DNA of 63,836 nucleotides, counting the filler, from Reticulomyxa filosa (taxonomy: Eukaryota; Protista; Foraminifera): assembly GCA_000512085.1 (NCBI GenBank). It is 16 parts of 16 records of this genome, joined end to end, with 100 filler letters (N's around TTAATTAATTAA, not from the genome) between each part and the next. Parts side by side here need not be neighbours in the genome. Positions count along the whole stretch, not along the records: positions 34,570 to 36,513 come from ASPP01028747.1; positions 36,614 to 37,999 come from ASPP01014130.1; 14 more parts are not named here. One strand, 5' to 3'. Numbering within the stretch: position 1 is the first letter of the stretch; each line of letters opens with the position of its first letter. A model generated the notes under the pieces. That model made no database searches. It saw nothing but the letters and a program-made list of their open reading frames with translations, and had not been told where the DNA came from. Position numbers and translations under genes: made by a program. Positions 1 to 63,836 of the stretch are shown here, in pieces.

Positions 1-161
1 TTTTTTTTTTTTTGTGTAGCATTCCCTTTCTCCAACCTTTTCCCTTTTTTTTTTTTTTTTTTTGGGGACCATATTTTCCTGTTCTTCCTCAAATCCTCAA
101 ACCAACAAAAATTGTAATGTATTGTATTCATATATGTGTATGTGTTGGTGTACGTGACTAG

Positions 162-1141
162 TTTTTTTATGGGGAAAATAGCTCCAACAATAGTGGCATT
201 GGGCAAATCATCGGAAGACGAGTACCGCAAGGACTTGCATAAGTTGTGTCAAAGCCTACAAGGAAACGCAAAAGGGAACACCCGAGGATTATTCTTTGGT
301 AACACAGAACCGAAGGACGCGATCGAATGGTTCGGCCGCTACGAGGTGGCGACGGTCCCCAAAACTGGATTTGTTGCAACGGAGACTTTTATCATCCGAA
401 AAGGCGCATTGGATTCCACACAATTTAACCACAGTCAAGAATATCAATTGCGACAATTGGGGTTGCTTGTTCAATTAAAACATGGACAACTGTTGCTCGA
501 AAGAGATTTTGTCGTTTGCAAAAGGGGGGATATCCTGAAACCAGAGCAGTGCAGGCTGTTGGTATGATGATCTTATGGAGGGGATTACTTTTTTTTTTTT
601 TGAAGAACGTAATGAACTTTTTGGAAATTGTAAGTTCATTAAATTCAACTTTTTTGTTTCAATGAATAAAATAATAATAATTATAATAAAGGGACTGTGG
701 GATCAAAAACAAGCCAAGTTTCGCATTGTTTTGCATGGCTATTGGTCCAATGACCAGTTTGTGACGTTGAATGACAATCAAAACGAAGCACCAGATACAA
801 ATGAACAAGATGAAGAAAAGTTTTTGCAAGATAAAAACGCAGATTATGATACATTTGGCAATACCGCGAATGATCAAATTGGACGCTCCAATGCTTTTTT
901 CGAAAAGTTGTTGAAAGGCAACAAAGGACGAGCCTTTGATGATGATGAAGATGATAATGATAATAATAATGATAATAAAGACAATGAAGAAAATGACAAT
1001 GAAGATGGAGATGACGATGGTAATGAAGATAACAATGACAACAAAGATGAGTTTGATATCACGATGAAGGAGTCAAACACAAATAGTCAAAATGGGGCTG
1101 ACACTGCTATAGATGATGCTCTGTTCTTGGAAAGCGATTGA
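162..1141 (+). CDS. MRT4: Ribosome assembly factor Mrt4 (uL10/P0-like), 5'-partial; exons 162-561 and 692-1141; acidic tail
   Basis: Translation FFMGK..VALGKSSEDEY..GLFF..GFVATET..QLRQLGL..L.HG.LLL...VVCKRGDILKPEQCRLL matches Mrt4. A phase-0 GT-AG intron (562-691) joins it to GLWDQKQAKFRIVLHGYWS and a D/E-rich tail. Confidence 0.85.
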
Positions 1142-2121
1142 GATTAAATCAAAAGATATCAAATAATATACAATAAAGAATAAATAAAATAACATTGAAA
1201 CTTATAGATTTTTTAAAATGTAATGTCGTTTGCCCTTTGTAGGGTTGGTGAGTTTAAACATAAAGTGAATTATTTTTGTGGTTATAATTTTTTCTTTTGT
1301 TCTTTAGAGGAAACAATAAAATCGATTCAACACTCAAACAAATTCTTCAAAATGAGCAAAATATCAAATTTTTGACGTAATTTAATATGACAAGAAAAGG
1401 ATTAACTACTTTTTTAAGGAATATTAAAAATTCGACACCGTGGAAAAGAAAAAAATTTTATTTTTTTTCTAGCCGAGTTTTAAAATCCTAAAAAAAATTG
1501 TGTGTCAATTTATCATACAATTATAACCAGCCAACAAAAGTTAGACGATTATGAAAAAAAATAAACAATCGTAATATGGACCCTGTAGAACAAAAAAATG
1601 GTTATGTATGACAGGAAGCTTCTAGAAGAAACTTGCATAATATAAATTGAAATATTTTATGCTTACATAGAACAAAGCAAAAAATTACATCGCTAAAAAA
1701 CTGTAGAAGTAACACCTTTGAGTTGTGATTGAAAACGAAAAATTTACTGTGTGCAATACACCTTATCAATTTCAATTTTTCGTTTCTGTCTTTTTTCTCA
1801 ACAAAAAATTTTATGTAATCAAGCTTCTATTTTGTTAGAAGCCTCTAGTTTCTATATTACTTAGGCTAAATATACTGTTGTAATCAGTTTACAAGCTGTC
1901 TTTCACTTGAAAACGCAGTAAGTTTTGGTACATATGTTATTAAATCACTTTGAGAACTAGTAATACTCAGATGAAATCTATTTATTTTGAGTAAACTTCT
2001 ATTAAATTTAACGTAAAGATATTTACGTTTTTTGTACGATACATGATGCATTTTCTGTTAAACATTATAAGCGCAGAACTGTTTAGTGGGTCCTGGAAGA
2101 ATTTTTAGAAAAGAACTTTTC

Positions 2122-4573
2122 ATGACAACTTCGCAATATAAAGAAATTTTTTCACCCAATATGACTTCTTTGCTGTCAACTCCTGGACTTGATGATAATG
2201 AGGACGAGCTAAAATCAAAAGAAAAAAATAAAACGGAAATAACTAACGACAACAACGACAACAATGATAACAACGACAACGATCTATTTAGTGATATAAC
2301 ATTAGATTTAGTAACAGCAACAAAAGAATTGATAGCATTACGCGAAACAAAAGGTAATCCATTTCCATCCTTTGTAAAAATAAAAGAGAAACCTCAATTG
2401 GTAAGTATGGTAGTAGTAAAAAGAGAAAAAACACAATGGGAATGGAGAACAATAATAACACACGTAATTCATCCAATGGGAACATTTCGAATAGCATGGG
2501 ATTCATTTGTATGGCTATTATTATTGTATAGTTTGATTGAAGTACCATTTACATTAGCATTTGGAATTCCAACAAATTTATTTACAACATGGTATGGTAT
2601 TGTTAATTTTTGTATTTATGTTGTGTTAATGTTGGATATAGTATTGAATTTTCGAATGGCATATTTTAATAATTTTGAGCGTGGATTTCGAAGTGAAATT
2701 GTAACAAATCCAAAAAAGATAGCAAAAAAGTTAAGTAGAATAATATAAAATGAATAATATAAATAAATAAAAATAAAATATATTTACATCATATTATATA
2801 ATAGATATTTAAAATCATGGTTTATATTTGATATAGCAGTATCATTACCAATTGAATTTATATTTAATAATAGTGATAATAATAATGCAACACCAGATTT
2901 ACTTTTATTAAATAAAATATTTCGTATTCAAAGAATTTTTCGATTAAAAAAATTTATTCAATTTTGGTCACATTTTAAAAAAAATAGTTTACGATTTCGA
3001 CGATTTTCAAATGATAACCGTGTATCTCTAATAATATCATTTTTAATGAATATACTTGTAAATCATATTGCTGCATGTATTTGGTATGCATTAGGAAATT
3101 CAAGTAATCATTGGACTTGGATAGATGAACATGGCTGGCGTGAGAAAGGTATATCATTTTTATATACAAAATCATTATATTTTACAGCAATTGCATTTTA
3201 TATTACTGGTTATGGTGATATTACACCTGTTAATCAAAATGAAATGGTATTTACAATGTTATTAATGTTATTAGGATTATTTTTATTTAGTTATTTTGTT
3301 GCAAGAGCAGCTATGTTAGTAGTAGTTGCTCGAGATACACAAAAATTAAATGAAAAAATGAATGAAGGATATGAATTTTGTCGATTAAAAGGTCTTTCTG
3401 ATTATGATTCACAACAAGTATTAACAAATATTGAATATGCTTGTCGAAGTGATACTTTTGATGATGATTTACGTATTTGGCCAACTTTACCTCGACATAT
3501 ATTATTAAAATTAATTGGTGATGAAACAACATCTAAATATATTCGTCCTGCACGTATTATTGTTAAATCATTATTTGGTAAATGGATTGATGATGATGAA
3601 ATATTAGGAAGATTAGCATTACGAGTTAAATCAATATTTTGTATGGATTATTTATTTAATAAAGGAGATTATTTTAAAGCAATATATATTCATAATGAAG
3701 GATATTGTGTAAAATTTCAATATTATTCACGTAGTCGTTATCGTGAATTTACTGCAAGTAATGCTCATTTAATGAAACAAGGAAAAAAAAAATTAAAAGT
3801 AGAAGATGTAATGGGTGGTATTAAGATTCGAAAAGGAGATGTATTTGGAGGTATTATTATATATATATGTATATGTATAAATTTTTTTAAAAAGATATAA
3901 ATAAATAATAAAATATATACATATATACATATAATATACATATATATATATTAGGTTTTCGATATAATAATTTACAAAATAATAATAATAAAGCACAATT
4001 TACAATAAAATGTGAAGAACCTTGTGAATTTTTTGTATTAAGTGAAGATGAAGTAATTGAAGAAATTTATCAATGTTATGGTAATATTTCAAATAAAGCA
4101 ATAGAAATAATTAATAATATTGTTCAAGAAGATTATTCAAATCATAATATTTTTGTTTATAAAAATAAACGAAATCAAATAAATACAGATAATAAACAAA
4201 AACTTTTAAAAGAGAAATTAGAATTAAAACATTTATGGAATCGATCTCCAATTATTCGATCACGTAATAATTCATCACTTACTCATTTATCTGATTTAGA
4301 ACAACATTATACATCAACATATAAATCAAAACGATTACGAATTTATGATGATGATGCTGTAGATTGGACTAAATTAAGAAGAACATATATTAATTCAAAA
4401 AAATCAACAAATCAAGTATTACATGTTTCTAATATTAGTAATCCTGATCATAATATTACAACAAATATTGTAACTACTCTAATTCACATCTTCAAACAGA
4501 AGATAAATTACCTACACGAAGCCAATCTGTTCCAGATGTTATTGCAATGACTGAATTGAAGAGAAGATATTAA
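2122..4573 (+). CDS. Voltage-gated K+ channel of the CNBD (EAG/KAT/HCN-like) family; introns 2730-2804 and 3851-3954; probable frameshift near 4478
   Basis: IHPMGTFRIAWD (S1), DIVLNFR..Y, KYLKSWFIFDIAVSLP (S3), KIFRIQRIFRLKK (S4), pore ITGYGDITP, C-linker and a CNBD-like region (YLFNKGD..IY..GDVFG). Splice phases are compatible. Confidence 0.85.
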
Positions 4574-4580
4574 TTTTTTT

Positions 4581-6476
4581 TTATTCAAACAACTTTAAAG
4601 CCATAACATTATCAACCAAAAGAAACAACCAATCAAAAAGAAAAAGATAAAATTGATTTTGTTTTATTTTTTTTTGAAATAATTGAAAATCTAATAATGA
4701 AATAGAAGGTAAAAATAATTTGGTAATAACAATTTTAATATTATCTGCTAATTCATATTTTTCTTCTTCTTCTTCCTCTATAAAAACAAATTTTAAAAAT
4801 TTATAAATATCATTAATAGATATTAAACCATCTCCATCCATATCCACAAATAAAAAAAATAATAATATACAATCTTGTTTAATATCGGAAGAAATATTAT
4901 TAAGTTCTTCATCTTTTTTACATTTATAAATTTTTCTTCGAATTTCACAAGCAACGCATATTCCAATAAATACTAAAAAATCAGCAAAGACAATATCAGA
5001 AGTTGGTTTTCGATGAAGACAAGATAATTTATTATGAATTAGAGATAGATTAATATATTTGGAAGCATTTGGTTTCTAAAAAGATATTTTATTTATTTAT
5101 TTATTATATAAAATAAATATAATATATATATGTATATGTATAAACTTTATCTCGAATTTTTCTACCCATATTCATCATTTCTATAAATTCTTTTAAATCT
5201 AATCTTCCATGAATATTAAATTCACTTGTATATTTATGATAATATTGACAAATTTTACTTACTTGATATTTATCAAATTGTAAAATAATAGAAATATTTT
5301 TCATAGATAATGTTCGAATTTGTCCTTTCCATGCTTTCATATTTAATTGATATAATGCAATATTCCATACAAATGCATCATCAATATTATAATTAGTAAT
5401 ATCACTACCTAAATAATAACAAATATATGATCGAACATTATTTGCATATGTTATTGCATTTTTTTTATCTTCATTTTTTGGAGTATAAGGTGATAAATAT
5501 TCAATTACAATAAAATTAATCCATTGACAACTAAGACGTAATAAATGCATCCAATATATACTTTTTTTATTTTTGTATTTGGTGGTAATAATGATAAATC
5601 CAAATTACAATTTTGTGGTAAAATAAGAACAGGTTGAATAGGTTTTTTAATATGAAATACTTCAAGACAACAATTAAAAGGAATAGAAGCATACATATTT
5701 GTAATAATATCATTTGGATATAATTGTAAAGGTAAACATGTATTTGGAGATAATTTAGAATAATTTGTATATTTACTAACACTATCTTTATTTAAAGTAG
5801 TGGTTATATTTAATGATATATTATCATTATTATTATCATCTTCTTTATTATCATTCTTTAACCATATGCAATGACATGCATCCAAAATTCTTCCAAAAAA
5901 TTTATTTTCATGATATATATTTATATCTACTGCTAATACTGCTCCACATACTGCAAATAATAATAATTGATCTAACATTGTAATATGATTAACAATTAAT
6001 ATATGTGGTCGTTCTTGTTTTAATATTTTTTTTACTGGAACATAATAAATTCCAAATACAAAAAACAATAATATTCGACAACTCCATTGAATACATTTAC
6101 TCCAAAATTTTCGATAGCAAGATATTGGTCGTACATTATATGATTTATCTATAGATCGACAACATGTGCCAATACATGCAAATAAATACATTATTAATAT
6201 TAATATTATACCAATTATTATCTTTAATAATAATATACCACTACATATAAATATTATTATTTTTAAATCTTCCCAACATATTGTTTTTCTAACATGTGGT
6301 TTAAATGGATCCTGATGACGTTGATACTCCAAGTTTGTTGCAAATTTAAATGCAGATTTAAAAACAGAGGAAGAGTCAGGATTATTTATAGAGAGTTCAA
6401 CTCTCTTTTCTTCTTCATTCTTACTTCGTTCAAATAAAGAGACACTAACAAAATCATTTTGTTCTTTTTTTGCCAT
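4581..6476 (-). CDS. LPCAT1/2-like lysophospholipid acyltransferase with C-terminal EF-hand; frameshift in A-run near 5562-5568; intron about 5078-5145
   Basis: N-terminal TM helix, PlsC motif NHITMLD, PIQPV, IEYLSPYTP..E...AITYANNVR, and EF-hand DMDGDGLISINDI. Confidence 0.8.
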
Positions 6477-6859
6477 TTTTTTTCTAAAACAATTTTTTTT
6501 TTAAGTAAAGTAGAGTGAAAGGATACGCTCATAATGAAAGTTCGTTTTTTGTTTTAAAAAAAAACAAACAATAGTTTAAACACAATTGAAATTAAAAGAA
6601 ATTTCTTCTAATATCGTCAAATTAATTAAATTCAAAAACTTTATTCATTACACTTTATTCTCTTTTTGTGTGGTATATATATTTATCAAAATATTTTTAT
6701 CTGATTTCTTTTATTTGAAAGGGTTGTACCTTTCATTGCAGTATATTTATTGCTTATCAGTTTTTTTAAAGAAAGATTTCAAACCAACTTTCTACTTTAA
6801 AATCTGTTACAAAACAAAAATGACATGCAAAAATTATCTTTTAAGAAAGTATATCATAT

Positions 6860-9112
6860 CTATCCCCAAATTCGAATAGAACCTTTATGTGAACCATAAC
6901 ACAGACTGACATTATAACTATTGTCAGCTTTATTTTTGTTGTTCTTTTCTTTTTTTTTTAATGATAAAAATTGAAGAGAACATATTCCATCATCATTTTC
7001 ATCATCTCCTTCAATTACATACAATTCCTTATTTGATCGAATATCCCAAAAACGAATTGTGTTATCCTCTGATCCTGAACATATTACATTTCCACCAATA
7101 GCATTATTGTTCACAAACGGAAAATATTCAACTGCTCTGACCCAATCTGTATGTCCATTGAACACTTGAATTTGTTTACTGGATCGAATATCCCATAAAC
7201 GCACACTGGTGTCACCTGATCCAGATAATATTGTATTTGCACCACCACTAATTCCTAATTCACAAGATGAATATTTTACACTGTTCACAACATCCTCATG
7301 TCCTTTGAAAACAACCAATTGTTTGAAGGTTTCAATATCCCATATACGAATTGTTTTATCCCATGATCCAGAACAAATAGTATATCCATTACCACCAGTC
7401 ACACCAATACTACTATTATCGTTGTTATTGGTTTGCAATGGCGAAAATTCCACACACCAAACAGAATTTGTATGTTCATTGAAAATATGTAACGCTTTGA
7501 ACGTTTCAATATCTTTTAAGCAAATAGTATTGTCCCATGACCCAGAACACAAATAGCGACCACAATTAAATGGTGAGAATCGAATACCGCAAACACCATT
7601 TGTATGTCCATTGAATATTTGAAATTGTTTGTTATTTTTGATATCCCAAAATCGAATGGTTTTGTCATCTGATGAAGAACAAATAACCTTACGATGATGA
7701 TTATGATAATGATAAGATGAAAATTTCACACAATTTACATAATCGGAATGTCCTTTGAATATTTGGACCTGTTTGCTAGTATCCAAATTCCATACACGTA
7801 CTGTTCCATCATCTGATCCAGAGCAAAGGAATTGATCATCATCGAATATTGAATAGTCAATACTAAATACATCTTTGGTATGTCCACTAAATGTCTGAAG
7901 TAATTTATAGGAGCAAAAAGTATCAAAAGTGGGTGTTGATACCAAAGATGAAATACTGTCCACTTCAGTGAAATCACTTTGTTGTTCCTTTTGTTCGTAG
8001 TGGGAGAGTTGGTGTGACAATTGTGCATTTTCGTCTTCTAATGTGTTGATTACGTTTTCATAATGAGACAATAGTTGCTTTTCCCTATTTTCGAAATTTT
8101 GTTTGATTATTTCAAAATCAGAATGAAATTCAAGCAATTCTTGCTGAAACTCTTTTTCCATTCTTTTCATTTGTGTTAATTTTGATTTCACATCTTTTTT
8201 TATTTTTTTGTTTTCATTATCTGTTTTTTTCATTTCTTCCATTTTGTTTTGTATTTCATTCTTCAACTTATTCATTTCCAACATTACAGTTGTATATTGT
8301 CTCGACATTATTGGTGCTTCATCTCCTTTTTGTTTGTGTTTTTGGATTTCCAATTTTAACATGTCAATTTCCATGTTTAGTTGTTTTGCATTGTCCTTTC
8401 CGTTTTGTTATTATTTGCGATTGGGTCATATTGAATATTATTCAATAAAACAAAAAATAAAAAAATTAAAAAAGACAAACTTGCTGCATTTGGATAGTTT
8501 GCTGCATCGACTGGAATAAACGAACGACCAAATCAAAATGCAATTGCATGTTAGAAATCAAATGTTCATTCAAATTGTGTTTGTAACAGATGTAATTGCA
8601 TCCAAATGGTTTAAACCAACAATCACTGACTTTCAAGGGACATTCTTTATCTAAATGCTCACTCAAGTCCTTTATCTTTCCTTTGAAATTACATTTGACC
8701 ATGCTAGGCGTTTCTCCTTCTTTCTCAAATTCATGATATGTTTTTGATTCTTGTTCAAATTGTTTCAAACACATAACTGTTAAGTCACCGATAAATCTTT
8801 GCAATGATTTATTTTTTAAAAATTGGCAGTTCTCATGCGGCTGGACTGGACAAGAATTGTCATTTTCTTTAAGAAATTTCTTTAAGCAGTTTTCTCCAAC
8901 GATCAATGATCCATCCATTTGTTCATGCTGTGGACAATCTAGTTCCATTGGTCTGTTGGCAATCTGCCTACAAATCAAACAAATGTAATCACCAATTTCT
9001 TCAGGTTGATTTGTTCCAAAATCCAATTTTTATTGAAGCATGAATGCTGATGTGATTGTGAATTCACTTTATCTTTTACTTCTTCTTGGAATATTGGCTC
9101 GTCCATGTCCAT
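6860..9112 (-). CDS. RING/TRAF-type zinc-finger + coiled-coil + 7x WD40 protein; intron 8396-8480; 1-nt frameshift near 9018
   Basis: ICLICRQIAN..CPQH..CL..CP and C.FKG....L..HL..ECP...CWFKPFGC zinc motifs. Repeated GH...SGS.D.TIR.WD WD40 blades. Phase-0 intron joins QQ|DNAKQL. Confidence 0.85.
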
Positions 9113-9861
9113 TCTCAATTGATTTAGATGATAGATACTTCGAAAAATATTTTTTTATTTCTTTAGTGCGCAGGGTGGGGCATAAAGCTTAGTTAAAAGA
9201 GTAATTGCACAAATATGTTTTGTGACATTGAAATGTTGGACACCAAATAAGCATTTAAATGTCGCCGTGATATTTGTTAGTTTTAGGTAAGATATATTAA
9301 TGTTACCTCGAAATGAGTAAACGTGCACCTTTGGCTTTTGACGAATATTTAAAAAAGAGGAAATGTTAAATAATTCATTTGAAAATATTGAAATCTTGTC
9401 AATGATTTGAAGTATTTCAAGTATTTTCATTGTATCTACAATAATAAAAATATTCTTAAGAATCTTAATTAATGTCGCTTGAGTTCTCTAAATGGTCTAC
9501 ATCTTTTTATAGTCAGATTTGAAGCAACTTTCGAACCAGTCAATTTGTACTTTTTTTTACGTTTTTGTTTGTTTTTTTTTCCTGTTGTGTGACATGCTCT
9601 TTTCTAACAATTTTTTCGATAAGATGGTCCTCAAACAGAAAGTATTCCGAATAAATGATCTTTTAAAAACTTATATTTTGCAGTTGAAATTTAAATCACA
9701 ATTTTATTACGAAAAGAAAACAAATTCTGGACAGACAAGACGTATTGATAGATAAACAAAAAAGGAAGGCCAAAAAGATTTTTTGTTTGTCAAAAGGGCG
9801 CGGAAAAGAAAGAATTTTGTATTGTTCTGGCATTGTTTGCGAACAGATTTGTTTGGATAAA

Positions 9862-10614
9862 ATGGCGTCAGCAACAAACAAAAAGAAGAAACCGTCGAAG
9901 AGGCAATATGTATCAGATTCAGATCCCGAGCCTGCACCAGAAGAAAAGAAGAGTGAAGTCGAAGTCGAGCCCAAAAAAAAGCGAAGACGAATAATTGATA
10001 GCGCCACAGAAGCGAAAAAAGAAGAGGTTGATAATCGACACGTCTTTGGATATATTGGAATAGATTTTAAGCGTTCCCACAAGCATTACTGTGAAAATAG
10101 AGCAAATATTTTATCGAGATACGATGACGGAGACGGAGTATTAAAACTTTGGTCAGATCGAGGAACAGGAAGGCAAGTGCGTACCTGCTGTCAAGAACTT
10201 TATGATAACAATTGGGAATTTTCCTTTGTGTTAGAACCAGGTGAAAGATAATTTTTTTAAAAAGTTGGTTGATTCAGTAGAGTAATAAAATGTGTTTTTG
10301 AAACCATTTGAATAATAACCATAGAAAACACGTATGATCCTAATGCGATAGTCATATGCGGGAAAAAAGATAACGCCAAACTAGGCCATATTCCAGGTTA
10401 CATTTCAAAACTATTAACTCCTTGCATTAAGGACAAAACCATTGTCTTGGAACAGTTTCGCTTTGACAAAGACAAAAATGAACACGCGGGCAATTGGGAT
10501 CCCACCAAAATTAGAAAATCGAAAGCTATTATTAAAGTCCTTGGAGACAAACCTGTTGACTTACCCGCAGAATTAAAAAGCCTTTTGAAAAGCAAACCTG
10601 AAGAATGTGATTAA
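9862..10614 (+). CDS. Small stand-alone HIRAN-domain protein with basic NLS-like N-terminus; intron 10241-10324
   Basis: Splicing gives FVLEPENTYDPNAIVICGKKDNAKLGHIPGYISKLLTP, matching the HIRAN signature L..EP.N.YD.NAI.V....LG.IP. Basic clusters KKKKPSKR and PKKKRRR. Confidence 0.7.
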
Positions 10615-11069
10615 TTTTTTTTGTTGTTGTTTCGATTAAACGAATTTCTTTCATTTAGCACCTATTCGTCTCAATTTTCTCAAATTCATCCAAATCATTT
10701 TTTGGTGAAGTAAATGTTGACCTTTTTTTTGATAAGAGCCAAGTTAGTTATGAAAAAACAAAATTTAATCTTTTAAGATTAGTGATTATTTTAAAATTAG
10801 CGTTCAAGTTTGCAAAAAGAGTCTATTCTTTTAAATCCTCAGACAATTTATCCTTCAAATACTACAGAAATCTAATACTTTTCGATGTGGAGGGCGATAG
10901 TCTTTTCAATGATCGAAATTCTAGTTTTGGCAAAGTAGCATCTTTTTTTAAAAAAGAGCTTCCTAAAACTCGGAGCCCATCATAAACAAAAAAAAGGGAC
11001 CGAAAAACCACGATCATTATCATCCATTGCAATAATTAAAATTTTTCTCCTGAGCAAATATTGCATGCA

Positions 11070-11806
11070 ATGTCAAATGAAGAGCAGCTCCAACGTGACG
11101 AAGAACTGGCACGACAAATGCAACAAGAAGACGTGGACCTGCCTGGCAGTCAGTCCTATCGTAACTATCCAGAGGTATCACCACCTTTTGTAGGCATTAA
11201 TACCGAGGTTATTCAGTTTATTTATCATTGATGCATAATTTTTATCCTCAAGCGTTTGTGTGCATGACTAGAGAAGGAATGAGACGTCAAGGCAAATACG
11301 AAGCAATATTTTCGATAGCATTCGTGACACGGACTTGGAATCTTGGAGAATTTTCGTGGGAAGAATGGTCATCGCATTTGCTGAAGTTGAAGTGAATGGA
11401 AAATAACTTACATTATTGTAACGGTTAACTTTTTAACGAACATATAAACATACGCAAACCAGTGTTTCATTTGGATTTCATAGATAGCACTGACGGCGAC
11501 AATATTGGCAATTGGATGGAACGAAGAATGTCGTCAGCCTTTGAAATATTGGGTATTGAGTTACACAAGCAGACAGTGCATTGCCATTCCATTGCGATTT
11601 TATGTGTTTTGTAAACAAATAAATCGATATACTTTTATTGTTGTTATTTTGTTCCTCCTCTCTTTTCGTTTTCTTTCTTCCACGTTAATGTTTGTGTTAT
11701 TATTATCGTGGAAACAAATTGCAAACAGGTACTGGACCAGGAATGGCGTACATACAGACAGACGTGAGGCATTAATACAGGTTGACAATAACATATACAC
11801 CATATG

Positions 11807-11877
<71 letters not shown>

Positions 11878-12942
11878 GCATATACACATACACATATATG
11901 TAATTACAGCTGTTGAAAATCCTAAGCATTTTCACTTTCTTATGGTTTTTGATTGGACAATCATTTCTATTTACCGGAAAATCATGTCACAGCAGTGCAC
12001 CTGTCGTTTGGTATTATTGCTTGGCTATCATTATCATCATTTACATTGCTTTGGTATGTGATATGCATATAAATATGAGTGCAAATGTAAATATAAATAC
12101 ATTCATATTATTCATTTCTGTGTATATTTATATCCTTTTAAAGTTAATTTTAAAACTCAGTGACACCGACACAACATAATCACAATATATAAACAATAAC
12201 AAACTCATTAAACAAATAAAAATGAGTCGTTGCCCTTTTTGACAATATTAGCAATATGCATATGTCTGCCCTGTGTATTGATGATATTTCGGCTCCTTTC
12301 CGAACCTGAAGGAGCAGACACGAATGCGATAAAAAATCTCCCCACTCACAAATTTAAAAAAGTTGATGCGGCTGGCAAAAAACCCAAGTGCGATTGTTTT
12401 GAGTGAACAAAATTGTGTTTTGCATTTTGTGTGAGTGTTGCTTGTATTCATTTCACGCAGACACAGTAAGATAATACTTTTTTTTTTTTTTTTTGCATGC
12501 TGATACAAGGACACTAATAGGTAGTGAAGGAGTCGACGAAAAAACAAAAGGCGAGTCGTATCAATTGTCCCATGGCATTGAAGATACGAAAAGTAGTGAA
12601 GATGAGGACGTTGCAAGGTGTGCTGTTTGCATGGGAGATTACGAGGATGGAGATGTACTCAACACTTTGCCTTGTGGTCATGAGTTTCACCAAGAGTGTA
12701 TGGCAAAATGGCTGCCCATTAAAAAAATTTGTCCATTATGTAGACATGACATTACCACGAAAGTAAAACATTCGCCAGCACATTCCGATGGCAATGATGA
12801 CAATGATCACCATGCCACTCCTCACTCACGTAATCCTCATCAAAACACAAGTCCTTCAAATGGCCCTCTCCACGTTCATGTTGAAAGCAATAGACATCCC
12901 AATCCGAGGGAAATTAATGAAGACACGCTCGAGAGAGCATAG
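11070..12942 (+). CDS. Multi-pass membrane RING-H2 E3 ubiquitin ligase (multi-exon)
   Basis: C-terminal CAVCMGDYEDGDVLNTLPCGHEFHQECMAKWLPIKKICPLC. TM exons WNEECRQPLKYWVL, WFLIGQ..C...APVVWYYCL and ICICLPC..EGAD..AI..LP. Confidence 0.85.
11806..11899 (+). repeat. (CATATA)n intronic microsatellite
   Basis: About 12 or more tandem hexamer units, read directly. Confidence 0.9.
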
Positions 12943-13462
12943 CTTTTTAGGGAGAAAAAAAAAATAGTTTTTGTCTACATATATCAATTTTGAGATTGAC
13001 ATTGAGACAAAACGTTGTTTTATGATGTTTCAGTTTGATCTGAAACACACATTGTTCTATCAATTTAATGCTTAGTTATTTTTATCTTTTTGTTTGTGTA
13101 TTGCCTGCATGGCTAGACACAACTTAGTTTAGTATGTTATACACCACAAAAAATTATCGAGGGCTTTTTTCGTGGTCCACATATCTCAAAAAAATCTTTA
13201 TTTTGGCCCTATTCTCCTTTCTTTTGATGTAATCACAAAAAAATATTTCGTGTAAATTGATACGCAGTATTTAATACAGTTGACGTTTATAGAGCTCATA
13301 AGCTGTCTCAAATCCTTAAACCAAAAATGCAAGTAAATGATTGCCTTTTTAAATTTAGTTTTTAATTGTTTAGCGTTTGCGTCCAATCATTTAAAAATTT
13401 TTCAAAATAAAGCAACTGGACAATTTACAACGACCAAGAGTACGCCTAAAAAAGACAAAGAA

Positions 13463-14847
13463 ATGGGGACTTGCAACAGCAGCCAGCTAGTGCAGGAAAA
13501 GAAAGAATTAAAAACAGAAAAAAAAACGAATAAGAAGATTCAACATGATCTTGAAAAGTTGCATCAAAGTGATCAAGAAATTAAAAAACTTTTATTGTTA
13601 GGTGCAGGAGAATCTGGTAAATCTACTTTATTCAAGCAAATGATTGCCTTATATGGCAAAGGCTTCAGTGAAGATCAAAGACAATCGTACCGAGGAATTG
13701 TGTTCCAAAATGTCATCCGGGCAATGAAAGTGCTAGTTCAAAATATGGACGAACTTAAAGCTGAATTCAATGTTGAAGTTGAATTTTGCCATTTTATGAA
13801 GTGCAAACAACCTTGCACACGAAAAAATATTTAAAATGTTTTGGTGAAATGATTTTCTGTTGACAATATCCCCATTCACGGGATTACAGCTTGAAGTAGA
13901 ACATCAAGAAGCAGCCAAACGCACAAAAAATTTATTGGGAAATGAAGAAATGACAGAAGAAATTGCAGCTGACATTCAAGCGTTATGGAAAGACAGTGGA
14001 ATTCAAAAAATTTATGAGAACCGGTCAAGGTTCCAGTTTCCAGACAGCGGTCCGTACTTTTTTAGCCGAGTAAACGACATGATAAAAAAAGATTACATTC
14101 CAAACCAACAAGACGTGCTAAGATCACGTGTTCGTAGCACAGGTATGCTCGAAACTGATTTTGAAGTGGAAGGAAACCAGTTCCGCGTGTTTGACGTTGG
14201 TGGCCAAAGGAATGAACGCAGGAAATGGATTCATTGTTTCGAAAATGTGAGTTGTGTCATTTTTGTTGCTGCTATCAGTGAATACGATCAGGTTTCATAT
14301 GTATTCCAAAAGGTTTTTTATTAAACCCTTTTTACGGAGAAAATTATCAACTTAAAAAAAAAACATTGGGATTAGAAATAATTTTTTTGAAATGTAAAAT
14401 CGTCTGCTTTAGGTCTTATTCGAAGACGAAGTAACCAACCGTGTTGTCGAGGCGATTCACTTGTTTGATGATATTTGTAACTCGAGTTGGTTTGTCAAAA
14501 CTTCCATCATTTTATTTTTGAATAAAAGGGATTTATTCATGGAAAAAATACATAAAATTCCTTTAAATACCTGCGAGCCATTTAAAGATTACAATGGACC
14601 GTTATATGATTACGACAGTGGATGTGAATATTTTCGTGCAAAATTTGAACAAAAAAATCGTAGCGAGGAAAAAGAAGTGTATACTCATGTAACATGCGCA
14701 ACAGATACAAGTAATGTCTCTCGTGTATTTGATTCTGTAAAAGCGATTTTAATCAAACAATCCCTGCGAGACGGTAACTTTTGTGTTTATTTGTTACCCT
14801 ATATTTACAATGATTTTATACATACACTTACAGCTCAATTATTTTGA
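13463..14847 (+). CDS. Heterotrimeric G protein alpha subunit (4 exons)
   Basis: MGTC lipidation start, LLLLGAGESGKST, RSRVRSTG, DVGGQRNERRKWIHCF, FLNKRD, TCATDT. Last exon ends DAQLF* at 14847. Confidence 0.95.
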
Positions 14848-15399
14848 TCGATCCAGATGTTATTGTCAATTTAAAACGCAGCTACAGAAGGCGTTTATAA
14901 AAAAATTATAAAATCTTTAAAAAGTAGCAATGTGAAATGTAAACCATACAATTAGCAATTTTTTTCGAGAAATAAGTTTATCACTCTAATGCCAATGTAG
15001 AGAAAATATTCTAATGCAGATAAAGTGTATCAAACAGACAAACGAGGAAATAGCAAACAATAAAAATAAACCATAAAAATTCTTTTGATCGAACGCATCA
15101 CAAAAAAAACAATTTTTGAAATTGTCAGCCAAATCGATAAAAGTTTCACAAAACAATAAATTGACACCATGACAGAAAAAACAAATTTCCAAACCTAAAC
15201 TCAATAATTAGACTTTTTTTTGTTAGTGATCGTGTGGAAGAGGTTCCCGTTAGTCATTAATTTTGGTGGAATTCGTCCACCCACCACTTTTTTTCAGAAT
15301 CAAACAAAAAGATTGAATATTAAAAAAAAAAAGAAAAGGTTGCGATTAAAAGATATTAGACAAAAAAAGTATTTTGAAAAAAAGCATTCATATATGAAT

Positions 15400-17835
15400 T
15401 TATTCCTTCGCAGTTTGTGTTTCAGCCCACTTGAGAAACGGCTATATAAAACACATTTAAGTAACTTGTGCACATACGTATAAACAAGAATTGCAACTCT
15501 CAAATGTTATTATGTGAAAGCAAAGATAAAAACAAGAGACAGAAACTGCAGTATTTCGAAATCTGTGAAAAGGCTTGCGCATGTTTCGAAATACAGCTAA
15601 CAAACAACCATCAAGAGCATCCAATATCCTATGTACCAACTCGTCGGCCATATCTTCAGTGATGGCCTTTGGACGATTTTGATAGTCGAGCAAGACTTTT
15701 TGTGAGGGAATCATGGAGAAATTTCCAGGAAACAAAAAAATGGAAAGAGACCTCATTACGGACCGTTGTTTTGTTTTTGTCATCGTGCCACTCCACGACT
15801 CTCTGGGTTTTGTAAGCACAGACAAATGCCGGCTTTTTTCGCCCTTGGGAGTACTTAAGGCTTTGTCATCGACAATCCGAACCTCGGACGAGCGATGCTT
15901 CTCGCGGGATACATGATGTTTATCTTTCGACACCTCCCGAAGATGTTGCGACATTTGCGTCGCAGATGATCTTTGCAAGTGCGCTTTCACTTCAATTCCA
16001 TTCACTGGACTGTCTTTGCTCAATTTATTCGGCTGAAAGTCGTCCACTGGATCAGGATGTTCTATTCCGCCTGTATACATATGTACGTATACATATTCAA
16101 CATAAATACATATATGTATATGTATATACGATATACTATATTTTGAATTGTTATTTGACGCTACTTCAAATTTTTAAAAGTATCATTTAACAAGCAAATA
16201 AAAAAAAAAAAAAAAAAAAAAAATTTGAATATAATTATTGGTAGATTGAGTGGAACATTAAGATAACCAAATTTCAACTCTCGCTCCAACGAGTCGCCAA
16301 AACGCGATTGATAGGAAGTGGTGGTAGTGGCGTCACTGCGTGTGCTCGGCTGTCGCAGGGTGGCTGTGTCCGGCGGCGCTTGCAAGGCGAACGGCCGCGG
16401 GGACTGCATGGAAGCTTGGACCGACGAAAAGACAGCACTGCCTATTTTGGTTACTGTCTCTTGTGGTACGAACATACCCACACCGACGCCGACAGGAGTG
16501 GACGTGTCCGAATCCATCATGTCGCTGTCTTGCAACGAGTGTGACGTTATCGTCGGCAGCGTGGACGTTGCTTGAAAGCCATTTGACAACTGTCGTGTAG
16601 AAAACCGGGTCTCGCGCGTTTTCGCGTCCCCCGCAACGACGGCAGCAGTAGTGATCGTGGTCGTGGTCGTGGTAGCGATGGTGGACGACACCACTATTTC
16701 CTTGATCCCTTCATTCTGCTTCTTTTCCATGGACGCCTTTTCCAAACTATTCAGTTCTTTCCCTTGAGGTGTAATTATATGATTTATTCACGTATGCGTG
16801 CACAAAACTTTTGACCAGTGCAATTTTATTTTTTTTAAAAAAAAAAAAAGATTATTGTCTCAAGAGGAGAAAAAAAAAAAAGGGGAGAAGGGGGGGGGGA
16901 CATGACTTTTTTTTTGAACTTACAAGGTTCAGTTGCGGGCAACGCTGAAGAGACCTTTGAAAGGCGTGTGTTGTCGTCAGACATAGTAGACGTGTGACCG
17001 GTTGAGGCTCGCATATCGGCGGCGGTGGCGGTGGAGAAAGCTTTCGTGTTGGCCTTGTGAAAGTCTTTGGCGGATGGACTTCCGGACATCCTTCGTGTGT
17101 GTTGATCTTCACCTTGCAGCGTGGGATGATACGAGGTGACGGAAGGCGATGTGTAATGGCTCAACGCGAGAGCGTCCAAGTTCTCCGACAATGGCTCGAC
17201 GCCGTCGTATTCCAAGTCCAATTCGATGTAGTAGTGTCTTGCGACTAGCACATAGGCGTGTGTGCAGCACTGTCGCTCCTCGTACGACACGTTGATCATA
17301 TGGGGTGCATTCGTGTACTGTCCATCGTCAATGTACTTTTCGTACAGCGCCATAAAACGAAGACCCGCCAATGGATACTGCTGAATAATGTCCGAGGTGG
17401 CAATGTTTGCAACGGGATACAGTGTGGTCTTTCCGTCCAAACGTGGACTTTTTTTTTTTTGGTAATTTTTTGAAAAAAAAAAAAACAACTGCAACACAGC
17501 TGTCGATTTTTGTTTTTTTGTTTATTTTTAATCTCAACTATAAGTTGACCAAGTTTTGTTTAAGTTGCAAGCATCTTTCATGTCAATACGCACCCCGTTC
17601 GTTGAACACAAAAGCAAACATTTTTTAAAAAAAAAAAAAAAAAAAACAGTTTTGGCAGTTCGAGGAATATATACATATACATGTACATATCTCAATGTCA
17701 TAAAGTGAAACAAAATGAGATACACATACACATGTATATACGTATAAATATATTTATATGCATGAACGTAACTCGATTGCAAATAACAAATTTTCTGCCG
17801 CGTACTCACTAGGGTCACAAATCCAAAGACACAAG
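15400..17835 (-). CDS. RGS-domain protein with long low-complexity insertion, 5'-partial, multi-exon
   Basis: RGS-like LYEKYI......APHMINVSYEER (about 17280-17350) and terminal helix ILDALDGCLLAVFRNMRKPFHRFRNTA|PFLKW, with the last exon ending TAA at 15400. Confidence 0.6.
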
Positions 17836-17935
17836 NNNNNNNNNNNNNNNNNNNNNNNNNNNNNNNNNNNNNNNNNNNNTTAATTAATTAANNNNNNNNN
17901 NNNNNNNNNNNNNNNNNNNNNNNNNNNNNNNNNNN
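17836..17935. other. Artificial contig linker. Identical linkers at 26119, 30238, 31425, 33193, 34470, 36514, 38000, 39749, 42938, 45915, 48332, 55590, 56831 and 61972 (100 nt each)
   Basis: N44-TTAATTAATTAA-N44 occurs 15 times. Confidence 0.99.
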
Positions 17936-18756
17936 ACTCTATCATCCTTCGGATGGACTTAGATTTGCAGAGAAACGGGACAATGGTTTTGTAGGGCCGG
18001 GCTCAAACGAGGCAGTAAGTGAGATACACAATTGTAGCGATAAGGACGCTTCATTCAGCAATTACTTGTCTCAAAACAGAACCAATAGCAATACTTCATT
18101 TGGTCAAAAAGCTACAGAATTATTGGATTAATTAATCATTTCTCTCCCATACACAAAGTAACTTTTTTTAAAAAAAAAAAGAATGGGTCAAATTGTTTTT
18201 CTCTTTTTTGATTGTTATGTGCTTTGGGTTTATTTTATTTAGCTAGTTTAAAATTACTTTTTTCCAAATTCTTTTAGCCTAATTGAATGTTATGTAAGAT
18301 ATTATCTCTGGCCGGTGGAAAGATAATCAGTCTATGAGAGAAACAAAAAGAGACGTTTCAATATTTTTTGTGTATGATCGAAGATCTATTAAAATGTCAA
18401 TGAATAATCTATAGAGACAAACTGTTGCTTTCTGAATTGTAATACGAAAGTTGTTTCTTCAACAAAATTTCAACAGAAACAAGTAAATAAAACAAAAAAA
18501 ACAAAGAATGAAACAGAAAGCTAACCAAACAGTAAATGAGCGTGTTTAGGAAAAATTGTTCCTAAGCTCAAATAAAATGTTTCTTTGACCTTGTTGGGTG
18601 TAGTTTTTTATTTTACAATGTTTACAATCGCAGATCCCTGTTTTCCTTTTAACTTTGAAAGTGACATAATCTTGAAAGTTACATTGAATTCAGCTTAAAA
18701 ATGTTTGAAAGAAGTTATGTATAATTGTTAGTCTGATTTTGAAATAATGTTGAAAT

Positions 18757-19759
18757 TCATTTATTGTTTTCTTGTTTATACAATTGTTTTTGTCTGTGAT
18801 ATCGTTGCAGTTCTCTCCCAAAACTTCTGCCTTTGATTTCATGCCAATTTTTTTTTGGCGGTCTGACTCTTTCACACTCGATTTTTTGTCGTTTGTAGAG
18901 AATATATTCTTCTTGTTCCCTTAATTGTGCAAGCATGTACTCACTTGCAAATTGTTCAATTCCTGCCTCTCTAATTATTGGTCTTTTTGCCTCATGTAAA
19001 TGGTCACGAAAGGGTTGGTCCCACCAGTTCATTGCTCTATGTAACCGAAAAATTTAAACAATTACTGTTAACTATTAAGTTAAAAAAAACAAAACCAGTG
19101 AATCGTTTTTAAAATACTTGCTGATTAATTTCTTTTTGGGTTGCTCATTTATTGTTTGTTGCTTTCCCAAAATCTGAATGGGTGGTTTGTAACAACTTGG
19201 TATGTTCGATACTAAATTTGGATCATACCTTGCTTTTTCAATATTCGTTGCTTGTAGTTGTAGTTTTTTAAGCATATATTCAATTCCCTCAAGAATCTGA
19301 GGCTTATTCATTATATTTTCCTGTGGAAAAGTCCTCTCCTTATATGACTCTAATGTACATAAAGAAATTTTGTTTAGTTTGTTATTTAATGACCAGAAAA
19401 AAGTTGGGACTATCTTTTAGTATTTTAATATAGTACTTGCCAGTATTTGTGCTGGAGGTGTTAGTTGGAGACGCTGAAGCCGAAAAATTAATATTTTCAA
19501 CAAAGTGATCTATCTTTTCTTGATTAGTACAACTTAGCACGGAAGTGGGCGGCTCAGAGTTAACTGTCTTACCCAATATACTTGTACTTGAAGATTTACT
19601 GTTAAATTGAGACAATACATTGTGCTCTGATAGTGTTGCAGATGAAACCTCTTTCTGTAATTCCTTGTTTTGAGAAGGAGCTATGAGATCGTCAATAAAA
19701 TACAAACAACTTTTTCCTTTTTTTTTTCCGTTGGACATTACTCGCTCAATCCTCTGCAT
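18757..19759 (-). CDS. Hypothetical multi-exon protein
   Basis: Three collinear minus-strand ORFs separated by short intron-like AT-rich gaps. The last exon has a conserved-looking ERVRPPKKNWHEIKGRSFGREL motif that I cannot assign. Confidence 0.5.
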
Positions 19760-20129
19760 AAGTTGTTCATTGTTTACATGAAGCTGAGGTCCCGTAAATT
19801 TGGAGGGCGTTTAACAAGCTTTTTCGTCGTTTAACAGATAGTTGTACTGTCATCTTACGTGTTTTTTTATTCCTAAAATTTATTTAAAATTATCGGAGAA
19901 TTACTCATAATGAACGATAATTAGTTATTCACATCTTTTATTAACAAAATGACGAAACGTTAATATTTACGAATTAATTGCTACATTTATTCTCTCATTA
20001 AGTAATTTATTGCATTGTGAGAGTTTTTTCAAAAAATTGAATAGAGCTGGAAAAACAAACTAGTACTTAATCGTTCAGTTTAAAGTTAAACTTTTTAAGG
20101 GAAAGAAAAATAGTATCAACATAACAGTG

Positions 20130-20791
20130 ATGGCTCGTCGTATACGAAAGGAATTGAAAGATTTTGTTAAAAAGGTCCAACAATTCCAGACTATCAATTC
20201 AGTTTTGCTCCAGTAGAGGAAGGTAATGTAACACTACTGAAAGCAATTTTATTAGGTCCAATTAACACTCCATATGAAAATGGGATATTTGAATGTATGA
20301 TAACATTGCCTACTACCTATCCATTTTCATGTCCAAAGCTAGATTGGAAAACTCCAATTCATCATATTAATTTTGAATCTTCAAGTCAATCATATCATAT
20401 TTGCTTTGATTGGGGTTGTTCTTGTAACATGGATCAATGGAGCCCAGCAAAGACGATAGACAAACTTCTTTGCACAATATATTCATTGTTTTACTTTCCC
20501 TGTGTCTCTAACTGTTGTGGAAAAATTAAATATTCAAACAACACACGATTAAAATATAACTATTTGGCAGCACAAGAAACATTTGAAAAAGCAAATTCAA
20601 AAGATAGAGGTGCTCAAATAGTTCAAAAATATGAAACTTATTGTAAACAATTTGAAACTTTTGACAAATATTTGATATATTGCAAAGAGTTAATAGAGAA
20701 TTCTTTTCAAATCTATGAACCAGAGCAATTAGTTGACAACGGAATACTTGTTTTAATTATTGAATATGTTGATATTTTTGATGTTGTGTGA
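20130..20791 (+). CDS. Ubiquitin-conjugating enzyme E2 (divergent); frameshift in A5 run at about 20169-20173
   Basis: MARRIRKELKDF, LLGPINTPYENGIF, LPTTYPFSCPK..WKTPIHHIN, catalytic ICFD, QWSPAKTI..LL..IYSL. Confidence 0.85.
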
Positions 20792-22012
20792 TTCTGTTGA
20801 TTCAGTTTTTCTTTTATCATCAATGTATCAAAATAAAATGTGATCGTCAGTCTTCATTTTAAAATAACATACTGATTAACTTCATCTTTAAAACTCACAA
20901 CAGTGGTAAGCAACCCTTTTTTAAAAAAAGCTTGTGAACTTTTCGTGTTTGCGATCCGAACGAGAAACTCTTGTTTGAGAAAAGCCTTTTTACTTTTTGT
21001 TGCCTCCGACACCAAAAGGAGAATGGATTGCATCATCATTTTTTTGGTAAGAATTCTTTTTTTTGAAATATTTCGTCGCGACTGTCCGTAGGTGAAAAAA
21101 TACTTTTGTTGCGATGACGTACAGTTTCCAAATAACCGAAATAAGTTGCACTTCCACAAAAATAAAAATTGAACTGTTCAATAATGTGCAAACTCGGAAT
21201 ATTTAAACTGACCCTTGTTAATTTGCCCAGGACCTGAAAAGAGAAAAGTTAATCAATTATTTTTTTTAGATTTATTTCTATGATGTAATCTAATACGTTT
21301 GATTCAAAAATGAAATAATAATTTCATGTTGCTACTGATTTTGAAAGAAGACAATAAACTCTTTCCAATTTGTTAATTTTTTAGCCTTGTTTAAAATGTG
21401 AAATGTTTTTGAATAGGATTTCATTGGGTACAAGGTATTTTTAAGATTAGATGAGGGCTTCTAAATTAGTGTAAATCTAATGCTTTTGGATTACTTTTAA
21501 AAAATTGCAATTTTTCTTGATAATTTTTAAAATATCCAAATGGAAGTAACGGGCGCTTCAGCGTAAAGTCGCAAAAAAACTTTTTAAGAGATGTGAAATA
21601 ATCTTTTAAAATCATTTTTTGCAATTTTTAATGTAAATAATAGTCTAATATGATGTTAATGGCAAAAAAAAATTTGTATTACAATGTGTATATTTTCATT
21701 AAATACAAGTACTGCAATATCATTTCAAAAGAATTTAAGTACGGGCGCACCTTCGTTATTTAGAAGAAGCCAAATTTTTTTAGAAACGCTTTTGAACTTT
21801 GATATGTCCTTGTTTGATGAGATGCGACATTGCATTGCTTAAAAAATGATTTAAAAAAAATTTGAAAAGATGATTTCACTACATGTTGGCTAAACATTTA
21901 CTACATTTTTAAAAACGTTATAAAAAAACATACCATACAAAACAATCCAATACTAAAAAATATCCTAAACGACTAAACAAAAAAGACGAGTACAGTTAGA
22001 GCTCGTCCATTG

Positions 22013-23680
22013 TTAACGCCTAATGTGCATCTCCAAATACTCGCATCTCTTTTGGAAACGATCAGCTGGGACTTCCTCCCACATTTCTTTGTTTTGCATG
22101 ACTTTGTACAAACCATTGAGGTTATTCTTTTCCACATACGATCGCAGGGCAGATTGCTTGGATGGATGAAGATCGTCCCGAAAGCATAGATCAAACAAGA
22201 TGTCCTGCATCAAAGGATGCAAGCGCGAAAAATCAACATTCCAACCTTGCTTGCACTTAGAGGTGACCATTTCCTCGTGTTCTTTGGCATGCTCGCAGAA
22301 CAATAACCGTTGTTGTTCTTTGGTCAAAATGTCCCTTGCCAAAATGGGATTTTTTTGGAGCAAGTCGAACTCTGTCTTTGCTTCGTCCTTTGTCTTTCCA
22401 ACAGCGGGCTTCAAGACATCGACAACGTTGCGAGAGACACCAATTTTGTTCATCATCTTGAGGAATTTCTCGGTGGACGTTTGTCCCAAATCATAGCCTC
22501 TACCAATGGTGACACCCGAGTTTGGAGGCAAATGTATTTTGCGGCTATGAAATGGCGAGTCCTCTTGTTCTCGTCCCTCGATCAAAAAAGTGAAGCAATG
22601 TCTGGTTGGAAGGTCCTTGTTGTCCAAAGATCCATTACCGCACTTTTGTTTGAAAGAGTCAAACTTCTCGTTGCTGATATCTTTTGAAAAACTTAACTGG
22701 TCGTTTTTTGAACGCGAAGCAGCTGCACTTTCCTCCGTCTTCGATTCGGAGGCTACTTGGCCTTGTTGTTGTTGTTGTTGTGACGGTTGCTTCATTTCGG
22801 TCTCGGATACGTCCTTCTTTCGCTCTGTTTCTGGGAAGCCCCTTGTTTTCGGCACTTCCATTTTACGCTCGCGTTCACTCGAGCGCTCCTCGACGTCCCG
22901 TCGCTCGTCACGATGCGTCATGTCGTGATAACTTTTCGGATCTCGCACCCCTTTCGTCGGATCACTGGGTGCGGAGGTCTTTTTCTCGTTCTTTTCCTTC
23001 AAATCTCTTCGATCATTGCGATCGCTCTGCGTCATTCCAGGACCCACTTCTTTCTCTTTGTCGTTCTTTCCAAATGCCTCTTTAACGTTCTCTGCTGTCG
23101 ATCCTACCGTGGATTCTTTGGGCTTGGAGCCTCTTTCTCTTTCTCGTTCTCGCTCTTCTTGTCCTCTCTCCCTATCTTCTCTCTCTTCTATTACCTTTTC
23201 TCCTCGCTCCTTTTCTCTTTCCTTTTGTCTCTCTCTTTGCTCTTCTTGTCTCGTCTCGATGTCTCTTTTCTCCTCTTGCTTCGATGGCAGATCTCGCTTC
23301 TTCTCGTCTTTCTCACTTCGCGTAAAGTCACTCCCGCTACTGGCTCTAGTGGTGTCCTTGTCCGTCCTTTCACCTGCTTCGGGACTCACTGCTGAAGGTT
23401 GCACTGTTCCGCTTTCGCGCTCGCGGCTTTCTTTCCATTCTTTCTCGTCTTTTCGACTGGGGTCATCCGTGTTCTCCTTACGCTTAAAATCGTCGGGTGT
23501 CTTCATCTCGTTGTAAACTCTGACCGGTTCCTCCTTTGTACTGGTCTGAGCTGTATTTTGCGGTGTTTGGTCATTGCCTTTGGGAGAGCCCGTTGACACA
23601 CCCTTGGTAGGGTCTGTAGCAGTGCCTCTTGGAGAGCTGGAAGTATCTTGCTGCTTCTCAGTCGGATTCGTATTTCCCAT
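22013..23680 (-). CDS. Intronless protein: MG myristoylation-like start, charged disordered region, C-terminal pesticin-C-like muramidase (lysozyme-fold) domain
   Basis: FTFLIEG...HSRKIHLP.NSGVTIGRGYDLG ... LTKEQQ.LLF ... FSRLHPLMQDILFDLCFR matches the pesticin C-terminal lysozyme family. The ORF is uninterrupted. Confidence 0.8.
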   Translation of the reverse strand: MGNTNPTEKQQDTSSSPRGTATDPTKGVSTGSPKGNDQTPQNTAQTSTKEEPVRVYNEMKTPDDFKRKENTDDPSRKDEKEWKESRERESGTVQPSAVSPEAGERTDKDTTRASSGSDFTRSEKDEKKRDLPSKQEEKRDIETRQEEQRERQKEREKERGEKVIEEREDRERGQEERERERERGSKPKESTVGSTAENVKEAFGKNDKEKEVGPGMTQSDRNDRRDLKEKNEKKTSAPSDPTKGVRDPKSYHDMTHRDERRDVEERSSERERKMEVPKTRGFPETERKKDVSETEMKQPSQQQQQQGQVASESKTEESAAASRSKNDQLSFSKDISNEKFDSFKQKCGNGSLDNKDLPTRHCFTFLIEGREQEDSPFHSRKIHLPPNSGVTIGRGYDLGQTSTEKFLKMMNKIGVSRNVVDVLKPAVGKTKDEAKTEFDLLQKNPILARDILTKEQQRLLFCEHAKEHEEMVTSKCKQGWNVDFSRLHPLMQDILFDLCFRDDLHPSKQSALRSYVEKNNLNGLYKVMQNKEMWEEVPADRFQKRCEYLEMHIRR

Positions 23681-25007
23681 CGCAACAGATAACTGCAAAT
23701 TCAATTAAAAAAATAAGAAAAGATCTTTTACAATTTTTCTTGCACAAACGAGAGAAAACGAACTGCTTCCACAACAACAAAAAAAGGTACCACTTCTTTG
23801 TTGTACAACTATTTTTCAAGAACAATTACCCTCTTTTGGTGCAAGATTTCAATCACTTGGATGTTCTATCAAATTTGCTGTATGCTTCAGACACTCACTA
23901 CTTTAAAATCATATACAGCATTTAGTTTCTTTATAAACATAAGGTTAAAACTAAAAAATTTGCTATCTCTAACAAACCGTATACTGCAATTAATAGTAAT
24001 TTATTTTCCATATTTAATATTACAATTCTATATCGTAGCTGTTAGGTTGCATTGCATTTCTGATTTTTTTCGCAAAGTTACTTCAGTTTCAAAAACTCAA
24101 AAATTTTGACCAAACTCGTTAGTCCAAAAATGAATGTAAATGAAGATAAGACTTTCTAGACAAGATTTAGAGGTCTTAATTCGTTTCCAGCAAGACACGC
24201 AAAAACTATACGCCGATAACCACAAACAACTGACGAAAAAAACACTCGGTTAAGTTATTCACACGCTGCTCAAAACAAGCAATGGAAAATCAAATTGAGA
24301 TTAAAATATTCTTAAAGGTAAATTAACATAACTGTGCAATTGACGTGTTCGATTTTTAAACAATTACTTTTAACTCTTGTTGGGCTATGCCATTGAAATG
24401 TTGTTAGCATTAAAGATTTAAAATTGTGTCAATTTCACAAAAGCCGTTTTTTTTGTTTATTGTTGTTGATTTCAAAAAAGTTTTAATGCGAAAATGACGT
24501 TTTGGGAATTTTCTTTGTACATCTATCTTTGTGGTACTACATTTCGACATTTTTCGTTCTGTAATGAAAAATGTAAAATTTTGTTTTGAAGAAGGTTTGA
24601 AAAGAACGAAGATGAATAAGTTTGTATAGCTTTATTTGCTTGGCCTTGGTCTGGTGTAGTGTATTGAATGAGGATAAGTATTTAAGAGGTGGTCGTTTAA
24701 ATTTAAAAATTGCGTGTGACAGAAGTTTAAAGCAAAAAACAAAAAGAAAAGCTAATGAAACCAATGTGAAGAAAGTAGTGTGGAATGAAGCCATTGCATC
24801 ACTACAAGCTTTGGCTGAAAATGTTACAGTTAAATGAAAACAGTGAATTGTAGAACTAAGTTTTCGGTAAATATTTTCAACCCATGAATTTACTGTTTGA
24901 ATTTCAGATCACATTTGTGAACGTTGTGATTTAGTTGTTTCGAATGACTTTTGATAGGATGGGGGGGGGGATATGTGTGTTGTAAAAAAAAGACGTCTGC
25001 ATTGAGA

Positions 25008-26118
25008 TCAGTCAGTAGTATCAATCTCAATAGCAACTTGCGTCAAGTCTCCAGTAAGTAAGGTGGAGTTGTTGGTTTGGTCATGTTGTGTGGTTGCATC
25101 TTGAGCGGGCTCTTGTAGTGCTCGTCTCGCCTCACTTTCTTCTTGCGTGCCGTGAGTCAACGCCGCCGCCTCCTCTTCAGTGTGTGCGTGCGTTGGCTGC
25201 GGTGCGTCTCTTTGATAATGCTGATCGAGGCATGTGCAAACTTGAATCCCGCAAATCCCGAAAAAGTTCTTTATCACAGTAATGACAATTGCGGACGGAA
25301 TCAAAATCAAGATAAGAAAAAAGAACATTAACCAACCCATCCAACAACCACCTGTTTTGTGTGCACATATGTTGCACGTGCGTGCACATAAAAACCATCA
25401 AACATACAAAACACGTTGGAAACACAAGCTGCACGTTTCAAAACAAGGGAACAAAAAACACAAAGAATAAAAAGTAAAAAGAACCCAAAATGTTGGAAAA
25501 TGTGCACTGTCTTTGATCCTGAGATGTCATTGACAATGACTCACAGCACCACAAACACGGAAAGCAAATCAAGGCCATTGGCAAGGCAATACATAAAGCT
25601 GGTATTGCAAATATGCAACCAAATAATACAATAATAATAAGCAACCAGCGTGGAGGCATCACCATTTCCGATTCCATGCCTTCAAACTGTTTGCCTGCAC
25701 ACGCGCTGTTGCCCTCTTTGAAATGGCTTGGAATCGGTGTGTCTTCGATTTCTTGTAAACACAGCCAACAAAACGAACATCCGCATTTGATACACTTTTT
25801 TTATTTATTTGTTTATTTATTTATTTGTTTGTCTGTGTCATAGGACATGGTCCTATTAATCGAACAAAATTCAAAAAAAAAAAAAAAAAAAAGGGAACAG
25901 AACTTTCATGTGATTGCAACCACCGCTTTTCTCAATTAAGTATTTGCATCGAGGACAACTTTTGGCGTCTTTGGTGACCTCTTGGTTTAGCTTGTCCTCT
26001 TTGAGCGTGCGCGATTCATAGGCTTCGCAGCGCTCGTCGATAGGGTGTGCGACGCTATGATACAAACAATATTTGGTATCGCATTTTTGGCACGTCATGA
26101 TTGGATTGTGTGGATCGC
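25008..26118 (-). CDS. RBR (RING-IBR-RING) E3 ligase with C-terminal TM/Cys-rich segment, 5'-partial
   Basis: IBR end CQKCDTKYC..H..H, RING2 KSCPRCKYLIEKSGGCNHMK|CIKCGCSFCWLC, followed by hydrophobic segments (RNF19/RNF144-like layout). Confidence 0.85.
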
Positions 26119-26475
26119 NNNNNNNNNNNNNNNNNNNNNNNNNNNNNNNNNNNNNNNNNNNNTTAATTAATTAANNNNNNNNNNNNNNNNNNNNNNNNNN
26201 NNNNNNNNNNNNNNNNNNATGCCAATATGATATGTAATATGCACGTTGTTGGACACAAACATATGATGTAAAACAATTATATGTTATATTCAACATATAC
26301 ATATATATGTATATGTACATATATTGCACATAAACATAATGACAGTAATTGACAATGAATATATAAATAAATAATATTAATACTAAAAAAAAAAAAAAAA
26401 AGGTCCCCTTGTTTGTGCATATACATACAATATATGCAAAGAGTTTTTTTTTCAAAAAGAGAGTCTTTGGAAAAC

Positions 26476-27005
26476 CTGAGTGCTGTTTTTTGTAGTTGAT
26501 CGTACTGATTGATATCAGCTCCTTTTTGACACAATAGTTTGACCAAGTCTATATTACCTCCGGCAGAGGCTTCCATCAATGGTGTTCGATTCAATTTGTT
26601 GGGGCTGTTTATGTCGTAGCCTTGGTCTATCAAGAAGGTGACCATGCTCATTTGATTTGCACGGCATGCAACGTGCAATGGCGTGCTTCCATCAAAGCCT
26701 ACCGTATGCGTTGGCTTCACTCCTTTGGCTACTAATAGTGCGGCTATTTCTGTATATCCTTTATTTGCACATACTGCCATCGGAATTGTCTCGCCCAATG
26801 CATTGTTTATATGACAATTTGGATCTGCTCCTTTTTCTATTGCTTGCTGTACCCCTTTAATATCTCCTTGACGACAAGCATTGCACAGTTCTGTGTCCAA
26901 CGGGTTTGACACCCACCGTATTTGAGCTATATTTGACGTTGTCTTTTTTAATGATGTTAATTCTTTTGGAAGTGTATCTACAAGAGCAATAAAACTACCG
27001 GACAT
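26476..27005 (-). CDS. Ankyrin-repeat protein, 3'-partial
   Basis: ACRQGD..V...IEKGADPN, GSTPLHVAC, RTPLMEASAGGN...VKLLCQKGADIN. Confidence 0.85.
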
Positions 27006-28837
27006 GAATAATCAATTTATATATATTATAAATAAAACAATTTTCACTATCTTCTTTCAATCTAAAAAAAACTACCTTGCGCTCCAAAGTTAGACGTCCT
27101 ATCACCAAAAATAGTCTTTTTTCCCTTGTAAGTTAATAAAATTTGTAGTGCTTGGTAAATATTTAATCCTGTTCCAGAAATGAATTCATGTTGTAATATA
27201 TCTTTGTGCATTTTCAACATTTGAAGCTTGTTAAAAAAAATTAATATTTTTGATTTAAGAGATATGTAAAATGGCAGAGATAATTATAAATGTTTATAAA
27301 ATTAACACAATTTGGTCACTTTGTAGGGCAAGTTTACTATATATGACAAAACTCTAAAGGAGCTCCGAGTGGGCTAAACTCTCCCGAAAAACAATACTTC
27401 TTATTTTCTTGTTTATTGTTTCCTTTTTTTTTGTGAATTATCTCTATTTAACTCATTAATTTTACTAAAATTTTGTTGAATAAAATCCCTTTCGTATTAC
27501 ATTTAGCTGCACTCACTGTTCCTGCAGCTTCAAGAGACACAAAACCCATTGACCATATTGTGCACTAGTGTGCAACATAGTCTTCGACAAATACAGTAGA
27601 ATAAAAATGAAAGTTGAAGTATAAAAAATACTTATAAAGATGATTGAGTTTCTTCATGAAAAAACAACATTTAATTAAAAATAGATAGAATCGTGTAGTC
27701 TTAAATATGTTAGTTTTTATTTCATCGTTCGAAATTTTTTTCAAGGCGTCTTTAATTTAAGCGCATTATTTTGTAGTCTTTCTATTAATCTTTGATCTAT
27801 ATTGAGATTTAGTCTTTTTTTCAGTAAAAAAAGCATTAAAGTTGAAAGTTTAATTTAACAATGTATTTTATGAAAAAGCTAAAAAATATTGACAAATTTC
27901 ATGAATACGAGAAAAACACAATTGTCAACTTTTTTCAAAAAATTTTAAAAATCAAACGAAAGACCCAAAATTTTGAAAAATTTAGAAATAAAAATAAAAA
28001 TCCAAAGCATATTTTAAACTACACGATTACACATATTTTAAAAAATATTTTTGTCAAATGTTGTTTCATGGAAACAAGCTAAAGCGAAAAAAATGCGCGA
28101 GAAGAGAGTTTTAGGTGAAAGGCTTCAAGAATCACTTGGGACCTTGTAGGATTTTATCTTACAGCCATATTGTCAAATCTATTTTTTTAGAACACGTGCA
28201 CACGGCGAAAACTAACAGTAACGAGAAGTTTCCAAGAACTTAAGGAACGCTTTTTTCTTAAATTTACTGACTTACTTTGCTCAAATGTCCCTCTTTTATT
28301 TTACTTTCTTTGTTCATTTTTTCACTTATTTTTTTTCAGCTTAGGCACTAAAACAAACAAATTTTACATTGTTTGTATTTCATCGATCAAAGTACATCAA
28401 GTAAGAATCTAATTTTTAAATTTACAGTAAATAATTGCAGCAAAAAAAAGACAACTAAAACGAGCATATAAATATTTCCAAGTTTATTTATAAATAATGT
28501 TTTTAACTTTTATATCAGAACGAACCGTTAACTTTTTTCAAAATTTTCAAAAAATACATTATTTGATTTTTAATAAAAGTATAGAAATCATTAAAAAATC
28601 GTTACATTTTTAGATTCCAGGATGTGCAGATATCATTTACAAAAAAAATTTTGAAAAAGTATTGATTTTTCATGAATAAACTTGCAAATGTTGTAGGAGT
28701 TTGTTTTAGGTGGTTCTTTTTTTTGATTGATAGTTAATTGTATTTATATGCAGAAAACGCCAAGTTACCTTACTTATACTCCATCAATTATTTTAAAACT
28801 ATAGAGGCTGAATTGTATTAATTCAAGAAAATTAGTG

Positions 28838-30134
28838 ATGCAACCGCAATCTTATCGTCCAGATTCAGGAGGGAAGCAGTATAACGAGCTTACATCCGAA
28901 AGACCTGTCACAGTATGTTGCATGCCGACGTTTTTTCCTTCATGTTTTTGTTGAACAGTGTCTACTTTTTTTTTTTTTGCAATAATAAAATAGCAGTGGA
29001 ATCGTAACTCGCCGCAAATGTCTCGTGGTGCGTATACTTTAATTATTTTTTATAATGTTTTTCACTGCCCTTAGACTTAGATTGCTCTCATAAAACATTT
29101 TGCTGATATAGATTTGTCGTACCAATCGGATTCTTCGCTATGGAACTCGCCAAACGATAGTTACATTAAGAGCACATACACAAACCAAGACAAAGCAAAA
29201 AAATTGAATAATTTTCAGTCTTTTTAATAACTCTTCCCCCCCCCTCTTTTAAAAAAAAAATGGATACGTATAAACTGAACAGTGGTGCAACCATCAACGG
29301 CGAGTAACCGAGTGATGAATAATGGTAATGGGATGCCGAGCAACATGCAAAGCAAGCAGCAAAACAACGTACAAAGCAGTATGGTGAATGACGACAGTCG
29401 AAAACAGCTGAAGCAATGGGACATTGATTTAACCGAAGATGACGACTTCAATGTGAGCGGCAATTACAATGAAAAACGGAACTCGGGAGGGGACTACTTT
29501 GAAAAGCCGCCGATGAGAGAGTTGAACCCACCACAGTTGACTCTCCCGTCCCGAGTCAACAATATAGTACAATCATCGCAGAATCTTAGTAACAACAATC
29601 ATATCAGCATTAGCAATAATAATAATAATAGCAATAATTATAGCAACAACAATAATAACAATTATAGCAATAACAATTACAGCTACAAGAATAACAACAA
29701 CAATAATAATAACAATATTAACCTCAATTCAAACATGATGATGAACAACAACTCCTCAATGCTAATGAGCGAGAATGACGTAGAAGACAATGAAACAGTG
29801 CTTATCAACAGCCATCGCGATAGCGGGAGTTTCAATCTTGACAATAACAATAACATTAACAGTAACATTAACAATAACATTAACAGTAACATTAATAGTA
29901 ACATTAACAGTAACATTAATAGTAACATTAATAGTAACATTAATAGTAATAGCAATATTAACAATGGCATTAATAATAACATTAACAGTAATGTTAACAA
30001 CTACAACCACAATAACTACCCTGTTTATAATGATTACGGTGGAAACAATCGCGGGCAATACTATTCATACAACAATCCCAACACTTATGTCGATCGCGTG
30101 TATAATGATCAATCCAACGGTTACGAAAGACAAG
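28838..30134 (+). CDS. Asn-rich low-complexity hypothetical protein, multi-exon, 3'-partial
   Basis: ATG at 28838 with short exons, then the 285-aa ORF with poly-N and (NINS)n repeats. It runs into an intron and the contig end. Confidence 0.55.
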
Positions 30135-30197
30135 GTTAGCACATTAAAAATAAATTAAAAAAAAATGAAAAGAAATTTTGAAATTGTGAAGATCGAC

Positions 30198-30237
<40 letters not shown>

Positions 30238-30337
30238 NNNNNNNNNNNNNNNNNNNNNNNNNNNNNNNNNNNNNNNNNNNNTTAATTAATTAANNNNNNN
30301 NNNNNNNNNNNNNNNNNNNNNNNNNNNNNNNNNNNNN

Positions 30338-30372
<35 letters not shown>

Positions 30373-30385
30373 GAAATATCCTGGC

Positions 30386-31382
30386 TTAACTTTGGTACAG
30401 ATCTTTTGGTCGTAACATAATGCACGCATTGAGAAAAGTAAGAGCAATCACAAACGCCATCAAACATAGCTGTTGTGCAAACTCTTCTGTATAAAAATTC
30501 CTATTCCAATTCCCATTAATATTTCCCATATCAAGATGTTCACCACTATCATTATCAATTCTCCTTTATTTTTGTATTTTGTTATTTATAAAAACATTTA
30601 CGTATACGTTGGATAATGTACAGTTATAACACACACACACACACACTCTTTTTTTTTTTTAACAAAAAAAAAAAACTGTGAATTTCCAACAAATCGCGGC
30701 AACTTTTAATTTTGTAAGCACAAATGAAAAGCAAGAGATTAGTGACAACGATAAAAACAGCAAGATAAATAAACGAATCAAAAATGTCTTCCAAAAAATG
30801 CATAAATATGGAGCCAGTCGCGTACAGCGCAAAGTAAAAAACAACAAAGGCCAGCACGATGCGTGTGTCTCCAAGAAAGGAGCGATAACGCAACGTCCAA
30901 AACACTCGTTCGTGTTTGGAGAATGTAGTAGACACAATGGCGTTAATCTTTGCTGCTACTGTCGTTGTCTCTGGCACGGCTACGTCCTTATGTCTGTTGT
31001 CAGTCATCAATTGCATTTCAACTTTGTCACTGGGAAGAATAGTGGTCTTCTCTTCACTTTGTCGAAATGTTATTATTTCGCATGGGTCATCTTTACCTCG
31101 ATCTTCTTTTTTATCAGTTATGCTGCCATCCTTATCTTCATTGCAAGTCGTTGCAATTCCTGTCATTGCATTCAAATCCTTATTGACGACGACACTTTGC
31201 TCGCACAATTGCCATTTCCCCAGGAACAAATGCCTCTTCCATTCCATTTTGTTTAGATCCATTCCTAATCGCCAGTCAAAGTACAGAAACCAAAACCGAG
31301 GAATTAACAACATTTCGTGACTTAGCGTTAATAATCCCAGCCAATGGTATAAATTTTGGCTAAATTTGTTCTTGTCAAACAT
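30386..31382 (-). CDS. Multi-pass membrane protein fragment, possibly the TM portion of a 7TM(-RGS)-type protein
   Basis: Several hydrophobic helices, RFWFLYFDW, and KIKSCRDLLEIH|KEEL followed by further TM helices. The contig is truncated. Confidence 0.45.
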
Positions 31383-31525
31383 TGCCTTGTATACGCATGT
31401 TGGAATTATTTACTTTTTTTTTTTNNNNNNNNNNNNNNNNNNNNNNNNNNNNNNNNNNNNNNNNNNNNTTAATTAATTAANNNNNNNNNNNNNNNNNNNN
31501 NNNNNNNNNNNNNNNNNNNNNNNNT

Positions 31526-31561
<36 letters not shown>

Positions 31562-31568
<7 letters not shown>

Positions 31569-33192
31569 GTGACAAACAACGTGGATGGATGTTGTTGGAC
31601 ACATCGGGAGATGTGCCGAGTCCACGTAAATCGAGTACATTGGCGTATCATGATGGCAATTTGTATTTGTTTGGTGGGAACCACAAAGAGAAGTGTTTGA
31701 ATGACTTGTACAAGTACGAAATAAAAAGCCGGTCATGGTCACAAATTGTGGTGAAAGGCAAGAGTCCTTGTGCCCGTGATCGGCATTCGTTGACCGTTGT
31801 CAATGAAGACAGTCTCTTGCTTTTTGGTGGCTTCGGCAACGAGCAAGAGTTCCTCAGCGATCTGTGGTGTTTTGATATTAAAGCCAAAACGTGGACTTTA
31901 TTGCCAGAACAAGGAACCGTGCCCTCACCAAGGTTTTTGTTTTATTATATATGTATATATGTATATGTATATATATATACATATATACATGTTTATATGT
32001 TTTGTTTAAAGATATGAACATGCTGCAGTAGGAATTGGACCGTTTTTGGTTGTGGCTGGTGGCAAGTCATCCAAAGGAGGCATGTCTGATTTGTATGTGT
32101 TTGACTGGGCGAAGCAAATATGGAACGTGCCAAAGTTTGAAGAGGATGTTAAAATTGACCCTGCGTGGGGACAATCGGCTGTCGTTTTCCACAACAAGTC
32201 TGACTTTTCTTTTTCTTTAAAATTTGTTTTTTATTTGTTTGTTTGTTGTATGCTACTTGCAAAATATACGCTTGCGTTTCGCAGAATTATTTTGTTCGGC
32301 GGATGGAATGGAAAAGTGTGCTTTAATGATGTTACGGTTATCGATTGCAAGCAAAGTTTGGTTGTGGATGTCCATTTTAGATTTTTTTTTTTTTTAACAT
32401 TGGATTTTTTATTTTAAAAAATAAAAAATAAAAAATAAAAAATAAAAAGTGCCGTGGAAGTGGATGAAAGTGAACATCAATGGATCTCAACCATCTGCAC
32501 GCGTGTTTCATGGTGCGGGGTTGTTGAAGAACCACATGGTGGTAATCGCGGGTAGGAATAACAACAAGCGATTGAACGACACTTACTTCCTCGATTTGAC
32601 AGATATCACTCCTGGCGGCCTCAAACGAAGGATGTCCCTCAAAGCGACAGCAGACTTGCAAAATGAACTACCACCACTCAAAGAAGCATCTCAACTTCGT
32701 ATGTCGGCCATCTTTTTGAATGATGAATGAGAGGAGAAGAAAAAAAAAAAAAAAAAAAAGGGGTCATTTTTTTAAAAAATAAACGAAACAAATAAATAAA
32801 TATAAATAAATAAATGAATAAACGAAATATACATATATACATATATACATATATATATGTATATATACATTTTTTGCATGTAAGCGAGTGTATGTGTGTA
32901 TGCATGTGCGGAACAAAAATGATACAATTAGACCAAGATTTCAAGACGAAAAAGATATCGCTGACGCAATTTGAATTGAAAGCCACACTAGGGACGGGCT
33001 CGTTTGGGCGCGTGCGACTTGTGAAATACAAGCCTTCAAATGAGTTTTTCGCGATGAAAATGCTGAGGAAGTCCAAAGTGGTGGAAATGAAGCAGGTCAA
33101 CCACATCAAATGGGAAAAGAAAATCTTGTCGTCCATTCGTCATCCCTTCATTGTCAATTTGGAAGCTTCTTTTCAAGACAAACTGGTTCATT
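31562..33192 (+). CDS. Kelch-repeat beta-propeller fused to a PKA-C-like AGC kinase domain, partial at both ends
   Basis: Repeated P.PR..H......L.LFGG......ND Kelch motifs. Phase-1 intron 32699-32931 joins in frame to FELKATLGTGSFGRVRLVKY..FFAMKMLRK..EKKILSSIRHPFIVNL. Confidence 0.75.
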
Positions 33193-33565
33193 NNNNNNNN
33201 NNNNNNNNNNNNNNNNNNNNNNNNNNNNNNNNNNNNTTAATTAATTAANNNNNNNNNNNNNNNNNNNNNNNNNNNNNNNNNNNNNNNNNNNNATTTTTTT
33301 TAAATAAAAAAAAAATTAGGTCTGAATTTTTTCATATAGAAAATCCTCTATAAGGTGCCGTTTTAGATGTAAACTTTCTACTGCATTTTTTTAACTTTAT
33401 TGTGATCTAATGATAATAATCTTTAGTTATTATTTTAAATATATCTCCATCTTTAAAAGATATGTCAAATTTCAGGAAATAAAGCATATTAATGATTCAT
33501 TTGTTAATTTATCTCATGTTTACGTTATTTAATGAAAAAATCTAATTTTTTAATTTGTTCTTTGT

Positions 33566-34469
33566 TTATGGAAATTCAATATTATCAGATCTCAATTTAT
33601 CCAATATAATTTTTAATGCTTTTTCATAATATTCAATTGCCTTATCATATTCTCTTTTATTTTGATAAATCATTCCCAATTTATTGTATGAAATAGCAAT
33701 ATCAATATGATCATATCTGAATTTATTTAATTTAATTTTTAATGATTTTTCATAATATTCAATCGCTCTATCATATTCTCCTTTATTTTCATAAGCAATT
33801 CCCAAATTATTGTACGAAATAATAATATAAATGTGATCAGGTCCCAATTTATTTAATATAATATTTAATACTTTTCATAATATTCAATTGCCTTATAATA
33901 TTCTCCTTTTTTTTGATAAACATTTCCCAAACCGTTATATAAAGCAATGACATCAATTTGATTATATCCCAATTTATTCAATTTAATGTTTAATGATTTT
34001 TCATAATATTCAATTGCCACATTATATTCCTTTTTATATTCATAAACAATTCCCAAATTGTTACATAAAATAGCGACATCAATATGATCAGATCCCAGTT
34101 TACTTAATTTAATTTTTCATAATATTTAATTGCTTTGTCATATTCTCCTTTATTTTGATAAATAATTCCCAAATTATTATATGAATTAGCAAAGCTAATG
34201 TGATCATGTTCTAATTTATTTAATTTAATTCGTAATGATATTTAATTGCTTTATCATATTCTCCTTCATTTTGATGAGCAACTCCCAAACTATCACATAA
34301 ATTAGTATTATTAATATTACCATATTTCGATTATTCTTTATAATATTTAATTGCTATATTATATTCTCCTTTATTTTGAAAAACAACTCCCAAACTATGG
34401 TATAAGCATCAAAGTGATTAGATCGTTGTGTATTCAAACTAATTTTCAAATCTTTTTCATAATATTCAA
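33566..34469 (-). pseudogene. Degenerate TPR-repeat array (42-aa kinesin-light-chain-like TPR)
   Basis: Repeats of SYNNLG..Y..KGEYDKAIEYYEKSL.I.L.KLG.DH with several frameshifts. Confidence 0.8.
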
Positions 34470-36673
34470 NNNNNNNNNNNNNNNNNNNNNNNNNNNNNNN
34501 NNNNNNNNNNNNNTTAATTAATTAANNNNNNNNNNNNNNNNNNNNNNNNNNNNNNNNNNNNNNNNNNNNATTGTGCTCCAATGCTTGCATTCTAAACACA
34601 AATAATTTGAATTTGTTTACAAAAAAAAAAAGACAACAATACTTTGAGCAAGTTTTGCTATTAATCAATTTTGATAGAACAAATCTTTTTAAAAAAGTGT
34701 TCAGATAAATTAGAAATGAAAACAAAACAGTTGTTCAAAGACGCTTAATCAATAAAGCGAATAATAAACAATCCAACCATCTCCTTTCTAATATTGCTCA
34801 AAAAGGATAACCGGTTTATTGTATCCAAAAAACGACTTGACCATGATTTCAATATTTTCGTTACTCTTGGTGTGTGACATCGGAAGTGCATACTACATAA
34901 TTGTAGTACATGTGAAGGAATATCCAACTAACAGGACATTTTCACATAATTAATTTTGGGATTGAAAGTAGTGTTCATTGTCATTTGTGTTTGAGTTCCA
35001 TAACGCATATCGACACCTTCAAGATTTGTTGTGTTGATTCTCTCATCCAAATTGTTTCTGCGTGGACGTGGACACACGCCTTGCTTCTTCTTACGATAGA
35101 CCCACACTTCTTTGTACCGAGACTTTGCCATTTCTTTTCATTCGATCCGTTATCGCTTGCTATATTGTTTGTAATAGTCCATATGCTCTAAATAACCCTT
35201 TCATTCTTCTTTTATTTTCTTCTATCCTTCCCTTCTTAATCTCCAAACCTAATGTAAATCACTTCAAAATGAAAGGGCTTGTTTTTGATGGAGATATATT
35301 ACAATCACTACAAATATGATACAAACAACATACATCAACACCAAACTTCAAAAAGAGCTTATCTTCTTTACTTCTGATTGCCTTCTCTTATTTCTTTTTA
35401 TGTTCTATGCTATCCTCTTCCATTATTCTGAATAACGTATATCCATTCGTTTGAATTTGAATAATGTCAACCCATTGAATATTCATCCACTTGAATATCT
35501 CCATCGTTCTTTGCCATCATTGTCTGAAGGTGCATCCACTACGACAACTCTGGTACAACTGTTTTCTCTTTCATTTCTTTTGATTGTGTGTAATCTTATC
35601 ACAAAAATACACATTTGAAATGTAATTGTGATAAGCATCAAGGGAAGAACCGAGCTGGATAATGACACGTCTGTCGATAGATATGGATTCATGTTGTCTC
35701 CTTCATCACCGATGTGACGGCGATGCAATTTTTAATTGCTCACGAGATACCAATTTGCCAATTTGCTAATATGCTTCAGAAATTGCTGATCCTGATTCCA
35801 ATCCCTCTGTTCGCCGGACGTTGCTGCATGCAATTACATCCAAATAATTGTCCCAGCAGTGCCTTTACCCAATGATAAGCTTATTCGACGATGATGACGT
35901 TGATACATTGAAAAGCCTTATTATAAGAAGTTGGTTGGTCACGTTCGGTGTTTGATTGTTGGTAGCAACACGAATTTGGCGAGCAAGCAATTTGAGTAGC
36001 AATATTGTGGAATATACCCAAGTATCTGCGAACAGCACATATACTACTTGTTGCAGAAGACAAAACGCTCAATGCTTGGACAACAGCCAAGATACGGTCT
36101 GCAATGGAATGTGAAAAGTTGGCCATCAAAGATATTCCACTTGTGAATTCGATGATGATACTACAGTTATACGTGTCATATGCCGACAATGCTTCGGAAG
36201 AATTTTTTTTAAATATCTACATCCTTCACTTCAATCAACGTTTCCATTTGGAAAGGATCTTTTGGATTGCTGTCTTCTCATGTGGCAAGACAGAAAAGTC
36301 AAACAATGACACATCATTTGCTTTTCCGTACATGTCAATAATAACTACGACTGCCTCCATTGCGCCAATAGACAAACTGGTCGATATACGATTTATAAGT
36401 TGTATTATCATATCACATAGTATGTCATTGGCTCGAATGATTGATTGTGCGCGCTGTATGGTATTAAATAAAAAAAAAGTGGAGAATTGACTACAACTGC
36501 TGCTGTTCCGGACNNNNNNNNNNNNNNNNNNNNNNNNNNNNNNNNNNNNNNNNNNNNTTAATTAATTAANNNNNNNNNNNNNNNNNNNNNNNNNNNNNNN
36601 NNNNNNNNNNNNNGCGAGGCGCAAACGCCGTCGTCTCGACCGGAGCGAAGCGCAGTGGAGCAGCCGTGTTTGA

Positions 36674-36679
36674 GGTCAA
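36674..36679 (-). promoter_or_regulatory. -35 box (TTGACC) of the predicted IS110 circle-junction promoter; -10-like CATGTT at 37829-37834
   Basis: Joining the right end to the left end over the CT core gives TTGACC-N17-CATGTT, directed into the bridge RNA. Confidence 0.6.
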
Positions 36680-37623
36680 GCGATTTTTGGATTCCGCCAC
36701 TGGGTTTGATCTCGCAGCATTGCGTTGAGAATGACGACGATCTTGCGCGAGCAAGCGGCGATGATGAGACGCTTGGACTTGCCGTTGGCGGCCAGTCGGC
36801 TGGCGAAGGCGGCGATGGTGGGGTTTCTGCGGATCGCGGCCAAGGCCACCATGTGAAGGATGGGACGCAGGTCGTTGCGTCCTCCGGCAATGGTGGAGCG
36901 TCGTCGGCTTTTGCCGCTTTTCTTGTCTGCAGGCGCGACGCCGCAGAGCAGAGCTGCGGGACGGCGGCCGGTGTGGCCCAGCTCGGGCATGCGAGCCAGC
37001 AGGTTGCCGGTCAGCACCGGCCCAACACCGATCATCGACCGCAGGATCTCGGCCTTGCGCCGCATCTCCTCGTCTTCCTCGATGACCCGGGCGATATCGG
37101 CGTCGATGCTCTTGAGATCGGCCCTGGCACGCTCGAGGGTCTGCTCTACAAGGCAACGCAGAGCCGGTTCGCGCAGATGCTCGAGCCGGTTGCGGGCCTC
37201 GTCGATGGCCTTGCGCAGCATGCCGCGCACGATGAGGAATTCGCCCAGTCTGCTGGCTTTTCCGGAGCGTCGGGTCAGGCCCGCGCCGGGGAAGTGCTGG
37301 CAGTACAGAGCGATCAGTCGGGCGTCGATCGGGTCGGTCTTGGCCAGGATGCCGGCCGCTTCGGCGAAGCGACGCACACGGGCCGGATTGAGCAGGTGGA
37401 CGACCAGGCCGTCCGCCTCCAAGGCTTCGATGACCTCGCGCTCGTAGCCACCGCTGGCTTCGAGAGCGACCTCGCCGATGCCGGCCTGGCGCAGGTGACG
37501 GGCCAGATCGCCCATGCCGCGTTTGTCGCGGCTGACGACAAAGCCAAGCTTGCTCGCCAGGATATGAACGTCGAGCTTGTCCTTGCTGACGTCGATGCCG
37601 GCGACTTGTACACTCTTGTCCAT
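36676..37623 (-). CDS. IS110-family DEDD recombinase/transposase
   Basis: GIDVSKD, LEASGGYE, KTDPIDA (DEDD RuvC-like); IGVGP, GVAP...KSGK (catalytic Ser region), GGR..LR..L.M, A..RK. GGAAGG RBS upstream of ATG 37623. Confidence 0.95.
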   Translation of the reverse strand: MDKSVQVAGIDVSKDKLDVHILASKLGFVVSRDKRGMGDLARHLRQAGIGEVALEASGGYEREVIEALEADGLVVHLLNPARVRRFAEAAGILAKTDPIDARLIALYCQHFPGAGLTRRSGKASRLGEFLIVRGMLRKAIDEARNRLEHLREPALRCLVEQTLERARADLKSIDADIARVIEEDEEMRRKAEILRSMIGVGPVLTGNLLARMPELGHTGRRPAALLCGVAPADKKSGKSRRRSTIAGGRNDLRPILHMVALAAIRRNPTIAAFASRLAANGKSKRLIIAACSRKIVVILNAMLRDQTQWRNPKIA

Positions 37624-37629
37624 CTTTGT

Positions 37630-37822
37630 GATCCCTTCCTTGCATGCGGTTTTCTGGACCGTGCAGCCGTACGGGCTTTGCGAAGAGACGGCGCGGGCAC
37701 CTTGCTCCACTTCGGTGTCCAACGGGGCTTACCTTGAGACCTTACGGGCTCCGCGTCGCCAGCGTGGGAGGGGGTTGCCACCCCCTTCCACGTTCCGCCC
37801 AGTCAGGCGGTTTTCCTTCGGC
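37630..37822 (-). ncRNA. Predicted bridge RNA (5' hairpins, target-binding loop, donor-binding loop); ends approximate
   Basis: Contains in the expected order LTG AAGGTCTC (37736-37743), RTG AGTGGAG (37705-37711), LDG ACGGCTGC (37663-37670) and RDG CATGCAAG (37639-37646), each matching the reconstructed target or donor. Inner stems GGT/ACC and CGGT/ACCG. Confidence 0.85.
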
Positions 37823-37925
37823 CGCGCAAACATGCAAGAGACCTTCTCTCGACGACTTGCCGGCTTTTTGGTGGAGAGAAGGTCTCTCCACTCCGCTTCG
37901 CTCCGGTCGAGACGACGGAGATGTC

Positions 37926-37999
37926 TCAGGAATCCGCCGTGAACCCGATCTTCTTCACGATCGGGCCCCAGCGGTCGTAGCTCGATTTCAACAGCGCGC
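37926..37999 (-). CDS. C-terminal fragment of a probable Bug/TctC tripartite tricarboxylate transporter substrate-binding protein
   Basis: ALLKSSYDRWGPIVKKIGFTADS* resembles Bug-family C-termini. GC-rich bacterial codon usage. Confidence 0.55.
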
Positions 38000-38582
38000 N
38001 NNNNNNNNNNNNNNNNNNNNNNNNNNNNNNNNNNNNNNNNNNNTTAATTAATTAANNNNNNNNNNNNNNNNNNNNNNNNNNNNNNNNNNNNNNNNNNNNA
38101 CTCTGTAATTTCAATAAGAGGGGAATGGGATGTGATCATTATGATCCTATTTTGCGCGTTTATTCAATAATATATTAACTTATTGAAGGCATCCAAAGTG
38201 ATAGTATCGTCTTTGCAATTCAATTGCATACGAGTCCTAAAGCGTAACAAATCAAATACAAATAACGCCATTTCTACATCAGATTTAGAGTCAGTTTCTT
38301 TTTGCTTTCACACATTTGTATCGGCCTTGCTTAGTTTTAAATAACTTGTTCCAAATGGAATTACTTTCATATCGTTACCGACTTATCTTCCTTTTTTTTT
38401 TTATCACTTTCAGTTGAGCACCACTTTCATTCAACATACAAATGCACATCGCGTAAATCCCTTTTTGGATCTTTCTAGCAAATATTTCATCAAAACGTAT
38501 AACCGTTAATCTCAATTTGTGGATATTTTTTGGAGTGCCTTTGTGTCATTGGATATATCTATCAGACGTTTGCAAACATTCA

Positions 38583-39748
38583 TCAGAGCATCAAACGCTT
38601 CTTCCAATAGCATTCCTTCCAATTCTGCAAAAATAGTTTCGAGTAATCTTGTACACAATACAGGAACATGAATATCCCCATCTTTGCAACCTTTTCTAGT
38701 TGTTGCTCATTTAACTTCATTGCCATTTCTTTCAGTATATGACTCGATATTTTACACTTATATCTCTGTAATATTCTGAAAGTCACTTAACACAAACTGG
38801 AAAATAATATCCAATTGTTTTTCATTCCATTTCGTTAAAAGGTTTCCAAGTGCTGTTTGGTATGAATAAAAGTAATGGCGTTTCTGCTCATTTGGTAAAG
38901 CATGATAACTTCTTTCAGTTGTTTATCAGTAAAATTCGTTGACATTTCTCCAAGTGATTTTGCACATGATATACGAGCATCTTTATCTTTCAACCCATCG
39001 ATCAAAGTATTAATTGTATTTTCCAGTTTTTCTCATTCAAATTGTTGAAATTTTTTCAGATGATTCTTTACATAAGACACGAATACATTCCTTTTCATCT
39101 TTTAGTCCATTCAGGCATTCGAAAACATCATCCAATTGCTTTTTGCTTAATTTCATTGAAAGAAATCCAATAGACTCTGCATACAATTCTCTGTCATTTT
39201 TGAGTCCATTGATCAAACATGTGAAAACAGAATCGATTTGCCTTTTATTCAATTTCATTGTAATTCCTTTAAGTAAATCTTTGGATTTGTAACAATAATA
39301 TCCATTTTTGAAACCCATCAATCAAACATTGAACAGTAATATCCAATTGTCTTTCATTCCATTTCCATGAAAATGTTACAAGCGCTTCCATACATGATTT
39401 TCGAACAAAAGAATCACTATCTTTTAATCCATTTATCAAACATTTAAAAACATCATCGAAATGTTTTTCACTGCAATTACTCCAAGTAATTTTGCACATT
39501 TCGTACGTACATTTTTATCATTATTTCCATCATTGAATATATCCATTAAAGATTTAAAAGCTTTATTCAATTGTTGTTCATTACATTTATGTGTTGGATT
39601 TTACAAGAAATGATTGGTTGTACACGTTTTAATCCTTCCCATGCAATTTCAGATAAATAATCCATTTCAATTTTAAACATATTAAATATTTTGTTTTCAT
39701 TTAATTTGTTATCCAATCCATTTGATCTCATCCAGTTCCATTTCGTAT
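38583..39748 (-). pseudogene. Degenerate HEAT-repeat protein
   Basis: Repeats of QLD.VF.CLINGLKD....VR.SC...L..IS.KWNEK with many frameshifts and stops. Confidence 0.75.
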
Positions 39749-41354
39749 NNNNNNNNNNNNNNNNNNNNNNNNNNNNNNNNNNNNNNNNNNNNTTAATTAA
39801 TTAANNNNNNNNNNNNNNNNNNNNNNNNNNNNNNNNNNNNNNNNNNNNTAACCTGCTGTCAAAAAATATATCCACATCTTCCTTGTTATGTCCTGTTTGT
39901 AGTGATAACGACCAGTATTCTAAATTTTTTAGTTGCTTTTGCAAGGCCAACATAGCTTTCAAAAGTATTATTCTTATTATTTTTATTTTTAAGTTGCCCC
40001 CAAAGTTTTGGAGTTTTAGTTGTCATGCCCTTGCTTGTCGGTGATTGTATACTGTTTGATGCCACCAAAAGGTATATGAATACAAGAATTGCTGCCCTCT
40101 AAACAGTACTAAGCACAAGAAGTTTACAACGAAAAAGATTTCTGAACGGGTTTCGTTGATCCAGAAGCAGCAAACAAAGAGAAAGACTGCAACAAGTACA
40201 GAATTATCAACAAACCCCAGTCGAACAAAAAAGGTAAAAACTAAACGAAACATGCGCTTGCATTGTCCAAGTTCATAATCTGAACAAACTTCAACAAAAT
40301 CTCCAGTCAAACAAAAAAGGATGGAAAACGACAAATTAATAAGCTGAAATTAAAGTAAAATGAATATTTTGTTGTATTTTTTTGCAAATTACAACTGTCA
40401 TTGCTTTTGTTAGAAAAATTGATTTTTTTATTTTTTGATTCAACTATTTTCATACATTAAAAAGACAAATAAAAGCAGTGTAAGAGCTGTTGCTGCGGAA
40501 GGAGACTGCACTAAATGTAATAAGAAAAGTGATAAACTCTTTCGAGCAGATTTTCAACAACTCAAAGTAATTTAAATAAAGAAGAAAAGGCAAAAACAAT
40601 AACGAAAAAAGTAAAAGGAAAACACAAGAAAGGTTGTTGTGAAGAGTGGGGAAAGCTTAACCCATGGGGGCTCAACAGCCCCTTTTACTTTATAGGAGCC
40701 TCTCCTACAGCAGCATGATGAGAGACGAAGCCTTTCTAAAGAGAATACAGAACAAATCATACATAGCTCCAATGACGCACATGAACCTTTTATTCTTGAA
40801 AATTTTGGCTTTGTTCTAAGGGCTTTTAGGGGCTGGCTAACTTAGTATGCAAGATTATGCATTTTCGAAGCCTTGCTTCTTTAAAAAAATTCTTATATAT
40901 TCAATTTTAGTGCAAAAGAAAGTATCTAGTTTTTATTTTAAAAAATTTTCAAAAAAGCATTCAAGGAATTTTAGGAAATTAATTAATTTTTTTGGATATC
41001 AGCATTATTGAGACATCTCACAGTAGTTCGGCACTGCCAGAGAGTAGTCACAAAAAGTTTCTCCCAAAAAATCTATTGGAGGATTTCGATAATCGGATTT
41101 TGTCACTCGCTCACATTCAAAATCAAAACAAACAAAAAACTGATAAGACAACCAAGCACAGACCTTTTCGATGCTCTTCCTGTACACATCATATCCTAAG
41201 TGGATGAGATGACAGCAATTTGAAGATAAAAAAGAAAAAATCTTGTAGGTGTGTTTCTTATTGCTCGGGGGCTTAGCCCATATTTTTTTAAAAAAGAGGA
41301 AAAAAACAAGAACGGAAAAAAATTTCAATTTAAAAAAGAAAACTTTTGACACTG

Positions 41355-42895
41355 TTAAGGCATCCTGATAGCGCCTTCTTCTACAAGCCGCTTATATCTC
41401 TCAGAAGTCATAAATTCTGGAAAGACACGAGATATCATATCTGATTTTACTTCTTGTTTTGCTTTATCCAGTAAATCTGAAGGTAACATATCATTCTTTT
41501 TTGTTTGTACAAAAGCTTTCATTGCTTCATGTCTTGTCGTTCCTTGAATTGCGTCCAGAAACTTTGGACTTTCAGGCTGTTGAAAATCACAACAAAAATT
41601 TATTTTTGTCAAAAAAAAAGGAATTATTACACAAACCAGGAAAAATGTTTCGATGATCAATTTGGCATTGTCACGTTGTGTTTTGGGATTGCAAGCTGGA
41701 TCTTGAGTGAAAGCTTTGAATTGATTTGCCATTAAATAAAATTCGAGTAACTTATAATCAGCAGCTTTTCTGTTGATATAAAAATATTTATATACATGTA
41801 CATAAATATTATATTGAAATAGATAATGCATATTGTCTTTAACTTTTTTAAATATTTCAATAAAACTCGGAGTAATGTAGTGTCTTCCAAAAATGTGGAC
41901 AAGTCGCCAACAGGAACATCCGAATCATTGTCCTGTATTTCATTCGATTTATCATTGTGAGGACGTGGAGCAGACGCTTTGGTTGGATTCACTGGAGAAC
42001 TACTCTCGGAAATCACGGGCAGATAGTCTGACGTCTGTGAAGAAGGAGGGACCATAGTTCCGTCTGTGTTCATTAATGCACCTTGAGGCACAGCATCCTC
42101 GCCTTGGTTTCCTCCCGTCTCGACCTGTATCGGACGTGCAGCAATTTCAGAAGTACGTCCACTCAAATCAGCAGGCGGTATATTGATTTCCATTTCCTCA
42201 TCAACATTGTTATCATTCCCTGCAACCAACTCCACTGCTGCACGTGACGATGCTTGTTTTGATAGTCGTTTGGCATTGCTGGTTCGTCTCACAATCTCCC
42301 TTTTTTTATTGGGTTCGGATTCGTTTCCATTTTTCGGTTCTGCTTTAATCGAAGGACGTGCCTCTTCCAGCATCTGCTGTCGAAACTGCCGATTTGCACT
42401 AGGCATGATCCCACCTTGTTCAAGCATGTCTTTTTCTTTGTACGAAGCGATCTTGATCATTGGTCCTTGCATATAAGGCTGAGCAGAGCTATTTGATTTG
42501 TTTGCGGGATTGTTTTCATTCTTCATCGATTTCATTTCTTCAGGTTTGGGTTTACTCTCGTCTGACGTATCCTTTCGCTTTTGTTGTTGTGGTTGTGATT
42601 GTGGTTGTGGTTGTGGCTGTGGTTGTGGTTGTTCCTGTTTTTGTTTCTGTTGCTTGGGCTTTTCTTCTGCTTCCTCGTGCTCTTCCTCCTCTTCCTCTTC
42701 TTCTTCTTCTTCTTCGTTCTCACGCTTCTCTGAGTCTTCATCTTCATACTCGATACCATTCTCTTGTTGCATTTTTTGCAATTGAGCACCACCCAAAGTA
42801 TGCACACGAGAATGCACAACATCAACGTTGGCATTGCCTCCGACGCCGGCAATCTTCCTCATTACTTCCGCTGTTTCAAAGGTGTTTGTGTTCAT
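41355..42895 (-). CDS. RGS-domain protein with long acidic/disordered N-terminal region, probably 5'-partial
   Basis: LSTFLED...L..LLKYLKK|..LLEFYLMANQFK..AKLIIETFF..ESPKFLD..LLDKAKQEVKSDMISRVFPEFMTSERY is a full RGS fold. Confidence 0.8.
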
Positions 42896-43389
42896 TTGTT
42901 TATTTGTTTATTTGTTTATTTGTTTATTTGTTTATTTNNNNNNNNNNNNNNNNNNNNNNNNNNNNNNNNNNNNNNNNNNNNTTAATTAATTAANNNNNNN
43001 NNNNNNNNNNNNNNNNNNNNNNNNNNNNNNNNNNNNNTCTTTTTTTCCTTGGCAAGGTTGGAGTTCTCAGTGTTGTCGTTGGATGTGATTACGCTATTTC
43101 AAATTTACTCACGAATGACATCGTATGTCAAACTAAATATAGTGCCAACTCTCACACTAGCAGTATCACCAATTATCGTACAAATCGCGATCACAAATAT
43201 GGACTGCCAAAATTGTACGAACAGACTTTGCAAAAATAAAGATTGGGATATTACGTGATGCAAGTTCCAGTTAATTTATCTTTACCTTTCTTTCAATGAA
43301 AAAAATAAACAAGAAAAATGTTTATAGAAGTATGAATAAAAATTTTGACATATCTTAATTTATATATGCATATACACACATAAAATATA

Positions 43390-45914
43390 AACAGACAAGA
43401 ACATGGACCGTGTACAGCATTGTGCTTGGACACTTGGCAAAGCGATTTGATTGTTGGCTTTGTTAGTATCGGAGTTATTGCCTATATGATCACAAGCGTC
43501 CTGGCAGCATGTTGGCTTATAATGAGCCAGGTGTGAATGATATATTAATATCCATGCACACTAATGTAACATGTGATTGTGCGTCCAGGTGAAAGCGATC
43601 ACAGTATGGCGAATGGAGTCATTGGCTGGTATTTTGCTACACTTGTTTTACTTTGATCAGTGTGAAATTCAACGTGTTTATTATTTGAACAATATCTCCT
43701 CCAACAATTGCAGTCAAATTGAAAATGACAGTCCAATTCACAATGACGATAGTGTATACAACAACATACAACAGTTAAGCATGTTCAACTAGGATAAGGT
43801 CAATTAGTATATGTCAATAATTTGGCTAACATACATATATATGTACAAACTCTTTTTAATGCAGAATTATCAACAAAAACAACGTATAATTTGATGGTGT
43901 ATATGCTATACATATTATTAAAAAAAATATATGATCATTAATAAAAAGGTAGAAAAAAAAATAATAGAAAGTGATGGGAAAATGTATAATTGAAAAATGG
44001 GTGAAAAATGGAAACTAGTAAAAAAAAGATTGAAAAATAATAAAATAATAATGAAAAAAAAAAATAAAAAGATTAATAAAAAAAAGAAAAAAAGAATTAT
44101 GATAAAAGAAAAAAAAAATGGAAGTATAAATTTTTTATTTTTAATGTTATAGCATTGACTCCAAAAATCATTATATCACAAGGGATACACTTATTAGTTA
44201 AGTAAATATATTTATATAAATATATACATTTGACTTGATTAAAAAAATATATGTATAATTTGCAGCGAGCAAATTCAAATAAAAAATGATTTCATATTCC
44301 ACATTCTTCTAAGTTTACATATCTGTTGTGTTTTCTCATTTTTTTTGCAACACTAAAATGAGTTTTTCTTTTTTAAATATAGGCTGCAGGTAATAACAAG
44401 ATTATACGCACTCAAAGAATTGTTTCGAGATTCATATTCCCACTAACATCGCCAAGGATGAAAAGGTGAATTTATCCAGTTGCATGAATTTCTACATTCA
44501 GTTTACATATTGCGCTTCATCTTATTGTTATACCTGACACTGTCAACGTGTACGTTCATGCAATTGAGAGGCAGCAAAGTGGTTTGGATCTAACAATTAT
44601 TATTTTTCTTGTGCCATTACAACGCAATGTGCAAGCTTTATTACAACATGGAATGTACTGGATATCGTTGCAACAATACTTCACGCACAAATCAATTTAA
44701 ACACTCAACAATCGTATCAATCTTATCACTCATATCCCCCAACAAGAGCTCAACTTTAATGCAAACACGATATCAAACAGTACATCTCTCTCTATATTAC
44801 CAACAAGGCAATGTCTTCACACATTTATACACTACAGTTGAGAGTAACTATACTTTGTTGCGAAGCCATCTCGAAGTGTGATGTGTTTTTTGGATTGTAT
44901 AGATTGGATTAATTGTATCGATAGTGAAAAGCAAGGACGTGCCAGTATTACAAGTGATGGCGCAGTGGTAAATGCCTCTAGTTATAAGATAGACGTCCGT
45001 TGAACAGATACAACTAGTGACAAGATGAAAACATTGCGAATTGAATTTGAATAGTCCATTTACAATTACCGACGTTATGGTGTATGGTAAATGATGTCAC
45101 ATTATATCAATTGTGGCAGTCTTGGACGTGTGTTATTCGTCGTGGAAATTTAGTGAGCGTATCTCTCGGATGGAGGATCCATCATTTTATTGCGGACACG
45201 CAGTAAAACCAAACAATCAAGCGAATTTCCGTGCGGTGGATGGGCAAAGTTTTTGATTTGCTGCATTTCTTTCGCGTATTTGAATCAAGTATTGCTAGAG
45301 AAATTGATTAAAACAATTTTCTGTTTCAATTCGGACCACGTTATGATTTACCTTCATTGAAAGGTTAGTATCAAATGAGGTTCGGATACTGAAGATATTC
45401 CAAATGGATTGTTGGAAAGAAGTTCGCAATGCAAGATCATGTTCAATCAATAATGTCACTATTTTCATCCATTCACCTAATTCAACGGTTGCCGACACCA
45501 ACGCTGCTGTAAATTGCAGTTCTATTGCGTACAAGTGTGTTGAAAGTATATAAACACTAGCTGATCATACTTTTGGAGTCATCTTCAATTTTTTGACGAC
45601 CAACTATACGACATTGTGCAAATGGTTTGGCTTTATCTATCCTTGCACATCGGCCGGGCTCGTGCAATCAAGCAGGCGATGTCAAATTTTTTCCAGCGGC
45701 TCGAGAACGTATTACAAAGATCAAATCTAATCAAATGAATGCATCATCGATAATTGCACGTTGCCTCCAATGTGTTGTATCGAGATACGAGTGGAAAAAT
45801 AGTCGTTATATTTGGGAAGCAAATAGATATTTTTTCAAACAAAGCAATCCTCCAAGAAATAATCCAAGCCAATCCACGTGTTCAATATTGCCATCGAAAG
45901 AAGATACTCTGAGC
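43390..45914 (+). pseudogene. Heavily decayed Cys-rich, probably extracellular, protein gene
   Basis: Coding-like composition with Cys/Asn/Thr-rich short frames broken by stops. No family can be assigned. Confidence 0.25.
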
Positions 45915-47028
45915 NNNNNNNNNNNNNNNNNNNNNNNNNNNNNNNNNNNNNNNNNNNNTTAATTAATTAANNNNNNNNNNNNNNNNNNNNNNNNNNNNNN
46001 NNNNNNNNNNNNNNTCTATCATCTTCATAAGGTGGCATTTTAGGTGTTCAGTTTTTTTAGCAACCTACTGTATTTATAAGTTTTTTTATTCTAATTTTTT
46101 TGAAATACTATTGCTAGGCATGTCTCTTTGTTAACTAAGACACATTGTAGCAATGTATTCCTTAAATACATTGACTAATTTGACTAACAAAATTTAATGA
46201 ACAATAATGCGAATGAAGTAAAAGGAAAACACAAGCTCAGTTATACATGGAGATGATAACAGCAGCAAAACATTGGCGTGAAAATTATGGTTCAATTGAA
46301 TATTGAACTAAAGCGACATAATCTAACATAAGCAGTGCAGTGTCCATGATACGTCGTAATAAGCAGTTCTCGCAAAATCCAAGTGAACTTTGGAACCCCT
46401 TTATTCTAACAACACACTACTCACTTTCACGACTTGTCTTTCCTCTTTTGCTTGGTTGAATCTTGTCATTTGTTTTTCTTTTATTTAATTAATTGTTCTT
46501 TTGTTTTAAATTGTTCAGAAGAGCGAAACCTTTCGTATTACATTTTGTGCACCTCTTTCAGCAGAAAACCCACAGCAGCAATAAATTTTTCTTTGTTTTA
46601 AAATTAATGCGCTTGACACAATTATTATTTTTTATTCATTGTAATATGCCTTTTGGGATAGGTGTCTTCGACTTGGAAAATAATCGTTTACTAAAACTCT
46701 TTTACATAAAATTCATTTATTTCATGTAATTGTCTAGTTTTTGTTTTATCACTTAACTTTTCTGCATACTTCTTCTTTGTTTATACTGTATTATTTACTT
46801 TATAAGTATTGATTATAATATTAATTAGACTGAAGTAAATTATAAATTTAAAAAGATAAAATGATTATTCAATTATGACTTTGTTATAAGTGATTTATGT
46901 AAATACACTAATTGTATTTTTGATGAAATTCTAGCAAAAAAATCTTTTGTATTACTCTCTGCAACGACCACTTACTACAAAGGCATTCAAAAATTTTGTG
47001 TACTTCAAAAAAAAATGCTGGCTGCTGC

Positions 47029-48300
47029 TTAATTGCATTTATATTCATATAACAAAACGTTTGCTCCATTGTCAACTATGTTGTCAATATTCCTTTCTAA
47101 TGTCACTTTTTCGTCATTTGCACAAAACCAATTTTCATTGTGCATGTTTTTCACCCATGAATAATAATGACCACTTTTGTTATTGCTACCTGTATGAACG
47201 CACACTCCAATCAGCTGATAGTGTTTGTCTCTTAGTTCAAACTTTAACGGATATTTTATGCGATAAGACAATTTTCCCTGATTAAATTGTCTTGCACGAT
47301 CCAATCTGATTATTAGCACTTTAGGTGGGACAACAATATATTTTTGAACTCCCACAACACGTTGTAACTTTTTCGACTTGGAGCAATTGCATTTCAACAA
47401 GTAGTAATTTGGTTCTAAGTTTTCTTCTAATACTTCGGCAAAGCTTTCCTTAATATCACAGAAACTTTTTTCAATATTCTTGGGCTGTTCCAGTGCATTT
47501 ATCAAGTCTTTGATAATCTAATGGATTATTTGAATTTTTTGTTAAAAAAAAAAAAAAAGGCTCAAACTTTTATATCTTTCCACTAATCAATAAAATTTTT
47601 ATTGTTGTTGTCTTTGCACATACTTGCAACGCACTGTCTTGGCATTCTTTCAAACAATCTACGGATTTTTTATATTTTTTTATTTGACTGAAAAGTTCAC
47701 TTGAGACTTCACCGGTTTTTATACTTTCTTTATCGAGTAAAGGCCATTTCATAGAAGAGGTATCGCTTTTTTCATGTTGCAAAAAATCGTTCAAAAATTC
47801 AATCGGCGACTTTTTCGTCATTTCAACATAATCTCAAAAAGAGGCAGGTGATGCTGAAACGTGAGCGATTCGCTTTCAATGCCCTTAAATAACCAGCACC
47901 AACAAAGAACAAAATTGAAGTTTATACAGTTTTATATAAATAAAAAAATATGAACTTGAATAAGCTGTTTAATGTTATTTTTGAAATATACGATCGTTAA
48001 TAGTTCATTTTTTTTTTTTGAAATGTCCACACTCTCTTTTGTGACCAAAACATCACCATAAAATATCACCGGTTCATCTCCATCATTTTGGAAGTCATCC
48101 ATTACTTCCTTTACTTTACGTAGCAATTTCTCATAGCAATATTTTTCTTCGCTCATATTTAGTGTGCGAAAGTATATACGTGTAGAGTCTTTATTCTCAT
48201 TGCAGAACAACACCCTTACGATGACTTCGCGCCTTTTGTTCTTTTTCTATTCAAGATGAGTACAGCGCCCCGTTCCCATATTTTCATGTATTTACCATTA
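47029..48300 (-). CDS. Ubiquitin-specific protease (peptidase C19), C-terminal part, multi-exon
   Basis: PPKVLIIRLDR, YQLIGVCVHTGS...SGHYYSWVK, WFCANDEKV, ANVLLYE (His box). The Cys box is not on this contig. Confidence 0.85.
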
Positions 48301-48431
48301 CCAATGTTGGTGCAACAAAAATAAAAAAAAANNNNNNNNNNNNNNNNNNNNNNNNNNNNNNNNNNNNNNNNNNNNTTAATTAATTAANNNNNNNNNNNNN
48401 NNNNNNNNNNNNNNNNNNNNNNNNNNNNNNN

Positions 48432-51400
48432 GTGTCAATCATTTTCTTCCAAGGAAGGATCCTTTTTTTCAATTCGGAAATCTCGTGTGTTATTTTCTTA
48501 AGATTATAAACAATTTCATCTCGCTTCGCTGTATCAATTCCATGCTTATCAACGTCAGCAAACAGCAAATCAATTTCGGTGATCAGCTCTGTATCTATAA
48601 ACCACATTAAATGTTCAAGGGAGAGAGTTTTTTTGTGTACAGCAGTAGCCAAGGCTTTCCATTTTTCCTTTGCCTGCACCACACATTGTTCCATGATCAC
48701 TTTCAAGTCCCCTTGGCAAGATTTCTTGATTTGGTTCCATATTTTGTGAAATACATTGCTTTCTATCAATACATCTAAAATATTCATTGGCTGTTCCAAT
48801 GTTTTCAACAAGTCAAATGCATTGTGAAACATGTTTTGAAACGATGCAAATCTCCTCGTTTCCGAAAAAGTGCAACACAATACTAAGTCTTTGGAAATGT
48901 CTTCCACGAGGAAATATCTACTCATCACACGTTCAAATAAATTTACAATTGTATCAAACTGTTTATATTTGTCCAACAGCTCTTTGAATTTCATCTCTTG
49001 TTTACCCAATTCCATCTCTGGTTTACTCAATTTCACAAGATTTGCTACTTTATCTTCATTGCCATTTGTACAAACAAACTTGCACGTGGCCAATGTGATG
49101 GTATCGTCTTTGACCAATTCAAACAAGTGCGACAGCGTGTCATTGACAAAGTTTACAAACAATTGGAATGCTTTCACATTTGCAATGTTCTCGGATATAA
49201 TATCCATCCATAAAATGCATTTGAAGCAATAGGCTAAGCTTGTTTCCAACACGTGAGCGTTTTGCGAAGCTCGCTTTTCTTCCAAAAATTCTTCTTGCAT
49301 GTGGGTATTATCTGACCGAATTATTTGTCCAATGTTTCTAGAATTGCTCGATAAACTTGTTGTATCATCTTTGATATCATTAGAAATGAGTGATTTGGTT
49401 TCGACTTCCCACGTCAGTATGGGCACGTTTATCATTATAGCAAACACATGATTCCACAACGCCCAACCCACCGACGGCTGCACAAGACACTGTTGCACAC
49501 ACTCAATGTCCTCTTTGCTCCAAAAGTCACCATCGATAGTCATTTTTTTTTGCTGTAATTTCACCTCGCCAATGAAAAACTCTAAACATGTGCGAGGGAG
49601 TTCATAAAAGTAGGGATAAGAAAGCAGCTGTATCACCTTGCGATGGAAGTGCAAGGAGGAGGAAGAAGAAGAAGGAGATAACAATGATCCAGGTTTACTA
49701 TCCAACGAATCGTGTTGAAGCCATTCGCGTAAAGATTCTTGCAGCAATTTCTTCCACAAATAAACATTTTTGGTTTCATCACCATTTTTGATATCATCAT
49801 GAAACAGTCGCAACCACAAGGAGTGATATTTTACATTGCTTCGAAGAGCCAGTAAAGTTTTGGTCGTCAAACGCTCCATAGTGCTCTTAATCTCATTGTT
49901 TTCCATTGATACATGTGTCCAAAGAATATTCAAAAGCATTGGCATTATTTCATACGTCACACTTTCGGCGTTCATAAATGTTTCTATTGTTTGTAGAATT
50001 TTACTCCCTTCCGTCCAAATTTTCTTTTCTTTTAACACAATGTTTTCAAAAAAGTTCTGGCATTGATCTTCCCAGGCAATCATATCGATATAATCCCTCG
50101 AGTTGAATAAGTTGAAAAACAGCTGCGTATTTTCATTCAGTATTTTTTTCTCTTCCAATTTTTGCAAAAATGAATGCCACTTTTCAAGATCACTTTGAAA
50201 CAGATTCAAAATCACTTTGCCAAATGACTCATGGCTGAACACATTTCTCCATACTTCTGTTTTTGGACACTCTAGCTCCAACAGAAAGTCCAAAATTTGT
50301 TTGGAAAGATTTTCATTTTCACGAATAACCATCAGATCGATCAAATACTTCTCCACAGGAATTTGGTTTTTATTTTTTGTTGTTCTCACCAACAAATCTA
50401 CTTTCAATATACTTATCCCCGCTTCTGCCATCGATCCGTTGTCAATATTTTCAAAATTTATTTTTGCCAAACACGCAGGTGCATCACTTAGAATATATCC
50501 AAGTGCTGAGTAATAGTTAAGACATGGAACAAGAGCCAGCTCTTCCACCGGGCCAAGAAGTTGGTTACGCAATATGCAATACTGCTGCCATAACATATTC
50601 TTTACATCCTTGGGTGGCTCATTATTGCAGTGTATTGCCGTAATGTACACTGCATTTAACAATGTGGCTGGTGATAAGTTACAACTGCAATCCGCTTTCA
50701 ATAGCTTTCTTAAAAATGTAAAGCGATATACCTTAAATATCACCAAAAAAACATTGAATTTTTATTCCTAAAAGGGGACATGTTTGAAACGTAAAAAGAA
50801 TTTGCTGCAAAACTGATTTCATATTTGCAGTGGCACTTTTCCAGTTTATTATTTCTAAATTACACCAGGCTTCAATGCGAGTTTCTTGTACGTTTTCTTT
50901 TTCCAAATCGTTGTAAGCACTACTCACAAACTCAAAGTCATTGGCAGAAGCGCTAATAGAAGACAGCAAATGAAAAAATATTGAGTGGCCCCTTTGCGTA
51001 TCATTACAATTCTGTTGGGAAAAATCGAAAAAACCTTTTTTCTTTTGAATCAAACAAGCACTGCGATCATGAGAAAATGAGTAATTCGCTATTTCTCTTA
51101 TTTTGCCTGTGTACATACCAACACGAACGCTGGACGATACATTTTTAGTTATCGTGAAATCTCGATAATATAACGAAGGTGTTTTTTTACTATCAACTGC
51201 TTTCATTTTGTGCCATTCTATATGGCTCCAAAAAAAAAAAAGATTTGTCGATGAAAGTGTTATCAAAAAACAACTGACTCTTTTTTTTTTTGTTTTATTT
51301 ATACAAAGAATGACCTTTATTTGTGCCAAAGCAAATTACGACGGCCGAGCCGGATTCCAGTTTTGTAATATCAGGATTGAAGAAATATATCCGAAATTGT

Positions 51401-53085
51401 TTTTTCTTACTGTGGTCATTTGGTTCCACTAAGGACACACACACGCCCTCTTGACTGATACAAAGTTGGTCGCACTCGTGAAGTAGTCTCTGTATGTCAT
51501 CTTCTTCAGTCAGTTCGTGATAGCGCGTGACAATATCGTGCAGCGCTTTGATTTCGGAAGGTGGAGTCTCTTTGCACTCCTCCAATTTGGCTTGCTCCAA
51601 TTCTTCTATAATGTTCTTATGCACACTGCACTTACATGTTATGCATTTCAAGATTACGAGTTTGAGAATCTGAAACACGATTCTTTGTTTGTACACTTTG
51701 GCGTTTTCACTACTGTCCTTGCATTTCATAAACTCTGTTGACATTTCATTTAGTTCTTCATCTTGCCATCTGCCAAATTCGTGGCAATCTGTTTATATTT
51801 GTTTTTGATATTGCTATTTTTTCTTACAAATTTTAAAAAAAAATTCGAACCTTGAACAGGATTTTGGAGCCACTTTTTCACTCGAAAAAAACTCTTTGTG
51901 TATTCTCGTACATCTTCGTTGATTGGGACGTCCTTCACTTTTTTGCTATTTTCATTATAATTCAATTCTTGTGTTATACACATTAGAAAAATATTTGGTT
52001 ATTAACTTACATTGGAGCCCGCTGTTTTAATATTATATTCGTTGGCTTCCACTTATCGTCTATGCATCGTAGACGAAATTGCACGACATCGCCCTTACGC
52101 CATTCTTTCATGTTAAAACTGATCTTTTTTTTTTTTTTTTTTTTGGACAAAATGTTTAAAAAAAAGATTGTTCAAACATTTTTTGTATAGTTTTTGTAAA
52201 AAAAAGACTTACTTGTTTCACACTACCATCCTGCAAAAAAATGAGGGGAGACGACTTGAACATCTCCAGAGAGAGTTAGTGTGTACGACTTTGGGAATTT
52301 AATAGACTTGATATGTGCCTTGTCTCCTGCCACTTCATATTGACATACAACTTCATCTCCCAATTCAAGTTTCAAGTCAAACCATCTTTGATCTTCAAGA
52401 TTGAATTTCATTAGATAATTATTCTGTGCACATTTTTTCTAAATTTGTATTGTTGTGGATTTTTTTTTTTTTAGAAAAAAACTTAAAGTCATACAAGCTT
52501 ACGTACTTGAGTTATGATCAATCCCAAAACATTATCAACGTTATGAATGATGACACACTCTTCATAATATTTAATATTAGCACTTGGACTCACAAAGGAG
52601 CCAGTTTTCTATTGTTTTTCAAAGCGTCCAAAAAAAAAAAAAAGTTTGTGATTACTATTGCTACAGAAATCTCAAAAACATACCTCTTTTTCTACACTCG
52701 ATATAGCTTCGTTACTATACACAAAAAAGGGCAAGGTGGTGTTTGGACAACACAAAGATTTTCCATACAACTAACGACACTATTTTCTTTTTTTTGTTAC
52801 AGACTTTGTTTCCATTCCATCAACAATTCCATCGATATCCAGTTGCTTTGACTCAGGACGCCTTTTATTTATTTCTTTCATTAACTTCTTCTTTGGGGCA
52901 GGCGGTATCTTCACATGCCCAAAGATTGTTTGCCAACTCTTTGTTGAGAGATCAGTAACAGCATCCAAGTCTTGACACCCAATCGTTTTCAACAAAAAAT
53001 CCATGAGCTTGTCCACATCCTCTTTTTTGAGAAATTTAGCAAAGAAACAGCGTATTTCTTTTTCTTCTGAAGGAGGAGCGTTCAT
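48432..53085 (-). CDS. Very large multi-exon protein, N-terminal part: SAM-like start then long alpha-helical region; 3'-partial
   Basis: Chain of collinear minus-strand ORFs including 788 aa open to the contig end. First exon L...GCQDLDAVTDLS...W.......IPP..KKKL..EI is SAM-like. Confidence 0.6.
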
Positions 53086-54179
53086 CTCTCAATTTAGATG
53101 AGATGGTCTTTTCTTGTATCAAAAACCCAAATACAAATACAATTCAATCTGTAGAGCAATGCCCTACTGATTAGGAGGAACTCAAGAACCCCTTTTATCT
53201 AAAACCCACTTACACTTTTCACTAGCCTTTCTTCTTTGTTGTTATTTATCGTCATTTATATTATTCCCTGATTTAACTATTTTGTCTCTTATTGAAAAAT
53301 TGCTCAGAAATCTGAAATAAACATGAATAAAATAGACAACTATTGCATAAAGATCTTTGCACATCAAAATACATAGATAATTCTTCGTGAAATCGAAAAT
53401 TTTTGCGATGAAATAGGGCAATGGTAAAAGCGTCAACAAAATGTTGTTTCATTGGATTTTGTTTGTGTACTTGCATCTTTTTCAATTAATCGTTTCAGTT
53501 GCACCAAGCAGCATTCCACACTGTTTAGTTTTTTATTGCTCGTTTCATATCTTATCGCCAATGGATTTGTCATTATATGCTGTTGAAGGTTTATTTGACG
53601 CTTTTTTTTATATATTTTTTGGTTTATTTAACGTCAAAACTTAACGTCTTCGCAAAACCCTTTTTTTTTAATACAAGTTTTATTTCCAATTTTTTTTTTC
53701 ATGAAGACAAAACATCTGTTTCAAAGATTTTATTGTCTTTTGTAAAAAAATAAACAAATCAGAATTTTGGAAATTATAACTACTTCAAGTTCTATTAGTG
53801 TATTATGGAAAATCCACTCTTAACGTATACCAGTAAAACCTTTTTGTTAAACTTCAATTACAGAAAAACAAAATAGATTGAACACGCACAACTTCTCCAC
53901 TTTTCGAAGTTTTCAAAGAGGGGTTTACGTACAGCAAAGAAAATAAAATGCAATGTTTTGAAGTTGACTTCATTTTTTTATTTACATTATCATATTTTTT
54001 TTTATAAAAAAAACGAACACTTTTTTCATACAAAAAAGATAATGGCTAGTGATGTTCACCATTTCGCTACGTTGTCCATCGTAATAAAGTCGGTGATATG
54101 TCATATAATACTGACAATGGTATATGACAAAAAATATGATATATTATTGTATGAAACAAAGAATATAATATTGAACTGT

Positions 54180-55589
54180 ATTTCAATAGGAGATTTGAAA
54201 TGCAATGGATGCGTGCAAGACGACAGCAGCAACAATTCGTTATGATTCAAACCAATTATAAGATAAATTAATGTGGAATATCTATGACGTCCTAATTAGG
54301 AAAAATACAATCAAGGCAATATATGGGGACAATAAGAAGGAAAAAGAGTCAATAAACGAAAGTGTACTTAACACAATTAAAATAATAAATATCTGTATTA
54401 AATATAATGCATCGAAACATCTATTGAAACACAACATAAGCAAATACGAATTACAAAAAGAACAACAACAAAAGCAAGAACTAAATAAACTAATATTTAG
54501 ATTACAAAAGAACATAAATAATGGAAATGATATAAACTTTTATGAAATAATTAGTAAACTACAATGAGACCAATTACTACTACATGATAAATCAGGAAAA
54601 GCGATACACCAAAATAGATAGAAATACATATTACTGGGTTAGCAATACAAACTTTTATTCAAACATGTACAGCATAAGGACACATCATGGTAAATGGAAA
54701 TAAAAGCAATAACACAAGATCACATGCATAAAACACATTTATCATATTAAGAACAATTAGATATACAATTCGAAGAGAAAGAATTGATTACAATTGGGAA
54801 AAAACTGTAAAGGAACAAAACTGTATTCTTAGATGGTATTTCAAACGAATTGATTTGTCTATTAATAAAAGAAATTCCAAAACAAATGACAAACATAATA
54901 AATATAATGTGTAATAAAGAAACAATCCCAAATAAATTACTAATGTTGAAAATGATAAGCATACCAAAAAAGAACAATCTATATAACTGCAATGATATAC
55001 TTGGAATAAGTATAAAGTCGGCGACACTATCTATTATTGATAGACTGATCTTAAATAGATTATAGCCAGTCCTAGAAAGAAATATACACAAAGAACAAAA
55101 TGATTTCATGAAGGGAAAAGGGATATATGACAATATAATTATATTACGAACTATATTATATAATAGAAAATATACCGAAAAGAAGGGCTGTTACATGTAT
55201 TTATTAGACATTAACAAAGCTTTTGATGCAGTGTGGTATGATGTGCTATTATACAAATTGATAAAAATTGGGGTCAAAGGGAAATTGCTTCGACTATTAT
55301 ATTTAATGCTAACCCAAGGCCACTTATTAGTAATATGTGAAGATTGTATGTATTCTAACTTCAAAATTGACACGGGCACAGGACAAGTATATCATATAAG
55401 TGGACCAATTTTCAACATATATATCAATGACATCATAATGATGACCAATAAAGAAAACACATTACAGAAAATGTACAAAACAGATTTACCATTATGTTTG
55501 CTATATGCAGATGATATCATAACAATAAATGGCACACATAATGATAATAATACAGTAGAATGCAAAGTAAAGTTGACACCTAAAACGGC
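54180..55589 (+). mobile_element. Decayed non-LTR (LINE) retrotransposon reverse transcriptase
   Basis: IPKK...C....GIS, QNDFMKGKG..DNI, LLDINKAFDAVW, G..Q...ISG.IFNIYIND, LLYADDI. In-frame stops upstream. Confidence 0.85.
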
Positions 55590-56989
55590 NNNNNNNNNNN
55601 NNNNNNNNNNNNNNNNNNNNNNNNNNNNNNNNNTTAATTAATTAANNNNNNNNNNNNNNNNNNNNNNNNNNNNNNNNNNNNNNNNNNNNGAATAATAGTC
55701 GTTGTTGCAAATTCTTGCGTCCATTCAACAATTATTGGCGCACAATGATTGATGATACAATTTGTATTTTTTTTTTTTTTGGACGTATTCTATGCTATTA
55801 TTCTCCCTTGCTCTTGATTGCCATCTAACACGTTGCCAGTGGTCAATAGTCGATCCAGGACGTAGTTTGGTAAAGATAATATGCATTTATTCCACAAACG
55901 CAAGACAAACGACTCTTGAAGCGATTGAACCAGAAAATGCGACAAGCTATCTCTATCTCTATCTATTCACCAATTAGCAATGATCAATGTCGACTGCGAG
56001 CTTACCATTTCTCCCATCAACACGCTCATGATTCAAAACCTAACATATATGCATGTGCGCACGCACACAACCAGTTTCGGTTGTTGTCCTGAGTTGATAC
56101 AAATTAGCGCTCTATTTCCATTACGACCAAGTTTCCATTGTTCGTTCGTTGGCACCAGTAGCTCGAAGTTCGATACAATCTTTGCTGCTAATTGTTGGCG
56201 TGACACAGTACCAGAGACTTATGTCTGTTTACGTTGGATGGTAAACACGCTCTTTCAAATACTTCGTGCCACCACTGCTAGACATTGCCATATTTGTTTA
56301 ATACTTTCCCATTAGGGCGCGCTATTTGGAGTTAGTAACGTCACCAAGTTGCGATTTTGCGCGTTTCAAGACGTAGAGCGCAAATCAATTATCAACTCTA
56401 ATAAAGCAGGCCAACTACTTTCTTTTTTTTTCCTTTAGGCAACTTAACGCGATACGGACTTGATATTATTTTTTATTCTCTTCATTATCATCTCCTCTTT
56501 CTCTTCTTTCTTGCGGGCGTCTTGGAGTTTAGGCATAACTAAATTGGACCACTTACATGAGATGATTTTTCCGATGTAGTAATTGCTCGGTCGTAAATGT
56601 TGATTATTTTTTAACAATGTTCATGTTCTTTCATTCTTCGTCTTCCACTTCTTGATTTCTTGATTGCTATCAAATACGTTGTCTGTAGTTCATAGTTTAT
56701 CTCGGAGGCAGTTCAGCAAGATAACAAACGTTTGTTCGAACAAACGCAAAGGCACATACTTTTGCAGCGACGGAAAATGCAACTAACCTTCTTTCTTTCT
56801 TCACCTATTAACAATGTCCAATGTTTCGCGNNNNNNNNNNNNNNNNNNNNNNNNNNNNNNNNNNNNNNNNNNNNTTAATTAATTAANNNNNNNNNNNNNN
56901 NNNNNNNNNNNNNNNNNNNNNNNNNNNNNNTTCGCGAGTTGACACTCCTCGATGTAGGACATATCTATTCACTGCAGGGTGGTCACTTC

Positions 56990-57241
56990 CACTTCTCACA
57001 TCCACACAATGAGACTTGCATTGGAATATATGAGTAATCCCATTGCAAATTTGTGATTAATTCGATATTCAACAAATGGAATCCTGATATCTATAAATTG
57101 CCGATTATTGATTGCCAAAAGATGTTGGGATCATTTAATGAATATAATGTTCCAGACATTTATTGGATTAAAGGTCATTCTGGTATTCCTGGAAATGATA
57201 AAGTGGATCTTATTGCAAATAATGTTCGCAAGAAAGCCTAG
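56990..57241 (+). mobile_element. Retroelement RNase H remnant
   Basis: IYWIKGHSGIPGNDKVDLIA is the RNase HI C-terminal motif; the flanking sequence is degenerate. Confidence 0.75.
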
Positions 57242-59672
57242 CATTTGCAATCAGGTTTGATCCAACAATAAAAATCAGCAGCATTCCTGAATAATCATGG
57301 ATTGAATCCCTTTTTACATAGCAATGGAACAGACATTTAATTTTTGATTAATATTACAAATTTCAATTTAGATTGAAATAACTTTATTGTTTTTCTTTTA
57401 ATTATTTTGCATTGATCTTTTGGTCGTTGTAAGATTTTGTGTCTTTTATTTGTGCACTATGTTCTACTTCCTAAATAGTGCTGCAAAGAAAAACAAAAAC
57501 ATAAAATTTTTTTTAGATTGGCTGCAGTGTCAAGTGTTGGACTGCCATATCGCTTTATCAAAACCTGCAGTACTTTTTGCATTCTACACTTGCGCAAAAT
57601 CAGGTTTTCCAAATTAAAAGAGGACATCCGTTTTCTTAGAACGATGTTCTTTTAACTTGAAAGAGCCAAATTTGCAAGTACATCAAAAATAGTATTCCAA
57701 TAATATATCTAAAAAAAATGTTTCAATAATGCGAAAATATGTTTGCTTATTCTGCAAAAGTAATCTTTGATTATCTTCTGTTTTCCTTCCAAATATTTTC
57801 ATCATTAAAGGCAGACAAGCCAAAATATGTGTAAAAAAGTACCAACACCTAATGGAAGGATAACATGTCCAAATACATGCTCATATGGCAAACAAAAAGC
57901 AAAAGTTGCAAAATGCAAAAGAAAAATCACCGAAAATACACGTAGGCCGAAGGCATCCGCTAGGAAAGTGCGATGAAGCCTAGCACGTAGCAAACGAATG
58001 TTGTATGTTGCTCCCAATCCCTGAGATTTCCCAAATGCGACTTACAGAACTTTCTGTCTCTGATAAATTAATTATGGTCCTCTATGATTTGCAAGTGTCA
58101 TTGAGACTTTAACCAAAGTGAATTGGATGTTGTTTTTTTCATTGATTTGTTTGAATTAGTGTCTCATTTTTGACTATTTTCATTCAGTACGTATTAAAGT
58201 TTTTGTAAATACAGCCAGTTGGAACAAACTCCACTCTGTGTTTCCTTTTTAAATTGTGAACTATTGAATTTTTTCATTGATATGTATGCTTTGTGATATC
58301 AATACGTCTGATCAAAATATACATTGATATTCCACAATTTAGGAAATAAATACTAATATGTTTTTGATCTTTATGTTTCATTTCTTCTTTCAGATTTTTG
58401 ATATTAAATATGTTATTTTGCTTTTGGTTTTGTTTCCTTTTAATTTTTAATGATTATTCATGAAACGTGCAAATGTCGTTTTGTTGATTACTTTGTATTC
58501 CTTGTGATTGATTTGTTTTATTATGATGTTTTTTCCTTTTTCTTTTTTTTCTTTTTGAAATTTCAATATCACAACATTCTCCACCTAAAAAGAAATATTT
58601 ACAAACCAAACGAACATCGATGATAAAATAATTATTAACAATACATGTTAACTTTCCTTTTGTTTCCGTCTGAAGCCAAATACTAGTCTGAACTTCATCA
58701 AATTTTACTTTGCTTTTGATAAAAGTCGTTAATGTTGTTCTGGAAAATGATCAATTTGTTTATTGATTACTTTCTATATTTATGATATCATGTACTTTTG
58801 ATTTTTATTTTAATGATTGCATAAATGCTTGAACAATTATTATAATTTATGCATTGAAGCTTGCAATTACGCGATTTTTCAGCTTTTTGCTTTTATCTAA
58901 TTGTTAATCTTTCTTGTTCTTGTTTTCGTTTTGGACGTACTTCTTTTTTGACGATAATTAATGTAGGACAAGCCCCTACTATATATTACTGAACTCAAAA
59001 TAGTTGATTAGCCACTAGTGTGTTAAACTTCTCCACCAACTTTTCTTCAATCTTTGTTTGTTTTCTTTCTTTTATTGTGCTATTCATCTTCCATTTACTT
59101 AATTTACTTTTGTTTTATTGAAAACAGATCTTTTTTCGAGTAAAACTTTTCGTATTACATTTAGTGTCGTCTCTTATCAGTAGCAGACGTCCCACATTAA
59201 TATGACTTTTATACGTTCTTGTATATGTATTTGTAAGTATCACTTAAGTCATGCTTGACATTTGTGTAATAATCGATTTTCGTTTATATATTATTTTTCT
59301 ATCAGTTTTCACTAAATGTATTTCTGCAATAGCTGTGATTCTATCTAGTTTTAATTAACTCTTCGATTCAAATCACTCTATTTATTATTCGAATTCGATG
59401 TTTAATAGTTCCATGTGGCCATTCATACTCGTTTTTGAGTCACCATTTTAATACTCATCATTTGTAATAAGACAAATTATAAAAAAACTGTTATGCAGCA
59501 TTGTAACAAGAGAAATTCGGTTTTATTCGGCCACAATGTTGACAAGATTATTTATGCTATTGTGTTGCATTATCTTTGATAAATTGCAAGTAATAGATAA
59601 AAATTTTTGTTTCATTCATCGTAAAAAAAAAAAGTACGGACTCATTCAAGGAAATAATTTTTGAAAAAGGGA

Positions 59673-60972
59673 TTACTGTCCAGGTTCAATTTCATTTGGT
59701 AAAACTTCATTCTCCTCTTTTTCTCTCTCTTCTATTTGTTGTGGAGGATTTTCTTGAGGAGCAGCATTTACATTTTGAATATTTGAAAGTTCAGCCTTTT
59801 CTTCTTTTTTTTCTTCCTTTTTGGCTTTTATATCAGCAATTGCCTTTGTAATGACCTTGATGTGGCCAGCTTTGATTCCAAGTTGTTTCAACTCCTCTTC
59901 ATTGATTTCAACAATCACATCAAGTCTATCATAGCCATTGTCCAGGAAAAGATCAGCGTATTCACTCAATGCCAATTGTTTGAACCAATTTCGAACGTCT
60001 TCCCTCCATTGTTGTTTCAGTATCATTTCATTGTCGATCATCCCTCGTTCCAACAACTCATTTTTGTGTTGCTCGTCTTCCTTTTCTCCGATTTTTTTTT
60101 CTCCACTTTCACCTTCGTGTGGATCCGACACACTGTCACCGCCGCTCTTTGCCCCTTTTTCCCCCATCGCAACTGCTTCTCAGTTAAAAAATTCTTTTTT
60201 TTTATGTTTTATGTGTAAAATTAACCAAAGCTCGCTAACAACTTCCTCATGTCGGCATTGCGGGCTTTGTCCAATGGAGTCTTGTTGATTTTGTTCTTCA
60301 AGTTTGGCATCGCATTGAAAGACAGCAGTGTCTTTGCAATTTCCATTAGTCCGTACTATGTAATCCGTATACACACAAACGTGTGTATCCTTGGACTCAT
60401 TTCTCTGTCTTCTCTTAACTTGGCTTGCTTTATGCAAAGGGGTTTCTAAGTCTGTTTTTTTTAAAAAAAAGGGGGACCAGAATGAATTCATTAAAAAAAA
60501 AAACATTGTCACACACACATACAAACCTTTATTTTTTGCATTGACATCAGCGTTGCCTTGGGAAAGCAACAACTTGACGACCTCCGGCTGCTTGTGGATA
60601 ACTGCCCAATGTAGGGCAGTATATCCATCTTTATCTCTGTCTTCGATGTTGACTCGAATTGCATTTGAGTCGGACGAATCTTTATTGCTGTTCAGAGATA
60701 ACAGCCTCGACACGACATTCAAATGGCCTTGGTAACACGCCCACATCAATGCTGTCGCTTGAGAGTCCTCGTCGTGACAATTTACATTAGCGCCTCTTTT
60801 TATCATCTCATTTATTTTGTCCATCTCTCCTTTTTTGCAGGCTTCAATGAATTCACTGTGTTTTTTTAGATTTTAGTCTGCTCTTCATTTTGGATTTTTA
60901 CTTTGTTTTGAAGATTTGTAATTGTTACTTTGTCTGGCCACCGCCACCTGGTGTTGTTTCAGAATTTCCCAT
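59673..60972 (-). CDS. Ankyrin-repeat + SAM-domain protein with MGN myristoylation-like start (multi-exon)
   Basis: MGNSE start; ATALMWACYQGH, GYTALHWAV, ETPLHKAS; SAM W..DVRNWFKQLALSEYADLFLDNGYD......EEELKQLGIKAGHIKVI. Confidence 0.85.
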
Positions 60973-61403
60973 TGTGATCTTCTCTCTCCTGTCTGAACGT
61001 TCAAGGCTTGCCTCGGGCAAACAAGCAAGGACTTGTATAATCATTACAAATCCCTTACTGTTAACAACATTTCTTGAAAGTATTTTGATAAAATGCAAAA
61101 ATCTTTTCAAATCGATAAAAGTGAATAGGTTTTCAATGGATTTTTTGTAGACATCAAAAAAAAAAAACGAGAAACTTGTCATGTGAAAAAGTAAAAAATT
61201 GGTGACAAAACAACCTCCTTTTACTTGTAAACAATAAATGTTGAGAGAAAAAAGAGAAAAGGAGGAGGAGAGAGGAGGGAATAAACACAAAAGGAAGAGG
61301 ACTATCTTTTGAAGATTTTACAGCTGAGAATAAAATTCTAAACAGAGAGAGTTACAAAGTACAAAAAGTATGGAGAAAAAAAAGAGGAGTTAGAAAAAAA
61401 AAA

Positions 61404-61971
61404 TTAACGTTGGAAGATATGTATATATTTCTTGACAAAACGATTGAACTCTTCGGTAGCAGCAAATCGAGAGAAGCTATCACGGGACATTAACTCGTAA
61501 GCCTACAATATGTGTATTGTTGATAGCAAGATTGAAAGAGCATGTATTGCAAGTAACAAAGTAACATAACTTCTTCCGCAGCTCTGTCAAAAGCCTGCAC
61601 TAAAATTAATCGTACTTGTTTTTCGAGATTGGTTGCGCCCAATAAGGAGTGTTCATGTTTTGCATTAATCTGATTGAGAATGCTGTTGGAATTTTTGTTT
61701 TGTAGTGACAGAAACGTCTCCAAACTCGTGCTATCTTTGACAGTGTTGTGTTTCGGGTGTTGGTACACCACCGAGGCATCGAGTTTGTCGTGAGGAAAAG
61801 GAGGGATCTGAGATAGCTCCACAACTGAGGCCAGAGTTGGTGTGGATGTTTGTTGGCGCTGGTGTGTCGTCTTCGCATTTGCCATCGGTGGAGTATTGAC
61901 AATGACGCCCTTGTTGTTGTTGTGATTATTCTTCTTGTCATTGGCATTGGCATTGGCATTGGCATTGGCAT
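61404..61971 (-). CDS. 3' end of an RGS-domain protein; intron about 61503-61570
   Basis: Splicing gives LVQAFDRAAEE|AYELMSRDSFSRFAATEEF, the canonical RGS C-terminal helices; stop at 61404. Confidence 0.75.
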
Positions 61972-63836
61972 NNNNNNNNNNNNNNNNNNNNNNNNNNNNN
62001 NNNNNNNNNNNNNNNTTAATTAATTAANNNNNNNNNNNNNNNNNNNNNNNNNNNNNNNNNNNNNNNNNNNNCAATTTCATATTTAAAAACTACAAGATTA
62101 GTATATATTTTTTTATAAAAAATTAAGTTTAAATATTTATTTTTCATGGAGAAAATGATTCTATTCATATAATGCCATTTAGGTATGTCAGTTTTTTTTT
62201 GCAATATACTGTAAATGGAAGAATGTACTTATGTATTGATAGCTTCATAAATGATGGATTTGTGCAAGTCGTATTAAATGGATAAAAAGCGGATTTGTAT
62301 AAATTCGAAGTATGTTTACCTCAATGATCATCGCTATTGCATCTATTATTTTTATTATATATAAACAATATTGTGGAAATGATAAAAAAATTGTTAAGAC
62401 AAAGTTTGGAGTATATATTTTATTAAGATTAAAGGCATCCTGCATGTTTTGATACATTACCTTTACATTGTTAAAAAAGAAAAATAGCAATAATATTTAG
62501 CACATTTCCACATGCCCAATTGTCAAAGAAATTTGTAAGTTTTGTTTTTCGTGTTGATCTGTGTATCGTTTTTAATTATGTTAGAGGGAGGCAGTACCTC
62601 AATAACTATGCAATGTTTATTAATAGTTTTTCTTAACTTTTTTTGTTTATTTTTATTGATTATTGAAATTGCTCAAAAGAGAAAGAATTTTTCTATTGCT
62701 CTTGTATTGATACATTTTCACATGATATCAAAATTTTTGATATTCGTTTCCTTTTTTTCATCATGTTTTTGTTATGTCTATTTTATGTTTTGGAGGCTCT
62801 CGCTTTGTGAAAAATATTTGAATACTAGTTACGCTTCCTTTTCTTTATCTACATTAAATAACTACAATTTTAAGTCTTTCTGTTATTGAAAAGAGAAATG
62901 TTGTAAATTTTGTCAAGCATTGAAGTAATTTATAAGTTCAGAGTTGGAATATAAGAATTTTTTTTAATATTAAATTAACATTGTGTACAATAAACATCAA
63001 ATTACAACAAGTTAATATAAACAACTTTGTTTCTGCAATACAATTTTTTAAGAATATAACAAAGCATATGTTTGTTTTTCTGACATTTTTAATTCATTGC
63101 ACAATAATCGACAATTCTTGTAAATCTATGATAGAGCCACTGGTCAATTGTTCTTTCAATGTCAAATTGATTTTTTTTTATTTTTGTCTGATTGAAATTT
63201 GATATTCTGTTTGATCATTGTTTTTTTTGCGTTCCACAAGTAAGTATTATATTGATTTGGCGACTGTTTTTGAGGCTTGTGCAATCTTTTTCCCTCAACT
63301 CTGATCAGTTTTTACTAGAATGTTGTTGTCTGGTTTTTGGTGTTAATTTTGAAATAACTAATTTGTCGAATATTATGATCTTTTATTCAGGAAGTTTTGT
63401 GAAAAAAGTAGATAGCTAAAGTGACACATTTACAAAGATTATCAAGTTTCTACACGAGAAGCAAAGGCTCCAAAATAAAGTCAATAACATAAATGTATTA
63501 TTATTATTGACAGTCCGTTTTTTTAAAGCCTTTGTTTTCGTGTAGGAACCGAATAACCCTCATAAATATGTTACTTTGGCTATCTATTTTTTTCCCAAAA
63601 CTTCCCAACCTGACAACAACAATCATTAACTGATGCGAAATGACTTCCATTTAGTCGGTATGCACGATCAATTTTTTTTTTTTTTTTTTTTTACATCGTC
63701 CATAGATTTTCCCATTTGCATCTCTTTTTTTTTCATGCTCGCTTCGAAGTTCAAATTTTCTGCTCACAATGAACCAGTTACAACACTCGATTGAATATCT
63801 CCACAAGATATTCATTTTCCATCTTAGGCATAAGCA

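What the first reader, a model, noticed from the sequence alone, without database searches (positions are those of the whole stretch)
22013..22640. Bacterial pesticin-type muramidase domain in a eukaryotic gene: candidate horizontally acquired antibacterial effector
Seen: FTFLIEG..HSRKIHLP..SGVTIGRGYDLG and a downstream L.P.MQDILFDL.FR motif. The gene is intronless and lies on the same contig (17936-26118) as an E2 and an intron-containing RBR ligase, so contamination is unlikely. Established: the pesticin C-terminal domain is a T4-lysozyme-like peptidoglycan hydrolase with catalytic Glu, Thr and Asp, mostly found in bacteriocins, T6SS effectors and phage lysins. All three residues appear present here (EG, VTIG, YDLG). 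Inference: a domesticated bacterial toxin domain used for digesting prey or controlling intracellular bacteria.
Basis: partly seen in the sequence, partly recalled or inferred. Interest (0 to 1): 0.82.

Follow-up and report, generated by a model that had tools for sequence, protein, structure and literature searches.

The report
Bacterial wall-cutting toxin domain in protist
A single-celled eukaryote, likely a foraminiferan, has a gene ending in a pesticin-type lysozyme domain with all three catalytic residues in place; it was likely taken from bacteria and is predicted to cut bacterial cell walls, and related genes with secretion-type leaders occur in jellyfish.

Summary
ORF 22013-23680 (-) encodes 555 aa: a charged, low-complexity N-terminus and a C-terminal pesticin-type domain (Pfam E 2.7e-9; model pLDDT 90; best structural match pesticin, Z 13). 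E368/T391/D397 have pesticin's exact 23+6 spacing. Simple contamination is unlikely: E2 and IBR genes share the contig, the nearest tree neighbour is a Reticulomyxa filosa protein, and two unrelated runs hold diverged copies, one of them also a spliced piece of the neighbouring gene. Bacterial origin is inferred from the family's distribution; no donor is resolved. New lead: three jellyfish-type proteins with hydrophobic leaders share a six-residue deletion with it and are its sister group in three trees, though AU tests reject no alternative. Captured wall hydrolases in eukaryotes are a known kind; ten searches found no report of this family in eukaryotes. Activity untested.

The parts
22013..23680 (-). 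Full ORF, 555 aa from the first ATG; no intron inside; GC 47%, GC3 50%
   Evidence: a database gene call on an 8183-nt contig starts at Met59 (P0035)
22016..22609 (-). Pesticin-type / T4-lysozyme-fold domain, about residues 358-555
   Evidence: Pfam, model, fold searches, Atlas
22577..22579 (-). Glu368, predicted general acid, equivalent of pesticin Glu178
   Evidence: Glu in 371 of 372 other rows; 23 residues before the Thr as in pesticin; unchanged in runs X1 and X2
22508..22510 (-). Thr391, equivalent of pesticin Thr201
   Evidence: aligned to pesticin by the family profile; Thr in 371 of 372 other rows
22490..22492 (-). Asp397, equivalent of pesticin Asp207
   Evidence: aligned to pesticin by the family profile; Asp in 370 of 372 other rows
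22175..22180 (-). Arg501-Asp502: the family's RGD motif, here with Asp in place of the near-invariant Gly
   Evidence: Gly in 367 of 372 other rows, Asp in none of the four commonest states; no difference listed here in X2
22640..23680 (-). N-terminal 347 aa: 46% charged, 14% hydrophobic, short polyQ, likely disordered; no signal peptide or membrane segment
   Evidence: no Pfam or usable Atlas hit; in-frame indels of 9, 6, 3 and 3 nt in X2
23132..23284 (-). Predicted 51-residue E/R/K-rich single alpha-helix (residues 133-183, 73% E+R+K)
23693..23719 (-). Likely 3' splice site 12 nt upstream of the ATG; candidate donors at 23790, 23829 and 23898
   Evidence: not covered by any laid contig, so untested
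20171..20791 (+). Neighbouring E2 ubiquitin-conjugating enzyme frame (context, same contig)
   Evidence: Pfam UQ_con E 5e-17
25008..26118 (-). Neighbouring intron-containing IBR/RBR ligase gene, 3' part (context, same contig)
   Evidence: Pfam IBR E 4e-6; 133-nt GT-AG intron 25352-25484 skipped in an X2 contig

Best explanation
The window holds a eukaryotic gene whose C-terminal domain has the pesticin/T4-lysozyme fold and an intact Glu-Thr-Asp triad; it was likely acquired from bacteria long ago and is predicted to hydrolyse bacterial peptidoglycan, likely from the cytoplasmic side because it has no signal peptide. Shown: ORF, family match, triad, lack of a hydrophobic leader, eukaryotic neighbours, diverged copies in two other runs. 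Predicted: the fold. Inferred steps: (1) a bacterial gene of the 'RGD' pesticin-like subfamily entered the lineage, gained a 347-aa low-complexity extension and gave at least one further copy (the R. filosa protein P0053); (2) the domain cleaves the MurNAc-GlcNAc bond as pesticin does, Glu368 as general acid with Thr391 and Asp397 placing the water (T4-type mechanism, recalled); (3) the disordered, helix-containing N-terminus acts as tether or spacer in place of the wall-binding or injection domains of bacterial relatives; (4) the targets are bacteria in contact with the cytoplasm (endobionts, prey released from vacuoles), with access to Gram-negative walls needing another factor to breach the outer membrane.
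For: Family and fold. Triad spacing 23+6 equals pesticin E178/T201/D207, whose Ala mutants are inactive (TssI2 likewise). Cleft-side residues kept: S379, R380, H383, P385, G395, D497, R541, R545. Among 95 longer relatives, partner domains are mostly wall-binding, wall-cutting or injection-linked: SH3_3 14, PG_binding_1 7, CHAP 3, LysM 2, eCIS_core 2, PAAR 1. Host residence: nearest row P0053 is a named R. filosa protein (support 94, 99/98, 96, 92 in four trees); X2 has one contig across 22367-23494 joining extension and domain, with in-frame indels only, and a spliced piece of the neighbouring IBR gene. pN/pS in the domain 0.35 against X2. 178 related stretches in bacterial and archaeal species genomes; the 80 shown span Myxococcota, Bacteroidota, Pseudomonadota, Bdellovibrionota, cyanobacteria. 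R. filosa has an associated Midichloriaceae bacterium, a possible target if the host is of that kind.
Against: No activity data. Matches only 34 of 45 conserved columns (median of 184 rows 95.5%), with Asp502 for a Gly kept in 367 of 372, Ala465 for Tyr and Lys431 for Gly. Long branch (0.97 to 1.98 against medians 0.46 to 0.63). Purifying selection is weak: 6 replacement and 5 silent changes against X2 (p 0.08), 5 and 2 against X1 (ratio 0.62). The assayed enzymes have Gln at a site that matters (tenfold loss in pesticin, full loss in TssI2), while this subfamily appears to have Arg there (362 of 372). No run is on record as RNA; no contig bridges this gene to its neighbours. The 5' end is uncertain, so the location argument is too. 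The window contains a bacterial contaminant contig.
Confidence: 0.48

Rival explanations
1. Host gene of bacterial origin and active muramidase, but delivered to food vacuoles or the cell surface for prey digestion, through an unseen 5' exon with a signal peptide or by unconventional secretion.
For: Likely 5' intron leaves the N-terminus open. Three jellyfish-type relatives have hydrophobic leaders. Captured hydrolases serve feeding in Trichomonas.
Against: The only short ATG-started, in-frame upstream exons found (8 and 14 codons) are too short and polar for a signal peptide; the first 70 residues have a hydropathy maximum of -0.61; a highly charged 347-aa extension is more usual for cytoplasmic proteins (inference).
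Confidence: 0.17
2. Host gene of bacterial origin whose domain has weak or no activity and now binds peptidoglycan as a sensor or scaffold, or is drifting.
For: Second-lowest conservation score among 184 rows; unique Asp502; long branch; weak pN/pS signal; 69 differences in 1107 nt against X2 while the neighbouring gene's piece has 1 in 148 (p 0.002).
Against: The catalytic segment is kept almost perfectly (16 of 17 conserved columns up to Asp397) and unchanged in X1 and X2; a drifting domain would be expected to lose these too. Asp is the commonest non-Gly residue at helix-terminating left-handed positions (recalled).
Confidence: 0.23
3. The gene belongs to a bacterium (symbiont or contaminant) and was joined to host DNA in assembly.
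For: The window holds a GC-65% IS110 contig; the gene's GC (47%) exceeds its flanks (28-31%); no independent read links the gene to its neighbours.
Against: Other eukaryotic-looking frames in the window reach GC 47-48% and GC3 54%; the flanks are over 1 kb of AT-rich DNA without long frames; polyQ and E/R/K low-complexity extension; splice-acceptor-like site; no relative above about 41% identity among 1.84 billion representatives; nearest row is a protist-annotated protein; the copy in X2 occurs with a spliced host piece.
Confidence: 0.07
4. The gene is an old eukaryotic inheritance or passed between eukaryotes, so that the foraminiferan and jellyfish copies stem from one capture.
For: Highest identity among 373 rows is to the jellyfish-type P0189 (40%); shared six-residue deletion and nearby motifs; sister groups in three 63-row trees (89/91, 81, 93).
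Against: The deletion also occurs in 9 other rows, two of them named Myxococcales; not joined in the 184-row tree and unresolved in the 373-row tree; AU tests reject none of five alternatives (p 0.19-0.65). This concerns route, not function, and is compatible with the best explanation.
Confidence: 0.3

Closest known systems
Pesticin activity domain (PF16754; PDB 4aqn, 4epf; PMC3390615)
   Same: Fold (Z 13.0, TM 0.53-0.60), Glu/Thr/Asp with 23+6 spacing, conserved Pro and C-terminal Arg residues.
   Different: About 20% identity; no translocation or receptor domain, no immunity gene; Arg-Asp where pesticin-like enzymes have Gln-Gly; eukaryotic gene with a low-complexity extension.
T6SS effectors TssI2 (V. 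fluvialis, PMC9620997) and VgrG3cp (V. cholerae, PMC9927483); pesticin domain in an eCIS locus (PMC8213781)
   Same: C-terminal pesticin-like domain; T-x3-G-x-D motif whose residues are essential in TssI2.
   Different: No VgrG, PG-binding or eCIS_core domain here; no injection machine; TssI2 needs Gln963.
Horizontally acquired wall hydrolases of eukaryotes: GH25 (PMC4241558), bivalve phage-type lysozymes (PMC5303276), Trichomonas GH19/GH25/NlpC-P60 (PMC12612818)
   Same: Same evolutionary theme: prokaryotic or phage peptidoglycan hydrolase in a eukaryote, with duplication and fusion to new sequence.
   Different: A different enzyme family; those cases have measured activity; this protein lacks a signal peptide.
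R. filosa ETO03762.1 (P0053; annotated 'EF hand domain protein, partial')
   Same: Nearest row in all four trees; shares the deletion and a Cys before the RGD motif.
   Different: 172-aa fragment without the catalytic half, on a 569-nt contig; keeps the Gly; has a C-terminal extension; no Pfam hit.
Scyphozoan proteins EP00794 P007036 (Sanderia malayensis), XP_065058978.1 (Rhopilema esculentum) and P0189 (EukProt, 'GoldUCD' gene model)
   Same: Same subfamily, intact triad, same six-residue deletion; up to 40% identity.
   Different: Short single-domain proteins with hydrophobic leaders, canonical RGD motif; annotated as uncharacterised.

Membership tests
Pesticin C-terminal muramidase domain (PF16754) | Profile score above the curated cut-off | tested here: met
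   37.6 bits against 25.8, E 2.7e-9, but only profile positions 17-87 of 156
Pesticin C-terminal muramidase domain (PF16754) | T4-lysozyme-like two-lobed fold with connecting helix, closest to pesticin | tested here: met
   Predicted model
Pesticin C-terminal muramidase domain (PF16754) | Catalytic Glu, Thr, Asp (E178/T201/D207) | tested here: met
   E368/T391/D397; Thr and Asp aligned directly, Glu by equal spacing and invariance
Pesticin C-terminal muramidase domain (PF16754) | Conserved Gln301 (substrate side) | tested here: inconclusive
   The likely equivalent column has Arg here and in 362 of 372 rows, Gln in 6; no direct alignment to pesticin at this site was obtained
Pesticin C-terminal muramidase domain (PF16754) | Muramidase activity on peptidoglycan | not testable with these tools
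   needs a bench assay
Pesticin proper (bacteriocin) | N-terminal translocation and receptor-binding domains, adjacent immunity gene | tested here: not met
   N-terminus is low-complexity with no Pfam or Atlas match; neighbours are E2 and IBR genes
T6SS/eCIS-delivered effector | VgrG, PAAR, RHS or eCIS_core domain, or a linked secretion locus | tested here: not met
   none in the protein or among the 7 frames of the contig scanned
Horizontally acquired eukaryotic peptidoglycan hydrolase | Located in the host genome | tested here: met
   same contig as eukaryotic genes, sister copy named from a protist, diverged copies in two runs; physical linkage rests on this one assembly
Horizontally acquired eukaryotic peptidoglycan hydrolase | Nested among prokaryotic homologues with an identifiable donor | tested here: inconclusive
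   inside a 99/96 clade of 48 rows with bacteria of several phyla, but no sister bacterium resolved
Horizontally acquired eukaryotic peptidoglycan hydrolase | Expressed by the host | tested here: inconclusive
   X2 holds the gene and a spliced piece of the neighbour, but its kind is only guessed, as DNA
Secreted or lysosomal lysozyme | N-terminal signal peptide | tested here: not met
   hydropathy maximum -0.61 in the first 70 aa; holds for the present start codon only

The most novel reading that the evidence does not exclude
A previously unrecognised eukaryotic lysozyme family: pesticin-type toxin domains captured once from bacteria and now shared by foraminifera and scyphozoan jellyfish, secreted in the animals and rebuilt in the protist as a cytoplasmic, tethered wall-cutting enzyme that polices intracellular bacteria.
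Probability: 0.15. Interest if true: 0.8.

Novelty: new variant of a known kind. Interest (0 to 1): 0.52.

Why it matters
It would add the pesticin-type muramidases, so far described from bacteriocins, injection systems and phages, to the short list of wall-degrading enzymes used by eukaryotes, in two distant lineages. For foraminifera it gives a testable candidate for how they handle prey or resident bacteria. For jellyfish it offers a candidate enzyme for lysozyme-like activity reported in extracts (PMC8625557, search listing only). The uncharacterised Arg-type subfamily (over 1,000 relatives) becomes testable through either copy.

Tried and rejected
No whole genome is held for this window, so paralogues could not be counted. 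Single-sequence search of solved structures gave only chance proteasome hits; the profile reached pesticin at E 0.027 only. NCBIfam: no family. Run search: no RNA holder listed; X3 and X4 gave nothing on the gene, and no laid contig covers the 5' end or the intergenic DNA, so these blanks are not used. Viral contigs: 1 relative among 127 pattern matches. Metagenome contigs: 24 of 588 matches, all ordinary family members at 32-43% to the query's first row. Single-sequence fold of the full protein was low-confidence throughout (pLDDT 45), so it does not itself prove disorder. Atlas look-up of the N-terminus: no usable hit. Repeats: only E/R/K low-complexity. Donor lineage: five constrained trees, none rejected; the two tests used a quick tree that was worse than the constrained ones. 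N-myristoylation at the MGN start was considered and dropped (Pro at the sixth residue; consensus recalled). P0045, P0058 and P0023 look eukaryotic but carry no names and are not counted as eukaryotic. Earlier findings of this scan: none on this sequence or genome. No complex was predicted, as no binding partner is claimed.

Full report
Observation. The quoted motifs lie in one minus-strand frame, 22013-23680, 555 aa from the first ATG. It matches Pfam Pesticin at E 2.7e-9, above the cut-off, over profile positions 17-87 of 156. An AlphaFold2 model from a 31-row alignment has pLDDT 90.4. All 9 Foldseek hits with E<=0.001 are pesticin chains, followed by T4 lysozymes; the independent aligner ranks pesticin first of 48,161 chains (Z 13.0, rmsd 3.2, 176 residues), then 4nso at Z 9.7. 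The Atlas gives pesticin-type clusters at 0.96. The feature is real.

Active site. In pesticin, E178A, T201A and D207A are inactive and P187A and Q301A lose tenfold (PMC3390615, passages); in TssI2 the equivalents E844, T863, D869 and also Q963 are essential (PMC9620997, passages and sections 6 and 8 part 1); D867 is needed in VgrG3cp (PMC9927483, passages). The family profile aligns T391 and D397 to pesticin's Thr and Asp; E368 lies 23 residues before T391, as E178 does before T201. Among 372 other rows the three are kept in 371, 371 and 370. Against this, the protein matches only 34 of 45 columns conserved at 80% or more, where the median of 184 rows is 95.5%, and it has Asp502 where 367 of 372 have Gly. 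The whole subfamily has Arg (362 of 372; Gln in 6) at the column that likely corresponds to pesticin Gln301, so the assayed enzymes belong to a neighbouring branch. Support that this branch still works on cell walls comes from partner domains in 95 longer relatives chosen from the 150 listed (lengths 257-795): SH3_3 14, PG_binding_1 7, CHAP 3, LysM 2, eCIS_core 2.

The rest of the protein. Residues 1-347 are 46% charged and 14% hydrophobic, match no family, and contain a confidently predicted 51-residue E/R/K helix. There is no hydrophobic leader. A T-rich acceptor-like site ends 12 nt before the ATG (16 T in 24 nt; 5 of 286 YAG sites of the contig reach 15), with candidate donors 98-206 nt upstream; the ATG-started in-frame exons found have 8 or 14 codons. 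'Intronless' therefore holds for the coding frame only.

Host gene or contaminant. The contig 17936-26118 carries an E2 frame and an IBR gene. Two of four listed runs, from two studies and two organism labels, hold the gene. X2 has one 1107-nt contig over 22367-23494 with 69 differences and only in-frame gaps, joining extension and domain, and a contig that skips a 133-nt GT-AG intron of the IBR gene; this suggests cDNA of a close relative, but the run's kind is only guessed, as DNA. X1 has five pieces of the gene. The triad codons are unchanged in both. Listed changes in the domain are 6 replacement and 5 silent for X2 (pN/pS 0.35, p 0.08) and 5 and 2 for X1 (0.62); differences near contig ends are not listed by the tool. 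The nearest row in all four trees is P0053, named as R. filosa ETO03762.1, from which I infer a foraminiferan host and a second copy in that lineage. Contamination is a live concern, since a GC-65% IS110 contig lies at 36614-37999, and no independent read links the gene to its neighbours. But its GC is matched by other frames of the window, and no relative exceeds about 41% identity among 1.84 billion representatives, 467 of which pass E 0.001.

Origin. A scan of one genome per prokaryotic species found 178 related stretches; the 80 shown span Myxococcota, Bacteroidota, Pseudomonadota, Bdellovibrionota and cyanobacteria. Bacterium-to-eukaryote transfer is the likely reading. The jellyfish-type proteins have hydrophobic leaders and intact triads. 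P0189 is the most identical of 373 rows (40%). A segment that is 41 residues in 276 of 364 measured rows is 35 in the window protein, the three jellyfish-type rows and 9 others, two of them named Myxococcales; P0053 shows the same gap. The motifs used there were chosen after seeing the data. On 63 rows (34 hand-picked, 29 named loci under 52% identity, out of 373) the two groups are sisters at 89/91, 81 and 93; they are unresolved in the 373-row FastTree and apart in the 184-row tree that held one jellyfish row. AU tests reject none of five alternative groupings (p 0.19-0.65). A shared origin is a lead, and no donor can be named.

How it most likely works. The domain is predicted to cleave the MurNAc-GlcNAc bond like pesticin; the extension likely tethers it; lacking a leader, it likely acts in the cytoplasm on bacteria that reach it. 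R. filosa has an associated Midichloriaceae bacterium (PMC10847448, passages), which shows that such targets exist in this group, nothing more. Odds: host-resident gene about 0.9; active hydrolase given that about 0.7; cytoplasmic rather than vacuolar about 0.75; together about 0.48. Rivals are vacuolar digestion (0.17), a binding or decaying domain (0.23) and contamination (0.07).

What is known. Capture of wall hydrolases by eukaryotes is established: GH25 (PMC4241558, abstract), bivalve phage lysozymes with fusion and duplication (PMC5303276, abstract), Trichomonas GH19/GH25 (PMC12612818, passages), g-type lysozymes (PMC12855814, passages). A survey of 473 pesticin-domain proteins mentions Proteobacteria and phages; a pesticin domain is noted in an eCIS locus (PMC8213781, passages). 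I found no paper on this family in eukaryotes: pesticin + eukaryot + horizontal gene transfer (35 papers, 20 listed), pesticin + protist (7), pesticin + jellyfish (1, unrelated), pesticin + foraminifer (0), and broader searches (listings only). The Rhizaria gene-transfer preprint has none of the terms lysozyme, peptidoglycan, muramidase or pesticin in its main text; its supplements were not seen. Subscription journals are not covered, and databases already assign PF16754 to these proteins automatically.

Verdict. Real, likely host-encoded, likely of bacterial origin; a member of the pesticin-type domain family by profile, fold and triad, not a bacteriocin or injected effector; activity and location untested. 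New variant of a known kind; interest 0.52, carried partly by the jellyfish link.

Noticed in passing
P0049, P0189, P0190: Scyphozoan jellyfish encode short pesticin-type proteins with hydrophobic leaders and intact Glu/Thr/Asp, annotated as uncharacterised; the Rhopilema gene sits on a 15-Mb contig. Likely secreted lysozymes of bacterial origin, possibly a better test case than the window gene.
   Followed up: partly
window 36614-37999: A separate contig with GC 65% encoding an IS110-family transposase (Pfam E 1e-14): likely bacterial contamination in the same assembly.
   Followed up: yes
P0045, P0058, P0023: Unnamed family members with eukaryote-like low-complexity parts (Asn-rich, Gly/Ser-rich, an acidic insertion inside the domain); P0045 and P0058 form a strongly supported pair. 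Possibly further eukaryotic captures.
   Followed up: partly
P0053 (ETO03762.1): Annotated as an EF-hand protein, but it is the C-terminal half of a pesticin-type domain and has no Pfam EF-hand hit.
   Followed up: yes
window 20131-20791 (+): The E2 gene's long frame has no early ATG; a plausible start at about 20131 is in another frame, suggesting a small intron or a frameshift near 20170-20200.
   Followed up: no
window 18757-19810 (-): Three consecutive short frames (142, 113, 98 aa) between the contig start and the E2 gene with no clear Pfam match for the two scanned; possibly one broken or intron-split gene.
   Followed up: partly
L001-L080: Many of the named carriers of this subfamily are predatory or gliding bacteria (Myxococcota, Bdellovibrionota, Saprospiraceae); enrichment was not tested.
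   Followed up: no

Follow-up and report, generated by a model that had tools for sequence, protein, structure and literature searches.

We characterized a minus-strand locus within a 63,836-nt stretch of DNA from the Reticulomyxa filosa assembly GCA_000512085.1 (the window, to which all positions refer) and conclude, with a probability of about 0.93, that it is an intact insertion sequence of the IS110 group that would move by bridge-RNA-guided recombination, catalysis and mobility being argued by analogy with IS621. The anatomy and family membership of the element are those of IS110, and its guides covary with both target and donor. Such a system, consisting of a bridge recombinase and a bridge RNA, has been described for IS621 of E. 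coli (Durrant et al., 2024, PMC11208160; Hiraizumi et al., 2024, PMC11208158; PDB 8WT6), and the present element is a well-formed, ordinary addition to that mechanism as described in 2024. Its features are collected in Table 1.

Table 1. Features of the IS110-group element and its insertion site, in window coordinates.
Feature	Position	Strand	Description
Insertion sequence	36661..37836	-	1,176 bp, without terminal inverted repeats; core CT on both sides
Left core CT	37838-37837	-	Junction GAGAAGGTCT-CT / TGCATG; element begins at 37836
Right core CT	36660-36659	-	Junction ACACGGCTG / CT-CCACT; last base of element 36661
Recombinase gene	36676..37623	-	315 aa plus stop, ATG at 37623; RuvC-like DEDD domain and Tnp domain with catalytic-serine motif
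Short right end	36661..36679	-	TTGACC (36679-36674) overlapping stop codon; left donor ACACGGCTG (36669-36661)
Non-coding left end, predicted to encode the bridge RNA	37624..37836	-	213 nt; alignment and consensus structure
Two 5′ GC-rich hairpins	37810-37795, 37793-37762	-	Consensus structure
Target-binding loop module	37760-37687	-	Consensus structure
Donor-binding loop module	37686-37623	-	Consensus structure
Left target guide (LTG)	37736..37743	-	AAGGUCUC (DNA AAGGTCTC); 5′ side of target loop; equals left target plus first core base
Right target guide (RTG)	37705..37711	-	AGUGGAG (DNA AGTGGAG); reverse complement of CT+CCACT
Candidate handshake dinucleotide CA, 3′ of RTG	37704-37703	-	Complementary to left donor positions 6-7 (TG) (match I4); with it the RTG feature spans 37703..37711
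Left donor guide (LDG)	37663..37670	-	ACGGCUGC (DNA ACGGCTGC); last 7 nt of element plus first core base
Right donor guide (RDG)	37639..37646	-	CAUGCAAG (DNA CATGCAAG); reverse complement of CT+TGCATG (first 6 nt of element)
Left target (LT)	37839..37845	-	AAGGTCT, then core CT; identical to LTG positions 1-7
Right target (RT)	36654..36658	-	CCACT, preceded by core CT; RTG region complementary to 36651-36662 (match I4)
Right-hand part of interrupted REP-like repeat	36628..36660	.	CT-CCACTGCGCTTCGCTCCGGTCGAGACGACGG; repeat match I1
Uninterrupted inverted paralogue of REP-like target repeat	37871..37918	.	Complete unoccupied site AAGGTCT-CT-CCACT in the orientation of the interrupted copy

Element Boundaries and Target Repeat

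The ends TGCATG...ACACGGCTG are common to 15 relatives with element lengths of 1,168-1,196 bp, and in multi-copy genomes both the ends and the CT core were confirmed independently of the guides. A repeat search found no inverted repeats at the element ends. The non-coding left end measures 213 nt and the right end 15-18 nt beyond the stop codon; the 215 nt given for the region upstream of the recombinase in the preliminary description holds if the core is counted, but not for the left end itself.

The element interrupts a REP-like palindrome, of which an intact inverted paralogue lies 34 nt away with a single CT at the equivalent place. In the repeat search, the arms of this paralogue matched the two flanks of the element over 33 nt at 97% (match I1) and over 17 nt at 94% (match I2), and the overlap between them is exactly one CT. 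Since the uninterrupted inverted copy is present, the empty target is more than a reconstruction, and the sequence agrees with both the empty target (left target-CT-CCACT) and the donor junction (left donor-CT-TGCATG) as they had first been read. The same REP-like repeat also flanks three relatives (L105, L081, and L108), and its depth in metagenome contigs is 3-10 times that of the insertion sequence. The contigs also contain joints skipping about 1,180-1,220 nt. We rejected these as proof of an empty site, because other letters stood between the two sides or the sides were short, and take them for additional copies of the flank repeat. The target itself forms one of the two arms of a palindromic repeat pair lying downstream of a gene.

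The Recombinase

The encoded protein matches Pfam PF01548 (E = 1e-14, residues 8-126) and PF02371 (E = 1.9e-14, residues 191-273), and it scores 174.7 bits against a cut-off of 140 for NCBIfam NF033542, "IS110 family RNA-guided transposase." Among PDB chains, it aligned over nearly its full length with the ISCro4 transposase (E = 1.6e-30) and with IS621 (E = 1.2e-29). Without exception, 29 homologues share residues D11, E55, D97, D100, and S236-G237. The motif residues align with GIDVSK, EA., KTDxxDA, and SG of ISCro4, and were mapped by motif to D11, E60, D102, D105, and S241 of IS621 (PMC11208158). A longer reading of the ORF, 348 aa from a TTG start, was rejected because it crosses conserved RNA in which relatives have 1- to 3-nt indels.

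Guides and Structure of the Predicted Bridge RNA

Four guide segments had been reported as readable in the left end, and both their words and their positions were confirmed: LTG, RTG, LDG, and RDG follow one another in that order, with both donor guides matching the element ends at 8/8 positions and the target guides matching at 8/8 and 7/7. When the left end was shuffled 200,000 times, single guide words arose 426-3,643 times each, and all four jointly in none. The RDG runs into the ribosome-binding region GGAAGGGA (37639-37632). The LTG pairs with the first core base only, an A standing opposite the T at the second. Under the handshake concept, the two bases 3′ of each right guide (RTG or RDG) pair with the non-cognate DNA at its positions 6-7 (PMC11208158); here the candidate donor-loop handshake, GA, would form no more than one G.T wobble with CT at target positions 6-7. 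Of 48 relatives, 44 have C or T immediately before the core, in keeping with a conserved G.

Because an Rfam scan of both strands at E up to 1 gave no matching family, the RNA was modelled from relatives. In the resulting consensus, 95.9% of cells were paired vs. 35-47% with partners slid, compensatory changes were found in four pairs, and the guide words fall on the unpaired sides of two conserved internal loops. The test that had been proposed, a covariance model of homologous left ends, was run (model R1, made from 12 close relatives); in about 70 distant loci with 35-49% protein identity, it recovered the two-loop RNA directly upstream of the ORF for the recombinase. The architecture initially proposed, in which paired guides surround a small hairpin, emerged in the comparative analysis as the two-loop structure, but not in a single-sequence minimum free energy fold, which neither reproduced the two loops nor was unusually stable relative to shuffles (z = -1.0). 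Single-sequence folding was rejected as a test of the RNA for these reasons.

Covariation of Guides with Targets and Donors

Across 48 elements (37 distinct guide sets), the longest guide match to an element's own flank averaged 5.9 on the left and 6.65 on the right, against 3.4 and 3.6 to the flanks of other elements. None of 20,000 permutations reached the observed sum of 465, the maximum being 314, so that homologues do display the guide-target covariation on which the earlier reading had been staked. In nearly all of the 48 relatives, reverse-complementing the RTG yields CT followed by 5 nt of the right flank. Among close relatives there are five target classes with matching guides (AAGGTCTC/AGTGGAG, GGAGTAACT/GCGGAG, TGAGGTC./CAGCGAAG, AAAGGTCC/GAGCGAG, and GAGAGACC/CAGAGAAG), and in sister elements the target-side words change with the insertion site while the element ends stay constant.

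On the donor side, of 62 distant loci with complete ORFs, about 54 repeat the 7-mer of the LDG exactly just past the stop codon, in several variants. In distant loci, a contiguous reverse complement of the RDG was mostly not found upstream of the RNA, as expected from the discontiguous right-donor pairing of many IS110 members (PMC11208160). Distant left ends were consequently taken from multi-copy comparisons and a short end motif, which presupposes [CT]T-TG... at the left boundary; 26 loci were dropped for the motif or for a short left flank. The core CT was present at 48/48 right junctions and 45/48 left junctions of relatives.

What the left end shares with the flanks could also be viewed as DNA-level subterminal repeats bound by the transposase, with the left end merely an mRNA leader. 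The guide words are indeed also DNA repeats of the ends, and the left end continues into the ribosome-binding site and start codon and is thus at least partly a leader. We nevertheless regard this explanation as highly improbable, because the target-side words correspond to host DNA beyond the element ends and vary with the site, which protein-binding repeats cannot explain, and because the words lie on single-stranded loop sides with compensatory changes in the stems. Moreover, the RNA of IS621 is required in vitro (PMC11208160).

Comparison with Known Systems

Like IS621, the element encodes a recombinase with RuvC-like DEDD and Ser Tnp parts (315 aa here vs. 326 aa), has a CT core, a long left end, a short right end, and a REP-type target, and arranges a target-binding loop before a donor-binding loop, with left guides equal to the top strand and right guides complementary. 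A candidate handshake dinucleotide after the RTG and a predicted -35 box in the right end are further likenesses. The original assignment to the IS621 type is accordingly upheld by the domains, the homology to IS621 and ISCro4, the NCBIfam name, the long left and short right ends, the CT core, the two loops, and the covariation. In contrast to these likenesses, the sequence is distant from IS621 (phmmer E = 1e-29; alignable, low identity), the target is AAGGTCT-CT-CCACT rather than ATCAGGC-CT-AC, and the donor ends differ. The RTG has 7 nt (CT plus 5) instead of 4, and the RDG is a contiguous 8 nt, whereas the IS621 pairing is discontiguous, between 9 RNA nt and 7 donor bases. Ahead of the loops stand two 5′ hairpins, the LTG reaches only the first core base, and the 3′ strand of the donor loop overlaps the ribosome-binding site and start codon.

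The best match with a solved structure is the ISCro4 transposase (PDB 9T56; residues 2-304), which shares the motifs GIDVSK, EA(S/T), KTDxxDA, and SG, the comparison being one of proteins only. The recombinase superfamily and RNA-guided logic are also shared with the IS1111 group and seekRNA elements. However, IS1111 members carry their RNA in a long right end and have subterminal inverted repeats of 7-17 bp (PMC11208160), whereas here the left end measures 213 nt, the right end 18 nt past the stop, and subterminal inverted repeats are absent. The long left and short right ends and the lack of such repeats place it in the IS110 group; membership in IS1111 was rejected on these grounds and because the RNA model lies upstream of the ORF. 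According to two reports, ISPpu9 and ISPpu10 of Pseudomonas putida are IS110 elements inserting into repetitive extragenic palindromes or in one conserved intergenic repeat (PMC12288879; bioRxiv 10.64898/2026.03.19.712850); the likeness is drawn from those descriptions, and the host clade and sequences are different.

Catalogues compiled since 2024 list thousands of such orthologues (PMC11208160), and no new question is opened by this one, the mechanism, structures, covariation, and standard annotation name being already established. It is a compact natural bridge recombinase, with a 315-aa protein, an RNA of about 200 nt, and readable contiguous guides (LTG 8, RTG 7, LDG 8, and RDG 8 nt). Its close relatives have a naturally reprogrammed target loop and a constant donor loop, and such sets could help in choosing orthologues for genome engineering and in studying specificity drift alongside host REP families.

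Mobility, Expression, and Proposed Mechanism

The closest relatives are from uncultured Alphaproteobacteria, at 95% identity in metagenome contigs and 69% in a Reyranella MAG. Two 95%-identical elements (L105 and L106) lie at two other copies of the same REP-like repeat, in other samples. Being near-identical copies at other sites of one repeat, they indicate recent transposition of the lineage. A plasmid collection held no close relative (best match 14% coverage, 73% identity), and of the words sampled from this exact sequence, no sequencing run contained above 42%.

The RNA predicted from the left end has two tandem internal loops, each with a left and a right guide. Within the loop that binds the donor, ACGGCUGC and CAUGCAAG would pair with ACACGGCTG-CT-TGCATG, the sequence formed where the ends meet in the excised circle. 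By analogy with IS621, the 315-aa DEDD/Ser recombinase, as a tetramer, would hold both loops and exchange strands at the CT core, and the circle would be inserted into the REP-like palindrome AAGGTCT-CT-CCACT. The circle junction probably creates a promoter, TTGACC-17-CATGTT, driving both RNA and recombinase: this sequence spans the CT, with the -35 part in the right end and the -10 part in the left end, and agrees with 8/12 consensus positions, TTGAC is conserved in 12/12 family members with spacers of 17-18 nt, and junction promoters have been described for the IS110 family (PMC11208160). A sigma-70-like promoter was not found in the integrated copy. RNA libraries yielded one match, a 244-nt contig with a relative's left end and flank (37635-37868), of a kind that cannot prove transcription or RNA ends.

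On this reading, the element would be programmable and active. It might instead be a genuine IS110 member that is dead or domesticated, its guides still readable and its recombinase or RNA no longer made or functional. The lack of a promoter-like site in the integrated form would fit such a copy, as would the imperfect pairing of the LTG and donor-loop handshake with the core region, and with no run above 42% of sampled words, the runs are no gauge of abundance or activity. We consider a dead copy unlikely, given that weak expression of integrated copies is normal for IS621 (PMC13626964), that the ORF is full-length with every motif residue conserved, that all four guides match without error, and that near-identical copies occur in other samples at other sites of the repeat. 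The preliminary description of an intact element with a protein of about 315 aa stands on much the same features: the full-length ORF, the conserved DEDD and Ser motifs, the perfect donor guides, and the 95%-identical copies elsewhere.

Two further ideas concern the loops. With the ribosome-binding site and start codon lying inside the donor loop, the recombinase could repress its own translation by binding its RNA, the weaker possibility of the two. The other, itself doubtful, is that the cleaved core lies at a variable distance from the left-target pairing within this alphaproteobacterial subfamily; if truly so, the RTG rather than the LTG would set the cleavage register, and a one-base bulge on the left side would be tolerated. 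The LTG includes the first core base in this element and in L083, L107, and L001, and stops one base before the core in L084, L085, and L087 and, with an extra T, in L109, the loop geometry being the same. In genomes of the L084/L085/L087 lineage, all uninterrupted copies of the repeat carry the extra base.

Recombinase and Insertion Site

The evidence supports the view that this element is a well-preserved member of the already known and intensively studied IS110 bridge-RNA kind. Recombinase homology, guide logic and covariation among relatives sustain its earlier reading as an IS110 bridge-recombination system, and the components listed in the preliminary description (four guides, a CT core, a left-end RNA region and a recombinase ORF) are all present. 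Judging from homology, the element would be active in recombination and reprogrammable. The 315-aa recombinase contains the Pfam domains DEDD_Tnp_IS110 and Transposase_20, scores above the threshold of the NCBIfam equivalog model 'IS110 family RNA-guided transposase', and matches the ISCro4 and IS621 transposases of solved structure across residues 2-304 (E about 1e-30). When 28 homologues (43-84% identity) were aligned with it, D11, E55, D97, D100 and S236-G237 proved invariant; they fall within the motifs to which IS621 D11, E60, D102, D105 and S241 belong (PMC11208158). A 348-aa ORF with a TTG start was rejected, since it crosses a nucleotide-conserved region with 1- to 3-nt indels among relatives. 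The defining features of the IS110 group in recombinase, element ends, left-end RNA and guide covariation were all found, and membership of the IS1111 group was rejected because the element lacks that group's defining features. Compared with IS621, the element has a 7-nt right target guide (RTG), a contiguous 8-nt right donor guide (RDG), two 5′ hairpins, a left target guide (LTG) pairing with the first core base only, and a donor-loop 3′ strand overlapping the ribosome-binding site and start codon. These differences are matters of degree.

CT is the sole sequence duplicated at the insertion, and the element (1,176 bp) has no terminal inverted repeats. By repeat search, its two joined flanks form an inverted copy of an uninterrupted unit (arms I1 and I2). 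Since the arms overlap within the intact unit by exactly two bases, CT, this paralogue in the same piece supports the empty site AAGGTCT-CT-CCACT, as it had previously been reconstructed. The intact unit holds a perfect unoccupied copy of this 14-nt target, inverted, and a mere 34 nt separate it from the left end of the element. Together the two units form a palindrome with ~45-nt arms that directly follows a gene and is reminiscent of a REP pair or a terminator. The protein encoded by that gene presumably ends like Bug/TctC-type periplasmic binding proteins, a group often met in Alpha- and Betaproteobacteria.

Coordinates of the element, its flanks and its guides
Feature	Position	Strand	Remarks
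Upstream gene, last codons and stop	37926-37999 (stop at 37926)	minus	protein ends ...ALLKSSYDRWGPIVKKIGFTADS, stop
Palindromic repeat unit, uninterrupted	37918-37871		follows upstream gene; then 32-nt spacer and GAGAAGGTCT-CT (minus-strand reading)
Element start, TGCATG	37836	minus	directly after GAGAAGGTCT-CT
LTG, AAGGTCTC	37743-37736	minus	left target + first core base
RTG, AGTGGAG	37711-37705	minus	reverse complement of CT + right target
Left donor guide (LDG), ACGGCTGC	37670-37663	minus	left donor + first core base
RDG, CATGCAAG	37646-37639	minus	reverse complement of CT + right donor
Recombinase ORF	37623 (ATG) to 36679; stop codon 36678-36676	minus	315 aa
Element end, ACACGGCTG	36661	minus	then CT-CCACTGCGCTTCGCTCCGGTCGAGACGACGG
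Arm I2	37837-37853 with 37871-37887	inverted	94%
Arm I1	36628-36660 with 37886-37918	inverted	97%
Direct repeat D2	37658-37682 and 37731-37755		25 nt, 72% identity; 5′ halves of donor and target modules
Inverted match I4	37703-37714		complementary to right junction TG-CT-CCACT

Guides and Their Covariation with Targets

The left end had been described as a non-coding, guide-bearing region of 215 nt; it is such a region, although its size is 213 nt. All four guide words occur in the order and strand relation proposed, and they never appeared jointly when the left end was shuffled 200,000 times. Their strand logic is that defined for IS621 (PMC11208160). The CA after RTG, a candidate target-loop 'handshake guide' as in PMC11208158, is complementary to left donor positions 6-7 (TG), so that match I4 takes in the right junction TG-CT-CCACT. 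The GA after RDG forms one G.T wobble with the target CT and no other pair; among 48 relatives, 44 have C or T immediately before the core, which fits a conserved G there.

A protein search returned about 95 clusters (58-95% identity), nearly all on 1.1-1.7 kb contigs, as expected of a repeated element. The nearest relatives are uncultured. Two metagenome contigs carry elements with 95% protein identity, inserted in other copies of the window's target repeat; identity is 83-84% on other contigs and 69% for a Reyranella MAG, and no cultured genome exceeds 49%. No close relative was found in a plasmid collection. Among 14 complete close relatives, donor ends and donor guides are constant, and target loops sort into five classes, every one fitting its own flanks.

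Target-loop classes among close relatives (L numbers denote their loci)
LTG	RTG	Target	Elements
AAGGTCTC	AGTGGAG	AAGGTCT-CT-CCACT	window, L105, L106
TAGGTCTC (near variant of AAGGTCTC class)	AGTGGAG	AAGGTCC-CT-CCACT	L081, L108
GGAGTAACT	GCGGAG	GGAGTAA-CT-CCGC	L001, L109
TGAGGTC.	CAGCGAAG	TGAGGTC-CT-TCGCTG	L082, L083, L086; L088 (near variant)
AAAGGTCC	GAGCGAG	AAAGGTCC-CT-CGCT	L084, L085, L087
GAGAGACC	CAGAGAAG	GAGGGAC-CT-TCTCT	L107

The guide-target covariation that the preliminary description had put forward as a check was evident in a wider set of 48 elements, among which there are 37 distinct guide sets. The longest exact match of a guide loop with its own flank averaged 5.9 (left) and 6.65 (right), vs. 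3.4 and 3.6 with the flanks of other elements; the own-flank total of 465 was reached by none of 20,000 permutations (maximum 314). In almost all of these elements, CT and the next five bases of the flank recur as their reverse complement in RTG, with 27 different heptamers. In multi-copy genomes (Mesorhizobium sp. AR07, a Rhodospirillales MAG, a Chloroflexota MAG and others), guide-independent boundaries confirmed the CT core and guide matches. R1, a covariance model of the two loop modules built from close relatives, gave matches ending at the recombinase ORF start in >70 of 96 further loci (35-49% protein identity). Of the 62 loci in this distant set that have a complete ORF, about 54 repeat the LDG 7-mer exactly, just 3′ of the stop codon, its variants including ACAGTTG, ACGGTTG, ACAGTCG, ACAGCCG, ATGGTTG and ACAATCG.

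Structure and Possible Expression of the Bridge RNA

Left ends of close relatives share 85% mean column identity, and their consensus fold comprises a pair of 5′ hairpins together with two modules in tandem, alike in build (GCCCGU, 8 nt, short inner hairpin, CCG, 8 nt, (C/G)AAGG). In the written-out structure 95.9% of cells pair, vs. 35-47% with partners slid by 1-3 columns, and four pairs show compensatory changes. The paired guides around inner hairpins, preceded by hairpins, that had been read from the sequence reappear in the comparative fold. A single-sequence fold of the left end neither recovered the two modules nor was unusually stable, so the two-loop architecture stands on comparative evidence. 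Repeat D2 suggests that the two loops arose through duplication of one module. At 37623-37646, the donor-loop 3′ strand (RDG, handshake dinucleotide, GGG, CAAAGA) occupies the ribosome-binding region as well as the first base, A, of the start codon; RNA folding or protein binding there could occlude recombinase translation.

A circle-junction promoter has been described for the IS110 family (PMC11208160). Here, a TTGACC in the right end overlaps the stop codon and in the circle would lie 17 nt from the left-end CATGTT; all 12 family members retain TTGAC and this spacing. A promoter search of the integrated piece found no promoter-like site, and weak bridge-RNA expression has been reported for integrated IS621 (PMC13626964). 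A 244-nt contig from a moss metatranscriptome (RNA-seq) library covers 37635-37868 with 11 differences, comprising the whole left end and 32 nt of flank, with no coding region. This contig stems from a relative; it is suggestive and would be compatible with a separate transcript of the left end of an integrated copy, but contigs cannot prove transcription. Public runs holding words of the element are metagenomes of freshwater, aquatic, sediment, soil and rhizosphere origin, none with >42% of sampled words of its exact sequence.

Possible Cleavage-Register and Core Variants

In L084, L085 and L087 (left junctions near 1286, 781 and 1286), LTG matches eight left-target bases, and the distance from this match to the core is one base greater than for the window element; L109 (junction at 316) shows the same offset, with an extra T. 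The uninterrupted repeat AAGGTCCCTCGCTG in L085 (2031-2044) and L087 (2554-2567) includes the extra base, and repeat copies without the extra C were not found on the L084, L085 and L087 contigs. This arrangement hints that the right guide would set the cleavage register.

In the distant lineage of L005 and L006, the core-binding bases of RDG are CAAA, not CAAG, and one copy, L005, has TT in place of CT at its left junction; this may reflect natural variation of the core or what is left of a heteroduplex. L090 (94-235 plus, 2306-2446 minus) and L059 (1333-1485 plus, 297-449 minus) each contain two opposed bridge-RNA matches within a short locus, indicating two related elements inserted close together, head to head.
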